Made by a program: the position numbers and the translations under genes
IMG/VR virus record: IMGVR_UViG_2585427764_000006
Strand: one strand, 5' to 3'
Source of the DNA: a virus
Taxonomy: Duplodnaviria > Heunggongvirae > Uroviricota > Caudoviricetes
Length of the DNA: 5,513 nucleotides
Shown: one piece after another, positions 1 through 5,513 of the stretch
Numbering within the stretch: the stretch's first letter is position 1
How the letters are laid out: every line of letters begins with the position of its first letter
The notes under the pieces: model-generated
Told to the model about the DNA's origin: nothing
What the model saw: the letters and a program-made list of their open reading frames with translations, nothing else
Database searches by the model: none

Positions 1-2
1 CG

Positions 3-320
3 GCAAAAGCGTTCGCATACCTGCTGAAACAGTGGGATGCACTGAACGTGTACTGCAGTAATGGCTGGGTGGAAATCGACAACAACATCGCAGAGAACGC
101 CTTACGGGGAGTGGCCGTAGGCCGGAAAAACTGGATGTTCGCGGGTTCCGACAGCGGTGGTGAACATGCGGCGGTGTTGTACTCGCTGATCGGCACATGC
201 CGTCTGAACAATGTGGAGCCAGAAAAGTGGCTGCGTTACGTCATTGAACATATCCAGGACTGGCCGGCAAACCGGGTACGCGATCTGTTGCCCTGGAAAG
301 TTGATCTGAGCTCTCAGTAA
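3..320 (+). CDS. IS66-family transposase, C-terminal fragment (5' end outside window)
   Basis: The frame is open from position 3 (AKAFAYLLKQWDALNVYCSNGWVEIDNNIAENALRGVAVGRKNWMFAGSDSGGEHAAVLYSLIGTCRLNNVEPEKWLRYV...). The EIDNN-AE-ALR...GRKNW-FAGS motif block is, from memory, characteristic of the C-terminus of IS66-family DDE transposases. The GTG at 48 in the ORF track is not the true start. Confidence 0.85.
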   Translation, partial: AKAFAYLLKQWDALNVYCSNGWVEIDNNIAENALRGVAVGRKNWMFAGSDSGGEHAAVLYSLIGTCRLNNVEPEKWLRYVIEHIQDWPANRVRDLLPWKVDLSSQ

Positions 321-321
321 A

Positions 322-350
322 TATCAATACGGTTCTGACGAGTCGCTTAC
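322..350 (-). repeat. Candidate IS66 terminal inverted repeat (right end)
   Basis: The minus strand reads 5'-GTAAGCGACTCGTCAGAACCGTATTGATAT from position 350. The exact IR length cannot be fixed without the left end. Confidence 0.5.
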
Positions 351-351
351 C

Positions 352-1479
352 TTCAGCATCCGGACGTTCGCCAATTTTCGCCTCCCACGTCTCACCGAGC
401 GTGGTGTTTACGAAGGTTTTACGTTTTCCCGTATCCCCTTTCGTTTTCATCCAGTCTTTGACAATCTGCACCCAGGTGGTGAACGGGCTGTACACCGTCC
501 AGATGTGAAAGGTCACGCTGTCCGGCGGCTCAATCTCTTCACCGGATGACGAAAACCAGAGAATGCCATCACGGGTCCAGATCCCGGTCTTTTCGCAGAT
601 ATAACGGGCATCAGTGAAGTCCAGCTCCTGCTGGCGGATGACGCAGGCATTATGCTCGCAGAGATAAAACACGCTGGAGGGGTCATCCGGCGTCCATTTG
701 AGGCCAAACGGCGTCTCTTTGTCGCCAAATTTAAGATACTGCTCCTCCCCGCAGTGCGGGCAGGCAACATGAAAACGCATAAAATGCGGGGATTCACTGG
801 CTGCACGCTCAATCTGGCAGGTGCCTCTCACTTTGGGCGTGGAGCCACGGATGGACTTTGGCCAGACCGAGCCTTCAATACGTTTGTCGCCAAGGAACGT
901 CGGAGAGCCTTCCTGTTCAATATCCTCATCAAAGGCAGCAAGTTCATCATAACCCGCCACATCCACCGACTTTTCACGGTAGTTTTTTGCCGCTTTACCG
1001 CCCAGGCACCAGAAGCCACGACCATTGGAAAAACGCTTCATAGTGAGCGTGTTATCCCGGTGCTTTTTGCCATACCACGGAGCCAGCGCCAGCAGCGACG
1101 GAATATCGCGGATGGTCGGCTCAACGTGGGTTTTCATAAAGTTCTCGGCATCACCATCCGTCGGCAACCAGATAAGGGTGTTGCGCTGCTTATGCTCTAT
1201 GAAGTAGGCATAAACACCCAGCAGCATTTTGGAATAACCAACACGGGCAGACTTCACCACATTCACCTCGCGGACGTAGTCACTGCCCATCGCATTCATG
1301 ATGGCCCGCTGAAAGGGCAGTGTTTCCCAGCGCCCTTCCTGGTATGCGGATTCTTTCGGGAGATAGTAATTGGCATCCGCCCATTCAACGGCGGTCTGTG
1401 GCTCCGGCCGGAACAGTGAGCGAAGCCCGGCGCGGACAAAATGCCGCAGCCTGTTAACCTGACTGTTCGATATATTCAC
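352..1479 (-). pseudogene. A: Terminase large subunit (lambda gpA-like), N-terminal 376 codons, interrupted by the IS66 insertion
   Basis: The translation MNISNSQVNRLRHFVRAGLRSLFRPEPQTAVEWADANYYLPKES...TLGETWEAKIGERPDAE matches lambda gpA as I recall it. Full-length gpA is about 641 aa. After codon 376 the ORF runs into IS-derived sequence (GKRLVRTVLIFTESSDQ...) and stops at 241. The start overlaps the Nu1 3' end by 26 nt, as in lambda. Confidence 0.9.
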
Positions 1480-1999
1480 TCAGCAACCCCGGTATCAGTT
1501 CATCCAGCGCGGCTGCTTTGTTCATGGCTTTGATGATATCCCGTTTCAGGAAATCAACATGTCGGTTTTCCAGTTCCGGAAAACGCCGCTGCACCGACAG
1601 GGGGATCCCGTCGAGAATACTGGCAATTTCACCTGCGATCCGCGACAGCACGAAAGTACAGAATGCGGTTTCCACCACTTCAGCGGAGTCTCTGGCATTC
1701 TTCAGTTCCTGTGCGTCGGCCTGCGCACGCGTAAGTCGATGGCGTTCGTACTCAATAGTCCCTGGCTGGAGATCTGTCTCGCTGGCCTGCCGCAGTTCTT
1801 CAACTTCCCGGCGCAGCTTTTCGTTCTCAATTTCAGCATCCCTTTCGGCATACCATCTTATAACGGCGGCAGAGTCATAAAGCACCTCATTACCCTTGCC
1901 ACCGCCTCGCAGAACGGGCATTCCCTGTTCCTGCCAGTTCTGAATGGTACGGATACTCGCACCGAAAATGTCAGCCAGCTGCTTTTTGTTGACTTCCAT
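1454..1999 (-). CDS. nu1: Terminase small subunit (lambda gpNu1-like), apparently intact
   Basis: The 181-aa product MEVNKKQLADIFGASIRTIQNWQEQGMPVLRGGGKGNEVLYDSAAV... is near-identical to lambda Nu1 as recalled. It begins with the winged-helix DNA-binding region and lies immediately downstream of cosB. Confidence 0.95.
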   Translation of the reverse strand: MEVNKKQLADIFGASIRTIQNWQEQGMPVLRGGGKGNEVLYDSAAVIRWYAERDAEIENEKLRREVEELRQASETDLQPGTIEYERHRLTRAQADAQELKNARDSAEVVETAFCTFVLSRIAGEIASILDGIPLSVQRRFPELENRHVDFLKRDIIKAMNKAAALDELIPGLLSEYIEQSG

Positions 2000-2024
2000 T
2001 GTTCATTCCACGGACAAAAACAGA

Positions 2025-2079
2025 GAAAGGAAACGACAGAGGCCAAAAAGCCCGTTTTCAGCACCTGTCGTTTCCTTTC
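2025..2079 (-). promoter_or_regulatory. cosB terminase-binding R elements (R1/R2-like inverted pair)
   Basis: GAAAGGAAACGACAG at 2025-2039 and its exact reverse complement CTGTCGTTTCCTTTC at 2065-2079 form a perfect 15-bp inverted pair separated by 25 bp. They sit where lambda cosB R1/R2 sit relative to the Nu1 start. An R3-like copy (GAAGAACGGAAATG) is at about 2121-2138. Confidence 0.7.
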
Positions 2080-2176
2080 TTTTCAGGGGGTATTTTAAAT
2101 AAAAACATTAAGTTACAACGAAGAAGAACGGAAATGCCTTAAACCGGAAAATTTTCATAAATAGCGAAAACCCGCG

Positions 2177-2188
2177 AGGTCGCCGCCC
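2177..2188 (-). other. cosN (12-nt cohesive-end segment of the cos site)
   Basis: The plus strand reads AGGTCGCCGCCC, the reverse complement of the lambda cohesive end GGGCGGCGACCT. The flanks also match the lambda ends as recalled (CGCGGGTTTTCGCTATTTATGAAAATTTTCCGG on one side, CCGACAGGTTACG on the other). Confidence 0.85.
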
Positions 2189-2220
2189 CGTAACCTGTCG
2201 GATCGCCGGAAAGGACCCGC
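2189..2220 (-). promoter_or_regulatory. cosQ-containing region (packaging termination element) adjacent to cosN
   Basis: CGTAACCTGTCGGATCGCCGGAAAGGACCCGC is the reverse complement of the sequence that directly precedes cosN at the lambda right end, with apparently one substitution relative to my recollection of lambda. Confidence 0.5.
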
Positions 2221-2224
2221 AAAA

Positions 2225-2239
2225 TGATAATAATTATCA
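2225..2239. promoter_or_regulatory. Fur-box-like 7-1-7 palindrome (candidate iron-responsive operator)
   Basis: TGATAATAATTATCA is a perfect inverted repeat, TGATAAT-n-ATTATCA, matching the core Fur box motif. It lies about 150 bp upstream of the DUF3950 start codon on the plus strand. Confidence 0.4.
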
Positions 2240-2387
2240 TCTGCATGTCACAACGTGCATCTACGCCATCAAACCACGTCAAATAATCAATTATGACGCA
2301 GGTATCATATTAATTGATCTGCATCAACTTAACGTAAAAACAACTTCAGACAATACAAATCAGCGACACTGAATACGGGACAACCTC

Positions 2388-2621
2388 ATGTCAACGAAGA
2401 ACAGAACCCGCAGAACAACAACCCGCAACATCCGCTTTCCTAACCAAATGATTGAACAAATTAACATCGCTCTTGATCAAAAAGGGTCCGGGAATTTCTC
2501 AGCCTGGGTCATTGAAGCCTGCCGCCGGAGACTGTGCTCAGAAAAAAGAGTTTCTCCTGAAGCAAACAAAGAAAAGAGTGACATTACTGAATTGCTCAGA
2601 AAACAGATCAGACCAGATTGA
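2388..2621 (+). CDS. Small basic protein, DUF3950 family (YnfO/YlcI-like prophage protein)
   Basis: The 77-aa ORF MSTKNRTRRTTTRNIRFPNQMIEQINIALDQKGSGNFSAWVIEACRRRL... resembles the small proteins encoded next to noh/Nu1 in E. coli cryptic prophages. Its orientation is opposite to the late genes and the local sequence is AT-rich. Confidence 0.8.
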   Translation: MSTKNRTRRTTTRNIRFPNQMIEQINIALDQKGSGNFSAWVIEACRRRLCSEKRVSPEANKEKSDITELLRKQIRPD

Positions 2622-2677
2622 AGCAATTTAGATAATCGTGCAGACTACACCCCTCATATCACATGGAAGGTACTACA

Positions 2678-3088
2678 ATGGCTCAGGTTGCCATTTTTAA
2701 ACAAATATTCAATAAAGTGCGAAATAATTTAAACTATCACTGGTTTTATTCTGAACTAAAACGTCACAATGTCTCACATTACATTTACTATTTAGCCACA
2801 GAGAATATTCATCTTGTTCTTGAAAACGATAATACGGTTTTAATAAAAGGACAGGGTAAGGTTGTAAATGTAAGATTTTCAAAAAATAAATGCCTTATAG
2901 AAGCCACCTTAAAAGGATTCAAATCAGGAGAGTTATCATTTTACGAATACAGGAAAAATCTTGCTACAGCAGGGGTTTTCAGATGGATTACAAATATCCA
3001 CGAAAACAAAAGGTATTACTATACCTTTGATAATTCATTACTCTTTACTGAGAACATTCAGAACACTACACAAATATTTCCGCACTAA
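2678..3088 (+). CDS. DUF1398 family protein (YbcV/YdfO-like prophage protein)
   Basis: The ORF track gives 2663-3088, but the second ATG at 2678 is preceded by GGAAGG with about 6 nt spacing, so [14 protein letters not shown]... is the likelier start. The C-terminal block [38 protein letters not shown] is characteristic of this family as I recall it. GC content is low, about 25-30% by eye. Confidence 0.8.
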
Positions 3089-3344
3089 ATCATAACGTCC
3101 GGTTTCTTCCGTGCCAGAACCGGACTCGCTGGCATGATGAAATATGTGTACCCGGTAACCCCGGTGTGCATCGTTTTTGATTATTCCCACACACTCGCGC
3201 AGAAGGAGTTCCCCGTCGGGCTACGGTCTCTGTTAATACGGGAATACGGCGACGATACAGCGCATGATGTGTCAGGCTTGAATACCTTTATCCTTTAAAA
3301 GGGATATCAGTTAAGTTATCCCGTGTAGGGTATAAGCCATTATC

Positions 3345-3373
3345 AAAGCCACTCTGTAGGAAGTGGCTTTTGT
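3345..3373 (+). terminator. Candidate intrinsic terminator for the plus-strand moron genes
   Basis: AAAGCCACT (3345-3353) pairs with AGTGGCTTT (3362-3370) around an 8-nt loop, followed by TTTTG. The GC core is only 6 bp, so this is weak to moderate. Confidence 0.3.
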
Positions 3374-3378
3374 AATGG

Positions 3379-3405
3379 CAATAAAAAGCCCCGCGAATGC
3401 GAGGC
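3379..3405 (-). terminator. Candidate rho-independent terminator downstream of the Rz/Rz1 lysis genes
   Basis: On the minus strand GCCTCGC-ATTC-GCGGGGC forms a 7-bp GC-rich stem (one G-U pair) followed directly by TTTTTAT. It sits about 175 bp downstream of the Rz stop. Confidence 0.45.
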
Positions 3406-3579
3406 TAAATCCTGGTATTTGTAATGACTGGCTCTTATCTCAACGCAGCCCCTTACCGCGCGCAAAATGCTCAATATCAAGCATCAGCAATGAGATGTTT
3501 AATCTGGATTCACTCCAGAAGTGAGCACCACCCTGTCTACAGAGCCAGATGTGAAGGATGATGAGTAAAATTATCGCTA

Positions 3580-4047
3580 TCATCGAAGGCATTGCGTCCT
3601 GATGTATTCCTGAAGCGTTCTCAGTGCTGTTTGGTCGCGGATAATTCCGTCCCGGATACCGAGAACGTTTCGTCCAGCAACTGGAGAGAGTTCGACGGTG
3701 GCATCATTGCCCATGCCGGAGGCGCTGGAGGTTTCGGCTGAGGATGGCACAGGGCATTTTCCTTTGACGAGCACCCGACCACCATTATCAAGCTTGCGCC
3801 GAAGAGCATCATTTTCAGCTTTCGCATCAGCTAACTCCTTCGTGTATTTATCATCGAGTGCATCAGCATCACGCTGGCGCTGCTGCATGTCAGTAATGGT
3901 GGCGTTCGCCTTCTCCAGTTCACTGGCCTTGTTATCGCGCTGTTCTTTGTAGGCGATTGCATTATCACGGTAATGATTAACAGCCCATGACAGGCAGACG
4001 ATGATGCAGATAACCAGAGCGGAGATAATCGCGGTTACCCTGCTCAT
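3580..4047 (-). CDS. Rz: Rz i-spanin (inner-membrane spanin subunit)
   Basis: [31 protein letters not shown]... matches the lambda Rz N-terminus with its single N-terminal transmembrane helix and coiled-coil region. The probable start is the ATG at 4047-4045, which overlaps the R stop as ATGA; the ORF track starts 4 codons earlier. The C-terminal third diverges from lambda Rz. Confidence 0.9.
3621..3827 (-). CDS. Rz1: Rz1 o-spanin (outer-membrane lipoprotein), embedded in the +1 frame of Rz
   Basis: [21 protein letters not shown]... has a lipobox (VVGC) followed by a proline-rich segment ([11 protein letters not shown]), and lies wholly inside Rz in another frame, the classic embedded-spanin architecture. 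Confidence 0.8.
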
Positions 4048-4541
4048 TGTTGCCCCCACAAACAGACCTCACGCTCAATCTCACGACGAGTCATCAGGCC
4101 TTTCCATTGCTTACCGCCAGCGTATGCCCAGCGACGTAGCTGGTCACATGCGCCCTTGATATCGCCCTGGTTTATTTTGCGAAGAAGAGTAGATGTTCTG
4201 AAATTGCCTGCGCCCACGTTATAGACGAACGAGTAAAGAGCGCCGCGCGTTGTTTCCGGTATATCGACTTTGATGTACGGGTTAATTTGTCTGGCTACCG
4301 TGGCAAGGTCTTTATTCAGGAGGGCTTTGCATTCTGCTTCGGTATACGTTTTACCGGGAATGATGTCTTTTCCTGTATGCCCGTGACATACAGTCCATAC
4401 GCCAACGATATCTTTGTATGGTATGTAGCTGACACCTTCCAGACCATCGTTACCACTTGGGCCAGTGATTAACACTGATGCTATAGCAATTGCTCCGCCA
4501 CCAATAGCAGCAGCAACGGCTTTTCGTAATGATGGAGGCAT
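4044..4541 (-). CDS. R: SAR endolysin (phage 21 R-type lysozyme)
   Basis: The 165-aa product has an N-terminal Gly/Ala-rich weakly hydrophobic signal-anchor-release domain ([18 protein letters not shown]), then a T4-lysozyme-like catalytic triad at E35, D44 and T50. It is near-identical to phage 21 R as recalled. The start overlaps the S stop (TAATG). Confidence 0.93.
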
Positions 4542-4756
4542 TATTCACCTCTCGCAGCCTTGCGCTTATCTTCTTTAATCTTGAAATAAAGGTTTGTCAG
4601 GTACGTCAGCAGGCCAAATACCAAGCTACCCAGCACACCTATTGCTGCCCACTGTGAGGGCGTGACTTTATCGAGCAACTGTAAAAACCAGTAGCCAGCA
4701 CTGCCTGCGGAGGTGCCGTAGGCAATGCCCGTTGTTAACTTATCCATGGATTTCAT
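4541..4756 (-). CDS. S: Pinholin (phage 21 S-type), dual-start class II holin
   Basis: The 71-aa product [26 protein letters not shown]... has the dual-start motif Met1-Lys-Ser-Met4 (antiholin and holin forms), two transmembrane segments and a charged C-terminus. A strong Shine-Dalgarno GGAGGTGAGGC lies immediately upstream. Confidence 0.93.
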
Positions 4757-4850
4757 AGCCTCACCTCCGCAAATAACGGATGGTGTACACGGTTCGGAAC
4801 GAAGAGGAAAGGTATAGAAGTTACATTAGCGTAAGGCTTGAACATCTATT

Positions 4851-4882
4851 CAAAAAGAAAAACGCCGCGATTATTCTGGCGT
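4851..4882 (-). terminator. Candidate tR'-like intrinsic terminator upstream of S
   Basis: On the minus strand ACGCC-(11-nt loop)-GGCGT is followed by TTTTTCTTTTTG, about 105 nt upstream of the S start codon. The stem is short (5 bp), so this is tentative. The position resembles the lambda late-leader terminator that Q antiterminates. Confidence 0.3.
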
Positions 4883-5002
4883 AGCTGAAAGCATCATACA
4901 ATTATCAAATACGAAAATTACAAAATCATTAAAACGCATCACGTTACATCATGTCTTTTTCTAAAAAAAATCTTGATGAATATTGATGGTGCGTATTACC
5001 GT

Positions 5003-5092
5003 GAAGGAGATCGGTGAGTAACATCGATGGAGATCGGTTCGTGTCACTTTCACAGAACCGTTTTTAAATTACCTTCACTGATCTCCTTCGGT
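5003..5092. repeat. IS21-family terminal repeat cluster
   Basis: GGAGATCGGT occurs as direct copies at 5006-5015 and 5029-5038, the first as GAAGGAGATCGGT from 5003. An inverted copy (GATCTCCTTC, reverse complement of GAAGGAGATC) lies at 5081-5090, overlapping the last istB codons. Confidence 0.5.
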
Positions 5093-5512
5093 CAACGGAG
5101 ATTGTATTTTCCGCATTGATTCTCCTTGAAGTTCGATCTTGATACTGCCATGAACCAGTCGATCTAGGATGGCATCCGCATGTGTGGAGTCTCCGATCAT
5201 TTTGTACCAGTTTTCCACCGGCAACTGGCTCACTACGATGATTGAGCCTCGTTGGTACATCAGATCCACTATTTCCAGCAGGTCGCTACGCTGTTCTGAT
5301 GAGAGAGGTTCCAGCCCCCAGTCATCCAGAAGCAGCAGATCGCTATTATTCAGCCTGGTCAAAAGTTTGCTGTATCTTCCATCAGCATGCCCCTGATAGC
5401 ACTGTTCCATCAGCGCTTTAAGGCGATAATAGTAGACCTTGTATCCCTGTCGGCAGGCATTATGACCAAGTGCACATGCCAGGAACGTTTTACCGCTGCC
5501 GGTGGCCCCGGT
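5075..5512 (-). CDS. istB: IS21-family IstB ATP-binding helper protein, C-terminal portion (5' end outside window)
   Basis: The frame is open to the window edge: TGATGSGKTFLACALGHNACRQGYKVYYYRLKALMEQCYQ... contains a Walker A P-loop (GATGSGKT), then a Walker B-like LLLLDDWG. The ORF track shows only the part from the internal Met at 5410. Confidence 0.88.
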   Translation of the reverse strand, partial: TGATGSGKTFLACALGHNACRQGYKVYYYRLKALMEQCYQGHADGRYSKLLTRLNNSDLLLLDDWGLEPLSSEQRSDLLEIVDLMYQRGSIIVVSQLPVENWYKMIGDSTHADAILDRLVHGSIKIELQGESMRKIQSPLTEGDQ

Positions 5513-5513
5513 C

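What the first reader, a model, noticed from the sequence alone, without database searches (positions are those of the whole stretch)
1..1479. IS66-family insertion splits the terminase large subunit gene after codon 376
The minus-strand ORF matches lambda gpA from Met1 to ...EAKIGERPDAE, then abruptly continues into sequence that on the other strand is the end of an IS66-family element (GTAAGCG terminus at 350; transposase C-terminus at 3-320). This separates the N-terminal ATPase and Nu1-interacting portion from the C-terminal nuclease and portal-binding portion, so the prophage cannot package its own DNA. The 412-aa chimeric ORF (gpA 1-376 plus a 36-aa IS-encoded tail) could still be translated, because it keeps the native start overlapping Nu1.
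Basis: partly seen in the sequence, partly recalled or inferred. Interest (0 to 1): 0.55.

Follow-up and report, generated by a model that had tools for sequence, protein, structure and literature searches.

The report
ISCro1 insertion splitting prophage terminase gene
A common jumping gene (the 2.7-kb insertion sequence ISCro1) has landed inside the DNA-packaging enzyme gene of a lambda-like virus lying dormant in an E. coli chromosome; this is a real but ordinary step in the decay of dormant viruses.

Summary
Window 351-1479 (minus strand) encodes residues 1-376 of a lambda-type terminase large subunit (372/376 identical to lambda gpA). Window 1-350 is identical to the last 350 bp of the 2,699-bp IS66-family element ISCro1, ending in the family's GTAAGCG terminus. 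The break falls after the first base of codon 377. An uninterrupted prophage in E. coli 101EVA matches window 351-4989 with no mismatch and serves as the empty site. The window is a whole draft contig (JORX01000098.1; its chimeric protein is named for E. coli 6-537-08_S3_C1) that ends inside ISCro1 on one side and ISEc12 on the other. The other IS junction therefore cannot be read from it. I predicted the reciprocal product (IS left end + 8-bp duplication + gpA 377-641, 293 aa), and it exists exactly in isolate 6-537-08_S3_C2. This supports a simple insertion rather than a deletion. The break lies inside the nuclease domain (Pfam 322-600), so neither fragment is a complete enzyme. Nu1 and cos are intact. 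This is ordinary prophage decay by an IS and is of low interest. One minor curiosity: two closed genomes carry ISCro1 at the same base in a diverged A allele, apparently from an independent insertion.

The parts
1..350 (+). Right-hand 350 bp of a 2,699-bp ISCro1-family (IS66 family) insertion sequence. The contig ends inside the element.
   Evidence: 0/350 mismatches to the last 350 bp of the TSD-bounded copy L002 6652-9350, and 2/350 to L006 11341-14039. Annotated as 'IS66-like element ISCro1 family transposase' in closed genomes.
3..320 (+). C-terminal 105 codons of the IS66-family DDE transposase (TnpC), stop codon at 318-320.
   Evidence: Pfam DDE_Tnp_IS66 (profile 230-283/284) and DDE_Tnp_IS66_C (1-39/39). 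NCBIfam transpos_IS66 profile 304-386/387.
329..350 (-). Right terminal inverted repeat of the IS. Read inward it is GTAAGCGACTCGTCAGAACCGT, and it matches the left repeat GTAACCGGCTCATTTAAACCGT at 16 of 22 positions.
   Evidence: Ends defined by 8-bp duplications in L002 and L006. The GTAAGCG start of IS66-family repeats is described in PMC12888890.
351..358 (.). CTTCAGCA, the right-hand copy of the predicted 8-bp target-site duplication. It is present once in the empty site.
   Evidence: Empty site L008 6001-6008. ISCro1 makes 8-bp duplications (PMC12115866). The exact reciprocal product in a related isolate needs this duplication to stay in frame.
351..1479 (-). Codons 1-376, plus the first base of codon 377, of a lambda-type terminase large subunit gene A. 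It holds the complete GpA_ATPase domain and the first ~55 residues of the nuclease domain.
   Evidence: 372/376 identical to lambda gpA. Pfam GpA_ATPase 47-285 and GpA_nuclease 322-376, profile positions 2-59 of 294. 0 mismatches to 101EVA.
241..1479 (-). Chimeric 412-aa ORF: gpA 1-376 plus a 36-aa tail (GKRLVRTVLIFTESSDQLSRATDRVPGLPASPGYVQ) read from the antisense strand of the IS end.
   Evidence: Deposited as KEM70915.1 / KEN11251.1 'phage terminase large subunit family protein'.
1454..1999 (-). Intact terminase small subunit gene Nu1 (nohD-type), overlapping the A start by 26 nt.
   Evidence: Pfam Phage_Nu1 1-164/164, E=2.4e-101. The overlap and start context are identical to lambda.
2000..2188 (-). 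Intact cos region: the cosN cohesive-end sequence GGGCGGCGACCT at 2188-2177, followed by cosB up to the Nu1 start.
   Evidence: Exact match to AGGTCGCCGCCC at 2177. Lambda nt 1-190 are colinear with this stretch.
4990..5513 (-). End of a second insertion sequence, ISEc12 (IS21 family; C-terminal part of istB). It is inserted 46 nt from the 3' end of a helix-turn-helix gene upstream of the holin, and the contig also ends inside it.
   Evidence: Pfam IstB_IS21. 99.8% identity to ISEc12 in L010 12762-13285. Identity to 101EVA stops at 4989.

Best explanation
A complete or near-complete copy of ISCro1 (IS66 family, 2,699 bp) transposed into gene A (terminase large subunit) of a lambda-like prophage in an E. 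coli gut isolate. It inserted between the first and second bases of codon 377 and duplicated the 8-bp target CTTCAGCA.

The insertion is evolutionarily recent. The 4.6 kb next to it are still identical to an uninterrupted prophage in another strain.

The gene is split into two pieces.
(i) A 5' piece keeps the native GTG start coupled to Nu1. It encodes the Nu1-binding N-terminus, the whole packaging ATPase domain, the first fifth of the nuclease domain and a 36-residue tail of IS origin.
(ii) A 3' piece encodes the remaining four fifths of the nuclease domain and the C-terminal end.

Neither piece has a full nuclease domain, and the ATPase is no longer joined to the C-terminal end. The prophage therefore cannot make a working terminase, and cannot cut at cos and package its own DNA (inferred, not tested). 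Nu1 and cos remain intact. A second IS (ISEc12) in the same late operon shows that the prophage is accumulating insertions, which is the usual course of prophage decay.

Shown: the junction, the identity of the IS, the empty site, the domain content, and the existence of the reciprocal junction product in a related isolate.
Inferred: that the IS in the source genome is complete, that the 3' piece is retained in this same isolate, and that packaging is lost.
For: Junction fixed to the base against an empty site with 0/4639 mismatches and against lambda.

IS identity: 0/350 mismatches to a 2,699-bp element bounded by 8-bp duplications in two closed genomes. That element carries tnpA-tnpB-tnpC and GTAAGCG-type ends. 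The literature gives the same length and duplication size for ISCro1 (PMC12115866).

Reciprocal junction: the 293-aa product predicted from 'ISCro1 left end + TGCTGAAG + 101EVA gpA 377-641' exists exactly as KEN18745.1 in E. coli 6-537-08_S3_C2. A 265-aa version starting at codon 377 exists as KEM85178.1 in 6-537-08_S3_C3. The window's 412-aa protein is named for 6-537-08_S3_C1. Without the 8-bp duplication the IS-derived N-terminus would be out of frame with gpA, so the exact match also supports the duplication.

Domain content: Pfam GpA_ATPase 47-285 and GpA_nuclease 322-600 in the intact protein. Only profile positions 2-59 of 294 of the nuclease model remain in the 5' piece, and positions 55-286 in the 3' piece.

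Function of the domains, and the requirement for both terminase subunits: PMC7229814.
Against: The window (a whole contig) stops 350 bp into the IS. Neither the completeness of the IS nor the left junction can be read in this assembly.

The reciprocal product was found in related isolates, not demonstrably in the same assembly. Exact look-ups of the possible complete gene calls did not return a second contig attributable to the window's own assembly, and the contigs of the related isolates could not be fetched.

In the only two closed genomes with this same junction (ET881, SW071610), the IS is an 818-bp remnant. There the rest of A and all head and tail genes are deleted. No closed genome holds the reciprocal junction.

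Loss of packaging and expression of the chimeric ORF are untested.
Confidence: 0.85

Rival explanations
1. IS-associated deletion or rearrangement. In the source genome the IS (whole or partial) marks the edge of a deletion or inversion, so the 3' part of A is absent or far away. The gene is then truncated rather than split by a simple insertion.
For: This is exactly the state of the two closed genomes with the same junction. In ET881 only IS positions 1882-2699 remain, abutting a tail-fibre fragment, and the head and tail genes are gone. No closed genome has the reciprocal junction. The window's own assembly gave no detectable reciprocal gene call. ISCro1 copies are known to mediate homologous-recombination deletions (PMC12115866).
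Against: The exact reciprocal product, with the same prophage allele, the same site and the 8-bp duplication, exists in isolates of the same named series. The ET881 junction sits in a different prophage allele and is an independent event, so it says little about this genome. The flank has 0 mismatches to an intact prophage, which argues for a very recent event.
Confidence: 0.12
2. Assembly artefact. The IS end and the terminase fragment were joined wrongly by the short-read assembler and are not adjacent in the real genome.
For: The contig is short (5.5 kb) and both of its ends lie in multi-copy IS elements, a setting where assemblers can make mistakes.
Against: The identical junction occurs in two separate draft assemblies (JORX01000098.1 and JORP01000064.1, with different contig ends). 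The same IS-to-A junction position occurs in two closed genomes. The junction coincides exactly with the true IS terminus, and the matching reciprocal junction product exists.
Confidence: 0.01
3. The split gene still works. The two halves (ATPase fragment and nuclease/C-terminal fragment) are made separately and reassemble into an active terminase, or the IS excises precisely on induction.
For: Both halves retain open reading frames with possible starts. Nu1, cos and the native start context are intact.
Against: The break lies inside the nuclease domain, not in a linker between domains. The 3' fragment has no native ribosome-binding context. The IS is antisense to the late transcript. No evidence for either mechanism was obtained here.
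Confidence: 0.02

Closest known systems
ISCro1 (IS66 family; 2,699 bp, 8-bp target duplication), as described on E. coli plasmids and chromosomes (PMC12115866; PMC8764528)
   Same: The terminal 350 bp are identical to TSD-bounded 2,699-bp copies annotated as ISCro1 family. It has the same GTAAGCG-type terminus, the same transposase C-terminus and the same duplication size.
   Different: Only the last 350 bp lie in the window. The three-gene body and the left end are not visible for this copy.
ISCro1 insertions at other positions of gene A in closed E. coli genomes (e.g. ETEC strain 120899, NZ_CP025916.1)
   Same: The same IS in the same orientation relative to A, in a lambda-like prophage with Nu1 (nohD) upstream. 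It is a clean simple insertion with an 8-bp duplication, and both gene halves are kept.
   Different: The insertion point is 177 bp further into A, with duplication GTTCATCG (L008 5824-5831), and the prophage has a different lysis module.
ET881 / SW071610 prophage remnant at the bio-ybhC (lambda attachment) region
   Same: The ISCro1 right end is joined to A at exactly the same base and in the same orientation.
   Different: The A allele is different: 17 differences in 1,129 bp, one of them 2 nt from the junction. ET881's flank is near-identical to the intact HS30-1 prophage. The IS is reduced to 818 bp and the rest of A and the structural genes are deleted. This is therefore an independent and more decayed case.
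Defective lambdoid prophages of E. coli with damaged terminase genes (DLP12-type nohD regions; IS-disrupted prophages of O157:H7), from general knowledge
   Same: A lambda-like late region (holin essD, lysozyme rrrD, Rz, nohD) whose packaging gene is inactivated while the lysis and accessory genes stay intact. The protein search here also shows many deletion and fusion remnants of gpA.
   Different: The lesion here is a recent, clean IS insertion with no other sequence decay in the 4.6 kb examined.

Membership tests
IS66 family / ISCro1 | DDE transposase (TnpC) with the IS66 catalytic and C-terminal domains | tested here: met
   Window 3-320 matches Pfam DDE_Tnp_IS66 and DDE_Tnp_IS66_C and NCBIfam transpos_IS66 profile positions 304-386/387. 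Only the last 105 residues are in the window.
IS66 family / ISCro1 | Terminal inverted repeats beginning GTAAGCG | tested here: met
   Window 344-350 is the reverse complement of GTAAGCG. This is the true terminus, as shown by TSD-bounded reference copies and by the empty site. Family feature as described in PMC12888890.
IS66 family / ISCro1 | 8-bp target-site duplication | tested here: met
   Seen directly in reference copies (GTTCATCG, GGAGAGAG). For this insertion the evidence is indirect. The exact reciprocal product KEN18745.1 in a related isolate is in frame only if TGCTGAAG is duplicated. It was not read in the window's own assembly.
IS66 family / ISCro1 | Three-gene body tnpA-tnpB-tnpC and full length of 2,699 bp | not testable with these tools
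   The contig ends 350 bp into the element. Reference copies with an identical end have all three genes.
Lambda-type terminase large subunit (gpA / TerL) | N-terminal GpA_ATPase packaging domain | tested here: met
   Pfam PF05876, residues 47-285, E=4.4e-51. 99% identity to lambda gpA 1-376.
Lambda-type terminase large subunit (gpA / TerL) | Complete C-terminal GpA_nuclease (maturation) domain | tested here: not met
   Only profile positions 2-59 of 294 are present in the 412-aa ORF. The intact protein covers positions 2-286 at residues 322-600. The ORF is therefore a fragment of a family member, not a functional member.
Lambda-type terminase large subunit (gpA / TerL) | C-terminal end (residues 601-641, the region assigned to prohead/portal binding in lambda) | tested here: not met
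   The ORF leaves gpA after residue 376. The functional assignment of the C-terminus rests on general knowledge of lambda gpA.
Lambda-type terminase large subunit (gpA / TerL) | Genomic setting: cos, then Nu1, then A, with a 26-nt Nu1/A overlap | tested here: met
   cosN at 2177-2188, Nu1 at 1454-1999, A start at 1479. Colinear with lambda nt 1-1839.

The most novel reading that the evidence does not exclude
Codon 376/377 of lambda-type terminase gene A is a genuine ISCro1 insertion hot spot. The same base and orientation were hit independently in two prophage lineages. Each lineage is essentially identical to its own uninterrupted counterpart: the window versus 101EVA (0/4639 mismatches) and ET881 versus HS30-1 (1/4450 mismatches). 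The two alleles differ 2 nt from the junction, which rules out transfer of the junction by homologous recombination. If real, ISCro1 would be a recurrent, semi-targeted way of disabling lambdoid prophages. The weak sequence preference found in 53 unbiased insertion sites (at most ~0.3 bit per position) does not explain the coincidence. Any hot spot would have to depend on something else, such as local DNA structure or a protein bound there.
Probability: 0.25. Interest if true: 0.3.

Novelty: already known. Interest (0 to 1): 0.1.

Why it matters
It matters little beyond annotation. The 412-aa protein is deposited as 'phage terminase large subunit family protein' (KEM70915.1 / KEN11251.1). It is in fact a gene fragment fused to 36 residues of IS antisense sequence and should be treated as a pseudogene product. 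The case shows how IS elements disable otherwise intact prophages, and how short-read contigs that end in IS copies hide half of such events. It also shows that the missing half can be recovered by predicting the reciprocal junction product and looking it up by exact sequence. The same-base recurrence in a second prophage lineage is a small lead on ISCro1 target choice.

Tried and rejected
(1) Upstream sequence from the source. The window is the entire contig JORX01000098.1, and the second assembly's contig is even shorter, so nothing lies upstream.

(2) Reciprocal junction in closed genomes. A synthetic 300-nt left-junction query found no one-piece match in 5,426 complete E. coli genomes. The two full-coverage hits were two-piece matches from insertions at other positions in A.

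(3) Large protein search with gpA 377-641. It returned only 90%-cluster representatives, none of which was the reciprocal fragment. It did show many Nu1-gpA, RrrD-gpA and internal-deletion remnants.

(4) Fetching the contigs that encode KEN18745.1 and KEM85178.1. I therefore could not show that both junctions lie in one assembly, nor measure how much of the IS those contigs hold.

(5) An apparent conserved motif (CCGGA) just outside the duplication, seen in several ISCro1 insertions. I rejected it. Those hits had been ranked by similarity to my query's flank. In 53 unbiased flanks from a genome-wide scan the motif occurs once, and the mean match to the window flank is at the random level.

(6) Transfer of the junction between prophage alleles by homologous recombination, as an explanation for the ET881 coincidence. 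I rejected it because the alleles already differ 2 nt from the junction, and each flank matches its own intact prophage.

(7) Solved structures for gpA: no sequence match in the PDB.

(8) Rfam scan of the window: nothing at gathering thresholds.

(9) Literature search for the isolate name 6-537-08: nothing found.

Full report
WHAT THE WINDOW IS

The 5,513-base window is the reverse complement of one complete draft contig, JORX01000098.1, of assembly GCA_000713415.1. A second assembly (JORP01000064.1) holds the same sequence from window positions 29 to 5288. Its proteins are deposited under the organism name E. coli 6-537-08_S3_C1.

The contig carries the late region of a lambda-like prophage on the minus strand:
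- holin (4541-4756)
- lysozyme (4044-4541)
- Rz spanin (3580-4059)
- two small plus-strand accessory genes, DUF1398 and DUF3950
- cos
- Nu1 (1454-1999)
- the start of A

Both ends of the contig lie inside insertion sequences. That is why a short-read assembler stopped there.

CHECK OF THE OBSERVATION

The minus-strand ORF 241-1479 is 412 aa.
- Residues 1-376 match lambda gpA 1-376 without gaps, 372/376 identical. The match ends at ...IGERPDAE.
- At DNA level, lambda nt 1-1839 are colinear with window 2188-351 (97.7%) and stop there. Nt 1839 is the first base of codon 377.
- Window 351-4989 has no mismatch in 4,639 bases to an uninterrupted prophage of E. coli 101EVA. Similarity vanishes to the left of 351. 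This gives a clean empty site.

Window 1-350 is identical to the last 350 bp of a 2,699-bp element. In two closed genomes that element is bounded by 8-bp direct repeats (GTTCATCG in strain 120899, GGAGAGAG in Z1323HEC0010), carries tnpA, tnpB and tnpC, and is annotated as ISCro1 family.
- The terminus reads GTAAGCG inward. The two terminal repeats match at 16 of 22 positions.
- Published descriptions give the same length and duplication size for ISCro1 (PMC12115866) and the GTAAGCG repeat start for the family (PMC12888890).
- Frame 3-320 is the transposase C-terminus.

The junction can be stated one base more precisely: 350|351, after the first base of codon 377.

INSERTION OR DELETION EDGE?

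The window alone cannot answer this.

Evidence from closed genomes:
- Among 5,426 complete E. coli genomes, only ET881 and SW071610 have this junction. In them the IS is an 818-bp remnant and the rest of A, with all head and tail genes, is gone.
- No complete genome has the reciprocal junction.

I therefore predicted what a simple insertion would leave on the other side: the ISCro1 left end, the duplicated 8 bp, and codons 377-641 of the 101EVA allele. I enumerated the possible gene calls and looked them up by exact sequence.
- The 293-aa form is MSIKNDGHYFCRAGGNRPDGLNEPVTAEV-MAERKE.... Its first 25 or so residues come from the IS end, and it is in frame with gpA only if TGCTGAAG is duplicated. 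It exists as KEN18745.1 in E. coli 6-537-08_S3_C2.
- The 265-aa form starting at codon 377 exists as KEM85178.1 in 6-537-08_S3_C3.

Same named isolate series, same prophage allele, same site, same IS and same duplication together make strong support for a simple insertion.

The remaining gap is that I could not fetch those contigs, and I could not show both junctions in one assembly. I put 0.85 on the simple insertion and 0.12 on a deletion or rearrangement in this particular isolate.

WHAT IT DOES

In the intact protein, Pfam places the packaging ATPase at residues 47-285 and the nuclease (maturation) domain at 322-600. Lambda TerL has an N-terminal packaging ATPase domain and a C-terminal maturation domain holding the cos endonuclease. 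Both terminase subunits are essential (PMC7229814).

The break at 376/377 lies 55 residues inside the nuclease domain.
- The 5' product keeps the Nu1-binding end, the ATPase, one fifth of the nuclease fold and a 36-residue tail of IS origin.
- The 3' product would keep four fifths of the nuclease fold and the C-terminal end.

Neither can be a working terminase, so the prophage should be unable to cut and package its own DNA. This is an inference and was not tested.

The GTG start, its overlap with Nu1 and the surrounding 60 nt are identical to lambda. The chimeric ORF could therefore be translated whenever the late operon is transcribed. In a lysogen that operon is normally silent (general knowledge).

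cosN (2177-2188), cosB and Nu1 are intact. The DNA therefore remains a potential substrate for a compatible terminase supplied by another phage.

COMPARISON AND NOVELTY

This is a known IS, in a known kind of target, with the known consequence.
- The same IS sits at other positions in A in several closed genomes. One example is 177 bp further on in six ETEC genomes, as clean simple insertions.
- The protein search shows many other decayed forms of gpA.
- The chimeric protein is already in GenBank under a misleading name.

I rate it as already known, with low interest.

SIDE OBSERVATIONS

(a) Same-base junction in a second lineage. ET881's junction is at the same base and in the same orientation, but in a different A allele: 17 differences in 1,129 bp, one only 2 nt from the junction. 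The IS part is identical. ET881's flank matches the uninterrupted HS30-1 prophage with 1 mismatch in 4,450 bp, just as the window matches 101EVA. These look like two independent recent hits on one site.

I looked for a target motif.
- A CCGGA-like pattern in several insertions proved to be an artefact of BLAST ranking.
- In 53 unbiased ISCro1 flanks the pattern occurs once. Only a weak bias inside the duplication is visible, roughly S-N-W-B-A-W-N-C, at most 0.3 bit per position.

The coincidence stays unexplained.

(b) Second IS. The other contig end is ISEc12 (IS21 family). It is inserted at the very base where strain P27_L1_05.20 has ISEc12 in the opposite orientation with a 5-bp duplication.

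(c) IS expansion elsewhere. Escherichia sp. MOD1-EC7003 carries about 50 ISCro1 copies.

Noticed in passing
window 4990-5513; L010 9640-13285: The right end of the contig is ISEc12 (IS21 family). It is inserted 46 nt from the 3' end of a helix-turn-helix gene upstream of the holin. Strain P27_L1_05.20 has ISEc12 (with a nested IS5) at exactly the same base, with a 5-bp duplication GATGG, but in the opposite orientation. This points to independent hits on one target site.
   Followed up: partly
window 350|351; L001 9350|9351; L068 4001: ET881 and SW071610 carry the ISCro1 right end at the same base and orientation in a diverged A allele (17/1129 differences, one 2 nt from the junction). Each flank matches its own uninterrupted prophage: the window versus 101EVA 0/4639, and ET881 versus HS30-1 1/4450. 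This looks like two independent insertions at one nucleotide and is unexplained.
   Followed up: partly
L015-L067 (mostly NZ_PTRE01 contigs): Escherichia sp. MOD1-EC7003 has about 50 contig ends carrying the ISCro1 right terminus. Its IS contig has ~5,950x coverage against ~115x for the rest of the genome, which indicates a large ISCro1 expansion. The 53 flanks show only a weak bias within the 8-bp duplication (S-N-W-B-A-W-N-C).
   Followed up: partly
L054 (SFGJ01000083.1) and L027 (SFEB01000082.1): Two contigs labelled as Clostridiales metagenome-assembled genomes carry the exact ISCro1 terminus, and one of them is a contig of exactly 2,699 bp. They are probably Enterobacteriaceae IS sequence mis-binned into those genomes.
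   Followed up: no
window 2000-2188: The lambda-type cos region is intact: cosN GGGCGGCGACCT on the minus strand at 2188-2177, then cosB up to Nu1. The preceding bases match the right end of lambda.
   Followed up: yes
window 3621-3827 (minus strand): A 68-aa ORF lies embedded out of frame within the Rz gene. It has a lipoprotein-like start (…LIMVVGCSS…) and a proline-rich stretch, which fits an Rz1-type o-spanin. A 50-aa ORF (3440-3592) is annotated as hypothetical in related genomes.
   Followed up: no
window 2600-3100: GC content drops to 28-34% over the plus-strand DUF1398 gene (2663-3088), against ~53% in the terminase region. This suggests an acquired accessory ('moron'-like) gene between cos and the lysis genes. 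No bor gene is present at the place where lambda has one.
   Followed up: no
proteins P0001, P0005, P0007, P0008, P0023; L003 5465-7129: Public E. coli data hold many different gpA remnants: in-frame Nu1-gpA fusions, internal deletions, and a lysozyme(RrrD)-gpA fusion. Terminase loss in lambdoid prophages evidently happens by many routes.
   Followed up: no

What the first reader, a model, noticed from the sequence alone, without database searches (positions are those of the whole stretch)
1..5513. Two different IS families bracket an otherwise intact cos-lysis core: a decaying prophage with selectively preserved modules
Within 5.5 kb an IS66-family and an IS21-family element are inserted in head-to-head orientation (their transposition genes are transcribed toward each other, on the plus and minus strands respectively), enclosing cos, Nu1, the moron pair and the full lysis cassette. 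A pair of unrelated IS elements does not form a classical composite transposon, but the arrangement marks the region as a hotspot of IS activity and could allow IS-mediated rearrangement or deletion of the intervening segment. The contrast between intact small genes and the disrupted large terminase gene is worth noting, though a large gene is simply a larger target.
Basis: inference. Interest (0 to 1): 0.35.

Follow-up and report, generated by a model that had tools for sequence, protein, structure and literature searches.

The report
IS-bounded contig from a decaying lambda-like prophage
The window is one whole short-read contig from a lambda-like E. coli prophage that was hit by two ordinary insertion sequences; the assembler broke the genome at those repeats, so the "bracketing" comes mostly from assembly and the biology is routine early prophage decay.

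Summary
An ISCro1-like IS66-family end (1-350, +) and an ISEc12 (IS21-family) end (4990-5513, istB on -) flank a 4,639-bp core. The core holds truncated terminase A, Nu1, an exact lambda cosN, YlcI and DUF1398 morons, Rz/Rz1, an R21/RrrD-type lysozyme and an S21-type holin.

The window is an entire draft contig (JORX01000098.1, E. coli 6-537-08_S3_C2). Its ends lie inside multi-copy IS because the assembly broke there. Neighbouring contigs carry the complementary junctions, with an 8-bp (CTTCAGCA) and a 5-bp (GATGG) target duplication. Both IS are therefore simple insertions into one colinear lambda-like prophage. They are not a composite unit.

The neighbouring contigs show two further lesions: a -1 frameshift in the portal gene, and a 385-bp deletion that removes gpD. 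"Decaying prophage" is therefore supported.

"Selectively preserved modules" is not supported. The core is 100% identical to an apparently complete prophage in strain 101EVA, so its intactness more simply reflects recent decay.

None of 5,426 complete E. coli genomes has both junctions, and many carry other IS in the same region.

One minor curiosity: each IS re-used exactly the same target position in an independent lineage.

This is ordinary and already known. Interest is low.

The parts
1..350 (+). Right (IRR) end of an ISCro1-like IS66-family element. It holds the last 105 codons of tnpC (3-320, stop at 318-320) and a terminal inverted repeat ending ...GGTTCTGACGAGTCGCTTAC at 350.
   Evidence: Pfam PF03050/PF13817 and NF033517. 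It is 99.4-100% identical to annotated ISCro1-family copies. The end was defined by comparison with the uninterrupted terminase gene.
351..358 (.). 8-bp target site CTTCAGCA, duplicated on the far side of the IS66 element in contig JORX01000030.1.
   Evidence: L015 reads ...GAGCCGGTTAC|TGCTGAAG|TGATGGCAGAG, and its phage sequence starts at window-equivalent position 358.
351..1479 (-). Terminase large subunit gpA, codons 1-376 of 641. The ATPase domain is kept and almost all of the nuclease domain is lost. The called ORF 241-1479 adds 36 codons read from the IS.
   Evidence: PF05876 matches residues 47-285. PF20454 matches only profile positions 2-59 of 294. The segment is 100% identical to the intact gene in 101EVA.
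1454..1999 (-). Terminase small subunit Nu1 (nohD), intact.
   Evidence: PF07471, 336 bits, full length. PGAP names its equivalents nohD.
2000..2240 (-). Lambda-type cos region. cosN, GGGCGGCGACCT, is at 2177-2188. The cosB side runs toward Nu1 and includes the 26-nt hairpin at 2024-2080.
   Evidence: One exact cosN match against 0.02 expected. Sequence read. Inverted repeat I1.
2388..2621 (+). YlcI/YnfO family (DUF3950) moron gene.
   Evidence: PF13132 and NF041551. It lies on the opposite strand to the late genes.
2663..3088 (+). DUF1398 family moron gene (PGAP start at 2678), in a 31-36% GC island.
   Evidence: PF07166. Composition profile.
3387..3406 (-). Terminator-like G+C-rich hairpin followed by a T-run, downstream of the late lysis genes.
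   Evidence: Consensus scan only. Function was not tested.
3440..3592 (-). Conserved 50-aa hydrophobic ORF that overlaps the end of Rz. Annotated as a hypothetical protein in the related complete genomes.
   Evidence: No Pfam or NCBIfam hit.
3580..4059 (-). Rz i-spanin (PGAP start at 4047), with the Rz1 o-spanin lipoprotein embedded at 3621-3827. Both are intact.
   Evidence: PF03245 and PF06085. A lipobox, VVGC, is visible in the translation.
4044..4541 (-). Phage-21/RrrD-type lysozyme with an N-terminal signal-anchor-release segment, intact.
   Evidence: PF00959. Full-length match to PDB 4ZPU (RrrD, E 3e-109) and 3HDE.
4541..4756 (-). S21-type holin (essD), 71 aa with the dual-start motif MKSM, intact.
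   Evidence: PF04971. PGAP names its equivalents essD.
4757..4989 (-). Phage DNA upstream of the holin gene. It includes the last 46 nt (4944-4989) of an AraC-like HTH moron gene that ISEc12 truncates. The 5-bp target GATGG is at 4985-4989.
   Evidence: Alignment to 101EVA. The complementary junction CCATC|IRL lies on JORP01000025.1.
4990..5513 (-). IRR end of ISEc12 (IS21 family). The terminus reads TGCGTATTACC... with GGAGATCGG repeated. The last 145 codons of istB occupy 5075-5513.
   Evidence: PF01695 and NF038214. It is 99.8% identical to annotated ISEc12. Most other copies in E. coli start matching exactly at 4990.

Best explanation
The window is one complete short-read contig, JORX01000098.1, from assembly GCA_000713415.1. 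A protein on a neighbouring contig of that assembly names the strain as E. coli 6-537-08_S3_C2. The contig comes from the late region of a lambda-like prophage with lambda-type cos/Nu1/A, a phage-21/DLP12-type S-R-Rz/Rz1 lysis cassette, and YlcI and DUF1398 morons.

Two ordinary transposition events hit this prophage.
1. An ISCro1-like IS66-family element inserted after codon 376 of terminase gene A, with the 8-bp duplication CTTCAGCA.
2. An ISEc12 (IS21 family) inserted 46 nt before the end of an AraC-like moron gene, 233 nt upstream of the holin gene, with the 5-bp duplication GATGG.

Both IS are multi-copy repeats, so the assembler stopped inside them. That is why the window begins and ends in an IS. 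The rest of the prophage lies colinear on the neighbouring contigs and carries two more lesions: a -1 frameshift in the portal gene and a 385-bp deletion of gpD.

Inferred consequences:
- The prophage cannot cut cos, package DNA or build heads.
- Its repressor, replication, Q and lysis genes are still intact.
- The 2.4-kb ISEc12 now separates Q/pR' from the lysis genes.
- The core is intact because the decay is recent, not because selection has been shown.
- The two unrelated IS do not act together.
For: Contig identity:
- The window equals the whole contig (reverse complement). A sister assembly has an identical 5,260-bp contig that also ends inside both IS, but at different depths.

Complementary junctions:
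- I predicted the junction proteins from 101EVA sequence plus the IS ends. They exist as exact sequences.
- They map to JORX01000030.1 in the same assembly. That contig reads IS66 left end, TGCTGAAG, then the terminase C-terminus, gpW, portal and onward to the tape-measure gene.
- They also map to JORP01000025.1. That contig runs from sieB through N, cI, O, P, Q and YbgA to HTH::CCATC::ISEc12 IRL.

Recency:
- The core, 351-4989, is 4,639/4,639 identical to an apparently complete ~45-kb prophage at the lambda attachment region (next to ybhC) of strain 101EVA.
- It is 98.8% identical to the isolated phage Kati.

Extra lesions: portal GAAAGGCTG changed to GAAAGCTG, and deletion of L010 28997-29381. 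No complete genome listed shows this deletion.

Polymorphism:
- 0 of 5,426 complete genomes have both junctions.
- 564 genomes have the uninterrupted essD-HTH site.
- Only 2 share the IS66 junction.

The two inner IS ends share no terminal repeats.
Against: - The interiors of both IS are not in any contig I could read, so their completeness is inferred only from both ends plus target duplications.
- The adjacency of the three contigs is inferred from the duplications and from colinearity with 101EVA. No read spans the junctions.
- The portal frameshift could be a sequencing error. However, it is not in a long homopolymer, and the tool reports the contig in two samples.
- No functional data exist. 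Q-modified polymerase might read through ISEc12, so lysis could remain inducible.
- 101EVA was chosen because it matches the core best, so 'zero differences' cannot be used as a statistical test against its flanks.
Confidence: 0.88

Rival explanations
1. The IS insertions are adaptive disarmament, and the cos-lysis core or the morons are kept by selection. Hosts that cripple packaging, and that uncouple the lysis genes from Q, are favoured while useful modules are retained.
For: - All three lethal lesions lie in the A-B-C/D head and packaging block, while the lysis, cos, Nu1 and early genes are intact.
- The essD-HTH interval between Q and S was hit independently by ISEc12 in both orientations and by IS1.
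- The terminase gene was hit independently by IS66 at two sites and by IS100.
Against: - The core has zero substitutions relative to an intact prophage, so there has been no time for selection to be visible.
- Inactivating terminase does not protect the host from lysis.
- The clustering is post hoc: 3 of 4 lesions in about 20% of the 26 kb examined, roughly p 0.03 before correction.
- Other strains carry IS inside Rz and next to the morons, so the core is not protected.
- 564 genomes keep the essD-HTH site uninterrupted, against 14 with an ISEc12 there.
Confidence: 0.07
2. The window is an isolated prophage remnant. IS-mediated deletions removed everything outside the two IS, as happened on one side in strain ET881.
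For: [quoted passage not shown] There the IS is cut to 789 bp and joined to a tail-fibre gene, and all head and tail genes are gone.
Against: - The same assembly holds the terminase C-terminus with the matching 8-bp duplication, followed by head and tail genes.
- The sister assembly holds the Q-to-HTH side with the matching 5-bp duplication. The protein accessions indicate that all three colony assemblies carry it.
Confidence: 0.02
3. The two IS and the core form a mobile or rearranging unit, such as a pseudo-composite transposon or an invertible or deletable segment.
For: The two IS flank a discrete 4.6-kb segment with their ends facing inward.
Against: - The IS belong to different families with unrelated termini, and no inverted repeat joins positions 350 and 4990.
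- Each IS has its own direct target duplication on its far side, which shows separate single insertions.
- The fusion ORF that marks this arrangement is on only two contigs in the whole gene collection, both in the same context.
- No inversion or deletion variant between the two IS was found in 5,426 complete genomes.
Confidence: 0.01
4. The junctions are assembly chimeras: the IS reads were wrongly joined to phage sequence.
For: The source is a fragmented 2014 draft assembly, and both joins sit at repeats.
Against: - Two assemblies give identical junctions.
- The joins fall exactly at the canonical IS termini.
- Complementary junctions with duplications of the correct length exist.
- The IS66 junction is present in two closed genomes.
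- The HTH::ISEc12 junction is also found in an unrelated ENA metagenome scaffold.
Confidence: 0.01

Closest known systems
Lambda-like (Lambdavirus-type) prophages of E. coli at the lambda attachment region, such as the apparently complete prophage of strain 101EVA and the isolated phage Kati (PP925833)
   Same: - Gene order is identical: Q ... AraC-like HTH gene, S, R, Rz/Rz1, 50-aa ORF, DUF1398, YlcI, cos, Nu1, A.
- The core is 100% identical to 101EVA over 4,639 bp.
- It is 98.8% identical to phage Kati over the matched part of the core, about 95% of it.
- cosN is an exact match.
   Different: The source copy carries A::IS66, HTH::ISEc12, a portal frameshift and a 385-bp gpD deletion.
DLP12 cryptic prophage of E. 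coli K-12 (essD-rrrD-rzpD ... ybcV, ylcI, nohD and a truncated terminase pseudogene)
   Same: - PGAP gives the window's equivalents the same gene names: essD, rrrD and nohD.
- The lysozyme matches the RrrD structure 4ZPU over its full length.
- DLP12 has the same DUF1398/YlcI morons and a truncated large terminase gene. This last point is from my own knowledge of the K-12 annotation and was not tested here.
   Different: - DLP12 is an old remnant at a different attachment site that has lost its head and tail genes.
- Here the rest of the prophage is still present and nearly identical to intact relatives.
Phage 21 lysis cassette (pinholin S21, SAR endolysin R21, Rz/Rz1 spanins)
   Same: - PF04971 'Bacteriophage P21 holin S', 71 aa with the MKSM dual start.
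- A 165-aa lysozyme that matches PDB 3HDE/3HDF over its full length.
- Rz1 embedded in Rz.
   Different: None detected at the sequence level. Expression is probably altered because ISEc12 sits between Q/pR' and S (inference).
ISCro1-like IS66-family elements and ISEc12 (IS21 family) as ordinary gene-disrupting insertion sequences. One example is ISEc12 in tssM of ST131 clade C, with a 5-bp duplication (PMC10711316).
   Same: - The termini are canonical.
- Target duplications are 8 bp for the IS66-family element and 5 bp for ISEc12.
- The copies are more than 99% identical to other copies.
- The insertions are simple.
   Different: Nothing mechanistic differs. The one curiosity is that each IS re-used exactly the same position in another lineage.
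Composite transposon
   Same: Two IS flank a DNA segment.
   Different: - The IS belong to different families, have no matching ends, and each has its own target duplication.

Membership tests
IS66 family (ISCro1-like) | A TnpC DDE transposase with the IS66 C-terminal element | tested here: met
   PF03050 (E 5e-18) and PF13817 (E 6e-17) on residues from 3-320 (+). NF033517 matches positions 304-386 of 387. Only the last 105 codons are in the window.
IS66 family (ISCro1-like) | A terminal inverted repeat starting GTAAGCG (read as ...CGCTTAC at the right end) | tested here: met
   ...GACGAGTCGCTTAC ends at 350. Terminase homology resumes at 351.
IS66 family (ISCro1-like) | An 8-bp target site duplication | tested here: met
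   CTTCAGCA lies at 351-358, and TGCTGAAG lies next to the IS left end on JORX01000030.1. Other copies also have 8-bp duplications: GGAGAGAG and GTTCATCG.
IS66 family (ISCro1-like) | The accessory genes tnpA and tnpB upstream of tnpC | not testable with these tools
   They lie outside the window. Only a 149-aa TnpA-like fragment (PF01527) is seen at the end of the neighbouring contig. The IS interior is not assembled.
IS21 family (ISEc12) | An IstB helper AAA+ ATPase downstream of istA | tested here: met
   PF01695 (E 2e-46) matches positions 98-234 of 238. NF038214 also matches. The start of istA is seen on the far contig tail. The middle of the element is not assembled.
IS21 family (ISEc12) | Termini beginning TG...CA with repeated transposase-binding motifs | tested here: met
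   The window from 4990 reads TGCGTATTACCGTGAAGGAGATCGGTGAGTAACATCGATGGAGATCGG. Most E. coli copies begin matching at exactly 4990.
IS21 family (ISEc12) | A short (5-bp) target duplication | tested here: met
   GATGG lies at 4985-4989, and CCATC abuts the IRL on JORP01000025.1. L005 and L006 also show 5-bp duplications, as does EC958 (PMC10711316).
Composite transposon | Two copies of the same IS, or ends recognised by one transposase, flanking the segment, with one target duplication outside the whole unit | tested here: not met
   The two IS belong to different families. The two inner ends share no inverted repeat. Each IS carries its own duplication.
Lambda-type cos packaging module | The 12-nt cosN cohesive-end sequence next to cosB, followed by Nu1 and A | tested here: met
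   GGGCGGCGACCT matches exactly at 2177-2188 (-), against 0.02 expected. Nu1 is full length (PF07471). The A gene is present but truncated. The cosB and IHF sites were judged only by eye against remembered lambda sequence.
Phage-21-type pinholin / SAR-endolysin lysis cassette | An S21-family holin, a lysozyme with an N-terminal SAR segment, and an Rz gene with Rz1 embedded | tested here: met
   PF04971, PF00959, PF03245 and PF06085. PDB 3HDE and 4ZPU match over the full length. Function was not tested.
Moron (independently transcribed accessory genes in a prophage late region) | Opposite strand or atypical composition, with an own promoter and terminator | tested here: inconclusive
   The strand and the 31-36% GC content fit. 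Promoter-like sites are no more frequent than in shuffled sequence: 5 against 5.8.

The most novel reading that the evidence does not exclude
Both IS may have nucleotide-precise insertion hot spots in lambda-like prophages.

- ISEc12 used the same GATGG pentamer upstream of the holin gene in both orientations, in unrelated lineages.
- The ISCro1-like IS66 used the same position and orientation in two terminase alleles that differ by 1.5%. One of the differences is a SNP inside the 8-bp target.

This could reflect target selection directed by sequence or DNA structure. It could also reflect recurrent selection for hits that disable packaging and uncouple the lysis genes from Q.
Probability: 0.15. 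Interest if true: 0.35.

Novelty: already known. Interest (0 to 1): 0.12.

Why it matters
Its main value is as a caution. In draft assemblies, a window that starts and ends inside IS elements is usually a whole contig, so the apparent bracketing says little about biology.

Biologically, it is a clean snapshot of very early prophage decay in an E. coli strain. There are two IS hits, one frameshift and one small deletion, on a background that still has no differences from an intact relative across the core. It could serve as a data point for studies of prophage domestication, but it shows no new mechanism.

Tried and rejected
- Exact junction 39-42-mers gave no hits in the GTDB species representatives or in JGI metagenome contigs.
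- Literature searches for the WGS accessions and the strain name found nothing.
- An Rfam scan of the whole window at E <= 0.1 found nothing.
- Promoter and terminator scans showed no enrichment and no hybrid promoter at the ISEc12/holin junction.
- I first suspected a strict GATGG target for ISEc12, because BLAST matches to other copies ran past the IS end. A spread sample showed that most copies begin exactly at 4990, and a published copy has the duplication ACTGC. At most there is a weak ..TGG bias.
- The 25-bp flank match in strain 11 (H106) turned out to be a different, merely similar AT-rich site.
- The top whole-window hits (H1-H4) looked like the same arrangement, but their IS66 sits in Rz.
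- The remnant, composite-transposon and chimera readings were rejected. See the rival explanations.

Full report
**What is in the window**

ORF listing and Pfam/NCBIfam scans give the following map.

- Positions 1-350 are the 3' end of an IS66-family element. The tnpC gene is on the plus strand with its stop at 318-320. The terminus reads ...CGCTTAC and ends at 350.
- Positions 351-1479 (-) are the first 376 codons of a lambda-type large terminase gene A. The called ORF runs on for 36 more codons into the IS.
- Positions 1454-1999 (-) encode Nu1.
- An exact cosN, GGGCGGCGACCT, lies at 2177-2188 (-) (0.02 expected by chance). Lambda-like cosB sequence lies toward Nu1.
- Two plus-strand genes follow: YlcI/DUF3950 at 2388-2621 and DUF1398 at 2663-3088. 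They sit in a 31-36% GC island.
- A conserved 50-aa ORF lies at 3440-3592 (-).
- The lysis genes are all on the minus strand: Rz at 3580-4059 with Rz1 embedded at 3621-3827, the lysozyme at 4044-4541, and the S21-type holin at 4541-4756.
- The lysozyme matches RrrD (PDB 4ZPU) and the related entry 3HDE, which I take to be phage 21 R, over its full length.
- From 4990 to the end is the IRR end of ISEc12 (IS21 family), with the last 145 codons of istB on the minus strand.

The one wording problem is 'head-to-head'. The two transposition gene sets converge, so it is their 3' (IRR) ends that face the core.

**Why the window starts and ends in IS elements**

An exact look-up of the terminase::IS66 fusion ORF shows that the window is the reverse complement of an entire GenBank contig, JORX01000098.1 (5,513 bp, assembly GCA_000713415.1). 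A sister assembly, GCA_000713265.1, has a 5,260-bp contig identical to window 29-5288.

Both contigs stop inside both IS, but at different depths. Both IS are multi-copy in E. coli. ISEc12 sequence is found at a median of 3 places per genome among the genomes that carry it. This is the normal behaviour of a short-read assembler at repeats. The 'bracket' is largely a by-product of where the assembly stopped.

**The insertions are real and simple**

From the uninterrupted prophage of strain 101EVA, plus IS ends taken from other copies, I predicted the proteins that the complementary junctions should encode. Two of them exist as exact sequences.

- The first is a 293-aa terminase C-terminal fragment that starts in the IS66 left end. 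Its accession is KEN18745.1, from 'E. coli 6-537-08_S3_C2'.
- The second is a 247-aa fusion of the AraC-like HTH protein with the ISEc12 IRL. It has three KEM/KEN accessions.

The first lies on JORX01000030.1, in the same assembly as the window. That contig reads IS66 left end | TGCTGAAG | terminase codon 377 onward. It then continues through gpW, the portal gene, and the head and tail genes as far as the tape-measure gene.

The second lies on JORP01000025.1. That contig carries sieB, N, cI, cro, cII, O, P, ren, the nin genes, rusA, Q, lipocalin, YbgA and the HTH gene, followed by CCATC | ISEc12 IRL.

In window coordinates, the phage sequence on those contigs overlaps the window by exactly 351-358 (CTTCAGCA) and by 4985-4989 (GATGG). 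These are the 8-bp and 5-bp target duplications expected for the IS66 and IS21 families.

The three contigs therefore form one colinear lambda-like prophage with two simple IS insertions. The inner ends of the two IS share no inverted repeat. They are not a composite element.

Against 5,426 complete E. coli genomes:

- 316 genomes cover at least 80% of the window.
- None has both junctions.
- Three genomes match the core at 100% by the search: fS58a, 101EVA and STEC309. For 101EVA my own alignment gives 4,639/4,639 identical bases. For STEC309 it shows one mismatch.

In 101EVA the core is part of an apparently complete ~45-kb prophage next to ybhC, which is the lambda attachment region. The core is also 98.8% identical to the isolated phage Kati over the matched part, about 95% of the core.

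Other strains carry other IS in or next to the same 4.6 kb:

- IS66 in Rz, in H1-H4.
- IS66 in the terminase gene 177 bp from the window's site, in six genomes. At least one of them is named as ETEC, and the copy examined (L009) is complete with an 8-bp duplication.
- IS100 at window position 1282-1286, in STEC309.
- IS3 between DUF1398 and the 50-aa ORF, in fS58a.
- IS1 between the holin and HTH genes, in ET82.
- ISEc12 at exactly the window's GATGG but in the opposite orientation, in 14 genomes. In the copy examined (L005) it has an IS5 nested inside it.

The essD-HTH site is uninterrupted in 564 genomes.

The arrangement is therefore neither fixed nor ancient, and the IS are not parts of larger islands. 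The region is a frequent IS target, as prophage DNA generally is. That last generalisation is from my own knowledge. I did not test for an excess over background.

**Is the prophage decaying?**

Yes, and more so than the window shows. Relative to 101EVA, the neighbouring contig has two further lesions.

- A 1-bp deletion in the portal gene (GAAAGGCTG to GAAAGCTG) splits it into ORFs of 306 and 154 aa.
- A 385-bp deletion removes the last 37 nt of gpC and all of gpD, and fuses C to E as a 785-aa ORF.

None of the best-matching complete genomes has that deletion. All listed hits were split into two pieces spanning the undeleted 586 bp.

Truncated gpA keeps the ATPase domain but only about 58 of 294 profile positions of the nuclease domain. 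With the portal and gpD also damaged, the prophage should be unable to cut cos, package DNA or make heads. This is an inference from what is known of lambda morphogenesis.

The early-region genes, Q, and the tail genes as far as I could read them have the same lengths as their 101EVA counterparts. The immunity region is a different allele.

**Is anything selectively preserved?**

I found no evidence for it.

- The core has no substitutions relative to an intact relative.
- Every lesion is private to this clone, apart from one metagenome scaffold that shares the HTH::ISEc12 junction.
- The decay is therefore very recent, and small intact genes are the null expectation.
- Three of the four lesions fall in the A-B-C/D block, which is about 20% of the 26 kb examined. 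That gives roughly p 0.03, but the block was chosen after the fact.
- Other strains carry IS inside Rz and beside the morons, so the core is not specially protected.

**Possible consequences for expression (inference only)**

ISEc12 replaces the last 13 residues of the AraC-like protein. It also places about 2.4 kb between Q/pR' and the holin gene.

In this orientation istA-istB are co-directional with S-R-Rz. No consensus promoter spans the junction. A weak T-rich, terminator-like stretch lies between the IS and the holin gene (judged by eye). Whether lysis remains inducible is unknown.

**A minor curiosity: target-site re-use**

ISEc12 used the same pentamer in both orientations in different lineages. 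These must be independent events, because a large inversion between two copies of the IS would not change which IS end abuts a given flank.

The IS66 junction at 350/351 is also present in ET881 and SW071610. There the IS part is 350/350 identical to the window. The terminase flank, however, differs at 17 of 1,150 positions, starting 2 bp from the junction at position 352. The ET881 flank is a common natural allele that is 100% identical to many uninterrupted terminase genes.

Homologous exchange cannot bring in a SNP 2 bp from a heterology boundary. This therefore looks like a second independent insertion at the same nucleotide and in the same orientation.

In ET881 and SW071610 the IS was later cut to 789 bp and joined to a tail-fibre gene, which deleted the morphogenesis genes. 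This is the only IS-adjacent deletion I saw, and it lies outside the segment between the window's two IS.

ISEc12 has no strict target sequence. Most copies share no flank with the window, and a published copy has the duplication ACTGC (PMC10711316).

**Verdict**

The bracketing is an assembly by-product, and 'selective preservation' is unsupported. Everything here belongs to well-known categories. Interest is low.

Noticed in passing
window 4985-4990; L005 13635-13640 and 17285-17291: ISEc12 sits at exactly the same GATGG target in 14 complete E. coli genomes, but in the opposite orientation. In the copy examined (L005) an IS5 is nested inside it. An unrelated ISEc12 copy (L006) also has a GATGG duplication. 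Sampled copies show an excess of ..GG/..TGG next to the IRR. This points to a weak target bias or a hot spot.
   Followed up: partly
window 350/351; L003 and L004 9350/9351: ET881 and SW071610 carry an IS66 at the identical position and in the same orientation, but in a terminase allele that is 1.5% diverged. The first SNP is 2 bp from the junction, and that allele is common in uninterrupted genes. This looks like an independent same-site insertion. In those strains the IS is cut to 789 bp and fused to a tail-fibre gene, and all head and tail genes are deleted.
   Followed up: partly
L015 about 2420 and 4367 (contig JORX01000030.1, next to the window): The source prophage has two further lesions. 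One is a -1 frameshift in the portal gene. The other is a 385-bp deletion that removes gpD and creates an in-frame gpC-gpE fusion ORF of 785 aa. None of the best-matching complete genomes shows this deletion.
   Followed up: yes
window 3440-3592 (-): A conserved 50-aa, very hydrophobic ORF overlaps the 3' end of Rz by 13 nt. It is annotated as a hypothetical protein in the related complete genomes examined and has no Pfam or NCBIfam match. It may be a small membrane protein of the late operon.
   Followed up: no
window 3089-3439: This 350-bp stretch has no long ORF. It holds an 18-nt inverted repeat (3336-3379) and a terminator-like hairpin (3387-3406). It is a mosaic joint. ET881 has an extra 673 bp with a Rha-family gene at window 3377-3381, and fS58a has an IS3 in the same intergenic stretch. 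Rfam finds nothing there.
   Followed up: partly
window 351-1479 and its equivalents in L009 and L012: The lambda-type large terminase gene was disrupted independently at least four times: by IS66 at the window's site in two alleles, by IS66 177 bp away in six genomes (at least one of them named as ETEC), and by IS100 at window position 1282-1286 in STEC309.
   Followed up: partly
L017 (ENA ERZ28638760 scaffold_8122): A metagenome scaffold from an unrelated sample encodes the identical 247-aa HTH::ISEc12 fusion. This orientation of the insertion therefore circulates beyond the three colony assemblies.
   Followed up: no
window 4757-5090 (-): In this orientation istA-istB are co-directional with the holin, lysozyme and spanin genes, 318 nt upstream of the holin start. 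No consensus hybrid promoter was found, and only a weak T-rich hairpin (about 4855-4880) lies between them. Read-through expression of the lysis genes is conceivable but untested.
   Followed up: partly

What the first reader, a model, noticed from the sequence alone, without database searches (positions are those of the whole stretch)
1454..2220. Intact lambda-type cos site and Nu1 next to a dead terminase: a candidate for packaging in trans
cosN (AGGTCGCCGCCC at 2177-2188), the flanking cosQ-like sequence, a perfect 15-bp R1/R2 inverted pair in cosB and a full-length Nu1 are all preserved, although the large subunit is disrupted. A superinfecting or co-resident lambda-specificity phage could recognise this cos and package adjacent chromosomal DNA (cos-dependent transduction), or Nu1 from this locus could interfere with a helper's packaging. 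From memory there are small differences from lambda: the R3-like element reads ...GGAAATG rather than ...GGAAACG, and there is one substitution in cosQ. These may or may not affect function.
Basis: partly seen in the sequence, partly recalled or inferred. Interest (0 to 1): 0.5.

Follow-up and report, generated by a model that had tools for sequence, protein, structure and literature searches.

The report
Ordinary lambda cos in IS-broken prophage
This is the normal, wild-type DNA-packaging site (cos) and small terminase gene of a lambda-like prophage whose large terminase gene was recently split by an insertion sequence; a helper phage could probably cut it, but this situation is common in E. 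coli and already documented.

Summary
Window 2000-2240 (minus strand) is a complete lambda-type cos: cosQ, cosN, I2, R3, I1, R2 and R1. Next to it lie a full 181-aa Nu1 and a gpA gene cut after codon 376 by an IS66-family element.

Two details need correcting. The R1/R2 inverted repeat is 16 bp, not 15. No substitution lies inside the 7-bp cosQ; the changes are 2 bp outside it and in the cosQ-cosN spacer.

The R3 change (lambda G54A) is real. It lies just outside the TerS contact segment (bp 55-63) and away from the known defective positions (56, 58, 59). The plaque-panel phage PhiR42_1 carries the same R3 allele and an identical Nu1 protein.

Window 351-4989 is 100% identical to an apparently complete ~47-kb prophage at the lambda attachment site of E. 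coli 101EVA. The window is a whole draft contig bounded by IS repeats, so what lies beyond the IS is unknown.

Lambda-type cos occurs in 4591 of 5426 complete E. coli genomes. Use of a defective prophage's cos in trans is already documented for K-12 DLP12, O157 Sakai Sp4/Sp14 and the helper/passive-prophage assay. Transduction of adjacent host DNA from a single cos is limited because termination needs a second cos. Nu1 interference has no support. The finding is ordinary and of low interest.

The parts
1..350 (+). Right end of an IS66-family (ISCro1-like) insertion sequence: transposase C-terminus (ORF 48-320) plus 30 bp to the terminal repeat ...CGCTTAC
   Evidence: Pfam DDE_Tnp_IS66 and IS66_C. 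99.4% identical to an ISCro1-family copy in strain Z1323HEC0010, whose homology ends at the same IS base.
351..1479 (-). Terminase large subunit gpA, codons 1-376 of 641. The ORF reads on into the IS to window 241, adding 36 unrelated residues.
   Evidence: Translation compared with lambda gpA. Identical to residues 1-376 of the 641-aa gpA of E. coli 101EVA. Pfam GpA_ATPase is complete, but GpA_nuclease covers only profile positions 2-59 of 294.
1454..1999 (-). Nu1 (terminase small subunit, TerS), intact, 181 aa
   Evidence: Pfam Phage_Nu1 1-164/164, E = 2e-101. Three substitutions relative to lambda (K48R, A75T, L132I). Protein identical to Nu1 of phage PhiR42_1 and of the 101EVA prophage.
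2024..2039 (-). cosB R1 (lambda bp 151-166), identical to lambda
   Evidence: Alignment; perfect 16-bp inverted repeat with R2.
2065..2080 (-). cosB R2 (lambda bp 109-124), identical to lambda. The R2-R1 spacer carries G134A and is 1 bp shorter (lambda A137 deleted).
   Evidence: The 1-bp deletion is shared by all 9 other phages aligned.
2103..2115 (-). Core of IHF site I1 (about lambda bp 74-86), identical to lambda. Flanking changes are C72T and A73G.
   Evidence: Alignment. The placement of the IHF core is my inference from the WATCAANNNNTTR consensus.
2124..2139 (-). cosB R3 (lambda bp 50-65) with one substitution, G54A, at window 2135. The TerS contact segment bp 55-63 (window 2126-2134) is identical to lambda.
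   Evidence: The same allele is in phage PhiR42_1 and in 76 IMG/VR loci.
2139..2171 (-). I2 spacer (lambda bp 18-50), identical to lambda, so the cosN-cosB spacing is unchanged
2175..2190 (-). cosN: 12-nt cohesive-end sequence at 2177-2188 plus 2 flanking bp on each side, identical to lambda
2212..2218 (-). cosQ GGGTCCT (lambda 48473-48479), identical to lambda. The neighbouring changes at 2220 and 2205 are outside it.
   Evidence: The cosQ coordinates are from memory of Wieczorek and Feiss 2001.
2388..3088 (+). Two small accessory genes between cos and the lysis cassette: DUF3950 (YlcI/YnfO-like, 2388-2621) and DUF1398 (YbcV-like, 2663-3088)
3580..4756 (-). Intact lysis cassette: holin (4541-4756), lysozyme (4044-4541), and Rz (3580-4059) with embedded Rz1 (3621-3827)
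   Evidence: ORFs; Pfam families listed for the same contig; PGAP names in identical prophages.
4981..5513 (-). End of an IS21-family element (ISEc12-like, istB). It is inserted about 230 bp upstream of the holin, in the 3' end of an HTH gene. The boundary is between 4981 and 4990.

Best explanation
The region is the unmodified, natural-allele packaging module (cosQ-cosN-I2-R3-I1-R2-R1 plus Nu1) of a lambda-like prophage. The prophage was inactivated very recently by two IS insertions. An IS66-family element lies in gpA after codon 376, and an IS21-family element lies upstream of the holin.

Nothing about cos or Nu1 has been adapted. They are intact because too little time has passed for decay, and possibly because exchange with live lambdoid phages refreshes them.

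Inferred mechanism: the locus cannot make an endonuclease- and portal-competent TerL itself. If a co-resident or superinfecting phage of lambda packaging specificity supplies Nu1/gpA and IHF is present, terminase should assemble on R3/R2. It should then nick cosN and translocate DNA toward Nu1 and A, that is toward lower window coordinates.

A mature transducing particle results only if a second, same-orientation cos lies about 38-51 kb downstream. That could happen after excision and replication of the whole prophage, or in a tandem arrangement. Otherwise the result is an unterminated, tail-less head.

Shown here: sequence integrity, allele identity with live phages, and truncation of gpA. 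Inferred: cleavage and packaging in trans.
For: - cosN, I2, the R3 contact segment, the I1 core, R2, R1 and cosQ are all identical to lambda, with unchanged cosN-cosB spacing.
- R3 is bp 50-65 and TerS contacts bp 55-63. Defective mutations map to bp 56, 58 and 59, not 54.
- PhiR42_1 belongs to the PhiR temperate-phage series; other members are used in plaquing assays. It has the same G54A and an identical Nu1 protein.
- At most differing positions the window carries the majority natural allele.
- The three R3 alleles are all common in IMG/VR: GCA 76 loci, GTG 91, GCG at least 120. GCA lies next to a 641-aa gpA in 19 loci.
- Window 351-4989 is 100% identical to a prophage with a full lambda gene set at attB-lambda in strain 101EVA.
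- The IS junction is absent from 5426 complete E. coli genomes and from the GTDB species representatives. It is found only in two draft assemblies, so it is a private, recent event.
- Precedents: lambda recombinants that took up DLP12 nu1 are active, so DLP12 nu1 works in lambda, and by map position those recombinants presumably carry DLP12 cos too. IS-disrupted Sp4 is packaged, most likely by Sp14 terminase, through an identical cos. Helper terminase packages repressed tandem prophages from cos to cos in the chromosome.
Against: - No experiment has been done on this allele.
- G54A changes a base that is conserved in all three lambda R sequences, and a wing or minor-groove contact 5' of the major-groove contacts has been proposed.
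- C72T next to I1 is rare: 8 of 276 natural sequences.
- The viability of PhiR42_1 is inferred from its GenBank record (propagation host ECOR13) and from the use of sister PhiR phages in plaquing assays. I found no statement about this phage itself.
- The rest of the prophage in the source strain has not been seen.
Confidence: 0.8

Rival explanations
1. The cos is functionally impaired. G54A in R3, together with C72T/A73G beside I1 and the 1-bp shorter R2-R1 spacer, weakens TerS/IHF assembly, so helper terminase cuts poorly or only with IHF.
For: R3 is the most critical R sequence, and a single transition at bp 58 makes lambda IHF-dependent. G54 is conserved in lambda R3, R2 and R1.
Against: - Bp 54 lies outside the NMR contact segment 55-63 and outside the genetically defined positions 56, 58 and 59.
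- G54A, A73G, T102C, G134A and the A137 deletion all occur together in phage PhiR42_1.
- The A137 deletion is in all 9 other phages aligned.
- The exact 241-bp allele occurs in a prophage with an uninterrupted packaging and head gene set.
- R1 has only an accessory role.
Confidence: 0.07
2. The cos-Nu1-A' module is selectively retained. It might act as a helper-dependent 'hitcher' that promotes its own transfer or that of flanking genes. Alternatively it might act as an anti-phage element, in which the truncated TerL (Nu1-binding and ATPase parts, no nuclease or portal-binding end) or surplus Nu1 poisons an incoming lambda-like phage's terminase.
For: - In IMG/VR loci, all 38 cases with a shortened gpA ORF keep a 181-aa Nu1. 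Their Nu1 polymorphism is not enriched for amino-acid changes: 41 synonymous to 17 non-synonymous, against 45 to 26 next to intact A.
- K-12 also keeps nohD and cos beside a truncated A.
- Cos-bearing satellites that exploit lambda-like terminases exist.
Against: - The truncation points are heterogeneous (29 lengths in 38 loci), and this junction is private to two drafts. No conserved truncated form exists.
- Nu1 is identical to a live phage's TerS and cosB is the phage's own. PICIs instead use a distinct cosB and an Rpp adaptor.
- From established lambda genetics, A amber fragments are recessive in complementation.
- Some short ORFs in draft data may be sequencing frameshifts.
- Late-gene expression here must cross an IS21-family insertion.
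Confidence: 0.06
3. The prophage is not really dead for transfer. The whole element still excises and replicates, and a co-resident lambda-specificity prophage supplies gpA. It then moves as a unit, cos to cos on concatemers, rather than mobilising adjacent host DNA.
For: This is what was reported for Sp4 in O157 Sakai. The uninterrupted relative in 101EVA has int, xis, O, P, Q and all head and tail genes. E. coli genomes with any lambda-type cos carry a median of 2 copies.
Against: The relative is about 47 kb. Adding about 2.7 kb of IS66-type element and an IS21-type element (family-typical 2-2.5 kb, not measured here) gives roughly 52 kb. From established knowledge, the upper packaging limit of lambda is about 105% of 48.5 kb. 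The rest of the prophage and any helper in the source strain are unseen because the window is a whole draft contig.
Confidence: 0.15

Closest known systems
Bacteriophage lambda cos and natural lambda-like phages such as PhiR42_1 (PV340562)
   Same: All subsites are present in the same order and spacing. cosQ, cosN, I2, R3 bp 55-63, the I1 core, R2 and R1 are identical to lambda. The R3 G54A allele and the Nu1 protein are identical to PhiR42_1.
   Different: Eleven point differences from lab lambda within bp 48446-182, nearly all being the commoner natural allele. Here the adjacent gpA is cut by an IS.
E. coli K-12 cryptic prophage DLP12 (essD-rrrD-rzpD ... ylcI-cos-nohD-aaaD')
   Same: A lambda-type cos and a 181-aa Nu1 homologue lie beside a truncated gpA. 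DLP12 nu1 has been shown to work when recombined into lambda, and cos is the suggested cause of a recombination hotspot there.
   Different: - K-12 has an old deletion leaving only about 100 codons of A fused to tail-fibre genes.
- It has a different R3 allele (C53T), other cos differences, borD and ybcW.
- It sits at the argU site (from established knowledge).
- The window's nearest relative is a complete prophage at attB-lambda.
O157:H7 Sakai prophage Sp4, packaged by the terminase of Sp14 (Asadulghani et al. 2009)
   Same: A lambdoid prophage whose terminase is knocked out by an insertion sequence (ISEc8) keeps a cos identical to that of a co-resident phage. It is found packaged in DNase-resistant particles.
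   Different: In Sp4 the small subunit gene is hit; here it is the large subunit. For the window no co-resident helper and no packaging data are known.
Feiss helper phage / passive prophage packaging assay
   Same: Terminase from a heteroimmune helper starts at a chromosomal cos of a repressed prophage and packages in situ.
   Different: That assay works because a second cos lies one genome length downstream, in tandem prophages. A single cos, as far as the window shows, gives no termination.
cos-type phage-inducible chromosomal islands of E. coli (for example EcCICFT073, with Rpp)
   Same: Chromosomal elements that carry a lambda-like cosN and are packaged by helper lambda-like terminase.
   Different: PICIs have their own integrase and replication module, a cosB of different sequence, and an Rpp protein that retargets helper TerS. 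The window has the phage's own cosB and TerS and no such adaptor.

Membership tests
lambda-type cos site | 12-nt cohesive-end sequence GGGCGGCGACCT with conserved flanking bp (cosN) | tested here: met
   Identical to lambda at window 2175-2190.
lambda-type cos site | 7-bp cosQ upstream of cosN at lambda spacing | tested here: met
   GGGTCCT at 2212-2218 with exactly 20 bp to ACGGGGCGG, as in lambda. cosQ coordinates are from memory and are supported by the conservation profile.
lambda-type cos site | Unchanged cosN-cosB spacing (I2, bp 18-50); even 3-bp changes are deleterious | tested here: met
   Lambda bp 1-53 identical, and no indel before bp 137.
lambda-type cos site | R3 with lambda-specific contact bases (bp 55-63; key bp 56, 58, 59) | tested here: met
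   Bp 55-65 identical. The single change is at bp 54, outside the contact segment.
lambda-type cos site | IHF site I1 between R3 and R2, followed by R2 and R1 in inverted orientation | tested here: met
   I1 core identical. R2 and R1 are 16/16 identical to lambda and form a perfect inverted repeat. IHF binding itself was not tested.
lambda-type cos site | Is nicked by lambda terminase and supports packaging | not testable with these tools
   Indirect support only: the identical allele occurs in an uninterrupted prophage, and a near-identical one in phage PhiR42_1.
Nu1 / lambda TerS (Pfam PF07471) | Full-length match, with lambda-type DNA-binding N-terminal end and gpA-binding C-terminal end | tested here: met
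   Profile match 1-164/164, 336.7 bits. Residues 1-47 and 133-181 are identical to lambda. The recognition helix (17-24) and wing (31-39) positions are.
Functional gpA / lambda TerL | ATPase domain plus complete C-terminal endonuclease domain and portal-binding end | tested here: not met
   Only residues 1-376 of 641 are present. The nuclease profile is covered at positions 2-59 of 294.
K-12-type DLP12 cryptic prophage | Same remnant: A deleted after about 100 codons and joined to tfaD, borD present, K-12 cos allele | tested here: not met
   A extends to codon 376 and is cut by an IS, no bor gene is present, and the R3 allele differs. The nohD/rrrD/essD names in hits are PGAP similarity labels. 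The integration site of the source is unknown.
cos-type PICI / satellite | A cosB distinct from the helper's, plus an Rpp-like adaptor next to cos | tested here: not met
   cosB is the phage's own, and the gene next to cos is an ordinary Nu1.

The most novel reading that the evidence does not exclude
IS- or deletion-truncated lambda-like prophages may keep the cos-Nu1-A' module because it is useful. It could be an entry point that lets resident or incoming lambda-specificity phages start packaging host DNA next to the remnant. Or it could be a decoy or poison, where a chromosomal cos titrates terminase and gpA(1-376) forms dead complexes, lowering the yield of superinfecting lambda-like phages. 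The only hint is that all 38 shortened-A loci sampled keep a full Nu1 ORF with no excess of amino-acid polymorphism.
Probability: 0.05. Interest if true: 0.5.

Novelty: already known. Interest (0 to 1): 0.15.

Why it matters
It matters little. The main value is as a cautionary and bookkeeping result. Lambda-type cos sites are present in about 85% of complete E. coli genomes, often in more than one copy. Any lambda-specificity terminase therefore meets chromosomal cos sites routinely, and these stimulate recombination with incoming phages and occasionally allow rescue of defective prophages. This locus adds one more recent example. It also shows that the lab-lambda sequence is a minority allele at most variable cos positions, so differences from lambda should not be read as damage.

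Tried and rejected
- Exact search for the IS66/gpA junction in the GTDB species-representative genomes gave 0 hits. No complete E. coli genome has the junction either. The source was instead found by exact-protein lookup of the chimeric gpA ORF: two draft contigs, one of which is the window itself.
- I first treated the locus as the K-12 DLP12 remnant because the hits were labelled nohD/rrrD/essD. I rejected this after comparing with MG1655 and finding a 100% identical, complete prophage at attB-lambda.
- The primary papers on cosQ (Wieczorek and Feiss 2001) and on the PhiR phage panel (Brenes and Laub 2025) are not held. The cosQ coordinates therefore rest on memory plus conservation data. 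PhiR42_1 viability rests on its GenBank record and on the use of sister phages in plaquing assays.
- Rfam scan of the whole window found no family.
- The promoter/terminator scan of 1900-2700 found nothing above the shuffled expectation, so there is no evidence for an independent Nu1 promoter.
- My first cosQ regular expression used the wrong spacing and found nothing. It was corrected.
- The R3 bp 55-63 invariance is forced by the search pattern and is not used as evidence.
Full report
**What the window is.** The 5513-bp window is an entire contig (JORX01000098.1) of a draft assembly, GCA_000713415.1. A second draft, GCA_000713265.1, has the same arrangement. Both ends of the window lie in insertion sequences.
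- Positions 1-350 are the right end of an IS66-family, ISCro1-like element. Its homology to an independent copy in another strain stops at exactly the same IS base.
- From about 4981-4990 onward the window is an ISEc12-like IS21-family element.
- Between them, all on the minus strand, lies the late region of a lambda-like prophage: holin, lysozyme, Rz/Rz1, cos, Nu1 and the first 376 codons of gpA. Two small plus-strand genes (DUF1398, DUF3950) sit between the lysis genes and cos.

**The observation.** I aligned the reverse complement of the window to the joined right and left ends of lambda NC_001416.
- Everything from lambda 48487 through bp 53 is identical. That includes cosN with its flanking bases and the I2 spacer that sets the cosN-cosB distance.
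- The 7-bp cosQ (GGGTCCT, window 2212-2218) is intact at lambda spacing.
- R2 (2065-2080) and R1 (2024-2039) are identical to lambda and form a perfect 16-bp inverted repeat. This matches the published statement that R2 and R1 share 16 bp.
- Nu1 is a full 181-aa ORF with three substitutions (K48R, A75T, L132I) and a full-length Pfam match.
- gpA matches lambda through residue 376 and then reads into the IS for 36 codons. Its ATPase domain is complete, but only positions 2-59 of the 294-position nuclease profile remain. The locus therefore cannot supply the endonuclease or the portal-binding C-terminal end.

The recalled 'substitution in cosQ' is not. The nearest changes are at lambda 48471, two bases outside cosQ, and at 48486, in the cosQ-cosN spacer.

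**Are the differences from lambda damage?** Within the minimal functional cos fragment used by the Feiss laboratory (lambda 48446-182) the window differs at eleven positions.

The literature places R3 at bp 50-65 and the TerS-contacted segment at bp 55-63. Packaging-relevant mutations are at bp 56, 58 and 59. R1 is only accessory. G54A lies just outside the contact segment.

Natural variation is more telling.
- I aligned nine lambda-family phages from GenBank. PhiR42_1 carries G54A together with A73G, T102C, G134A and the 1-bp deletion at 137. All nine share the 137 deletion and the 48486 change, and eight of the nine share the 48471 A-to-G change.
- PhiR42_1 belongs to the PhiR temperate-phage series. 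Other members of that series are used in efficiency-of-plaquing assays. Its Nu1 protein is identical to the window's.
- Exact-pattern scans of IMG/VR found three R3 alleles at bp 53/54: 76 loci with the window's GCA, 91 with the K-12 GTG, and at least 120 with lambda's GCG. The GCA allele lies next to a 641-aa gpA ORF in 19 loci.
- Across 276 natural cos sequences the window carries the majority allele at most positions where it differs from lab lambda. The minority alleles are 48448C (28%), 54A (26%) and 72T (3%).
- The exact 241-bp allele occurs at 100% identity in at least a dozen complete E. coli genomes.

**Age and origin.** Window 351-4989 is 100% identical, in one piece, to a prophage of E. 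coli 101EVA. That prophage has an uninterrupted 641-aa gpA, portal, capsid and tail genes. It sits at the classical lambda attachment site between ybhC and ybhB-bioA. It carries int, xis, exo/bet/gam, a repressor, cro, cII, O, P, Q and the full set of structural genes, and spans roughly 47 kb.

The IS66/gpA junction is absent from 5426 complete E. coli genomes and from the GTDB species representatives. The disruption is therefore a private, recent event in a normal lambda-like prophage.

This is not the ancient K-12 DLP12 remnant, despite the nohD/rrrD/essD labels that PGAP gives by similarity. MG1655 DLP12 has a different R3 allele (C53T), retains only about 100 codons of A, and has borD and ybcW.

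Because the window is a repeat-bounded draft contig, whether the rest of A and the head genes follow the IS is unknown.

**How it most likely works.** Every defined recognition determinant is lambda-type: the Nu1 recognition helix and wing, R3 bp 55-63, the I1 core, R2, R1, and the cosN-cosB spacing. So a terminase of lambda specificity supplied in trans should bind cosB, nick cosN, and translocate toward Nu1 and A, that is toward lower window coordinates. This is inferred, not shown.

There are three direct precedents.
- In K-12, lambda recombines about 100-fold more often with DLP12 than with Qin or Rac. Half of the junctions lie next to cos, which the authors suggest reflects terminase breaks. 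Recombinants that replaced lambda nu1 with the DLP12 copy were active. By map position, those recombinants must also carry DLP12 cos.
- In O157 Sakai, prophage Sp4 has its nu1 disrupted by ISEc8 yet is found in particles, most likely through Sp14 terminase acting on an identical cos.
- The standard helper/passive-prophage assay packages repressed tandem prophages directly from the chromosome, at 1-4 per cell.

cosQ and cosN of a downstream cos are required. Without them translocation does not stop, and protruding DNA prevents tail joining.

A productive outcome therefore needs one of two things. Either the whole element excises and replicates, or a second same-orientation cos lies about 38-51 kb downstream. 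For the first route, the unit length with both IS elements would be roughly 52 kb. From established knowledge of lambda chromosome-length limits, that is at or above the capacity of the lambda head.

**Nu1 interference.** I found nothing to support it. The protein is identical to a live phage's TerS. Its N- and C-terminal ends are identical to lambda Nu1. The K-12 allele, which shares A75T and L132I, functions in lambda.

Expression would in any case depend on Q-antiterminated late transcription, which here must cross the IS21-family insertion. No independent promoter signal stands out.

**How common this is.** A 241-bp query of this cos matches 4591 of 5426 complete E. coli genomes. Genomes with any match carry a median of two copies and up to eight. 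The Feiss laboratory explicitly avoids K-12 indicator strains because of cos-bearing defective prophages. The configuration is routine.

**A side observation.** Among 138 IMG/VR loci where the gpA ORF could be read to a stop, 38 are shortened, at 29 different lengths. All 38 retain a 181-aa Nu1, with no excess of amino-acid polymorphism.

This could reflect recency, gene conversion from live phages, or frameshift errors in draft assemblies. It is the only hint toward a selected role for orphan cos-Nu1 modules, and I rate that reading at about 5%.

**Verdict.** The biology is already known and the interest is low.

Noticed in passing
IMG/VR loci L019-L294 (cos-bearing viral contigs): 38 of 138 loci with a readable gpA ORF have a shortened gpA, at 29 different lengths. 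All 38 keep a 181-aa Nu1. The ratio of synonymous-only to amino-acid-changing polymorphic codons in Nu1 is 41:17, against 45:26 next to intact gpA. Recency, recombination with live phages and draft-assembly frameshifts were not separated.
   Followed up: partly
window 2000-2260 compared with lambda 48444-136: Lab lambda, not the window, carries the minority allele at most variable cos positions (48444, 48459, 48467, 48471, 48486, 73, 102, 134) among 276 natural lambda-type cos sequences. R3 bp 53/54 is a three-allele polymorphism (GCG, GTG, GCA).
   Followed up: yes
window 1-350 and 4981-5513: The window is a complete draft contig that ends in repeats on both sides: an ISCro1-like IS66 element and an ISEc12-like IS21 element. 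The ISEc12-like element lies in the 3' end of an HTH gene upstream of the holin, between the Q/late-promoter region and the lysis-cos-Nu1 genes.
   Followed up: partly
E. coli 101EVA NZ_CP138393.1, about 4,132,900-4,180,000 (L016, L306, L307): A prophage 100% identical to window 351-4989 sits at the classical lambda attB between ybhC and ybhB-bioA. It has a full lambda-like gene set plus accessory genes: a GGDEF protein next to the tail-fibre genes, and lipocalin and YbgA-family genes between Q and the holin.
   Followed up: partly
window 241-350 (minus strand): The gpA reading frame continues 36 codons into the IS66 terminal repeat before a stop. Gene callers therefore report a 412-aa chimeric 'terminase' that looks less truncated than it is.
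   Followed up: yes
window 2139-2282 (minus strand): A 47-aa ORF spanning cosN and cosQ is annotated as a hypothetical protein in several phage records, for example PhiR42_1 XSB42614.1. It is almost certainly a spurious call across the packaging site.
   Followed up: no
window 2388-2621 compared with lambda 48150-48310: The DUF3950 (YlcI/YnfO-like) gene is complete here. Lambda homology begins only partway through it (near lambda 48150), so lab lambda appears to retain only the N-terminal part of this gene just left of cos.
   Followed up: no

Follow-up and report, generated by a model that had tools for sequence, protein, structure and literature searches.

A Fur box beside cosQ in a lambda-like Escherichia coli prophage and its recurrence in related cos regions

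Fur sites are on record at two prophage loci of Escherichia coli K-12. The site at nohB (now nohD, in DLP12) scored 25.3 bits with a (-9,+9) Fur model and appears, as a prediction only, in row 3 of Table 4 among the strong K-12 clusters, and the site at nohA (in Qin) scored 22.3 bits, lies at -233 from the start codon, is accompanied by an overlapping 12.6-bit site 6 bp away and gave, as an oligonucleotide, a gel shift at 150 nM Fur (Chen et al. 2007, PMC2189734). According to the account given there, a nohA fragment had also been selected in vivo by Fur titration (FURTA) on a multicopy plasmid (Vassinova & Kozyrev 2000, cited in PMC2189734). The published work on nohA and nohD treats the site as a nohA promoter site and leaves cos unmentioned, and behind the database entry of nohA as a Fur-regulated gene stands evidence of binding, not a demonstration of regulation.

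We analysed a 5,513-nt stretch of viral DNA (hereafter the window), which covers the right-arm/left-arm junction of a lambda-like E. coli prophage in the orientation opposite to the lambda map (Table 1). Aligned to K-12 MG1655, the region around its palindrome corresponds to the nohD–ylcI intergenic region of DLP12 and to nohA–ynfO of Qin, and it also matches the right ends of lambda and of phage 434. The K-12 sites share with the window the locus, the 233-nt spacing (here from the Nu1 ATG at 1999 to the palindrome centre at 2232) and the neighbours, cos and YlcI/YnfO. The 19-mer at 2223–2241 is identical to that of DLP12, and the core is identical in DLP12 and phage 434. The Qin and lambda 19-mers show two differences, one at the unspecified central base and one at position -8, and within the 7-1-7 core they differ only at the central base. 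The window palindrome is the already documented nohD (DLP12)/nohA (Qin) Fur site and not a new one; it lies in another strain and in a prophage with added damage from IS66 and IS21, with no other material difference. The original prediction of a Fur box was therefore borne out, since the 19-mer is the DLP12 nohB/nohD site and the near-identical Qin site binds Fur. Direct binding is published for the Qin orthologue only.

Table 1. Features of the window, with one protein family found at other cos loci
Feature	Position	Strand	Basis or remark
IS66-family element end	1-350		transposase C-terminus at 48-320 (Pfam)
Terminase large subunit gpA, truncated	351-1479	minus	Pfam GpA_ATPase and, of GpA_nuclease, the beginning only
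Terminase small subunit Nu1 (nohD/nohA homologue)	1454-1999	minus	Pfam Phage_Nu1, E = 2.4e-101
cosB region, cosN to Nu1 start	2000-2176	minus	~97% identical to lambda
cosN, cohesive-end 12-mer GGGCGGCGACCT	2177-2188	minus	sequence reading; alignment to the 'cos site' feature in the lambda DE3 record
cosQ, GGGTCCT, packaging-termination signal	2212-2218	minus	identical to lambda 48473-48479
Full single-dimer Fur site, 9-1-9, AATGATAATAATTATCATC	2223-2241		17/18 versus AATGATAATNATTATCATT
7-1-7 Fur box core, TGATAAT-A-ATTATCA, TGATAATAATTATCA	2225-2239		exact match
Sigma-70-like promoter, predicted, toward cos/Nu1	2224-2251	minus	10/12 consensus match
Putative second, weaker Fur dimer site, +6 bp offset	2231-2245		conserved CA at 2244-2245
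Equivalents of two DLP12 transcription start sites	2283 and 2319	minus	alignment plus 777-nt genome-version shift
DUF3950 (YlcI/YnfO family) gene, divergent from cos	2388-2621	plus	Pfam DUF3950, E = 4.9e-21
DUF1398 (YbcV/YdfO family) gene	2663-3088	plus	Pfam DUF1398, E = 5.4e-43
Rz, lysozyme, holin	3580-4756	minus	
IS21 istB fragment, right of holin gene	from 5075 (5075-5513)		
Late-strand protein family (other cos loci)	53-781 in L174; 57-680 in L014		phi80 PHI80_66 (L174); N15 gp59 (L014); also L163, L164, L161, L155, L009

The palindrome had been described as an exact TGATAAT-n-ATTATCA inverted repeat, and TGATAATAATTATCA at 2225–2239 indeed has 0 mismatches to TGATAATNATTATCA and 0 of 14 to the 7-1-7 pattern TGATAATnATTATCA. 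Its symmetry reaches 8-1-8 (ATGATAAT/ATTATCAT, 2224–2240), and the classical 19-bp Fur box GATAATGATAATCATTATC is matched at 16 of 19 positions at 2220–2238; a match as good as this (≤3 mismatches) occurred in none of 200 dinucleotide-preserving shuffles of the window. Three sites in the window lie within three mismatches of the 7-1-7 pattern, against a shuffle mean of 0.24, and none of the 200 shuffles reached three. A match to the Fur recognition sequence was thus found in all three forms, 7-1-7, 9-1-9 and the classical 19-mer. Set against the Baichoo–Helmann 7-1-7 and Chen–Schneider 9-1-9 (M9) models, the window site is perfect in the first and matches 17 of 18 positions in the second. Like classical Fur boxes, it has an overlapping second site, here a putative one, at 6-bp spacing, and at the sequence level it does not differ from the models.

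Two cautions had accompanied the Fur reading. That the palindrome is a product of chance in AT-rich DNA is contradicted by the shuffles, which the window far exceeds, and by the conservation of its arms across sequence contexts (see below). As other regulators that might own the site we considered Zur and PerR-type boxes and the H-NS motif. Zur and PerR-type boxes have a core sequence unlike that of Fur, and the H-NS nucleation motif is resembled by some CGATAAT variants; the palindromic logo suits Fur better. Fur very probably binds the palindrome, which we regard as a true, high-affinity operator.

The position of the box was also as described, beside cos and about 150 bp ahead of the DUF3950 gene: the distances are 6 nt to cosQ (2212–2218) and 148 nt to the start of the DUF3950 open reading frame (2388). 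Further left, the end of the IS66-family element abuts gpA at ~350/351, a junction that we placed by eye against the lambda A sequence, and most of the gpA nuclease domain is cut off. Because gpA is cut by IS66 and an IS21 fragment adjoins the lysis genes, we regard this prophage as dead for packaging. The cosB region contains a 26-nt inverted repeat (2024–2049/2055–2080), and its subsites are presumably those established in the lambda literature. A cosQ annotation is carried by the phage 434 record OL657227, and the DUF3950 gene is YlcI/YnfO in RefSeq genome annotation. The stretch 1990–2400 was matched in 4,603 of 5,426 complete E. coli genomes, with flanks annotated as nohD or nohA (DNA-packaging protein) and YlcI/YnfO. 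This region of ~400 bp is ~95–100% identical across thousands of E. coli genomes and is therefore young.

In lambda the site is TGATAATCATTATCA at 48452–48466, next to cosQ at 48473–48479, and this cosQ-flank box is the sole perfect 7-1-7 match in the 48.5-kb genome. We compared cos regions at large, gathering them by their cosN–cosQ signature from IMG/VR, from one genome per species, and from named phages. The resulting 168 sites (loci L005–L172) formed 47 clusters, whose sequences on the right-hand side of cosQ are unrelated to one another. A box with ≤3 mismatches, starting 3–7 nt after cosQ, was present in 30 of the 47 clusters, where chance would give ~0.0055 per window searched. Among the bearers were lambda, 434, phi80 (perfect), mEp237, N15 (3 mismatches), 21-like phages and Stx1 phages, together with prophages of Citrobacter, Kluyvera, Kosakonia, Buttiauxella and Dryocola. 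The box was missing from the other 17 clusters, which include elements with capsid genes beside cos.

Taking one representative for each of the 30 clusters, we obtained the logo aaA-[T/C]GATAAT-[G/A]-ATTATCA-TTt-g-CA-t, after which information drops to ~0.1 bit. Conservation across the 30 contexts thus extends over positions 16–22 after the palindrome start (T-T-T-g-C-A-t), with background beyond. As this logo reproduces the 9-1-9 motif with its weak outer positions and a further site at +6, it argues for selection for Fur binding and not for a mere AT-rich palindrome. Among the papers that could be searched, none dealt with Fur and cosQ together or tied the terminase genes of a prophage to a Fur box; the sole paper combining 'Fur box', 'terminase' and 'prophage' was an unrelated Acinetobacter genome comparison. 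As a conserved cos-flank feature of lambda-like phages, the Fur box appears to be undescribed.

An extension of the host range beyond enteric bacteria was discarded, as the hits were lambda contamination and one phi80-like match, none of which was counted. Nine of them (L136, L137, L139, L140, L143, L150, L151, L154 and L156) come, as contigs of small size and low coverage, from assemblies that include Kitasatospora, Oceanobacillus, Veillonella, Shewanella and Leeuwenhoekiella, and because they have 78–100% of their 25-mers in common with lambda we attribute them to control DNA. The match in an Archangium assembly (L163) equals the phi80 right end over the ~50 nt compared.

What lies beyond the box bears on the main reading of the original prediction, in which the box is the operator of a divergent DUF3950–DUF1398 moron, repressed by iron and switched on in iron-poor host niches. 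The homology of the Stx1 phages, PhiR47_2 and PhiR46_1 to the window ends 0–7 nt past the box, which implies that the box goes with cos and not with the DUF3950 and DUF1398 genes. Rather than travelling with one cassette and controlling it, as a moron operator should, the box adjoins many unrelated cassettes. In most box-bearing clusters, moreover, the nearest real gene on the right-hand side is oriented toward cos. Such open reading frames match PHROG families, among them that of N15 gp59 and phi80 PHI80_66, in which only a few nucleotides separate the stop codon from the box, and at Sakai Sp15 the right-hand neighbour, also pointing toward cos, is Rz. With most neighbours in this orientation, the box cannot generally be the operator of a divergent accessory gene. 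Cos and the terminase operon alone are found beside it throughout.

The late-strand protein family that ends a few nucleotides from the Fur box (PHROGs 13555, 17079 and 16910) has a C-terminal PGGxIW followed after a few residues by R, and its middle regions are very different from one another.

For Fur occupancy and for expression in fur mutants we used the supplements of a Fur pan-regulon study (Gao et al. 2023, PMC10164565). In K-12 MG1655, deletion of fur left nohD, nohQ, ydfO and ybcV unchanged, and in W3110 it lowered ynfO, ydfO, ylcI, ybcV, ybcW and nohD by 2–5 log2 (PMC10164565). The W3110 deletion, unlike that in MG1655, also lowers appY by 4 log2, which is likewise the opposite of derepression. 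No Fur ChIP-exo peak is listed for K-12 at the DLP12 or Qin copy, although both were predicted among the strongest sites (PMC10164565); near-duplicate K-12 copies may impede read mapping. The Fur iModulon does not list ydfO, and the text of the Beauchene 2015 Fur ChIP-seq paper mentions no gene of the nohA/nohD region.

In strain CFT073 the picture is different. An iron-replete Fur ChIP-exo peak is listed at 1424699–1424711 (Gao et al. 2023, PMC10164565), and it overlaps a two-mismatch box at 1424694–1424708, 5 nt from cosQ in a 21-like prophage. In the CFT073 fur mutant, terminase-side genes rose by 1.3 to 2.1 log2 and a divergent pair of small genes by the box rose by 2.3 and 2.9 log2, that is, 5- to 8-fold (PMC10164565). 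This divergent pair is unrelated to DUF3950–DUF1398.

In O157 Sakai, the terminase operon of the Stx1 prophage Sp15 is the assigned target of peak P90 (2918933–2918945; PMC10164565). The box there, TGATAATGGTTATCA, lies at 2919057–2919071 of the current record, 239 nt upstream of terS. We read the gap of ~125 nt between peak and box as a genome-version shift because P91 needs the same shift upstream of stx1A. The target of P91, the best Fur-box match upstream of stx1A, is presumably the known stx1 Fur box. With this calibration, we infer that Fur occupies the Sp15 box. In the Sakai fur mutant, ECs2962 rose by 1.57 log2 (PMC10164565). Peaks P27, P34, P60 and P83 were considered as further cos-flank boxes and rejected, as they lie in tail tape-measure genes, a non-cos region of Sp4 and a P2-like prophage, none of them at cos.

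The stx1 promoter box is the closest parallel for a host Fur operator in a lambdoid prophage, and like the cos-flank box it has an assigned ChIP-exo peak in Sakai. Sp15 carries both, ~7 kb apart. The stx1 box precedes the accessory gene stx1A, overlaps the promoter and has a clear iron-repressed output, whereas the cos-flank box is tied to cosQ and has neither a conserved promoter nor a conserved cargo gene.

For DUF3950–DUF1398 the balance of this evidence is adverse. The box does lie upstream of the DUF3950 start, in non-coding DNA that is highly conserved, and a different divergent pair next to the equivalent CFT073 box responds to fur; by analogy with that pair, divergent control may operate in the gene module of the window. 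Against this, neither ynfO/ydfO nor ylcI/ybcV was derepressed in the K-12 fur mutants, no plus-strand promoter was predicted in 1950–2700, and the homology breaks and gene orientations described above tie the box to cos. Iron control of this gene pair, as originally proposed, is thus not supported, and we consider a DUF3950–DUF1398 operator unlikely.

The alternative offered with it, a transcript running through cos, suits the data better. Among the plus-strand Cappable-seq start sites up to ~1 Mb in the Ettwiller 2016 supplement, two fall in DLP12 of MG1655, at U00096.2 579737 and 579773, and transcripts from both, starting 45 and 81 nt upstream of the Fur box, would cross it on the way to cos and nohD. 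The ROSE supplement contains no start sites at the ylcI/ynfO coordinates. The rise of terminase-side genes in the CFT073 and Sakai fur mutants fits the same direction, and what does not fit is the unchanged expression of nohD and nohQ in MG1655 and the fall of nohD in W3110. The box occupies +45 to +59 of the nearer DLP12 start, an unusual position for Fur repression. The one good sigma-70-like promoter predicted by the scan points toward cos and has its -35 (GTGACA, 2251–2246) and -10 (TATCAT, 2229–2224) separated by a 16-nt spacer, with the -10 inside the Fur box; its -35 is not conserved across phages, and the -10 of lambda and Qin is TATCAC. We abandoned the simpler idea of the box as nothing but a promoter, as in neither direction does the logo conserve a -35 or -10 beyond the Fur motif. 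For the direction of regulation itself, a transcript crossing the box into cos and terminase, we would go no further than slightly below even odds.

Our preferred reading, to which we assign a probability of roughly 60%, is that the box serves, depending on iron, as a Fur operator or roadblock where cos meets terminase, and that it was inherited with the conserved cos flank. Iron-bound Fur would place one dimer on 2223–2241 and, probably, another on the site that overlaps it 6 bp farther from cosQ. The output would be a weak, iron-dependent repression of low-level sigma-70 transcription that enters the cos/terminase operon from the right, either by occlusion of the -10 inside the box or by a roadblock. 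In the gene module of the window, Fur might in addition repress the divergent DUF3950–DUF1398 unit. Besides the K-12 data and the unusual distance of the box from the mapped starts, two further observations weigh against this reading. A sigma-70 promoter that overlaps the box is not a conserved feature of these phages, and the rise seen in the CFT073 and Sakai mutants is modest (2.5- to 8-fold) and might be part of a wider activation of prophages, since further prophage genes are listed as up as well.

The constancy of its position raises the alternative that the box is a working part of cos, where Fur or a phage protein would aid packaging termination or shield the right end. The model for this is IHF at site I1 of lambda cosB, a conserved site of an abundant host DNA-binding protein within ~50 bp of the cohesive-end nick site, as is the cos-flank box; I1 has a demonstrated role in packaging initiation, whereas the box has no known packaging role. 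Across 30 contexts the box always lies 3–7 nt from cosQ, whatever genes follow; a footprint of ~30 bp at the box would touch cosQ, and no conserved promoter explains the position of what is the sole strong Fur site in lambda. However, the box lies outside the 7-bp cosQ, on the side far from cosN, and so is not among the lambda cos subsites; the phi80 record has a broad feature, 'cosQ; aka R4 region', that spans it as a region label only. The saturation mutagenesis of Wieczorek and Feiss in 2001 is said to have limited cosQ to 7 bp. A packaging role also predicts that the box co-varies with terminase type, and no such co-variation was found: for each TerS type (lambda, 21, N15/phi80) there are cos regions that have the box and others that lack it, and 17 of the 47 contexts manage without one. 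In a host screen that found 57 host genes whose deletion impairs lambda, ihfA and ihfB, the genes for the I1 protein, were recovered, and fur is unmentioned in the main text. A phage protein in place of Fur is argued against by the logo, which follows the Fur motif even at its weak outer positions. The box is probably not an essential packaging element, and we rate a working role in cos as very unlikely.

Multicopy titration suggests another use, in which one high-affinity site per replicating genome would act as a sponge for Fur during lytic growth and derepress host iron uptake, for instance to supply iron for the iron-dependent ribonucleotide reductase. Such a sponge needs no specific neighbour gene or orientation, which suits the varied contexts, and the Qin copy was isolated, by the account in the later paper, for titrating Fur on a multicopy plasmid (FURTA). 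An E. coli cell, however, contains several thousand Fur molecules, against ~100–200 phage copies with a single site each, and a sponge leaves the fixed position beside cosQ unexplained. We give this idea very little credence.

The state of the window prophage invites a third alternative, that the box is a relic without present function, kept by recent descent, and that Fur binding is incidental. The prophage is packaging-dead, the K-12 copies show neither Fur-dependent derepression nor a reported ChIP peak, and the surrounding region is young. This may describe the window copy; with its terminase large subunit cut by an insertion sequence, the window site is probably a retained relic that still binds Fur with little consequence for the host. 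It does not describe the family, in which the arms are kept while linker and right flank are randomised across 30 contexts in several enterobacterial genera, and as a general account we hold it to be highly improbable.

An operator or roadblock at the cos–terminase boundary would have implications mainly for the phages that carry it. The window itself is of little importance, as a catalogued Fur site of E. coli cryptic prophages in a packaging-dead prophage. Yet lambda, among the best-studied of genomes, has its sole perfect Fur box 6 bp from cosQ, and the position is conserved in most of the lambda-like cos regions sampled, in several enterobacterial genera. If the box has a function at the level of the phage, it would tie iron status to late-gene or packaging control or to prophage safety; one possible purpose would be to keep terminase silent in lysogens, since terminase can cut chromosomal cos. 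A broader proposal, that Fur is an iron-responsive partner, so far overlooked, of the lambda-like cos–terminase module and that the box was selected to act on cos or to gate terminase transcription and not as an accessory-gene switch, is one we put forward tentatively and with more doubt than conviction.

Several smaller features of these flanks deserve mention. In a Buttiauxella metagenome-assembled genome (L161), the first 70 nt after cosQ contain two perfect copies of TGATAATGATTATCA ~40 nt apart, and a Citrobacter locus (L135) has several Fur-like half-sites beside cosQ. Within the window, an intrinsic terminator, AGCCTCGCATTCGCGGGGCT followed by a T-run (3387–3406, minus strand), lies downstream of Rz on the late strand and divides the lysis genes from the DUF1398/DUF3950 region. 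The bor gene, present in DLP12 and lambda, is absent from the window.

From the Fur box to DUF3950 runs a non-coding stretch of 150 bp (2240–2387) that is near-invariant among the lambda-like copies and contains an 8-bp inverted repeat, ATCAATTA...TAATTGAT, at 2286–2293/2311–2318. A search of PDB sequences with the DUF3950 protein returned no match. The protein (RNIRFPNQMIEQINIAL...NFSAWVIEACRRRL) resembles a ribbon-helix-helix DNA binder and might use the inverted repeat at 2286–2318.

One box-less class, L023 and its relatives (nine loci), has a strong intrinsic terminator instead, GGCCGGAGAAATCCGGC plus T8, which ends 2 nt before cosQ and faces transcription heading to cos. The genes flanking cos in this class resemble the capsid genes that a satellite or an atypical phage would carry, and the cosB side has no TerS gene. 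The terminator hints that stopping or limiting read-in transcription at the cos boundary is a recurrent need.

What the first reader, a model, noticed from the sequence alone, without database searches (positions are those of the whole stretch)
3089..3579. About 490-bp non-coding spacer with convergent terminator-like hairpins where lambda carries bor
Between the DUF1398 stop and the Rz stop there is no ORF of 60 aa or more on either strand. The region contains a 10-bp hairpin right after the DUF1398 stop (GTCCGGTTTCT...AGAACCGGAC, about 3110-3146), a plus-strand stem-loop with a T-tract (3345-3373) and a minus-strand GC stem with TTTTTAT (3379-3405), which together look like a bidirectional termination zone for the two convergent units. 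In lambda the equivalent interval holds the bor lipoprotein gene on the opposite strand, and no bor-like lipoprotein ORF is present here. A structured non-coding RNA or a very small protein is possible but unsupported.
Basis: partly seen in the sequence, partly recalled or inferred. Interest (0 to 1): 0.4.

Follow-up and report, generated by a model that had tools for sequence, protein, structure and literature searches.

The report
Empty accessory-gene slot after phage lysis genes
The 490-bp gap is an ordinary, mostly non-coding backbone piece of a defective lambda-like prophage: a terminator and a conserved RNA hairpin on the late-gene strand flank an empty slot where related phages carry extra genes, and where lambda carries bor.

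Summary
The features are real, but the reading needs correcting.

- **ORFs.** No ORF of 60 aa or more exists. A 50-aa ORF (3592..3440, minus) overlaps the Rz stop. It is annotated in RefSeq, Sf6 (gene 65) and PHROGs, but its substitutions look neutral.
- **Terminator.** The minus-strand GC stem with a U-run (3406-3379) is a convincing intrinsic terminator. P22 has a homologue after its Rz gene.
- **The "plus-strand" stem-loop.** This hairpin (3336-3379) is really a late (minus) strand, two-tier hairpin with strong covariation. The two hairpins are therefore tandem, not convergent.
- **The slot.** Only 6 nt separate them here. In related phages the same junction holds 0.2-1.3 kb of late-strand genes (KilA-N, Rha, Sf6 gp66, T5orf172, Tad2-like), so this window has the empty slot.
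- **Homology to lambda.** Bases 3089-3264 match lambda's spacer between its DUF1398 gene and bor. Lambda's bor cassette begins exactly where the homology stops. No bor remnant is present.
- **The shared core.** A 108-bp core (3157-3264) occurs in about 430 lambdoid phage records. It diverges about as fast as neighbouring third codon positions, does not fold unusually well and codes in no frame.

Verdict: ordinary mosaic junction DNA, of low interest.

The parts
3097..3125 (.). Hairpin 1: GTCCGGTT(T)CT ... AGAACCGGAC, with no U-run on either strand. It marks the left edge of the conserved non-coding module in phages that lack DUF1398.
   Evidence: Inverted repeat I5. Energy -13.4 kcal/mol on the plus strand and -14.8 on the minus, z about -2.5 to -2.8. 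Kept in lambda and DLP12; phage Ayreon has GTCCTG/CAGGAC, one compensatory pair. Recurrent homology breakpoint at 3097.
3134..3298 (+). 54-aa ORF, annotated only in phage Kati. Judged not to be a gene.
   Evidence: The frame is broken in lambda and DLP12 while nucleotide homology continues. Start and end differ between lineages. Across the core, 21 synonymous against 55 non-synonymous variants (observed synonymous fraction 0.28, expected 0.29). No Pfam or PHROG hit.
3157..3264 (-). Core: a 108-bp non-coding segment shared by lambda (46866-46981), DLP12, Stx phages and about 430 phage records, with varying flanks on both sides. Function unknown, possibly none.
   Evidence: Breakpoint map. 432 phage records, one copy each, mostly unannotated. 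Homology to lambda and DLP12 ends at 3264. Identity to lambda is 73% against 75% at DUF1398 third codon positions. Folding z-score about 0 on both strands. Covariation is weak: 99.0% paired against 98.8% in shuffles. No coding signal in any of six frames.
3286..3335 (-). Nearly invariant 50-nt block downstream (in the late sense) of hairpin 2. It contains small GGGATA/TATCCC inverted repeats. Function unknown.
   Evidence: 35 unique sequences from 186 loci show very few changes, although hairpin 2 stems and the downstream sequence differ. Inverted repeat I2. Modest fold, z about -2.2.
3336..3379 (-). Hairpin 2: a two-tier late-strand RNA hairpin with a 7-bp outer stem, a 2x2 internal loop (CA/GA) and a 10-bp inner stem. 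It marks the 3' end of the accessory-gene slot.
   Evidence: -20.7 kcal/mol, z -6.8 on the minus strand. All 36 variants from 189 loci take the same shape. 6 pairs have compensatory changes; 98.1% paired against 91.1% in shuffles; 0 of 500 shuffles reach it. Some variants pair only on the minus strand. Annotated as a terminator in phage Ayreon. In P22 it follows rha, and the sncRNA P22G ends in its 5' arm.
3377..3382 (-). Empty accessory-gene slot: the 6-nt junction between the terminator and hairpin 2.
   Evidence: 103 loci have this 6-nt junction. Others carry 205-1330 bp here, with late-strand ORFs identified as KilA-N, Rha/ORF11CD3, T5orf172/MUG113, Sf6 gp66/N4 gp49 and Tad2-like.
3379..3406 (-). 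Intrinsic terminator of the lysis cassette: AGCCUCGCAUUCGCGGGGCU followed by UUUUUAUU.
   Evidence: Terminator scan. -14.7 kcal/mol, z -2.96. Most stem variants among 151 loci are C-to-U changes that keep G.U pairs on the minus strand. P22 has the homologue GCCTCGCAGATGCGGGGCGTTTTTGT about 45 nt after gene 15.
3440..3592 (-). ORF50: a 50-aa ORF ([16 protein letters not shown]...) whose codon-4 ATG overlaps the Rz TGA as ATGA. It belongs to the Sf6 gene 65 / ECs0822 / WP_001139678.1 / phrog_11822 family. Coding status unproven.
   Evidence: phrog_11822 E 1.8e-36. Homologues are almost all from E. coli, at 62% identity or more. 16 synonymous, 31 non-synonymous and 3 stop variants (observed synonymous fraction 0.32, expected 0.27, p = 0.27). 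Intact in 17 of 17 loci sampled without regard to it.

Best explanation
**What it is.** The interval is backbone DNA of a lambdoid late operon, best read on the minus (late) strand. It runs from the lysis cassette towards cos and the terminase genes.

**Order on the late strand.**
1. The Rz stop.
2. A short ORF of doubtful coding value (ORF50).
3. An intrinsic terminator (3406-3379).
4. A 6-nt junction that is an empty docking site for accessory late-strand genes.
5. A conserved two-tier RNA hairpin (3379-3336) that closes that slot.
6. About 240 nt of conserved non-coding sequence (3335-3097) that this prophage shares with lambda and Stx phages.

**Neighbouring unit.** The AT-rich YnfO-DUF1398 unit to the left is an opposite-strand insert of the same kind as lambda's p78 and bor. 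Lambda's bor cassette, with its own promoter, occupies the position of 3265-3579.

**How it probably works (inferred, not shown).** In a lysogen, the terminator and hairpin stop or trim RNA made by polymerase that has not been modified by Q. This keeps stray late-strand transcription from running antisense into the DUF1398 unit, and gives the lysis and accessory messages stable 3' ends. During lytic growth, Q-modified polymerase reads through both into the terminase genes, as in lambda.

**In this strain.** The prophage is defective, with IS66 in the terminase gene and IS21 upstream of the holin gene, so the elements are probably relics.
For: **Shown**
- Gene context.
- The spacer is mosaic. 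3383-3700 and 3287-3376 are contiguous here but separated by inserts in other phages.
- The inserts carry late-strand genes of known accessory families.
- Terminator geometry and structure-preserving variation, with a homologous terminator after P22 gene 15.
- Hairpin 2 covaries and prefers the minus strand.
- Phage Ayreon annotates hairpin 2 as a late-strand terminator.
- In P22, small-RNA reads (P22G) run from the rha 3' end into this hairpin (PMC13397905).
- 3089-3264 is 82-83% identical, as part of the 2605-3264 match, to lambda and DLP12 DNA downstream of their DUF1398 genes. Homology stops where the AT-rich bor cassette starts.
- GC content is 51-57% in 3090-3270 against 30-36% in DUF1398, which fits backbone DNA next to an insert.

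**Inferred from textbook lambda biology (my own knowledge)**
- Q-modified polymerase from pR' reads through terminators across the lysis genes and cos into Nu1 and A.
Against: - No transcript data exist for this sequence. Termination, read-through and processing are all inferred.
- Hairpin 2 has only a weak U-run on the late strand (CUUAUACC), so it may not terminate at all.
- The P22G 3' end falls in the 5' arm, near the loop, which could be a sequencing artefact.
- The persistent presence of the core and the invariant block next to changing flanks is not explained by this account. They may have a function I did not find.
- ORF50 stays open in nearly all copies, so 'non-coding' may be wrong for 3440-3592.
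Confidence: 0.6

Rival explanations
1. Two convergent terminators form a bidirectional termination zone: the 3345-3373 stem-loop ends the plus-strand DUF1398 transcript and the 3406-3387 stem ends the minus-strand lysis transcript.
For: - In this window's variant the inner stem GCCACT/AGTGGC is followed on the plus strand by TTTTGTAA and preceded by AAA, which is the symmetric layout of bidirectional terminators.
- The plus-strand fold is -13.6 kcal/mol, z -2.7.
- No other terminator-like site follows DUF1398 on the plus strand.
Against: - The hairpin is stronger on the minus strand (-20.7 kcal/mol, z -6.8).
- Natural variants (GCCAUUC, GCCUAUC/GGUGGGU, GUUAUUG/CAAUGGC) keep pairing only through G.U on the minus strand. 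One class folds at -12.5 against -4.3, another at about -32 against -20.
- The element occurs in P22 and Sf6 downstream of late-strand genes, with no DUF1398 nearby.
- The scan tool did not call it a terminator on either strand.
Confidence: 0.25
2. ORF50 (3592..3440) is a real, translationally coupled small membrane protein of the lysis cassette. On this reading about a third of the 'spacer' is coding.
For: - ATGA overlap of its fourth codon with the Rz stop, and AGGA 4 nt upstream of the first ATG.
- A hydrophobic N-terminus.
- A full-length match to phrog_11822 (E 1.8e-36).
- Annotated in RefSeq and in Sf6 as gene 65.
- Open in 168 of 176 copies and in 17 of 17 copies sampled without regard to it.
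- Two loci replace everything after codon 8 with a different, also hydrophobic, 37-aa ORF.
- The module 3418-3615 moves between phages with different Rz genes.
Against: - The substitution pattern is indistinguishable from neutral. There are 16 synonymous, 31 non-synonymous and 3 stop variants (synonymous fraction 0.32 against 0.27 expected, p = 0.27). Common variants give 9 against 19.
- pN/pS is 0.67, no better than a shifted frame at 0.44.
- No homologue below 62% identity, and almost none outside E. coli.
- No Pfam family.
- P22 has only about 45 nt between Rz and the same terminator.
- By my own estimate, a 50-codon open frame has roughly a 9% chance per frame.
Confidence: 0.3
3. The late-strand RNA of 3379-3150 (hairpin 2, the invariant block and the core) is a functional structured RNA. 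It could be an RNase III-type processing and stabilising site, or the source of a 3'UTR-derived small RNA, that punctuates the late operon.
For: - Hairpin 2 has about 17 bp in two tiers around a conserved 2x2 internal loop and covaries.
- RNAalifold energy for the whole module is -65.8 on the minus strand against -46.4 on the plus.
- The single-sequence z-score is -3.3 on the minus strand against -2.3 on the plus.
- Common variants in the core's helices are wobble-compatible only on the minus strand.
- P22 infection yields small RNAs next to the homologous hairpin.
Against: - The core alone folds no better than shuffles (z 0.06).
- Its covariation is marginal, with 2 pairs and 4 cells.
- It diverges from lambda at about the rate of third codon positions.
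- No Rfam family matches. The best hit, STnc560, scores 19.9 bits against a threshold of 55, and that family is the MgrR locus of Salmonella.
- The invariant block shows no variation from which structure could be tested.
Confidence: 0.18
4. The interval is a decayed remnant of bor or of another gene that once filled the gap.
For: Lambda and DLP12 carry bor in this position. Related phages carry other genes at the 3377-3382 junction.
Against: - tblastn of lambda Bor, BorD and all 203 ORFs found in the inserts of related phages gives no meaningful match against 3060-3620.
- The best Bor hit in the whole window has E = 17. The only low E-values come from spurious ORFs that run into the shared flanks.
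- No frame shows a coding signature.
- The same empty junction recurs in 103 loci, and the full spacer is covered at 80% or more in 1,424 complete E. coli genomes.
Confidence: 0.03

Closest known systems
Phage lambda right arm, Rz - bor - lambdap78 (lambda 45966-47575), and the same region of the E. coli K-12 cryptic prophage DLP12 (rzpD - borD - ybcV)
   Same: - Same layout: lysis cassette on the late strand, then opposite-strand genes, then cos and Nu1.
- Window 2605-3264 is 82-83% identical to lambda and DLP12 across the DUF1398 gene and the 175 bp after it, including hairpin 1 and the core.
   Different: - Lambda and DLP12 have the AT-rich bor cassette between the core and Rz, with only 31 nt from the bor stop to the Rz stop.
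- That cassette carries a TGTTTA-N5-TGTTTA repeat upstream of bor. I recognise this from memory as a PhoP box.
- This window instead has 3265-3579: the invariant block, hairpin 2, the terminator and ORF50. None of these is in lambda.
Phage P22 late region, gene 15 (Rz) - terminator - rha - hairpin - orf25, with the reported small RNAs P22F and P22G (PMC13397905)
   Same: - A homologous intrinsic terminator follows Rz, and a homologous two-tier hairpin sits with the same flanking GGCTTATACC.
- The slot between them is filled by rha in P22.
- P22G ends in the 5' arm of the hairpin.
   Different: - The slot is empty here.
- P22 has no ORF50 and no core.
- The inner stem sequence differs, with compensatory changes.
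- P22 packages by pac, not cos.
Morons: accessory gene cassettes inserted between backbone genes of lambdoid phages, as described for HK97 and HK022 (my own knowledge)
   Same: - A recurrent insertion point bounded by hairpins.
- Inserted genes of varied and unrelated families.
- A compositional contrast between inserts and backbone.
   Different: - Classical morons bring their own promoter and terminator and are often expressed from the prophage.
- Here the slot genes all lie on the late strand between two backbone hairpins, and in this window the slot holds nothing.
Sf6 gene 65 / O157 Sakai ECs0822 / phrog_11822 small hypothetical protein
   Same: ORF50 matches the whole 50-residue profile (E 1.8e-36) and occupies the same position overlapping the Rz stop.
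   Different: The family has no demonstrated product or function. My substitution analysis finds no purifying selection.
RNase III processing hairpins of phage T7 polycistronic mRNAs, such as R1.1 (my own knowledge; a functional analogy only)
   Same: A bipartite stem of about 17-20 bp with an internal loop, placed between cistrons of a long phage transcript, lacking a U-run.
   Different: There is no sequence relationship and no cleavage data. The internal loop is symmetric (2x2), whereas T7 sites are usually asymmetric.

Membership tests
Intrinsic (Rho-independent) terminator: element at 3406-3379, minus strand | G+C-rich stem of 5-14 bp with a loop of 3-8 nt | tested here: met
   8 pairs, 6 of them G-C, with a loop of 4. 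-14.7 kcal/mol, z -2.96.
Intrinsic (Rho-independent) terminator: element at 3406-3379, minus strand | A U-rich run immediately 3' of the stem | tested here: met
   UUUUUAUU directly after the stem.
Intrinsic (Rho-independent) terminator: element at 3406-3379, minus strand | Lies downstream of a gene on the same strand, with its structure kept in relatives | tested here: met
   It lies 174 nt after the Rz stop and 34 nt after the ORF50 stop. Most stem variants are C-to-U changes giving G.U pairs on the minus strand. P22 has a homologue after gene 15.
Intrinsic (Rho-independent) terminator: element at 3406-3379, minus strand | Transcripts actually end there | not testable with these tools
   No transcript data are available for this sequence.
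Intrinsic terminator: hairpin 2 at 3336-3379 | A stable stem conserved in relatives | tested here: met
   -20.7 kcal/mol, z -6.8 on the minus strand. 6 covarying pairs; 0 of 500 shuffles reach the observed score.
Intrinsic terminator: hairpin 2 at 3336-3379 | A U-rich run immediately 3' of the stem on the strand where the structure is selected | tested here: not met
   The late-strand tail is CUUAUACC, with 3 U in 8, in all classes. Only the plus strand of this window's variant has UUUUGUAA after the inner stem. The scan tool called it on neither strand.
bor lipoprotein gene (lambda Bor / BorD) | An ORF of about 97 aa with a lipoprotein signal, similar to Bor | tested here: not met
   The best tblastn hit of lambda Bor in the whole window has E = 17. 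No ORF of 60 aa or more is present.
phrog_11822 / Sf6 gene 65 small protein (ORF50) | Full-length sequence match to the family | tested here: met
   E 1.8e-36 over residues 1-50 of 50.
phrog_11822 / Sf6 gene 65 small protein (ORF50) | Evidence that the ORF evolves as a protein, with an excess of synonymous change | tested here: not met
   16 synonymous, 31 non-synonymous and 3 stop variants. Synonymous fraction 0.32 against 0.27 expected, p = 0.27. pN/pS 0.67.
phrog_11822 / Sf6 gene 65 small protein (ORF50) | Translation or a phenotype demonstrated | not testable with these tools
   No paper in the library mentions ECs0822.
Known Rfam small RNA (best candidate STnc560) | Score at or above the family's gathering threshold | tested here: not met
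   19.9 bits against a threshold of 55. STnc560 lies between ydeI and ydeE in Salmonella, with STnc570/yneM (PMC2515195). I recognise this from memory as the MgrR locus, which is unrelated to phage.
Moron / accessory-gene cassette | A gene present between the bounding hairpins | tested here: not met
   Only 6 nt lie between the terminator and hairpin 2 here. Relatives carry 205-1330 bp with KilA-N, Rha, gp66, T5orf172 or Tad2-like genes.
RNase III processing site (considered for hairpin 2) | About two helical turns of duplex, often interrupted by an internal loop | tested here: inconclusive
   The geometry fits: 7 bp, a 2x2 loop and 10 bp. That geometry is not specific to RNase III sites.
RNase III processing site (considered for hairpin 2) | rnc-dependent cleavage | not testable with these tools
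   The only hint is that P22G ends in the 5' arm of the P22 homologue, near the loop.

The most novel reading that the evidence does not exclude
The late-strand module of hairpin 2 (with its conserved 2x2 internal loop), the nearly invariant 50-nt block and the 108-nt core may be a so far undescribed RNA element of lambdoid late operons. It could be a processing or stabilising site, or the source of a 3'UTR-derived small RNA like P22G. It would mark the boundary of a hotspot where phages swap accessory and anti-defence genes. A second possibility is that ORF50 is a small lysis-associated membrane protein.
Probability: 0.2. Interest if true: 0.5.

Novelty: new member of a known kind. Interest (0 to 1): 0.22.

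Why it matters
**Practical uses**
- The two hairpins give precise landmarks for an insertion hotspot between the lysis and packaging genes of lambdoid and P22-like phages.
- In relatives this hotspot holds Rha and KilA-N regulators, a T5orf172 protein, Sf6 gp66 and a Tad2-like (anti-Thoeris) protein.
- Scanning for the terminator and hairpin pair would find such cargo, or empty sites, in prophages.

**Annotation problems flagged**
- ORF50.
- The 54-aa ORF of phage Kati.
- P22 orf25, which starts in the loop region of hairpin 2.
- A 67-aa ORF in 933W-like phages that starts inside the core.

**If the conserved late-strand RNA proved functional**
- It would add a post-transcriptional layer to lambda late gene expression, which has been studied for decades without one at this position.

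Tried and rejected
1. **Rfam.** The whole window and the spacer alone gave only sub-threshold hits. The best, STnc560, is a chromosomal Salmonella sRNA locus (between ydeI and ydeE) with no phage link. The miRNA hits at 2019-2085 are the cosB inverted repeat.
2. **Known prophage small RNAs.** PasA-D, STnc100, AgvB and AsxR lie near Q and the holin gene or elsewhere, not after Rz. None matched here.
3. **The 54-aa ORF.** Rejected because of frameshifts in lambda and DLP12, no coding signature and no family match.
4. **Bor or slot-gene remnant.** Rejected.
5. **Promoter inside the spacer.** The scan finds only a weak 9-of-12 match on the minus strand at 3117-3089, and counts equal the shuffled expectation. 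My hand inspection of the core and the invariant block found no convincing -35/-10 pair.
6. **Rho-utilisation site on the plus strand of the core.** There is no C-over-G bias; skew is about 0.
7. **The core as a structured RNA.** Helices exist, and common variants fit the minus strand. But the z-score is 0, covariation is marginal, and the divergence rate matches third codon positions. Left as a low-probability reading.
9. **Literature.** Searches on the lambda region, DUF1398 and ECs0822 gave nothing useful. The lambda review I tried by PMC id is not held.
Full report
**Context**

The window is a defective lambda-like prophage of E. coli. From left to right it holds:
- the end of an IS66 transposase (48-320, +);
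- a truncated large terminase gene gpA (241-1479, -);
- Nu1 (1454-1999, -) and a lambda-type cos region;
- a YlcI/YnfO DUF3950 gene (2388-2621, +) and a DUF1398 gene (2663-3088, +);
- the spacer in question;
- Rz and Rz1 (3580-4059 and 3621-3827, -), a lysozyme gene (4044-4541, -) and a phage-21-type holin gene (4541-4756, -);
- IS21 istB (5075 onwards, -).

Late transcription therefore runs on the minus strand, from holin through Rz, across the spacer and cos, into Nu1. That direction is an inference from lambda.

The 491-bp spacer occurs at 80% coverage or more in 1,424 of 5,426 complete E. coli genomes, and at 100% identity in many of them. It is 99.6% identical in phage Kati.

**Checking the observation**

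- No ORF of 60 aa or more exists in 3089-3579.
- The three hairpins are real, and each folds better than shuffled sequence.
  - Hairpin 1 has z about -2.8.
  - Hairpin 2 has z -2.7 on the plus strand and -6.8 on the minus strand.
  - The terminator stem has z -3.0.
- Hairpin 1 lies at 3097-3125, not at about 3110-3146.
- The consensus scan calls only the minus-strand site 3406-3387 plus TTTTTATT. It finds no general excess of terminator-like sites.
It overlaps the Rz stop and is annotated in RefSeq as WP_001139678.1 and in Sf6 as gene 65. It matches phrog_11822 end to end.

**The spacer is a mosaic**

BLAST of the spacer against 180 related loci shows that 3383-3700 and 3287-3376 abut here but are separated elsewhere.
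- A systematic count found the 6-nt junction of this window in 103 loci.
- Other loci carry inserts of 205-1330 bp at the same point.
- All sizeable ORFs in those inserts lie on the late strand.
- They belong to KilA-N, Rha/ORF11CD3, T5orf172/MUG113, Sf6 gp66/N4 gp49 and Tad2-like families.

The window therefore has the empty form of an accessory-gene slot. On the Rz side the slot is bounded by the terminator and on the far side by hairpin 2.

**The terminator**

- AGCCUCGCAUUCGCGGGGCU plus UUUUUAUU has textbook geometry.
- Among 151 loci, most of its stem variants are C-to-U changes that keep G.U pairs on the minus strand and weaken the plus-strand fold.
- P22 has a clearly homologous GCCTCGCAGATGCGGGGCGTTTTTGT about 45 nt after its Rz gene.

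**Hairpin 2**

- Anchoring on the conserved GGCTTATACC downstream, 36 distinct versions from 189 loci all fold into one shape on the late strand. The shape is a 7-bp outer stem, a 2x2 internal loop (CA/GA), a 9-10-bp inner stem and a loop.
- At least three unrelated inner-stem sequences exist: AAAGCCACUU/GAGUGGCUUU, GAGACCAUUC/GAGUGGUCUC and AAGCCCAUC/GGUGGGCUU.
- On a MAFFT alignment of 25 versions, six pairs show compensatory changes. Pairing is 98.1% of cells against 91.1% in shuffles. None of 500 shuffles reaches the observed covariation.
- Several versions pair only through G.U on the minus strand. One folds at -12.5 against -4.3 kcal/mol, and the P22-type at about -32 against -20.
- Phage Ayreon's authors annotated this hairpin as a terminator on the late strand.
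- In P22 it follows rha. A 2026 small-RNA study lists a 204-nt species, P22G, running from the rha 3' end into the 5' arm of this hairpin (PMC13397905).
- The late-strand tail, CUUAUACC, is a poor U-run. The element may be a 3' stabilising or processing hairpin rather than a terminator.
- In this window's version the plus strand reads stem plus UUUUGUAA, so a secondary plus-strand role cannot be ruled out.

**Relation to lambda and bor**

- In lambda and DLP12 the order is Rz, then bor, then a DUF1398 gene (lambdap78 or ybcV), with bor and the DUF1398 gene on the opposite strand.
- Window 2605-3264 aligns at 82-83% with both, through DUF1398 and 175 bp beyond its stop.
- Homology ends at 3264. 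From there lambda and DLP12 continue with an AT-rich stretch that carries TGTTTAGGGTTTGTTTA, and then bor. From memory I recognise that repeat as a PhoP box.
- The bor cassette thus replaces what is 3265-3579 here.
- tblastn with Bor, BorD and all insert ORFs finds no remnant in the spacer.

**The core, 3157-3264**

- Across 142 unique sequences, this 108-bp stretch is the part common to all. Recurrent breakpoints fall at 3053, 3097, 3146, 3150 and 3157 on the left, and at 3264-3266, 3292, 3354 and 3379-3380 on the right.
- It is present once in each of 432 phage records and is mostly unannotated.
- I tested whether it is functional, with these results:
  - Minus-strand helices are suggested by RNAalifold (-22 against -1.9 kcal/mol on the plus strand). 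Common variants in them are wobble-compatible only on the minus strand.
  - The single sequence folds no better than shuffles (z 0.06 and 0.04).
  - Covariation is marginal.
  - Identity to lambda is 73%, the same as at third codon positions of the adjacent gene (75%).
  - No reading frame shows excess synonymous change.
  - Part of its apparent invariance comes from the pattern I used to fetch loci.
- I regard it as inherited backbone DNA with no demonstrated function.
- Its GC content of 51-57%, against 30-36% in DUF1398, fits backbone DNA next to an insert.

**Small ORFs**

- *The 54-aa plus-strand ORF.* It is frameshifted in lambda and DLP12 while nucleotide homology continues. Its ends differ between lineages. 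It shows no coding signature.
- *ORF50, points in its favour.* It has an ATGA overlap with the Rz stop. It stays open in 168 of 176 copies, and in 17 of 17 sampled without regard to it.
- *ORF50, points against.* Its 50 variant alleles split 16 synonymous, 31 non-synonymous and 3 stop. The synonymous fraction is 0.32 against 0.27 expected (p = 0.27). Common variants split 9 against 19. Homologues are almost all from E. coli, and none falls below 62% identity.
- Its coding status is unproven. I give it about 0.3.

**Mechanism**

*Shown:* the anatomy, the conservation, the strand preference and the empty-slot relationship.

*Inferred from lambda biology:*
- In the prophage state the terminator, and perhaps hairpin 2, stop or trim unmodified late-strand transcription before it runs antisense into the DUF1398-YnfO unit.
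- They also give upstream messages stable 3' ends.
- After induction, Q-modified polymerase reads through into the terminase genes.
- In this strain IS66 and IS21 have broken the prophage, so the elements are probably inert.

**Comparison and novelty**

- The closest known arrangements are lambda's Rz-bor-p78 region and P22's gene 15-rha region.
- The terminator passes every sequence test for an intrinsic terminator.
- Hairpin 2 fails the U-run test on the strand where it is selected.
- bor membership fails.
- ORF50 matches its family by sequence but fails the selection test.
- Nothing here is a new kind of element. The finding is a new, clearly delimited example of a lambdoid insertion slot in its empty state.
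- Two loose ends remain: the invariant block with the core, and ORF50.

**Dead ends**

- Rfam, including the chance STnc560 hit.
- Known prophage small RNAs, which lie elsewhere.
- Promoter and rut-site searches.
- A wasted genome-contig scan with too short a pattern.
- Uninformative literature searches.

Noticed in passing
window 2019-2085 and about 2180-2195: A lambda-type cos region lies here. Window 2189-2550 is 94.8% identical to the right end of lambda. The long inverted repeat at 2019-2085 drew chance miRNA hits in Rfam. From memory, it looks like the terminase-binding cosB repeat upstream of Nu1.
   Followed up: partly
window 1-345 and 5075-5513: The prophage is defective. An IS66 transposase end abuts a gpA terminase gene cut early in its nuclease domain (positions 2-59 of 294). 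An IS21 istB gene lies upstream of the holin gene, where Q and the late promoter would be expected.
   Followed up: partly
related loci, e.g. L073 and L062 (insert between the terminator and hairpin 2): One cargo of the slot in related phages is a 159-aa protein with a Tad2-like (Thoeris anti-defence 2) domain (E 6e-22). Others are KilA-N, Rha/ORF11CD3, T5orf172/MUG113 and Sf6 gp66. The slot may be a place to look for anti-defence genes.
   Followed up: partly
L430 (phage P22) 1330-1407: The annotated P22 orf25 starts at the ATG in the loop region of the conserved hairpin 2 (ATGAGTGGCCTCGATAATGGC). It is probably not a gene.
   Followed up: no
L306/L307 (933W-like Stx phages) 2371-2574: A 67-aa late-strand ORF starting inside the core is annotated as a hypothetical protein. 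In the RefSeq record of phage P27 it is called an 'Rz-like spanin'. Other lineages have a different frame and early stops there, so it looks like a mis-annotation.
   Followed up: partly
L239 and L302, downstream of Rz: These two loci share only the first 8 codons of ORF50 (MPSMIAII). They then continue with an unrelated, also hydrophobic, 37-aa ORF (FPLSFICVILVSF...). This is the one hint that a small membrane peptide after Rz might be selected for.
   Followed up: no
L184 (lambda) about 1790-1810 and L185 (DLP12), upstream of bor: The direct repeat TGTTTAGGGTTTGTTTA lies about 60-75 nt upstream of the bor start in both, just outside the region shared with this window. From memory it fits the PhoP box reported for borD.
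   Followed up: no
window 2663-3088 and lambda lambdap78: The DUF1398 protein is labelled 'head protein' in PHROGs (phrog_413) and in the lambda RefSeq record. Yet it lies on the opposite strand to the late operon, in an AT-rich insert. The label looks doubtful.
   Followed up: no
window 3615: There is a recurrent homology breakpoint 35 nt upstream of the Rz stop. The module 3418-3615 (the Rz 3' end plus ORF50) is shared at about 96% identity by phages whose Rz genes are otherwise unrelated, such as Sf6.
   Followed up: no

Follow-up and report, generated by a model that had tools for sequence, protein, structure and literature searches.

A DLP12-like lambdoid lysis cassette with phage 21-type S and R genes and a modular Rz

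A stretch of 5,513 nucleotides from a Caudoviricetes record (IMGVR_UViG_2585427764_000006), referred to here as the window, carries four lysis genes on its minus strand between two insertion sequences (IS). An earlier note on this DNA described the cassette as a mosaic, with S and R of the phage 21 type, packaging genes of the lambda type and a recombination junction inside Rz/Rz1. The locus raises two questions: whether its Rz is a hybrid, and what the intactness of its lysis genes means next to IS damage. To address them, we compared the window with the genomes of phage 21 (OL657228), lambda, the K-12 prophage DLP12, P22, Salmonella phage SPN9CC, and E. coli phage Kati. With a probability of roughly 0.9, we interpret the locus as the late lysis operon of a lambdoid prophage resembling DLP12, lying between two recent IS insertions and with a modular Rz that reflects an exchange made long ago. 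The four genes are arranged as follows.

4756..4541, minus strand: S, 71 aa (MKSMDK...), Pfam PF04971 at 2.2e-35, with a GGAGG Shine-Dalgarno sequence upstream.
4541..4044, minus strand: R, 165 aa, Pfam PF00959 at 8.9e-46, with a GAGAGG Shine-Dalgarno sequence.
4047..3580, minus strand: Rz (i-spanin), 155 aa counted from the ATG, PF03245 at 3.8e-29 and phrog_13 at 1.2e-74.
3827..3621, minus strand: Rz1 (o-spanin lipoprotein), 68 aa, in the +1 frame wholly inside Rz, PF06085 at 3.8e-21 and phrog_3198 at 3.8e-26, with an AAGGAG Shine-Dalgarno sequence.

All four proteins score far over the Pfam gathering thresholds (Phage_holin_2_1, "P21 holin S", at 120.9 bits for a gathering score of 26; Phage_lysozyme at 155.7 bits; Phage_lysis, the Rz model, at 101.9 bits; Rz1 at 75.0 bits), and the PHROGs assignments agree with these matches. 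Among the NCBIfam models, none named S, Rz, Rz1 or a 50-aa ORF found downstream of the cassette, and R gave only below-cut-off matches to unrelated equivalogs; an Rfam search of the whole window at E<=0.1 returned no match. The genes are tightly coupled: S ends and R begins within a shared TAATG (GAA TAATG CCT), and R likewise overlaps Rz through a shared ATGA (CAA CAATGA GC). The translations contain neither frameshifts nor premature stops in S, R, Rz or Rz1, and R and Rz are 100% identical in amino acid sequence to those of Kati, so that the four intact, coupled ORFs described earlier at 3580-4756 are borne out and no inactivating mutation had been missed. The ORF listing extends Rz to an upstream GTG at 4059, but lambda, phage 21, and Kati start elsewhere. 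In records of this kind Rz1 is frequently left unannotated, as in Kati and STEC309.

The S and R genes were, as had been proposed, found to be of the phage 21 type, and they are still closer to their DLP12 counterparts. S shares 87.3% amino acid and 77.7% nucleotide identity with S21 and 98.6% amino acid identity with EssD of DLP12, and R shares 96.4% amino acid and 94.3% nucleotide identity with R21 and 97.6% amino acid identity with RrrD, S being more diverged from its phage 21 counterpart than R. The 71-aa S protein has the dual start noted earlier, in which Met1, followed by Lys2, gives the longer S71 antiholin and Met4 gives the S68 holin; residues 1-6 are identical in S21 and EssD, and the phage 21 record annotates both S21-71 and S21-68. 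Only the second transmembrane domain (TMD2, about residues 35-54) exceeds KD>1.5, and TMD1, a segment of 16 residues, is weakly hydrophobic. In S21-type pinholins, a weakly hydrophobic Gly/Ala-rich TMD1 exits the membrane and TMD2 makes the pinhole. S is thus predicted to be a class II pinholin/antiholin gene of the S21 family, in the essD allele carried by DLP12. The 165-aa R product contains the catalytic triad E35, D44, and T50 in its translation, in line with the earlier description, and matches over its full length the structures of RrrD (PDB 4zpu, 3.4e-109) and of the phage 21 lysozyme (3hde, 2.4e-108). A predicted Gly/Ala-rich SAR segment of 20 residues (approximately residues 7-27), which falls in a hydrophobic window, is identical in R21. 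These features identify R as a predicted SAR endolysin (GH24 lysozyme) of the R21/RrrD type.

The packaging side of the window is of the lambda type, as the earlier note had stated. Nu1 is 98.3% identical to lambda Nu1 and 98.9% to NohD of DLP12, but only 51.9% to its phage 21 counterpart. The terminase fragment matches lambda A as far as codon 376, the point at which an IS66-family element interrupts it; cosB is of the lambda type, with cosN at 2177-2188; and genes for a DUF1398 protein (YbcV-like) and a DUF3950 protein (YlcI-like) lie between Rz and cos. DLP12 (essD-rrrD-rzpD/rzoD ... ybcV, ylcI, nohD) has its genes in this order as well and likewise pairs 21-type S and R with lambda-type Nu1 and cos, and the YbcV-like and YlcI-like products of the window are 76.5% and 81.2% identical to their DLP12 counterparts. 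The combination is therefore real, but it is the DLP12 arrangement and not a new one. DLP12 differs from the window in its spanins, RzpD and RzoD being the lambda allele (61% and 50% amino acid identity to the window proteins), and in having borD, in place of which the window carries about 315 nt with the 50-aa ORF (phrog_11822).

Phage 21 has the same 71-aa MKSM pinholin, the same 165-aa SAR endolysin with E35, D44, and T50, and the same gene overlaps, and codons 1-82 of its Rz are 83% identical to those of the window. However, besides the lower identity of S given above, it carries another allele in the 3' half of Rz and in Rz1, has its own Nu1/cosB specificity, carries tRNA genes on the upstream side of S, and has bor farther downstream. 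Close relatives of the cassette are found in the phages Kati (PP925833) and Ayreon (MF807953), in which the whole 1177 nt are 98.7% and 96.0% identical, respectively. The Rz1 of Kati differs by one residue, and Kati shares with the window the small downstream ORF, the DUF1398 gene, and the lambda-type terminase, but it diverges beyond about position 4790, upstream of S. Unlike the window, both records are complete phage genomes, and neither contains the IS insertions. The cassette is thus an ordinary, already described combination of alleles found in lambdoid phages of E. coli and Salmonella.

The IS damage reported on both sides was confirmed. On the left, an ISCro1-like element of the IS66 family, ending at position 350, cuts terminase A short at codon 376. 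On the right, the start of ISEc12 (IS21 family) lies at about 4965-4990, which places it 210-230 nt or so upstream of S; its left end is approximate, as prophage homology extends to 4989 and IS homology begins at 4965-4979 in other contexts. A match to the window that reaches 5037 in some strains was traced to an ISEc12 inserted at that same site in the opposite orientation. In relatives lacking the ISEc12 insertion, the DNA farther upstream carries an HTH gene together with ybgA, a gene for a lipocalin, and Q. ISEc12 thus lies between the cassette and the prophage segment in which relatives carry Q, and presumably also pR', and for this reason the cassette is probably transcriptionally silent at present.

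The intactness of the lysis genes had been attributed either to recent inactivation or to retention of lysis capacity. The first of these explanations is supported by our data, as positions 351-4989 are 100.0% identical at the nucleotide level to several E. coli genomes that lack both insertions. The IS events are therefore too recent for decay to have occurred, and the intactness of the cassette says nothing about selection. It has been reported that the SRRz/Rz1 operon of DLP12 is stress-regulated and modulates the production of outer membrane vesicles (OMVs) (Pasqua et al. 2021, PMC7918800). Selection for such a host use, whether vesicle production or cell-wall maintenance in the manner of DLP12 and perhaps driven by read-through from ISEc12, might have kept the cassette intact, and this proposal draws on the OMV role of the DLP12 operon, on the near identity of S and R to EssD and RrrD, and on the fact that istB of ISEc12 points in the same direction as S. 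We nevertheless consider it improbable: the identity to insertion-free relatives leaves no time for decay, the minus strand between ISEc12 and S showed no sigma-70-like promoter, and strain Z1323HEC0010 carries the same cassette with ISCro1 inserted inside Rz. A more specific version, in which read-through or an outward promoter of ISEc12 would give low expression of the cassette and the latter would be retained as a host-serving module for vesiculation or cell-wall turnover with an HK620-type spanin pair in place of the lambda-type one, is more doubtful still.

The second question concerns Rz. It had been noted that Rz matches lambda over about its first 90 residues and then diverges, and the pairwise alignments to lambda and phage 21 that had been suggested as a check indeed reveal a discrete break, located not near residue 90 but between codons 82 and 83. 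A maximum chi-square scan found a single breakpoint at Rz nt 245 (window position 3803; chi2 71, permutation p<=5e-4), and its position was the same whether the window was compared with lambda, phage 21, or DLP12. Nucleotide identity to lambda is 89.0% on the 5' side of the breakpoint and 53.7% on the 3' side; at the protein level, 70 of 82 residues of Rz are identical to lambda before the break and 25 of 70 after it. The break follows Leu82 of Rz and Leu8 of Rz1 (between codons 8 and 9 of the latter), and megablast alignments to 434, mEp332, cdtI, and other phages end at query positions 954-961, which is the same place. It divides Rz into two modules, the first of which ends in a conserved stretch at the junction.

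3803..4047, minus strand: Rz 5' module, codons 1-82, with the transmembrane domain and most of coiled-coil 1 (CC1), common to lambda, phage 21, and DLP12.
3580..3802, minus strand: Rz 3' module, codons 83-155, with the end of CC1, the linker, coiled-coil 2 (CC2) and the C-terminus, together with Rz1 past codon 8.
3803..3850, minus strand: conserved 48-nt stretch ending at the junction, encoding 16 residues of Rz and containing the Shine-Dalgarno sequence, start, and first 8 codons of Rz1.

Such a pattern could in principle arise with no recombination at all if Rz had diverged uniformly from a lambda-like ancestor and its 5' part had stayed similar under stronger purifying selection on the transmembrane domain and CC1 than on the part that overlaps Rz1. 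Previous reports lend some weight to this idea, since embedded o-spanin regions diverge faster than the remainder of the i-spanin (Kongari et al. 2018, PMC6139136) and within CC1 it is residues 61-87 that are most sensitive to mutation (Cahill et al. 2017, PMC5295617). The comparison with P22 gp15 also has the expected form, the upstream part being 81-87% identical at codon positions 1 and 2 and only 53% at position 3, which is near saturation. However, in the comparisons with lambda, phage 21, and DLP12, third-codon-position identity is not uniform (80% upstream and 55% downstream of the break for lambda), the change in identity is abrupt at one position, and only two differences from phage 21 are found in the first 85 nt of Rz. 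Because position-3 identity is high to lambda and low to P22 gp15, the lambda-like 5' part represents recently shared DNA, beyond what protein constraint would maintain, and divergence without recombination appears very unlikely.

The mosaic junction proposed earlier in Rz/Rz1 is thus real and sharp, but it does not make Rz a lambda/21 hybrid. The Rz and Rz1 proteins of phage 21 are 97.4% and 98.3% identical to lambda's own, and consequently the N-terminal part of the window Rz is equally 21-like. The 5' module is patchy with respect to phage 21, with identities of 97.6% over nt 1-85, 76.8% over nt 86-180, and 92.3% over nt 181-245, which indicates that more than one exchange was involved. This patchiness, together with the greater divergence of S than of R, is the usual fine-grained mosaicism of lambdoid phages.

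The earlier note treated the C-terminal part of Rz as divergent from lambda without assigning it to any family. It is instead a known allele: compared with SPN9CC, Rz shows no break, its nucleotide identity being uniform at 97.5% over nt 1-447, and the last seven codons differ between the two (RTQCLR versus VTQCLK). The 3' module is 96.4% identical to SPN9CC and 99.6% to Kati at the nucleotide level, against 53.7% for lambda, and the whole Rz protein is 94.8% identical to that of SPN9CC, against 62.5% to lambda. SPN9CC differs from the window elsewhere, with an unrelated holin (37% amino acid identity) and a diverged SAR domain in R. Kongari et al. (2018, PMC6139136) assign 83 members to the lambda Rz i-spanin family, among them lambda, 21, P22, spn9CC, mEp460, and HK620. 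Most of the o-spanin partners belong to one of three families, namely HK97 (with P22), lambda (with 21), and HK620 (with, among others, HK620, SE1, SPN3UB, ST104, mEp460, spn9CC, and vB_SosS_Oslo); the i-spanins partnering HK620-family o-spanins all belong to the lambda Rz family. The six sequences compared here reproduce these three o-spanin classes. Membership of the i-spanin family is set at >=40% identity over >=40% of the periplasmic domain, and the window Rz, whose periplasmic domain is 55.5% identical to lambda, 52.5% to P22 gp15, and 93.9% to SPN9CC, falls within it. HK620-type o-spanins are defined by a periplasmic domain >=40% identical to that of listed members, and the window Rz1 belongs there through the listed member spn9CC, to which its mature form is identical at 50 of 50 residues, rather than through HK620 itself. 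Mature Rz1 is also 42.5% identical to lambda Rz1 over 40 aligned residues, where the lambda-type threshold is 40%, so that the boundary between o-spanin families is a matter of degree, although the protein is far nearer to the HK620 group than to the lambda-type o-spanins, those of lambda, 21, cdtI, and 933W. Judged by sequence, the 3' module with mature Rz1 therefore corresponds to the HK620-type Rz/Rz1 allele catalogued by Kongari et al. (2018). These allele classes rest on the six fetched genomes and the tables of Kongari et al. and not on the list of Rz protein homologues, in which the best 120 of 7991 matches all represent one allele (>=87% identity). One match annotated "Gp15" made P22 gp15 a candidate source of the 3' module, and it was rejected, as P22 gp15 and Rz1 represent a third allele (55.6% and 33.3% amino acid identity to the window proteins).

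Within this divergent module, the features needed for spanin function appear to be retained. As in lambda, Rz1 is embedded in Rz, and Rz, a predicted type II inner-membrane protein, has an N-terminal transmembrane domain (hydrophobic residues 1-26) and two periplasmic cysteines, Cys98 and Cys153, which align with lambda C99 and C152; the single periplasmic cysteine of Rz1, Cys27, aligns with lambda C29. These lambda positions are those of the homodimer disulfides (Cahill et al. 2017, PMC5295617). Rz1 has a VVGC lipobox with Cys19 (MVVGC|SS) and Ser, not Asp, at +2, and a proline-rich core, PKPPAPPAW; lambda Rz1 likewise has a lipobox and a proline-rich core. It is 8 residues longer than lambda Rz1, and codons 1-82 and 83-155 of Rz are 85% and 36% identical to lambda in amino acid sequence, whereas lambda S and R are proteins unrelated to those of the window.

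The junction is widespread. The 231-nt 3' module was found in 94 phage records (47 Salmonella and 25 Escherichia), including mEp460, SPN3UB, vB_SosS_Oslo, SE1, and SPN9CC, with 96-98% nucleotide identity to the first four, and a junction-spanning fragment of this length was matched over >=80% of its extent in 1734 of the 5426 complete E. coli genomes searched. The junction is therefore ancient and already catalogued, an old boundary between two families of spanin alleles and not an event of this prophage. That the cassette is instead a new hybrid, formed by recent recombination in this IS-riddled prophage, for instance with another resident prophage, is scarcely conceivable, for although E. 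coli genomes carry several lambdoid prophages (medians per genome of 5 window-matching places and 2 Rz-fragment matches) and thus offer the opportunity, the identical junction occurs in Kati, Ayreon, vB_EcoS-569R4, PhiR70_1, and Salmonella P22-like phages as well as in those 1734 genomes, and the window is identical to other strains from 351 to 4989. Either of the two allele families may be the recombinant one in this ancient exchange.

The break lies close to where CC1 (lambda residues 27-87) ends. SPN9CC, phage 21, and DLP12 share the 48-nt stretch leading up to it unchanged, and lambda has a single mismatch there. This stretch is doubly constrained, since it encodes the mutationally most sensitive portion of CC1 and at the same time holds the ribosome-binding site, start, and first codons of Rz1, and it is likely to have been the substrate for homologous crossover. 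A crossover within it would swap, as one block, mature Rz1 and the linker, CC2, and C-terminus of Rz that binds Rz1. As Rz1 and the C-terminus of Rz lie on the same DNA, both interacting partners would be exchanged together, and the embedded architecture guarantees the co-variation of the Rz and Rz1 C-termini for which a check in related phages had been suggested. The exchange itself took place long ago and has since become fixed in numerous phages of E. coli and Salmonella.

We infer the lysis function of the cassette, the interaction of Rz with Rz1, and the state of its expression by analogy with the phage 21 and lambda model, using the spanin domain map of Cahill et al. (2017, PMC5295617). 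According to this model, the S71 antiholin made from the MKSM dual start would delay the S68 pinholin, which would then trigger and depolarise the inner membrane. Depolarisation would then free the membrane-tethered SAR endolysin R, which would refold into an active lysozyme (E35/D44/T50) and degrade the murein, after which the complex of Rz in the inner membrane and the outer-membrane lipoprotein Rz1, spanning the periplasm, would fuse the two membranes.

Past its correct annotation, the cassette is of little importance in itself, and the modularity of the lambda Rz family, in which one i-spanin family is paired with several o-spanin families, has already been documented (Kongari et al. 2018). 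A "lambda-like Rz" in an annotation is, however, no evidence of a lambda/21 hybrid. More generally, the cassette illustrates how embedded gene pairs travel between phages, with a crossover just upstream of the region encoding mature Rz1.

Within S (window 4575-4756, minus strand), the first 167 nt of the gene were 76% identical to S21 at the nucleotide level, sliding-window identity to phage 21 then rose to 100% from about position 4560, and R was 94.3% identical to R21 over its full length. Taken together, these values point to a further mosaic boundary close to where S ends, on its 3' side. The gene is present here as the essD allele of the K-12 prophage DLP12. At the other end of the cassette, the last ~36 nt of Rz and the start of a small 50-aa ORF were shared at 97-100% with epsilon34, g341c, and other phages, the rest of whose Rz differs. 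This pattern of sharing suggests that another module boundary lies at about position 3615.

The features surrounding the lysis genes, by window position, were as follows.

1-350: right end of an IS66-family (ISCro1-like) element, with terminal ...GACGAGTCGCTTAC, ending at 350
351-1479, minus strand: lambda-type terminase large subunit, truncated, cut by the IS66-family element
2388-2621, plus strand: YlcI/YnfO-family DUF3950 protein, 77 aa, between Rz and cos
2663-3088, plus strand: DUF1398 YbcV-like protein, 141 aa, lambdap78 homolog, between Rz and cos
3387-3406, minus strand: terminator-like element, a GC-rich hairpin with a run of T after it, directly downstream of the 50-aa ORF
3440-3592, minus strand: 50-aa ORF with a hydrophobic N-terminus, matching phrog_11822 (1.8e-36; function not assigned by the phrog)
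~4965-5513: ISEc12 (IS21 family), istB on the minus strand

The 50-aa ORF, whose start sits 13 nt ahead of the Rz stop, corresponds to hypothetical protein WP_001139678.1 in E. coli annotation and is also carried by phage Kati. It holds the position occupied by bor in lambda, 21, and DLP12, and bor is missing in this prophage type. Local blastn of the 3265-3579 region gave no match in lambda, in phage 21, or in DLP12 of K-12; the region was identical in STEC309 and, over the aligned part (down to ~3480), in Kati. The terminator-like hairpin is on the same strand as the lysis genes. Further towards cos, the G+C content of the DUF3950 and DUF1398 genes appeared unusually low by eye. The basis for the "head protein" label given to the lambdap78 homolog in PHROGs and RefSeq was not evident.

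Rz1 was unannotated in the records of both Kati (L002 4216-5177) and STEC309 (L006 11189-11656), and the Kati endolysin was labeled "hypothetical protein". Kati Rz1 was one residue apart from that of the window (P31L); the underlying nucleotide change is silent in Rz.

On the left flank, the terminase large subunit was lost beyond codon 376 of 641, at the IS66-family end, and the exact junction had no match in a one-genome-per-species collection. On the right, the strand of istB makes ISEc12 co-oriented with S-R-Rz. In strain P27_L1_05.20 this site was occupied by an ISEc12 in the reverse orientation, suggesting that IS elements have a hot spot for insertion upstream of essD-like genes. Finally, E. 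coli Z1323HEC0010 (L009 8230-11404) harbored the same cassette with a complete ISCro1 within Rz/Rz1; IS insertions are thus frequent in this prophage family, and the lysis genes are not spared.

Follow-up and report, generated by a model that had tools for sequence, protein, structure and literature searches.

The DNA analysed here, called the window throughout, is a stretch of 5,513 bp that corresponds to the whole of contig JORX01000098.1 (assembly GCA_000713415.1), both ends of which lie inside repeated insertion sequences. The ORF list, the gene calls and the Pfam matches place it in the late region of a lambda-like E. coli prophage, on the minus strand. The lysis cassette begins with S, a gene for an S21-type class II holin/antiholin of 71 aa (4541..4756, minus strand; Pfam PF04971, E = 2e-35), which is essD-like and is annotated as essD in relatives. 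S has dual starts, Met1 (4756) and Met4 (4747), and its product begins MKSMDK, like the annotated S21-71/S21-68 of phage 21 (OL657228). The same strand carries intact genes for an rrrD-like lysozyme endolysin (R, 4044..4541, 165 aa; PF00959), the N-terminal region of which resembles the SAR endolysin of phage 21, and for an Rz i-spanin (3580..4047, 155 aa; PF03245) with an embedded Rz1-like lipoprotein ORF. This ORF (3621-3827, minus strand) lies in the +1 frame within Rz and codes for 68 aa from its first ATG; it was left uncalled by the contig's gene caller and contains a motif, VVGC, that resembles a lipobox.

Just before S, folding predicts a hairpin over the ribosome-binding site (4762..4785, minus strand; CACC-A-UCCGU-UAUUU-GCGGA-GGUG), in which the Shine-Dalgarno sequence of S is paired (GAGG, 4767-4764; -14.9 kcal/mol, z = -2.1 to -2.9). 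This hairpin presumably serves the S21-type dual start as a translational control element. S21-type holins are preceded by at least nine unrelated upstream sequences, as seen in a comparison of the 300 nt ahead of S (loci L086-L164); between classes, homology stops about 11-30 nt short of the start codon. When the leaders were folded class by class, a hairpin sequestering the Shine-Dalgarno sequence was predicted in 9 of 9 unrelated S21-type leader classes, each time with a different 5' arm.

The rest of the late region comprises Nu1 and the terminase large subunit gene A, both on the minus strand, and two small genes, DUF1398 and DUF3950, on the strand opposite to the lysis genes. The terminase gene is cut at 350/351 by an IS66-family element that occupies positions 1-350 on the plus strand, with a transposase C-terminus at 48-320. 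Because A is truncated in this way, the source prophage is defective for packaging and cannot yield virions. The junction creates a 412-aa terminase A/IS66 fusion ORF (241-1479, minus strand), which is present only in assemblies GCA_000713415.1 and GCA_000713265.1. Upstream of Nu1, at 2177-2188 (minus strand), lies the sequence GGGCGGCGACCT, which we take to be the 12-nt cohesive-end sequence of lambda cosN; the packaging site would then be of the lambda type.

Over the non-IS part of the window (351-4983), there is 100% identity to DNA of E. coli 101EVA, within a prophage that appears to be complete: it has cro, cII, O, P and the nin genes, then Q and the lysis genes, and finally a full-length terminase with the head and tail genes. 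Of 5,426 complete E. coli genomes, 711 have at least 80% of this non-IS part, and uninterrupted relatives occur in about 710-810 E. coli genomes as well as in free phages. Strain Z0117EC0098 (locus L001) has a defective copy of the same prophage beside ybhC, a neighbourhood that we take to be the lambda attachment region. Two changes mark this copy (L001 3742-4970 and 8090-10121): an extra IS2 between the lipocalin gene and ybgA, and an inversion by which a truncated Rz has become joined to a terminase/Nu1 segment in inverted orientation. Different strains commonly show independent decay of this prophage.

ISEc12 and the interrupted AraC-family gene

Upstream of S, the window ends in the right-hand 524 nt of ISEc12, an element of the IS21 family (4990..5513, minus strand; identified by BLAST to ISEc12 istB), with one mismatch to a reference copy over the 524 nt. 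The segment contains the 3' part of istB (stop codon 5077-5075), the right terminal inverted repeat and repeated GATCTCC motifs; istB reads toward S and ends 85 nt from the terminus of the element. Complete reference copies carry both istA and istB and have a total length of 2,581 bp, with ends TGCGTATTTT... (left) and ...AATACGCA (right) and termini of the TG...CA form. The right terminus, ...GGTAATACGCA, was set at window position 4990 by the divergence of flanking DNA right after ACGCA in two reference copies and 38 distinct flanks; the ISEc12 copy of L006 was left out as a right-tip reference, its flank differing immediately after ACGCA. Positions 4989-4984 (CCATCA) belong to the target itself and are the same in the uninterrupted L001 locus. 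Given a terminus at 4990, the interval between S and ISEc12 spans 4757-4989, or 233 bp. This agrees with the distance of about 230 bp given in a preliminary description of this DNA, which had placed the end of the element at 4984, six bases nearer to S than it lies.

At its ISEc12 end, the interval contains the 3' remnant of an AraC-family (HTH_18) gene (4944..4989, minus strand), consisting of 14 codons (HQYSSRFFLEKDMM) and a TAA stop (4946-4944). The remnant is 100% identical to the end of the WP_001146308.1 genes in L001 and L008; the full gene codes for 243 aa (L008 7309-8040), and the other 229 codons lie beyond ISEc12. Its product matches Pfam HTH_18/HTH_AraC and is closest to YdeO (127 bits vs. 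a cut-off of 348), GadX and HilD, all below the equivalog cut-offs. The gene has a GC content of 31.8%, vs. 48-54% for Q, S, R, Rz and terminase, and the 350-bp gap before it holds two promoter-like sites with 10/12 matches (L001 6004-6031 and 6099-6128), the regional total of such sites being near chance. Morons are promoter-gene-terminator units inserted in the late regions of lambdoid prophages, a concept of Hendrix and colleagues. The AraC-family gene resembles them in its deviant GC content, its upstream promoter-like sites, its putative downstream terminator and its place between Q and S, and the simplest reading is that it would be a moron with its own terminator.

To reach the other side of the element, we predicted the fusion proteins that would result from reading the interrupted AraC-family gene into the left end of ISEc12, with duplications of 2-10 bp (nine candidates). 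Only one of the nine, the 5-bp version of 247 aa, exists in the public protein collection (WP_032217159.1; KEM77794.1, KEM84178.1 and KEN18568.1), where it is listed on three contigs. The far-side contig, JORP01000025.1 (L010, 16.4 kb), belongs to a sister assembly, GCA_000713265.1, which also has a contig that matches 5,260 nt of the window with 100% identity. From the three GenBank accessions, we infer that the far-side contig is present in the window's own assembly, GCA_000713415.1, as well. Used in this way for annotation, a predicted junction fusion protein, once looked up, links an IS-bounded contig to its partner contig.

The far-side contig ends ...CCTCCCCATC followed by the left end of ISEc12, TGCGTATTTT; the window reads ACGCA followed by CCATCAATATTC, and the uninterrupted target reads CCTCCCCATCAATATTC. 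Together, the two flanks rebuild the intact AraC-family gene exactly, with a 5-bp duplication, CCATC, the S-proximal copy of which lies at 4985..4989 (minus strand); the left junction is taken from the sister assembly. The insertion point is 46 bp before the end of the gene. IS21 makes 5-bp repeats (PMC10122671), in agreement with the duplication seen here. ISEc12 is a simple IS21-family insertion in a contiguous target. The exact rebuilding of this target with a 5-bp duplication also argues for physical linkage of the two contigs across an IS that is present in many copies.

The exact ISEc12/prophage junction had no match in species-representative genomes and was absent from all complete E. 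coli genomes searched. A hit that matched 19 nt beyond the end of the IS (H1) was an unrelated copy of ISEc12 in a fimbrial island. We also rejected a preference of ISEc12 for CCATC targets, an idea that had arisen from two independent ISEc12 copies sharing the duplication and from a resemblance of the target to an internal IstA-site repeat: only 2 of the 38 distinct flanks start with CCATC, there is no consensus among them, and the coincidence stemmed from BLAST ranking.

The insertion exchanges the last 13 residues of the AraC-family protein for 17 IS-encoded ones (L010 10001-10744). Since the change begins immediately after the HTH_18 domain, the altered regulator may still be active.

Q and the native gene order

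In the E. coli chromosomes L001 and L008 and in the free phages IdasGreatGrand (L002) and 1H12 (L003), the native order is rusA, ylcG, Q, a lipocalin gene on the opposite strand, ybgA, the AraC-family gene, 187 bp, and S. The far-side contig follows this order up to the insertion, reading sieB, N, a cI-like gene, cro, cII, O, P, ren, ninB, dam, ninE, ninX, rusA, ylcG, Q, lipocalin, ybgA and finally the interrupted AraC-family gene joined to the left end of ISEc12. Its immunity region (L010 731-2763) encodes a cI-like repressor of 210 aa, which includes an S24 peptidase domain, as well as a cro-like product of 71 aa and an N homologue of 107 aa. The first two have the look of their phage 434 counterparts, and N that of lambda N; this may be a natural imm434-like lambdoid prophage.

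Both Q and the 156 nt that follow it on the far-side contig are 100% identical to the apparently complete prophage. The gene is intact beyond ISEc12: it has been displaced, not lost. The preliminary description had raised the question of whether Q would be found on the far side of the IS, and the sister-assembly contig answers it in the affirmative, Q being both present and intact. The accompanying suggestion, that Q and the late promoter were displaced by the IS21-family insertion, is only partly right. Q does lie beyond ISEc12, together with the candidate late promoter, and 5,688 nt now separate its stop codon from the start of S, but it was never adjacent to S in the native arrangement, where this distance is already 3,102 nt (L008).

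The Q protein encoded here (125 aa, PF06530) matches the structures of Q21 but is distant from it (37 bits; 162 aa in the PDB chains). The 156-nt post-Q segment is conserved in 12 haplotypes (L001 2790-2920; L010 7818-7973). About 100 nt after Q there is a predicted terminator with a 9-bp stem and T7 (-14.9 kcal/mol, z = -3.35), our candidate for the equivalent of tR' in this lineage. A sequence that starts 13 nt after the Q stop codon, TTGCTG-17-TAACAT, would by its position be pR', although it matches the consensus poorly (7/12). The score of the post-Q region against phage 21 pR' was at chance level (17 vs. 15.5 +/- 2.3). Repeats of the form ATTGTC/ATTAGTC are seen in the segment where phage 21 has its QBE, with the strong terminator about 50-80 nt downstream. 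The promoter and Q-binding element of this QuuD-like subtype of Q appear not to have been characterised before.

The hairpin upstream of S

A modest hairpin followed by a T-tract had been reported upstream of S on the minus strand, and we find it at 4882-4852. The stem is formed by ACGCC (4882-4878) and GGCGT (4866-4862), which enclose 11 nt and are followed by TTTTCTTTTT (4861-4852). The T-tract ends 96 nt before the start of S, and the stem begins 61 nt after the TAA codon of the co-oriented AraC-family gene. From folding and from the alignment with relatives, we list this feature (4852..4882, minus strand) as a putative degenerate intrinsic terminator of the AraC-family gene. Its predicted stability is low, with energies between -7.3 and -8.1 kcal/mol and z between -0.2 and -0.4 vs. 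shuffles, so that on energy alone the structure is at chance level. Set against the intrinsic-terminator criteria used (a GC-rich stem of at least 5 bp and a loop of 3-8 nt, then a U-tract), it has a 5-bp stem, 11 enclosed nucleotides and then UUUUCUUUUU, and the terminator scan did not call it on account of the 11-nt loop.

In evolutionary terms, the hairpin is nonetheless real. One extra T is present in the hairpin in 50 of 74 related IMG/VR contigs and in both free phages (L002 and L003), and the T-containing form pairs over 7 bp (ACGCCAG/CTGGCGT) around a loop of 8 nt, with the T-tract behind it (-12.1 kcal/mol, z = -2.0). The T is missing from the other 24 contigs, all of one haplotype, which is also seen, with 100% identity, in several E. 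coli genomes. By this alignment, the hairpin of the window is best read as a 1-nt-deletion derivative of an ancestor with a 7-bp stem. We infer that it served as the AraC-family gene's own terminator and was weakened by the loss of one nucleotide; it may no longer terminate.

The latter idea can be taken further, to a T-less hairpin that is a non-functional relic, the interval being an untranslated spacer plus the ribosome-site hairpin of S. This is possible, if clearly the less probable course. The folding energy (z about -0.3), the 5-bp stem around 11 nt, the failure of the scan to detect it and the restriction of the T-less form to one derived haplotype all point in this direction. However, partial termination can still occur at a GC-rich stem of 5 bp with a T-rich tract of 10 nt after it, and the haplotype is common (24/74 contigs and several 100%-identical E. 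coli genomes), and so at least tolerated.

The preliminary description had called the hairpin tR'-like, on the premise that Q, pR', qut and tR' directly precede S. This premise is inapplicable here, the uninterrupted lineage having Q 3,102 nt upstream with three accessory genes in between. The interval sits about 2.9-3.1 kb downstream of Q in intact relatives, after the lipocalin gene, ybgA and the AraC-family gene. The label itself does not fit either: the hairpin is positioned about 60 nt past the AraC-family stop codon and has no similarity to the phage 21 module.

In phage 21 (OL657228.1), the annotated pR' -35/-10, QBE (ATTGAGCA/AATGAGCA), TSS, SDPE, terminator, two tRNAs and S21 all lie within 366 nt after Q. 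An alignment of the interval with the phage 21 pR'-qut-tR' region had been suggested as a check. Compared with pR'-QBE-SDPE-terminator of that phage, the interval showed no similarity to pR', QBE or the terminator. The sole local alignment covers about 24 nt at the ribosome-binding site of S, with a score of 28; this exceeds the shuffle mean (18 +/- 2.5) by about 4 sd but falls short of the best shuffle (31). The earlier impression that the remaining DNA lacks a convincing sigma-70 promoter was borne out by a scan of the interval, which gave 0 hits at threshold, a laxer scan giving 6 hits vs. 4.7 +/- 2.3 in shuffles, i.e. chance. The ORF list likewise confirms that no Q ORF is present in 4757-4989, and thus none between the hairpin and the IS. 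No known RNA family was found in an Rfam search of 4500-5100.

These data bear on the notion of the hairpin as a true tR', with a cryptic pR'/qut in 4883-4989 and the interval as a truncated late-promoter leader. A hairpin and T-tract do lie upstream of S on the correct strand, and pR'-tR' of phage 21 is just 325 nt before S. However, 4944-4989 codes for the AraC-family protein, promoter signals are at chance level and there is no likeness to phage 21 pR'/QBE/SDPE. Moreover, all intact relatives have Q at a distance of 3.1 kb, a strong terminator of its own adjoining it. We consider this notion barely credible. Judged by its gene content and that of its relatives, the interval is not a late-promoter leader and never held pR' or qut.

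The accessory-gene terminator remains our preferred reading of the hairpin. The late promoter of many lambdoid prophages lies kilobases away from the lysis genes, accessory genes occupying the gap, and a hairpin with a T-run just upstream of S is therefore expected to be an accessory-gene terminator rather than tR'. A hairpin and T-run are found 44-108 nt before S in at least 6 of the 9 unrelated leader classes, which fits an insulating role. A more speculative proposal, which we regard as rather doubtful, is that a terminator 40-110 nt ahead of S21-type holins is a selected insulator that shields the cassette from lysogenic and IS transcription, no matter which accessory gene, tRNA or IS comes to lie between Q and S, and lets only Q-modified polymerase pass, and that it has been weakened here by a 1-nt deletion, with a co-oriented IS reading toward it. 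If this were true, low Q-independent expression of holin and endolysin would be possible, leading to an autolysis-prone defective prophage.

Probable late transcription across the insertion

The interpretation that we favour, with a probability of roughly 75%, is that the interval is what is left between the IS and the cassette in a late operon that natively has three accessory genes between Q and S, and that the cassette probably still depends on Q. In the lysogen, the hairpin terminator would stop transcripts of the AraC-family gene, and now those of istAB too, before they reach the lethal lysis genes. Upon induction, RNA polymerase modified by Q would start beside Q and pass tR', the accessory genes, ISEc12 and the hairpin terminator to reach S, R and Rz. 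The insertion would shift Q and pR' 2.6 kb farther from S, and would probably leave the cassette unsilenced. In this scheme, terminator activity, the position of pR' and read-through by Q are presumptive, and the processivity of Q is an extrapolation from other systems, since this Q is only distantly related to Q21 (37 bits).

The opposite had been suggested previously, namely that ISEc12 cuts the cassette off from Q-dependent late transcription and leaves S, R and Rz intact but silent. ISEc12 does sit between Q and S, the remaining 233 bp have no independent promoter, and the 2.6 kb added include about 200 nt of untranslated RNA where Rho could hit an unmodified polymerase. However, Q proteins remain associated with the polymerase during elongation, keep late transcription uninterrupted, relieve polarity and allow terminators to be overridden (PMC12360218), so that Q-modified complexes would be resistant to such signals. 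No terminator-like site was found on the sense strand of ISEc12, where no intrinsic terminator is predicted, and Q and the post-Q module are intact. Furthermore, DLP12 of E. coli K-12 likewise has an IS5 between quuD and essD. An IS between Q and S is not in itself evidence for silencing; the suggestion does not follow from the insertion, and we consider it unlikely.

A third scenario would have ISEc12 itself drive the lysis genes, either by read-through of istAB or from a hybrid outward promoter, with low constitutive expression of S, R and Rz past the weakened terminator. The co-orientation of istB with S, its end being 85 nt from the terminus, and the weakening of the terminator are in keeping with this, as is the -35 box of the right terminal inverted repeat of IS21 (PMC10122671), for which TTCACG at 5005-5000 is a candidate. 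Nevertheless, the best hybrid promoter has 8/12 matches, a 15-nt spacer and a -10 of AATATT, which is chance level, and a lone IS21 element shows weak promoter activity (PMC10122671). The Shine-Dalgarno hairpin would limit translation, the hairpin terminator also stands in the way, and constitutive holin and endolysin expression would be selected against. This scenario is very unlikely, and more so than silencing.

Returning to the Q-dependent operon, the source strain probably keeps an inducible Q-dependent lysis module together with a C-terminally altered AraC-family regulator related to YdeO/GadX. Globally, the locus combines familiar elements in an ordinary way: S21 dual-start control, the simple insertion of an IS21-family element and, in the late operon of a lambdoid prophage, what is most simply read as a moron.

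Phage 21 shares with this prophage the S21 class II dual-start holin, a lysozyme endolysin and Rz/Rz1, as well as a Q of family PF06530, a hairpin sequestering the Shine-Dalgarno sequence just before S and a terminator soon after Q. The two differ in the DNA between Q and S: the 366 nt from the Q stop to the S start in phage 21 hold only pR'-tR' and the genes for tRNA-Asn/Thr, whereas the 3,102 nt here (5,688 nt with the IS) hold three accessory genes. The lambda tR'/6S RNA terminator is, like the hairpin described here, an intrinsic late-operon terminator through which polymerase modified by Q is expected to read. It lies directly downstream of pR', beside Q, whereas the present hairpin follows an accessory gene 3 kb downstream.

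A close parallel in gene order is the defective prophage DLP12 of E. coli K-12, which reads quuD, nmpC::IS5, essD, rrrD, rzpD. Both prophages have a Q of the Q21 family, an IS-interrupted accessory gene between Q and an S21-type holin gene, and nohD and a truncated terminase downstream; the RefSeq names here are essD, rrrD and nohD. They differ in the accessory genes (a porin vs. lipocalin, ybgA and the AraC-family gene), in the element (IS5 vs. ISEc12) and in location, the L001 copy of the present prophage lying beside ybhC.

What the first reader, a model, noticed from the sequence alone, without database searches (positions are those of the whole stretch)
4985..5513. IS21-family terminus with a triple GAAGGAGATC repeat abutting the lysis module
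The istB 3' end (Walker A and B present) is followed by two direct copies of GGAGATCGGT (5006-5015, 5029-5038) and an inverted copy of GAAGGAGATC inside the last istB codons (5081-5090). IS21-family elements are known to carry multiple short repeats at their termini, so this fits, but the precise outer end cannot be called from this window alone.
Basis: partly seen in the sequence, partly recalled or inferred. Interest (0 to 1): 0.35.

Follow-up and report, generated by a model that had tools for sequence, protein, structure and literature searches.

The report
Right end of insertion sequence ISEc12
The repeats are the normal transposase-binding repeats at the right end of ISEc12, a common and already described E. 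coli jumping gene, which has inserted just upstream of the lysis genes of a decaying lambda-like prophage.

Summary
Window 4990-5513 is the right (istB-side) end of ISEc12, an IS21-family element. It differs at 1 of 524 bases from a RefSeq copy annotated as ISEc12.

The outer end can now be placed at base 4990 (5'-TGCGTATT...). Four independent insertion contexts and two uninterrupted "empty" sites all lose homology exactly there.

The two direct GGAGATCGGT copies (5006-5015 and 5029-5038) are the cores of the R1 and R2 terminal repeats. They lie 23 bp apart, the phasing described for IS21-family ends, where the IstA transposase binds.

The third, inverted copy is at 5080-5089, not 5081-5090. 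It overlaps the last istB codons (E-G-D). It is part of the element and is kept in seven related elements from other Enterobacterales. Its role is unproven: neither the synonymous-site test nor the RNA-covariation test was decisive.

The element sits 233 bp upstream of the holin gene essD of a DLP12-like lambdoid prophage. It removes the last 14 codons of an AraC-type gene. The far end and the target-site duplication lie outside the window.

Verdict: an ordinary, known element of low interest.

The parts
4990..5513 (-). Right (istB-side) end of ISEc12, an IS21-family element, cut off by the end of the window. The element's own sense strand is the window's minus strand.
   Evidence: 523 of 524 nt match the 2581-bp ISEc12 copy in NZ_AP022326. 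RefSeq annotates these copies as 'IS21-like element ISEc12 family'.
4990..5012 (+). R1 terminal repeat unit, TGCGTATTACCGTGAAGGAGATC. It includes the outermost TG (CA-3' on the other strand) and the core GGAGATC at 5006-5012.
   Evidence: The homology breakpoint at 4990 is seen in 4 insertion contexts and 2 empty sites.
5013..5035 (+). R2 terminal repeat unit, GGTGAGTAACATCGATGGAGATC, with core at 5029-5035, exactly 23 bp from the R1 core.
   Evidence: The 23-bp spacing of R1/R2 and their binding by IstA in IS21-family elements are described in PMC10122671.
5066..5093 (-). Inverted internal copy of R1 ('R3inv'). The exact 10-mer GAAGGAGATC is at 5080-5089. It overlaps the istB codons E-G-D-Q and the stop codon.
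   Evidence: I11. It is kept in 7 related elements.
5075..5513 (-). 3' part of istB (145 codons plus stop), encoding the AAA+ helper ATPase. Walker A is at 5486-5509 and Walker B at 5321-5338.
   Evidence: Translation. Pfam IstB_IS21, E = 1.6e-45.
4985..4989 (.). Target sequence GATGG next to the IS end. This is the presumed copy of the target-site duplication if it is 5 bp long; it would start at 4983 if 7 bp long.
   Evidence: The empty sites read ...TTGATGG|GGAGGAAC. In 16 complete ISEc12 insertions the duplications are 5 bp (9 cases), 6 bp (2) and 7 bp (5). The other copy is not in the window.
4944..4989 (-). 3' remnant (14 codons plus stop) of a 243-aa AraC-type regulator gene of the prophage, cut by the insertion.
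   Evidence: The uninterrupted gene is at L006 7594-8325. Pfam HTH_18 and HTH_AraC match it.
4541..4756 (-). Holin gene essD of the DLP12-like prophage. It is the first lysis gene, 233 bp from the IS end, and is given here as context.
   Evidence: RefSeq annotation of the 100%-identical prophage is.

Best explanation
Window 4990-5513 is the right end of a copy of ISEc12, an IS21-family insertion sequence of 2581 bp that carries istA and istB. It inserted into a DLP12-like lambdoid prophage between the late-gene regulator region and the holin gene.

The two direct repeats are the cores of the R1 and R2 units of the right terminal inverted repeat, spaced 23 bp apart. By homology with IS21 and IS5376, an IstA tetramer binds R1 with its catalytic subunits and R2 with its structural subunits. 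It synapses this end with the left end, cleaves after the terminal CA-3' (base 4990 here) and, helped by IstB, joins the ends to a target with a short staggered cut.

The third, inverted copy near the istB stop codon is a conserved internal copy of R1. Its most likely role is an accessory IstA-binding site. That last step is inference only.
For: Identity (shown): there is 1 mismatch in 524 nt against a RefSeq ISEc12 copy. The same segment occurs in 4374 of 5426 complete E. coli genomes, in many different contexts.

Terminus (shown): the flanks of L001-L004 diverge exactly before TGCGTATT. The other end of the element finishes in ...AATACGCA. The uninterrupted prophage of strain 101EVA and phage IdasGreatGrand are colinear with the window up to base 4989 and then diverge. 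Forty distinct flanks all abut the same terminal base.

Architecture (shown): GGAGATC-type cores lie 17 and 40 nt from the right end. Four more lie at 23-bp steps at the left end, and each end also has one inverted copy. Target-site duplications of 5-7 bp were found in 16 complete insertions.

Mechanism (from the literature on relatives): IS21-family ends consist of direct repeats L1/L2 and R1/R2 spaced 23 bp apart. Two complete repeats are needed for integration. Catalytic IstA subunits bind R1 and structural subunits bind R2. The ends carry a terminal 3' CA and make 5-bp duplications (PMC10122671). ISEc12 with a 5-bp duplication is reported in PMC10711316.

Third copy: it is present in all 7 relatives, from Hafnia, Enterobacter, Erwinia, Arsenophonus, Photorhabdus (2) and Kosakonia, whose last 78 istB codons are 79-89% identical in nucleotides to ISEc12. 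In the Erwinia element an amino-acid change (Q to R) makes the copy identical to the R1 core GGAGATCGGTGA.
Against: IstA binding to ISEc12 repeats has not been measured here or in any paper I found. It rests on homology with IS5376/IS21.

For the third copy, conservation is not clearly above what protein coding explains. 38% of degenerate codons with an invariant amino acid are also invariant in nucleotides across these 8 sequences, so two invariant codons give roughly p = 0.15.

IS100, another enterobacterial IS21-family element, has R1/R2 34 bp apart and no inverted third copy. The third copy is therefore not a family-wide requirement.

Only the right end is in the window, so completeness of this particular copy and its duplication are not shown.
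Confidence: 0.95

Rival explanations
1. The repeats belong to the prophage, for example as a regulatory or packaging signal near the lysis genes, and not to the insertion sequence.
For: Only their position next to the lysis module.
Against: Both empty-site sequences lack everything from 4990 onward. All three copies travel with the IS into unrelated contexts such as plasmid traG, the P2 terminase gene, mobC and ISEc1.
Confidence: 0.01
2. The third, inverted copy acts at the RNA level. It pairs with R1 in the 3' untranslated tail of the istAB transcript to form a long stem-loop that stabilises the mRNA or blocks exonucleases, and does not bind IstA.
For: The minus-strand RNA of 4990-5100 folds to -36.6 kcal/mol, z = -3.56, with only 1 of 200 shuffles folding as well. 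One pair changes on both sides (A-U to U-A) in the two Photorhabdus elements.
Against: Covariation is not above the shuffled controls: the score was reached by 47 of 500 shuffles, and pairs with changes on both sides by 355 of 500. No T-run follows the stem and no minus-strand terminator was detected. Any inverted DNA repeat gives a low folding energy. The same motif recurs five times at the left end, mostly as tandem units that cannot all pair.
Confidence: 0.2
3. The third copy has no function of its own. It is a relic of an old duplication of the end, or it is kept only because it encodes the IstB C-terminus.
For: The synonymous-site test is not significant. IS100 lacks such a copy. The P. 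asymbiotica element changes the adjacent stop codon from TGA to TAA without apparent cost.
Against: An exact 10-mer (15 nt at 93%) within 100 bp of its partner is expected about 0.01 times in the whole window. The Erwinia element changed the protein (Q to R) towards the R1 DNA sequence. The left end carries an analogous inverted copy, and the Enterobacter relative shows a concerted G to A change in L1, L4 and that inverted left-end copy.
Confidence: 0.3

Closest known systems
ISEc12 (IS21 family, E. coli)
   Same: 523 of 524 nt are identical over the part in the window. The terminus, the R1/R2 repeats and the istB gene are the same.
   Different: Nothing of substance differs. There is one substitution (window 5128 G, against T). 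This particular insertion site was not found in complete RefSeq E. coli genomes, GTDB species representatives or the metagenome collection. It is present in one IMG/VR contig.
IS21 / IS5376 (prototype IS21-family elements with solved IstA-DNA structures)
   Same: istA plus istB, TG...CA ends, terminal repeats R1/R2 spaced 23 bp apart, and short target duplications (PMC10122671).
   Different: ISEc12 has four tandem units at the left end plus one inverted internal copy at each end. Its duplications vary from 5 to 7 bp, whereas all insertions sequenced for the element studied in PMC10122671 had 5-bp duplications. Sequence similarity of the repeats to those of IS21 or IS5376 was not tested.
IS100 (IS21 family, Yersinia and E. 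coli)
   Same: Same family and gene pair. It has two direct repeats at the right end, each containing a GATC.
   Different: The repeats are 34 bp apart and not 23 bp. There is no inverted third copy, the repeat sequence is different (GTGGATCA...), and the element is 1954 bp long.
Phage Mu ends (MuA sites L1-L3, R1-R3)
   Same: Several transposase-binding sites at each end. The IS21 structural paper itself draws the analogy with MuA. From my own memory, one Mu right-end site (R3) is inverted relative to R1 and R2, as the third copy is here.
   Different: The sequences and protein family details are unrelated. The Mu R3 orientation is recalled from memory and was not checked here.

Membership tests
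IS21 family | Two consecutive genes: istA (DDE transposase) followed by istB (AAA+ helper ATPase) | tested here: met
   The window holds the istB 3' part (Pfam IstB_IS21, E = 1.6e-45; Walker A and B). Full copies that match the window's 524-bp segment almost perfectly carry istA and istB. istA of this particular copy lies outside the window.
IS21 family | Ends of the form 5'-TG ... CA-3' with imperfect terminal inverted repeats | tested here: met
   The ends are TGCGTATT... and ...AATACGCA. The arms are 16 nt long and 81% complementary (I18).
IS21 family | Multiple direct repeats within each end (R1/R2, L1/L2...), typically 23 bp apart | tested here: met
   Cores lie 17 and 40 nt from the right end. 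Four units at 23-bp steps lie at the left end.
IS21 family | Short target-site duplication (5 bp in the structural study; 4-8 bp for the family from my own recollection of ISfinder) | tested here: met
   5, 6 or 7 bp in 16 complete ISEc12 insertions. It cannot be seen for the window's own copy because the other end is absent.
IS21 family | IstA binds the terminal repeats and IstB stimulates integration | not testable with these tools
   This is biochemistry. It is inferred from IS5376/IS21.
ISEc12 (named element) | Near-identity to the reference ISEc12 sequence (ISfinder's convention, as I recall it, is over 95% nucleotide identity for the same IS) | tested here: met
   99.8% identity to copies that NCBI's annotation names ISEc12. 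The ISfinder entry itself could not be consulted.

The most novel reading that the evidence does not exclude
In the ISEc12 subgroup each end carries, besides the tandem 23-bp units, an inward inverted copy of the IstA site. Every one of these sites has a Dam methylation site (GATC) at its core. The inverted copies would be accessory IstA-binding sites, comparable to the auxiliary sites of phage Mu. IstA binding would be sensitive to the methylation state, tying transposition to passage of the replication fork as in IS10 and IS50. No paper in the searched library links the IS21 family to Dam.
Probability: 0.12. Interest if true: 0.35.

Novelty: already known. Interest (0 to 1): 0.08.

Why it matters
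It matters little beyond annotation. The result fixes the exact boundary of a known insertion sequence at window base 4990. It shows that the window is a prophage fragment bracketed by two IS elements, ISCro1 on the left and ISEc12 on the right, which is probably why the contig ends there.

ISEc12 separates the prophage's late-gene regulatory region from its lysis genes and truncates an AraC-type gene. ISCro1 truncates the large terminase gene. The prophage is therefore almost certainly defective.

The only open point of some interest is the conserved inverted third copy, which contains a GATC site.

Tried and rejected
1. Apparent GATG target preference. The first four loci and the window all had (G/A)ATG or GGTG next to the end. 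With 40 distinct flanks the pattern disappears. It arose because BLAST ranked first the hits whose flanks resembled the query.

2. Searches for the source of the window and for the other junction. The exact right junction was absent from GTDB representatives, complete E. coli genomes and metagenome contigs. The predicted left junction, with a 3-9 nt spacer, was absent from viral and metagenome contigs. Only IMG/VR contig L034 shares the right junction, and it also ends inside the IS.

3. RNA structure for the third copy. The folding energy is low, but covariation is not above the controls and there is no terminator.

4. Synonymous-site conservation of the third copy was not significant.

5. 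Junction promoter of the IS21 type. When the two ends are abutted with a 2-4 bp spacer, TTCACG-(16-18)-TATTTT is formed, but it matches only 4 of 6 plus 4 of 6 positions. This is too weak to claim.

6. Generality of an inverted third copy. IS100 does not have one.

Full report
OBSERVATION. GGAGATCGGT occurs twice on the + strand, at 5006-5015 and 5029-5038. The expectation from shuffles is 0.01, and none of 200 shuffles gave two copies. istB is on the minus strand with its stop codon at 5075-5077. The inverted copy covers the codons E-G-D of the C-terminal ...LTEGDQ*. Walker A (GATGSGKT) and Walker B (LLLLDD) are both present, and the fragment matches Pfam IstB_IS21 at E = 1.6e-45.

IDENTITY. 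A megablast search of 4700-5513 against complete E. coli genomes matched 4374 of 5426 genomes. The best hits begin at about window 4981-4983 and are annotated 'IS21-like element ISEc12 family helper ATPase IstB'. I fetched four copies in unrelated contexts: next to a P2-type terminase gene, in plasmid traG, next to ISEc1, and next to an IncI1 mobC. The element is 2581 bp long, and the window's 524 nt differ from the L001 copy at a single position, 5128. [quoted passage not shown]

EXACT TERMINUS. In the alignment of the window with the four copies, identity starts at TGCGTATTACC, and the base before it differs among the contexts. The other end of the element finishes in ...CATGAAAATACGCA. The ends therefore have the TG...CA form. 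Independently, the region to the left of the element is 100% identical to a lambdoid prophage of E. coli 101EVA and about 93% identical to phage IdasGreatGrand. Both are colinear with the window up to base 4989 (...TTGATGG) and then continue with GGAGGAACACC, where the window has TGCGTATT. A pattern scan of IMG/VR gave 39 more loci. Forty distinct flanks all abut the same terminal base. The outer end of the element is therefore window base 4990.

REPEAT ARCHITECTURE. Counting from the right end, GGAGATC cores start at positions 17 and 40, which is 23 bp apart. An inverted copy starts at position 91. At the left end there are four units at 23-bp steps: GGAGATC, CGAGATC, ACAGATC and GGAGATC. Each of the first three is followed by AATAAC after a 4-nt spacer (nnTnAATAAC); the fourth is followed by ACTTTTGAC instead. 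A fifth, inverted copy forms a 22-nt inverted repeat, 95% complementary, with the fourth unit.

This matches what is published for IS21-family ends. They consist of direct repeats L1/L2 and R1/R2 spaced 23 bp apart. Two complete repeats are required for integration. The catalytic IstA subunits bind R1 and the structural subunits bind R2. The ends carry a terminal 3' CA and make 5-bp duplications (PMC10122671). In 16 complete ISEc12 insertions I found duplications of 5 bp (9 cases), 6 bp (2) and 7 bp (5).

THE THIRD, INVERTED COPY. It resembles R1 beyond the 10-mer. The arms are 15 nt long and 93% complementary (I11), and by eye the match runs to about 22 of 25 positions if two small indels are allowed. 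It is present in seven related elements found in Hafnia, Enterobacter, Erwinia, Arsenophonus, Photorhabdus (two) and Kosakonia. Their last 78 istB codons are 79-89% identical in nucleotides to ISEc12. In the Erwinia element a Q to R replacement makes the copy identical to the R1 core GGAGATCGGTGA. In Photorhabdus the same A to T change appears in both R1 and the inverted copy.

These hints are weak. 38% of degenerate codons with an invariant amino acid are also invariant in nucleotides in this set, so coding constraint alone could explain the conservation. The RNA of this region folds well (-36.6 kcal/mol, z = -3.56), but covariation is not above the controls and there is no terminator. IS100 has two right-end repeats 34 bp apart and no inverted copy.

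I therefore treat the third copy as a real, lineage-specific part of ISEc12. An accessory IstA site is the most likely role, an RNA stem-loop or a relic are the alternatives, and none of these is shown.

CONTEXT. The host sequence is a DLP12-like lambdoid prophage. On the minus strand it carries essD (holin, 4541-4756), rrrD (lysozyme), an Rz-type lysis gene, nohD (small terminase) and a gpA-type large terminase. In the uninterrupted prophage a 243-aa AraC-type gene (Pfam HTH_18 and HTH_AraC) ends at the position equivalent to window 4944. ISEc12 removes its last 14 codons. The element lies 233 bp upstream of the holin start, between the lysis genes and the antiterminator Q region.

At the other side of the window, bases 1-350 are the end of ISCro1, an IS66-family element (100% identity), which truncates the large terminase gene. 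IMG/VR contig L034 has the same ISEc12 junction (99.78% identity over window 351-5380) but an intact terminase at that place. The ISEc12 insertion is therefore the older of the two.

COMPARISON AND VERDICT. The finding is a correct recognition of a known element. All testable defining features of the IS21 family are met. Identity to ISEc12 is 99.8% against RefSeq-annotated copies, although the ISfinder entry itself could not be consulted. Nothing here is new in kind. The residual curiosity is that every terminal repeat of ISEc12 has a Dam site at its core: there are 23 GATC sites in 2581 bp against about 10 expected, and I found no literature linking the IS21 family to Dam. Each end also has an inverted extra copy. 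Interest is low.

Noticed in passing
window 1-350: This is the end of ISCro1 (IS66 family), 100% identical to RefSeq copies, with its terminal repeat ...GAGTCGCTTAC ending at 350. It truncates the gpA-type large terminase gene (ORF 241-1479, minus strand). The window is therefore bracketed by two different IS elements, which probably explains why the contig ends there.
   Followed up: partly
L034 (IMGVR_UViG_2585427773_000004) 1-5260, against window 351-5380: A second genome carries the identical ISEc12 junction (99.78% identity, 11 mismatches) but lacks the ISCro1 insertion in the terminase gene. The ISEc12 insertion therefore came before the ISCro1 insertion.
   Followed up: partly
window 5008-5011, 5031-5034, 5080-5083; full element L001 3511-6091: Every terminal repeat core of ISEc12 contains a Dam site (GATC). 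The element has 23 GATC sites against about 10 expected. The right-end repeats of IS100 (GTGGATCA) and its left-end counterpart (TGATCCAC) also contain GATC. No paper was found that links the IS21 family to Dam regulation.
   Followed up: partly
L001-L057, complete ISEc12 insertions: The target-site duplication of ISEc12 is not fixed in length: 5 bp in 9 insertions, 6 bp in 2 and 7 bp in 5. There are more 7-bp cases than chance extension of a 5-bp duplication would give.
   Followed up: partly
L001 5954-6017 (left end of ISEc12); L009 1-140: The left end has four tandem 23-bp units plus an inverted fifth copy, which forms a 22-nt, 95% inverted repeat with the fourth unit upstream of istA. In the Enterobacter relative the first, fourth and inverted fifth copies all changed GGAGATC to AGAGATC together.
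   Followed up: partly
window 4944-4989 and L006 7594-8325: The prophage carries a 243-aa AraC-family regulator between the Q antiterminator region and the holin gene. Neighbouring genes encode a YbgA-family protein and a lipocalin. These look like cargo genes in the late operon. The AraC-type gene is truncated by ISEc12 in the window.
   Followed up: no
window 2388-2621 and 2663-3088: Two small + strand genes sit between the lysis and packaging modules: one is YlcI/YnfO-like (DUF3950) and the other is DUF1398 (YbcV-like). This is typical of DLP12-type prophages.
   Followed up: no
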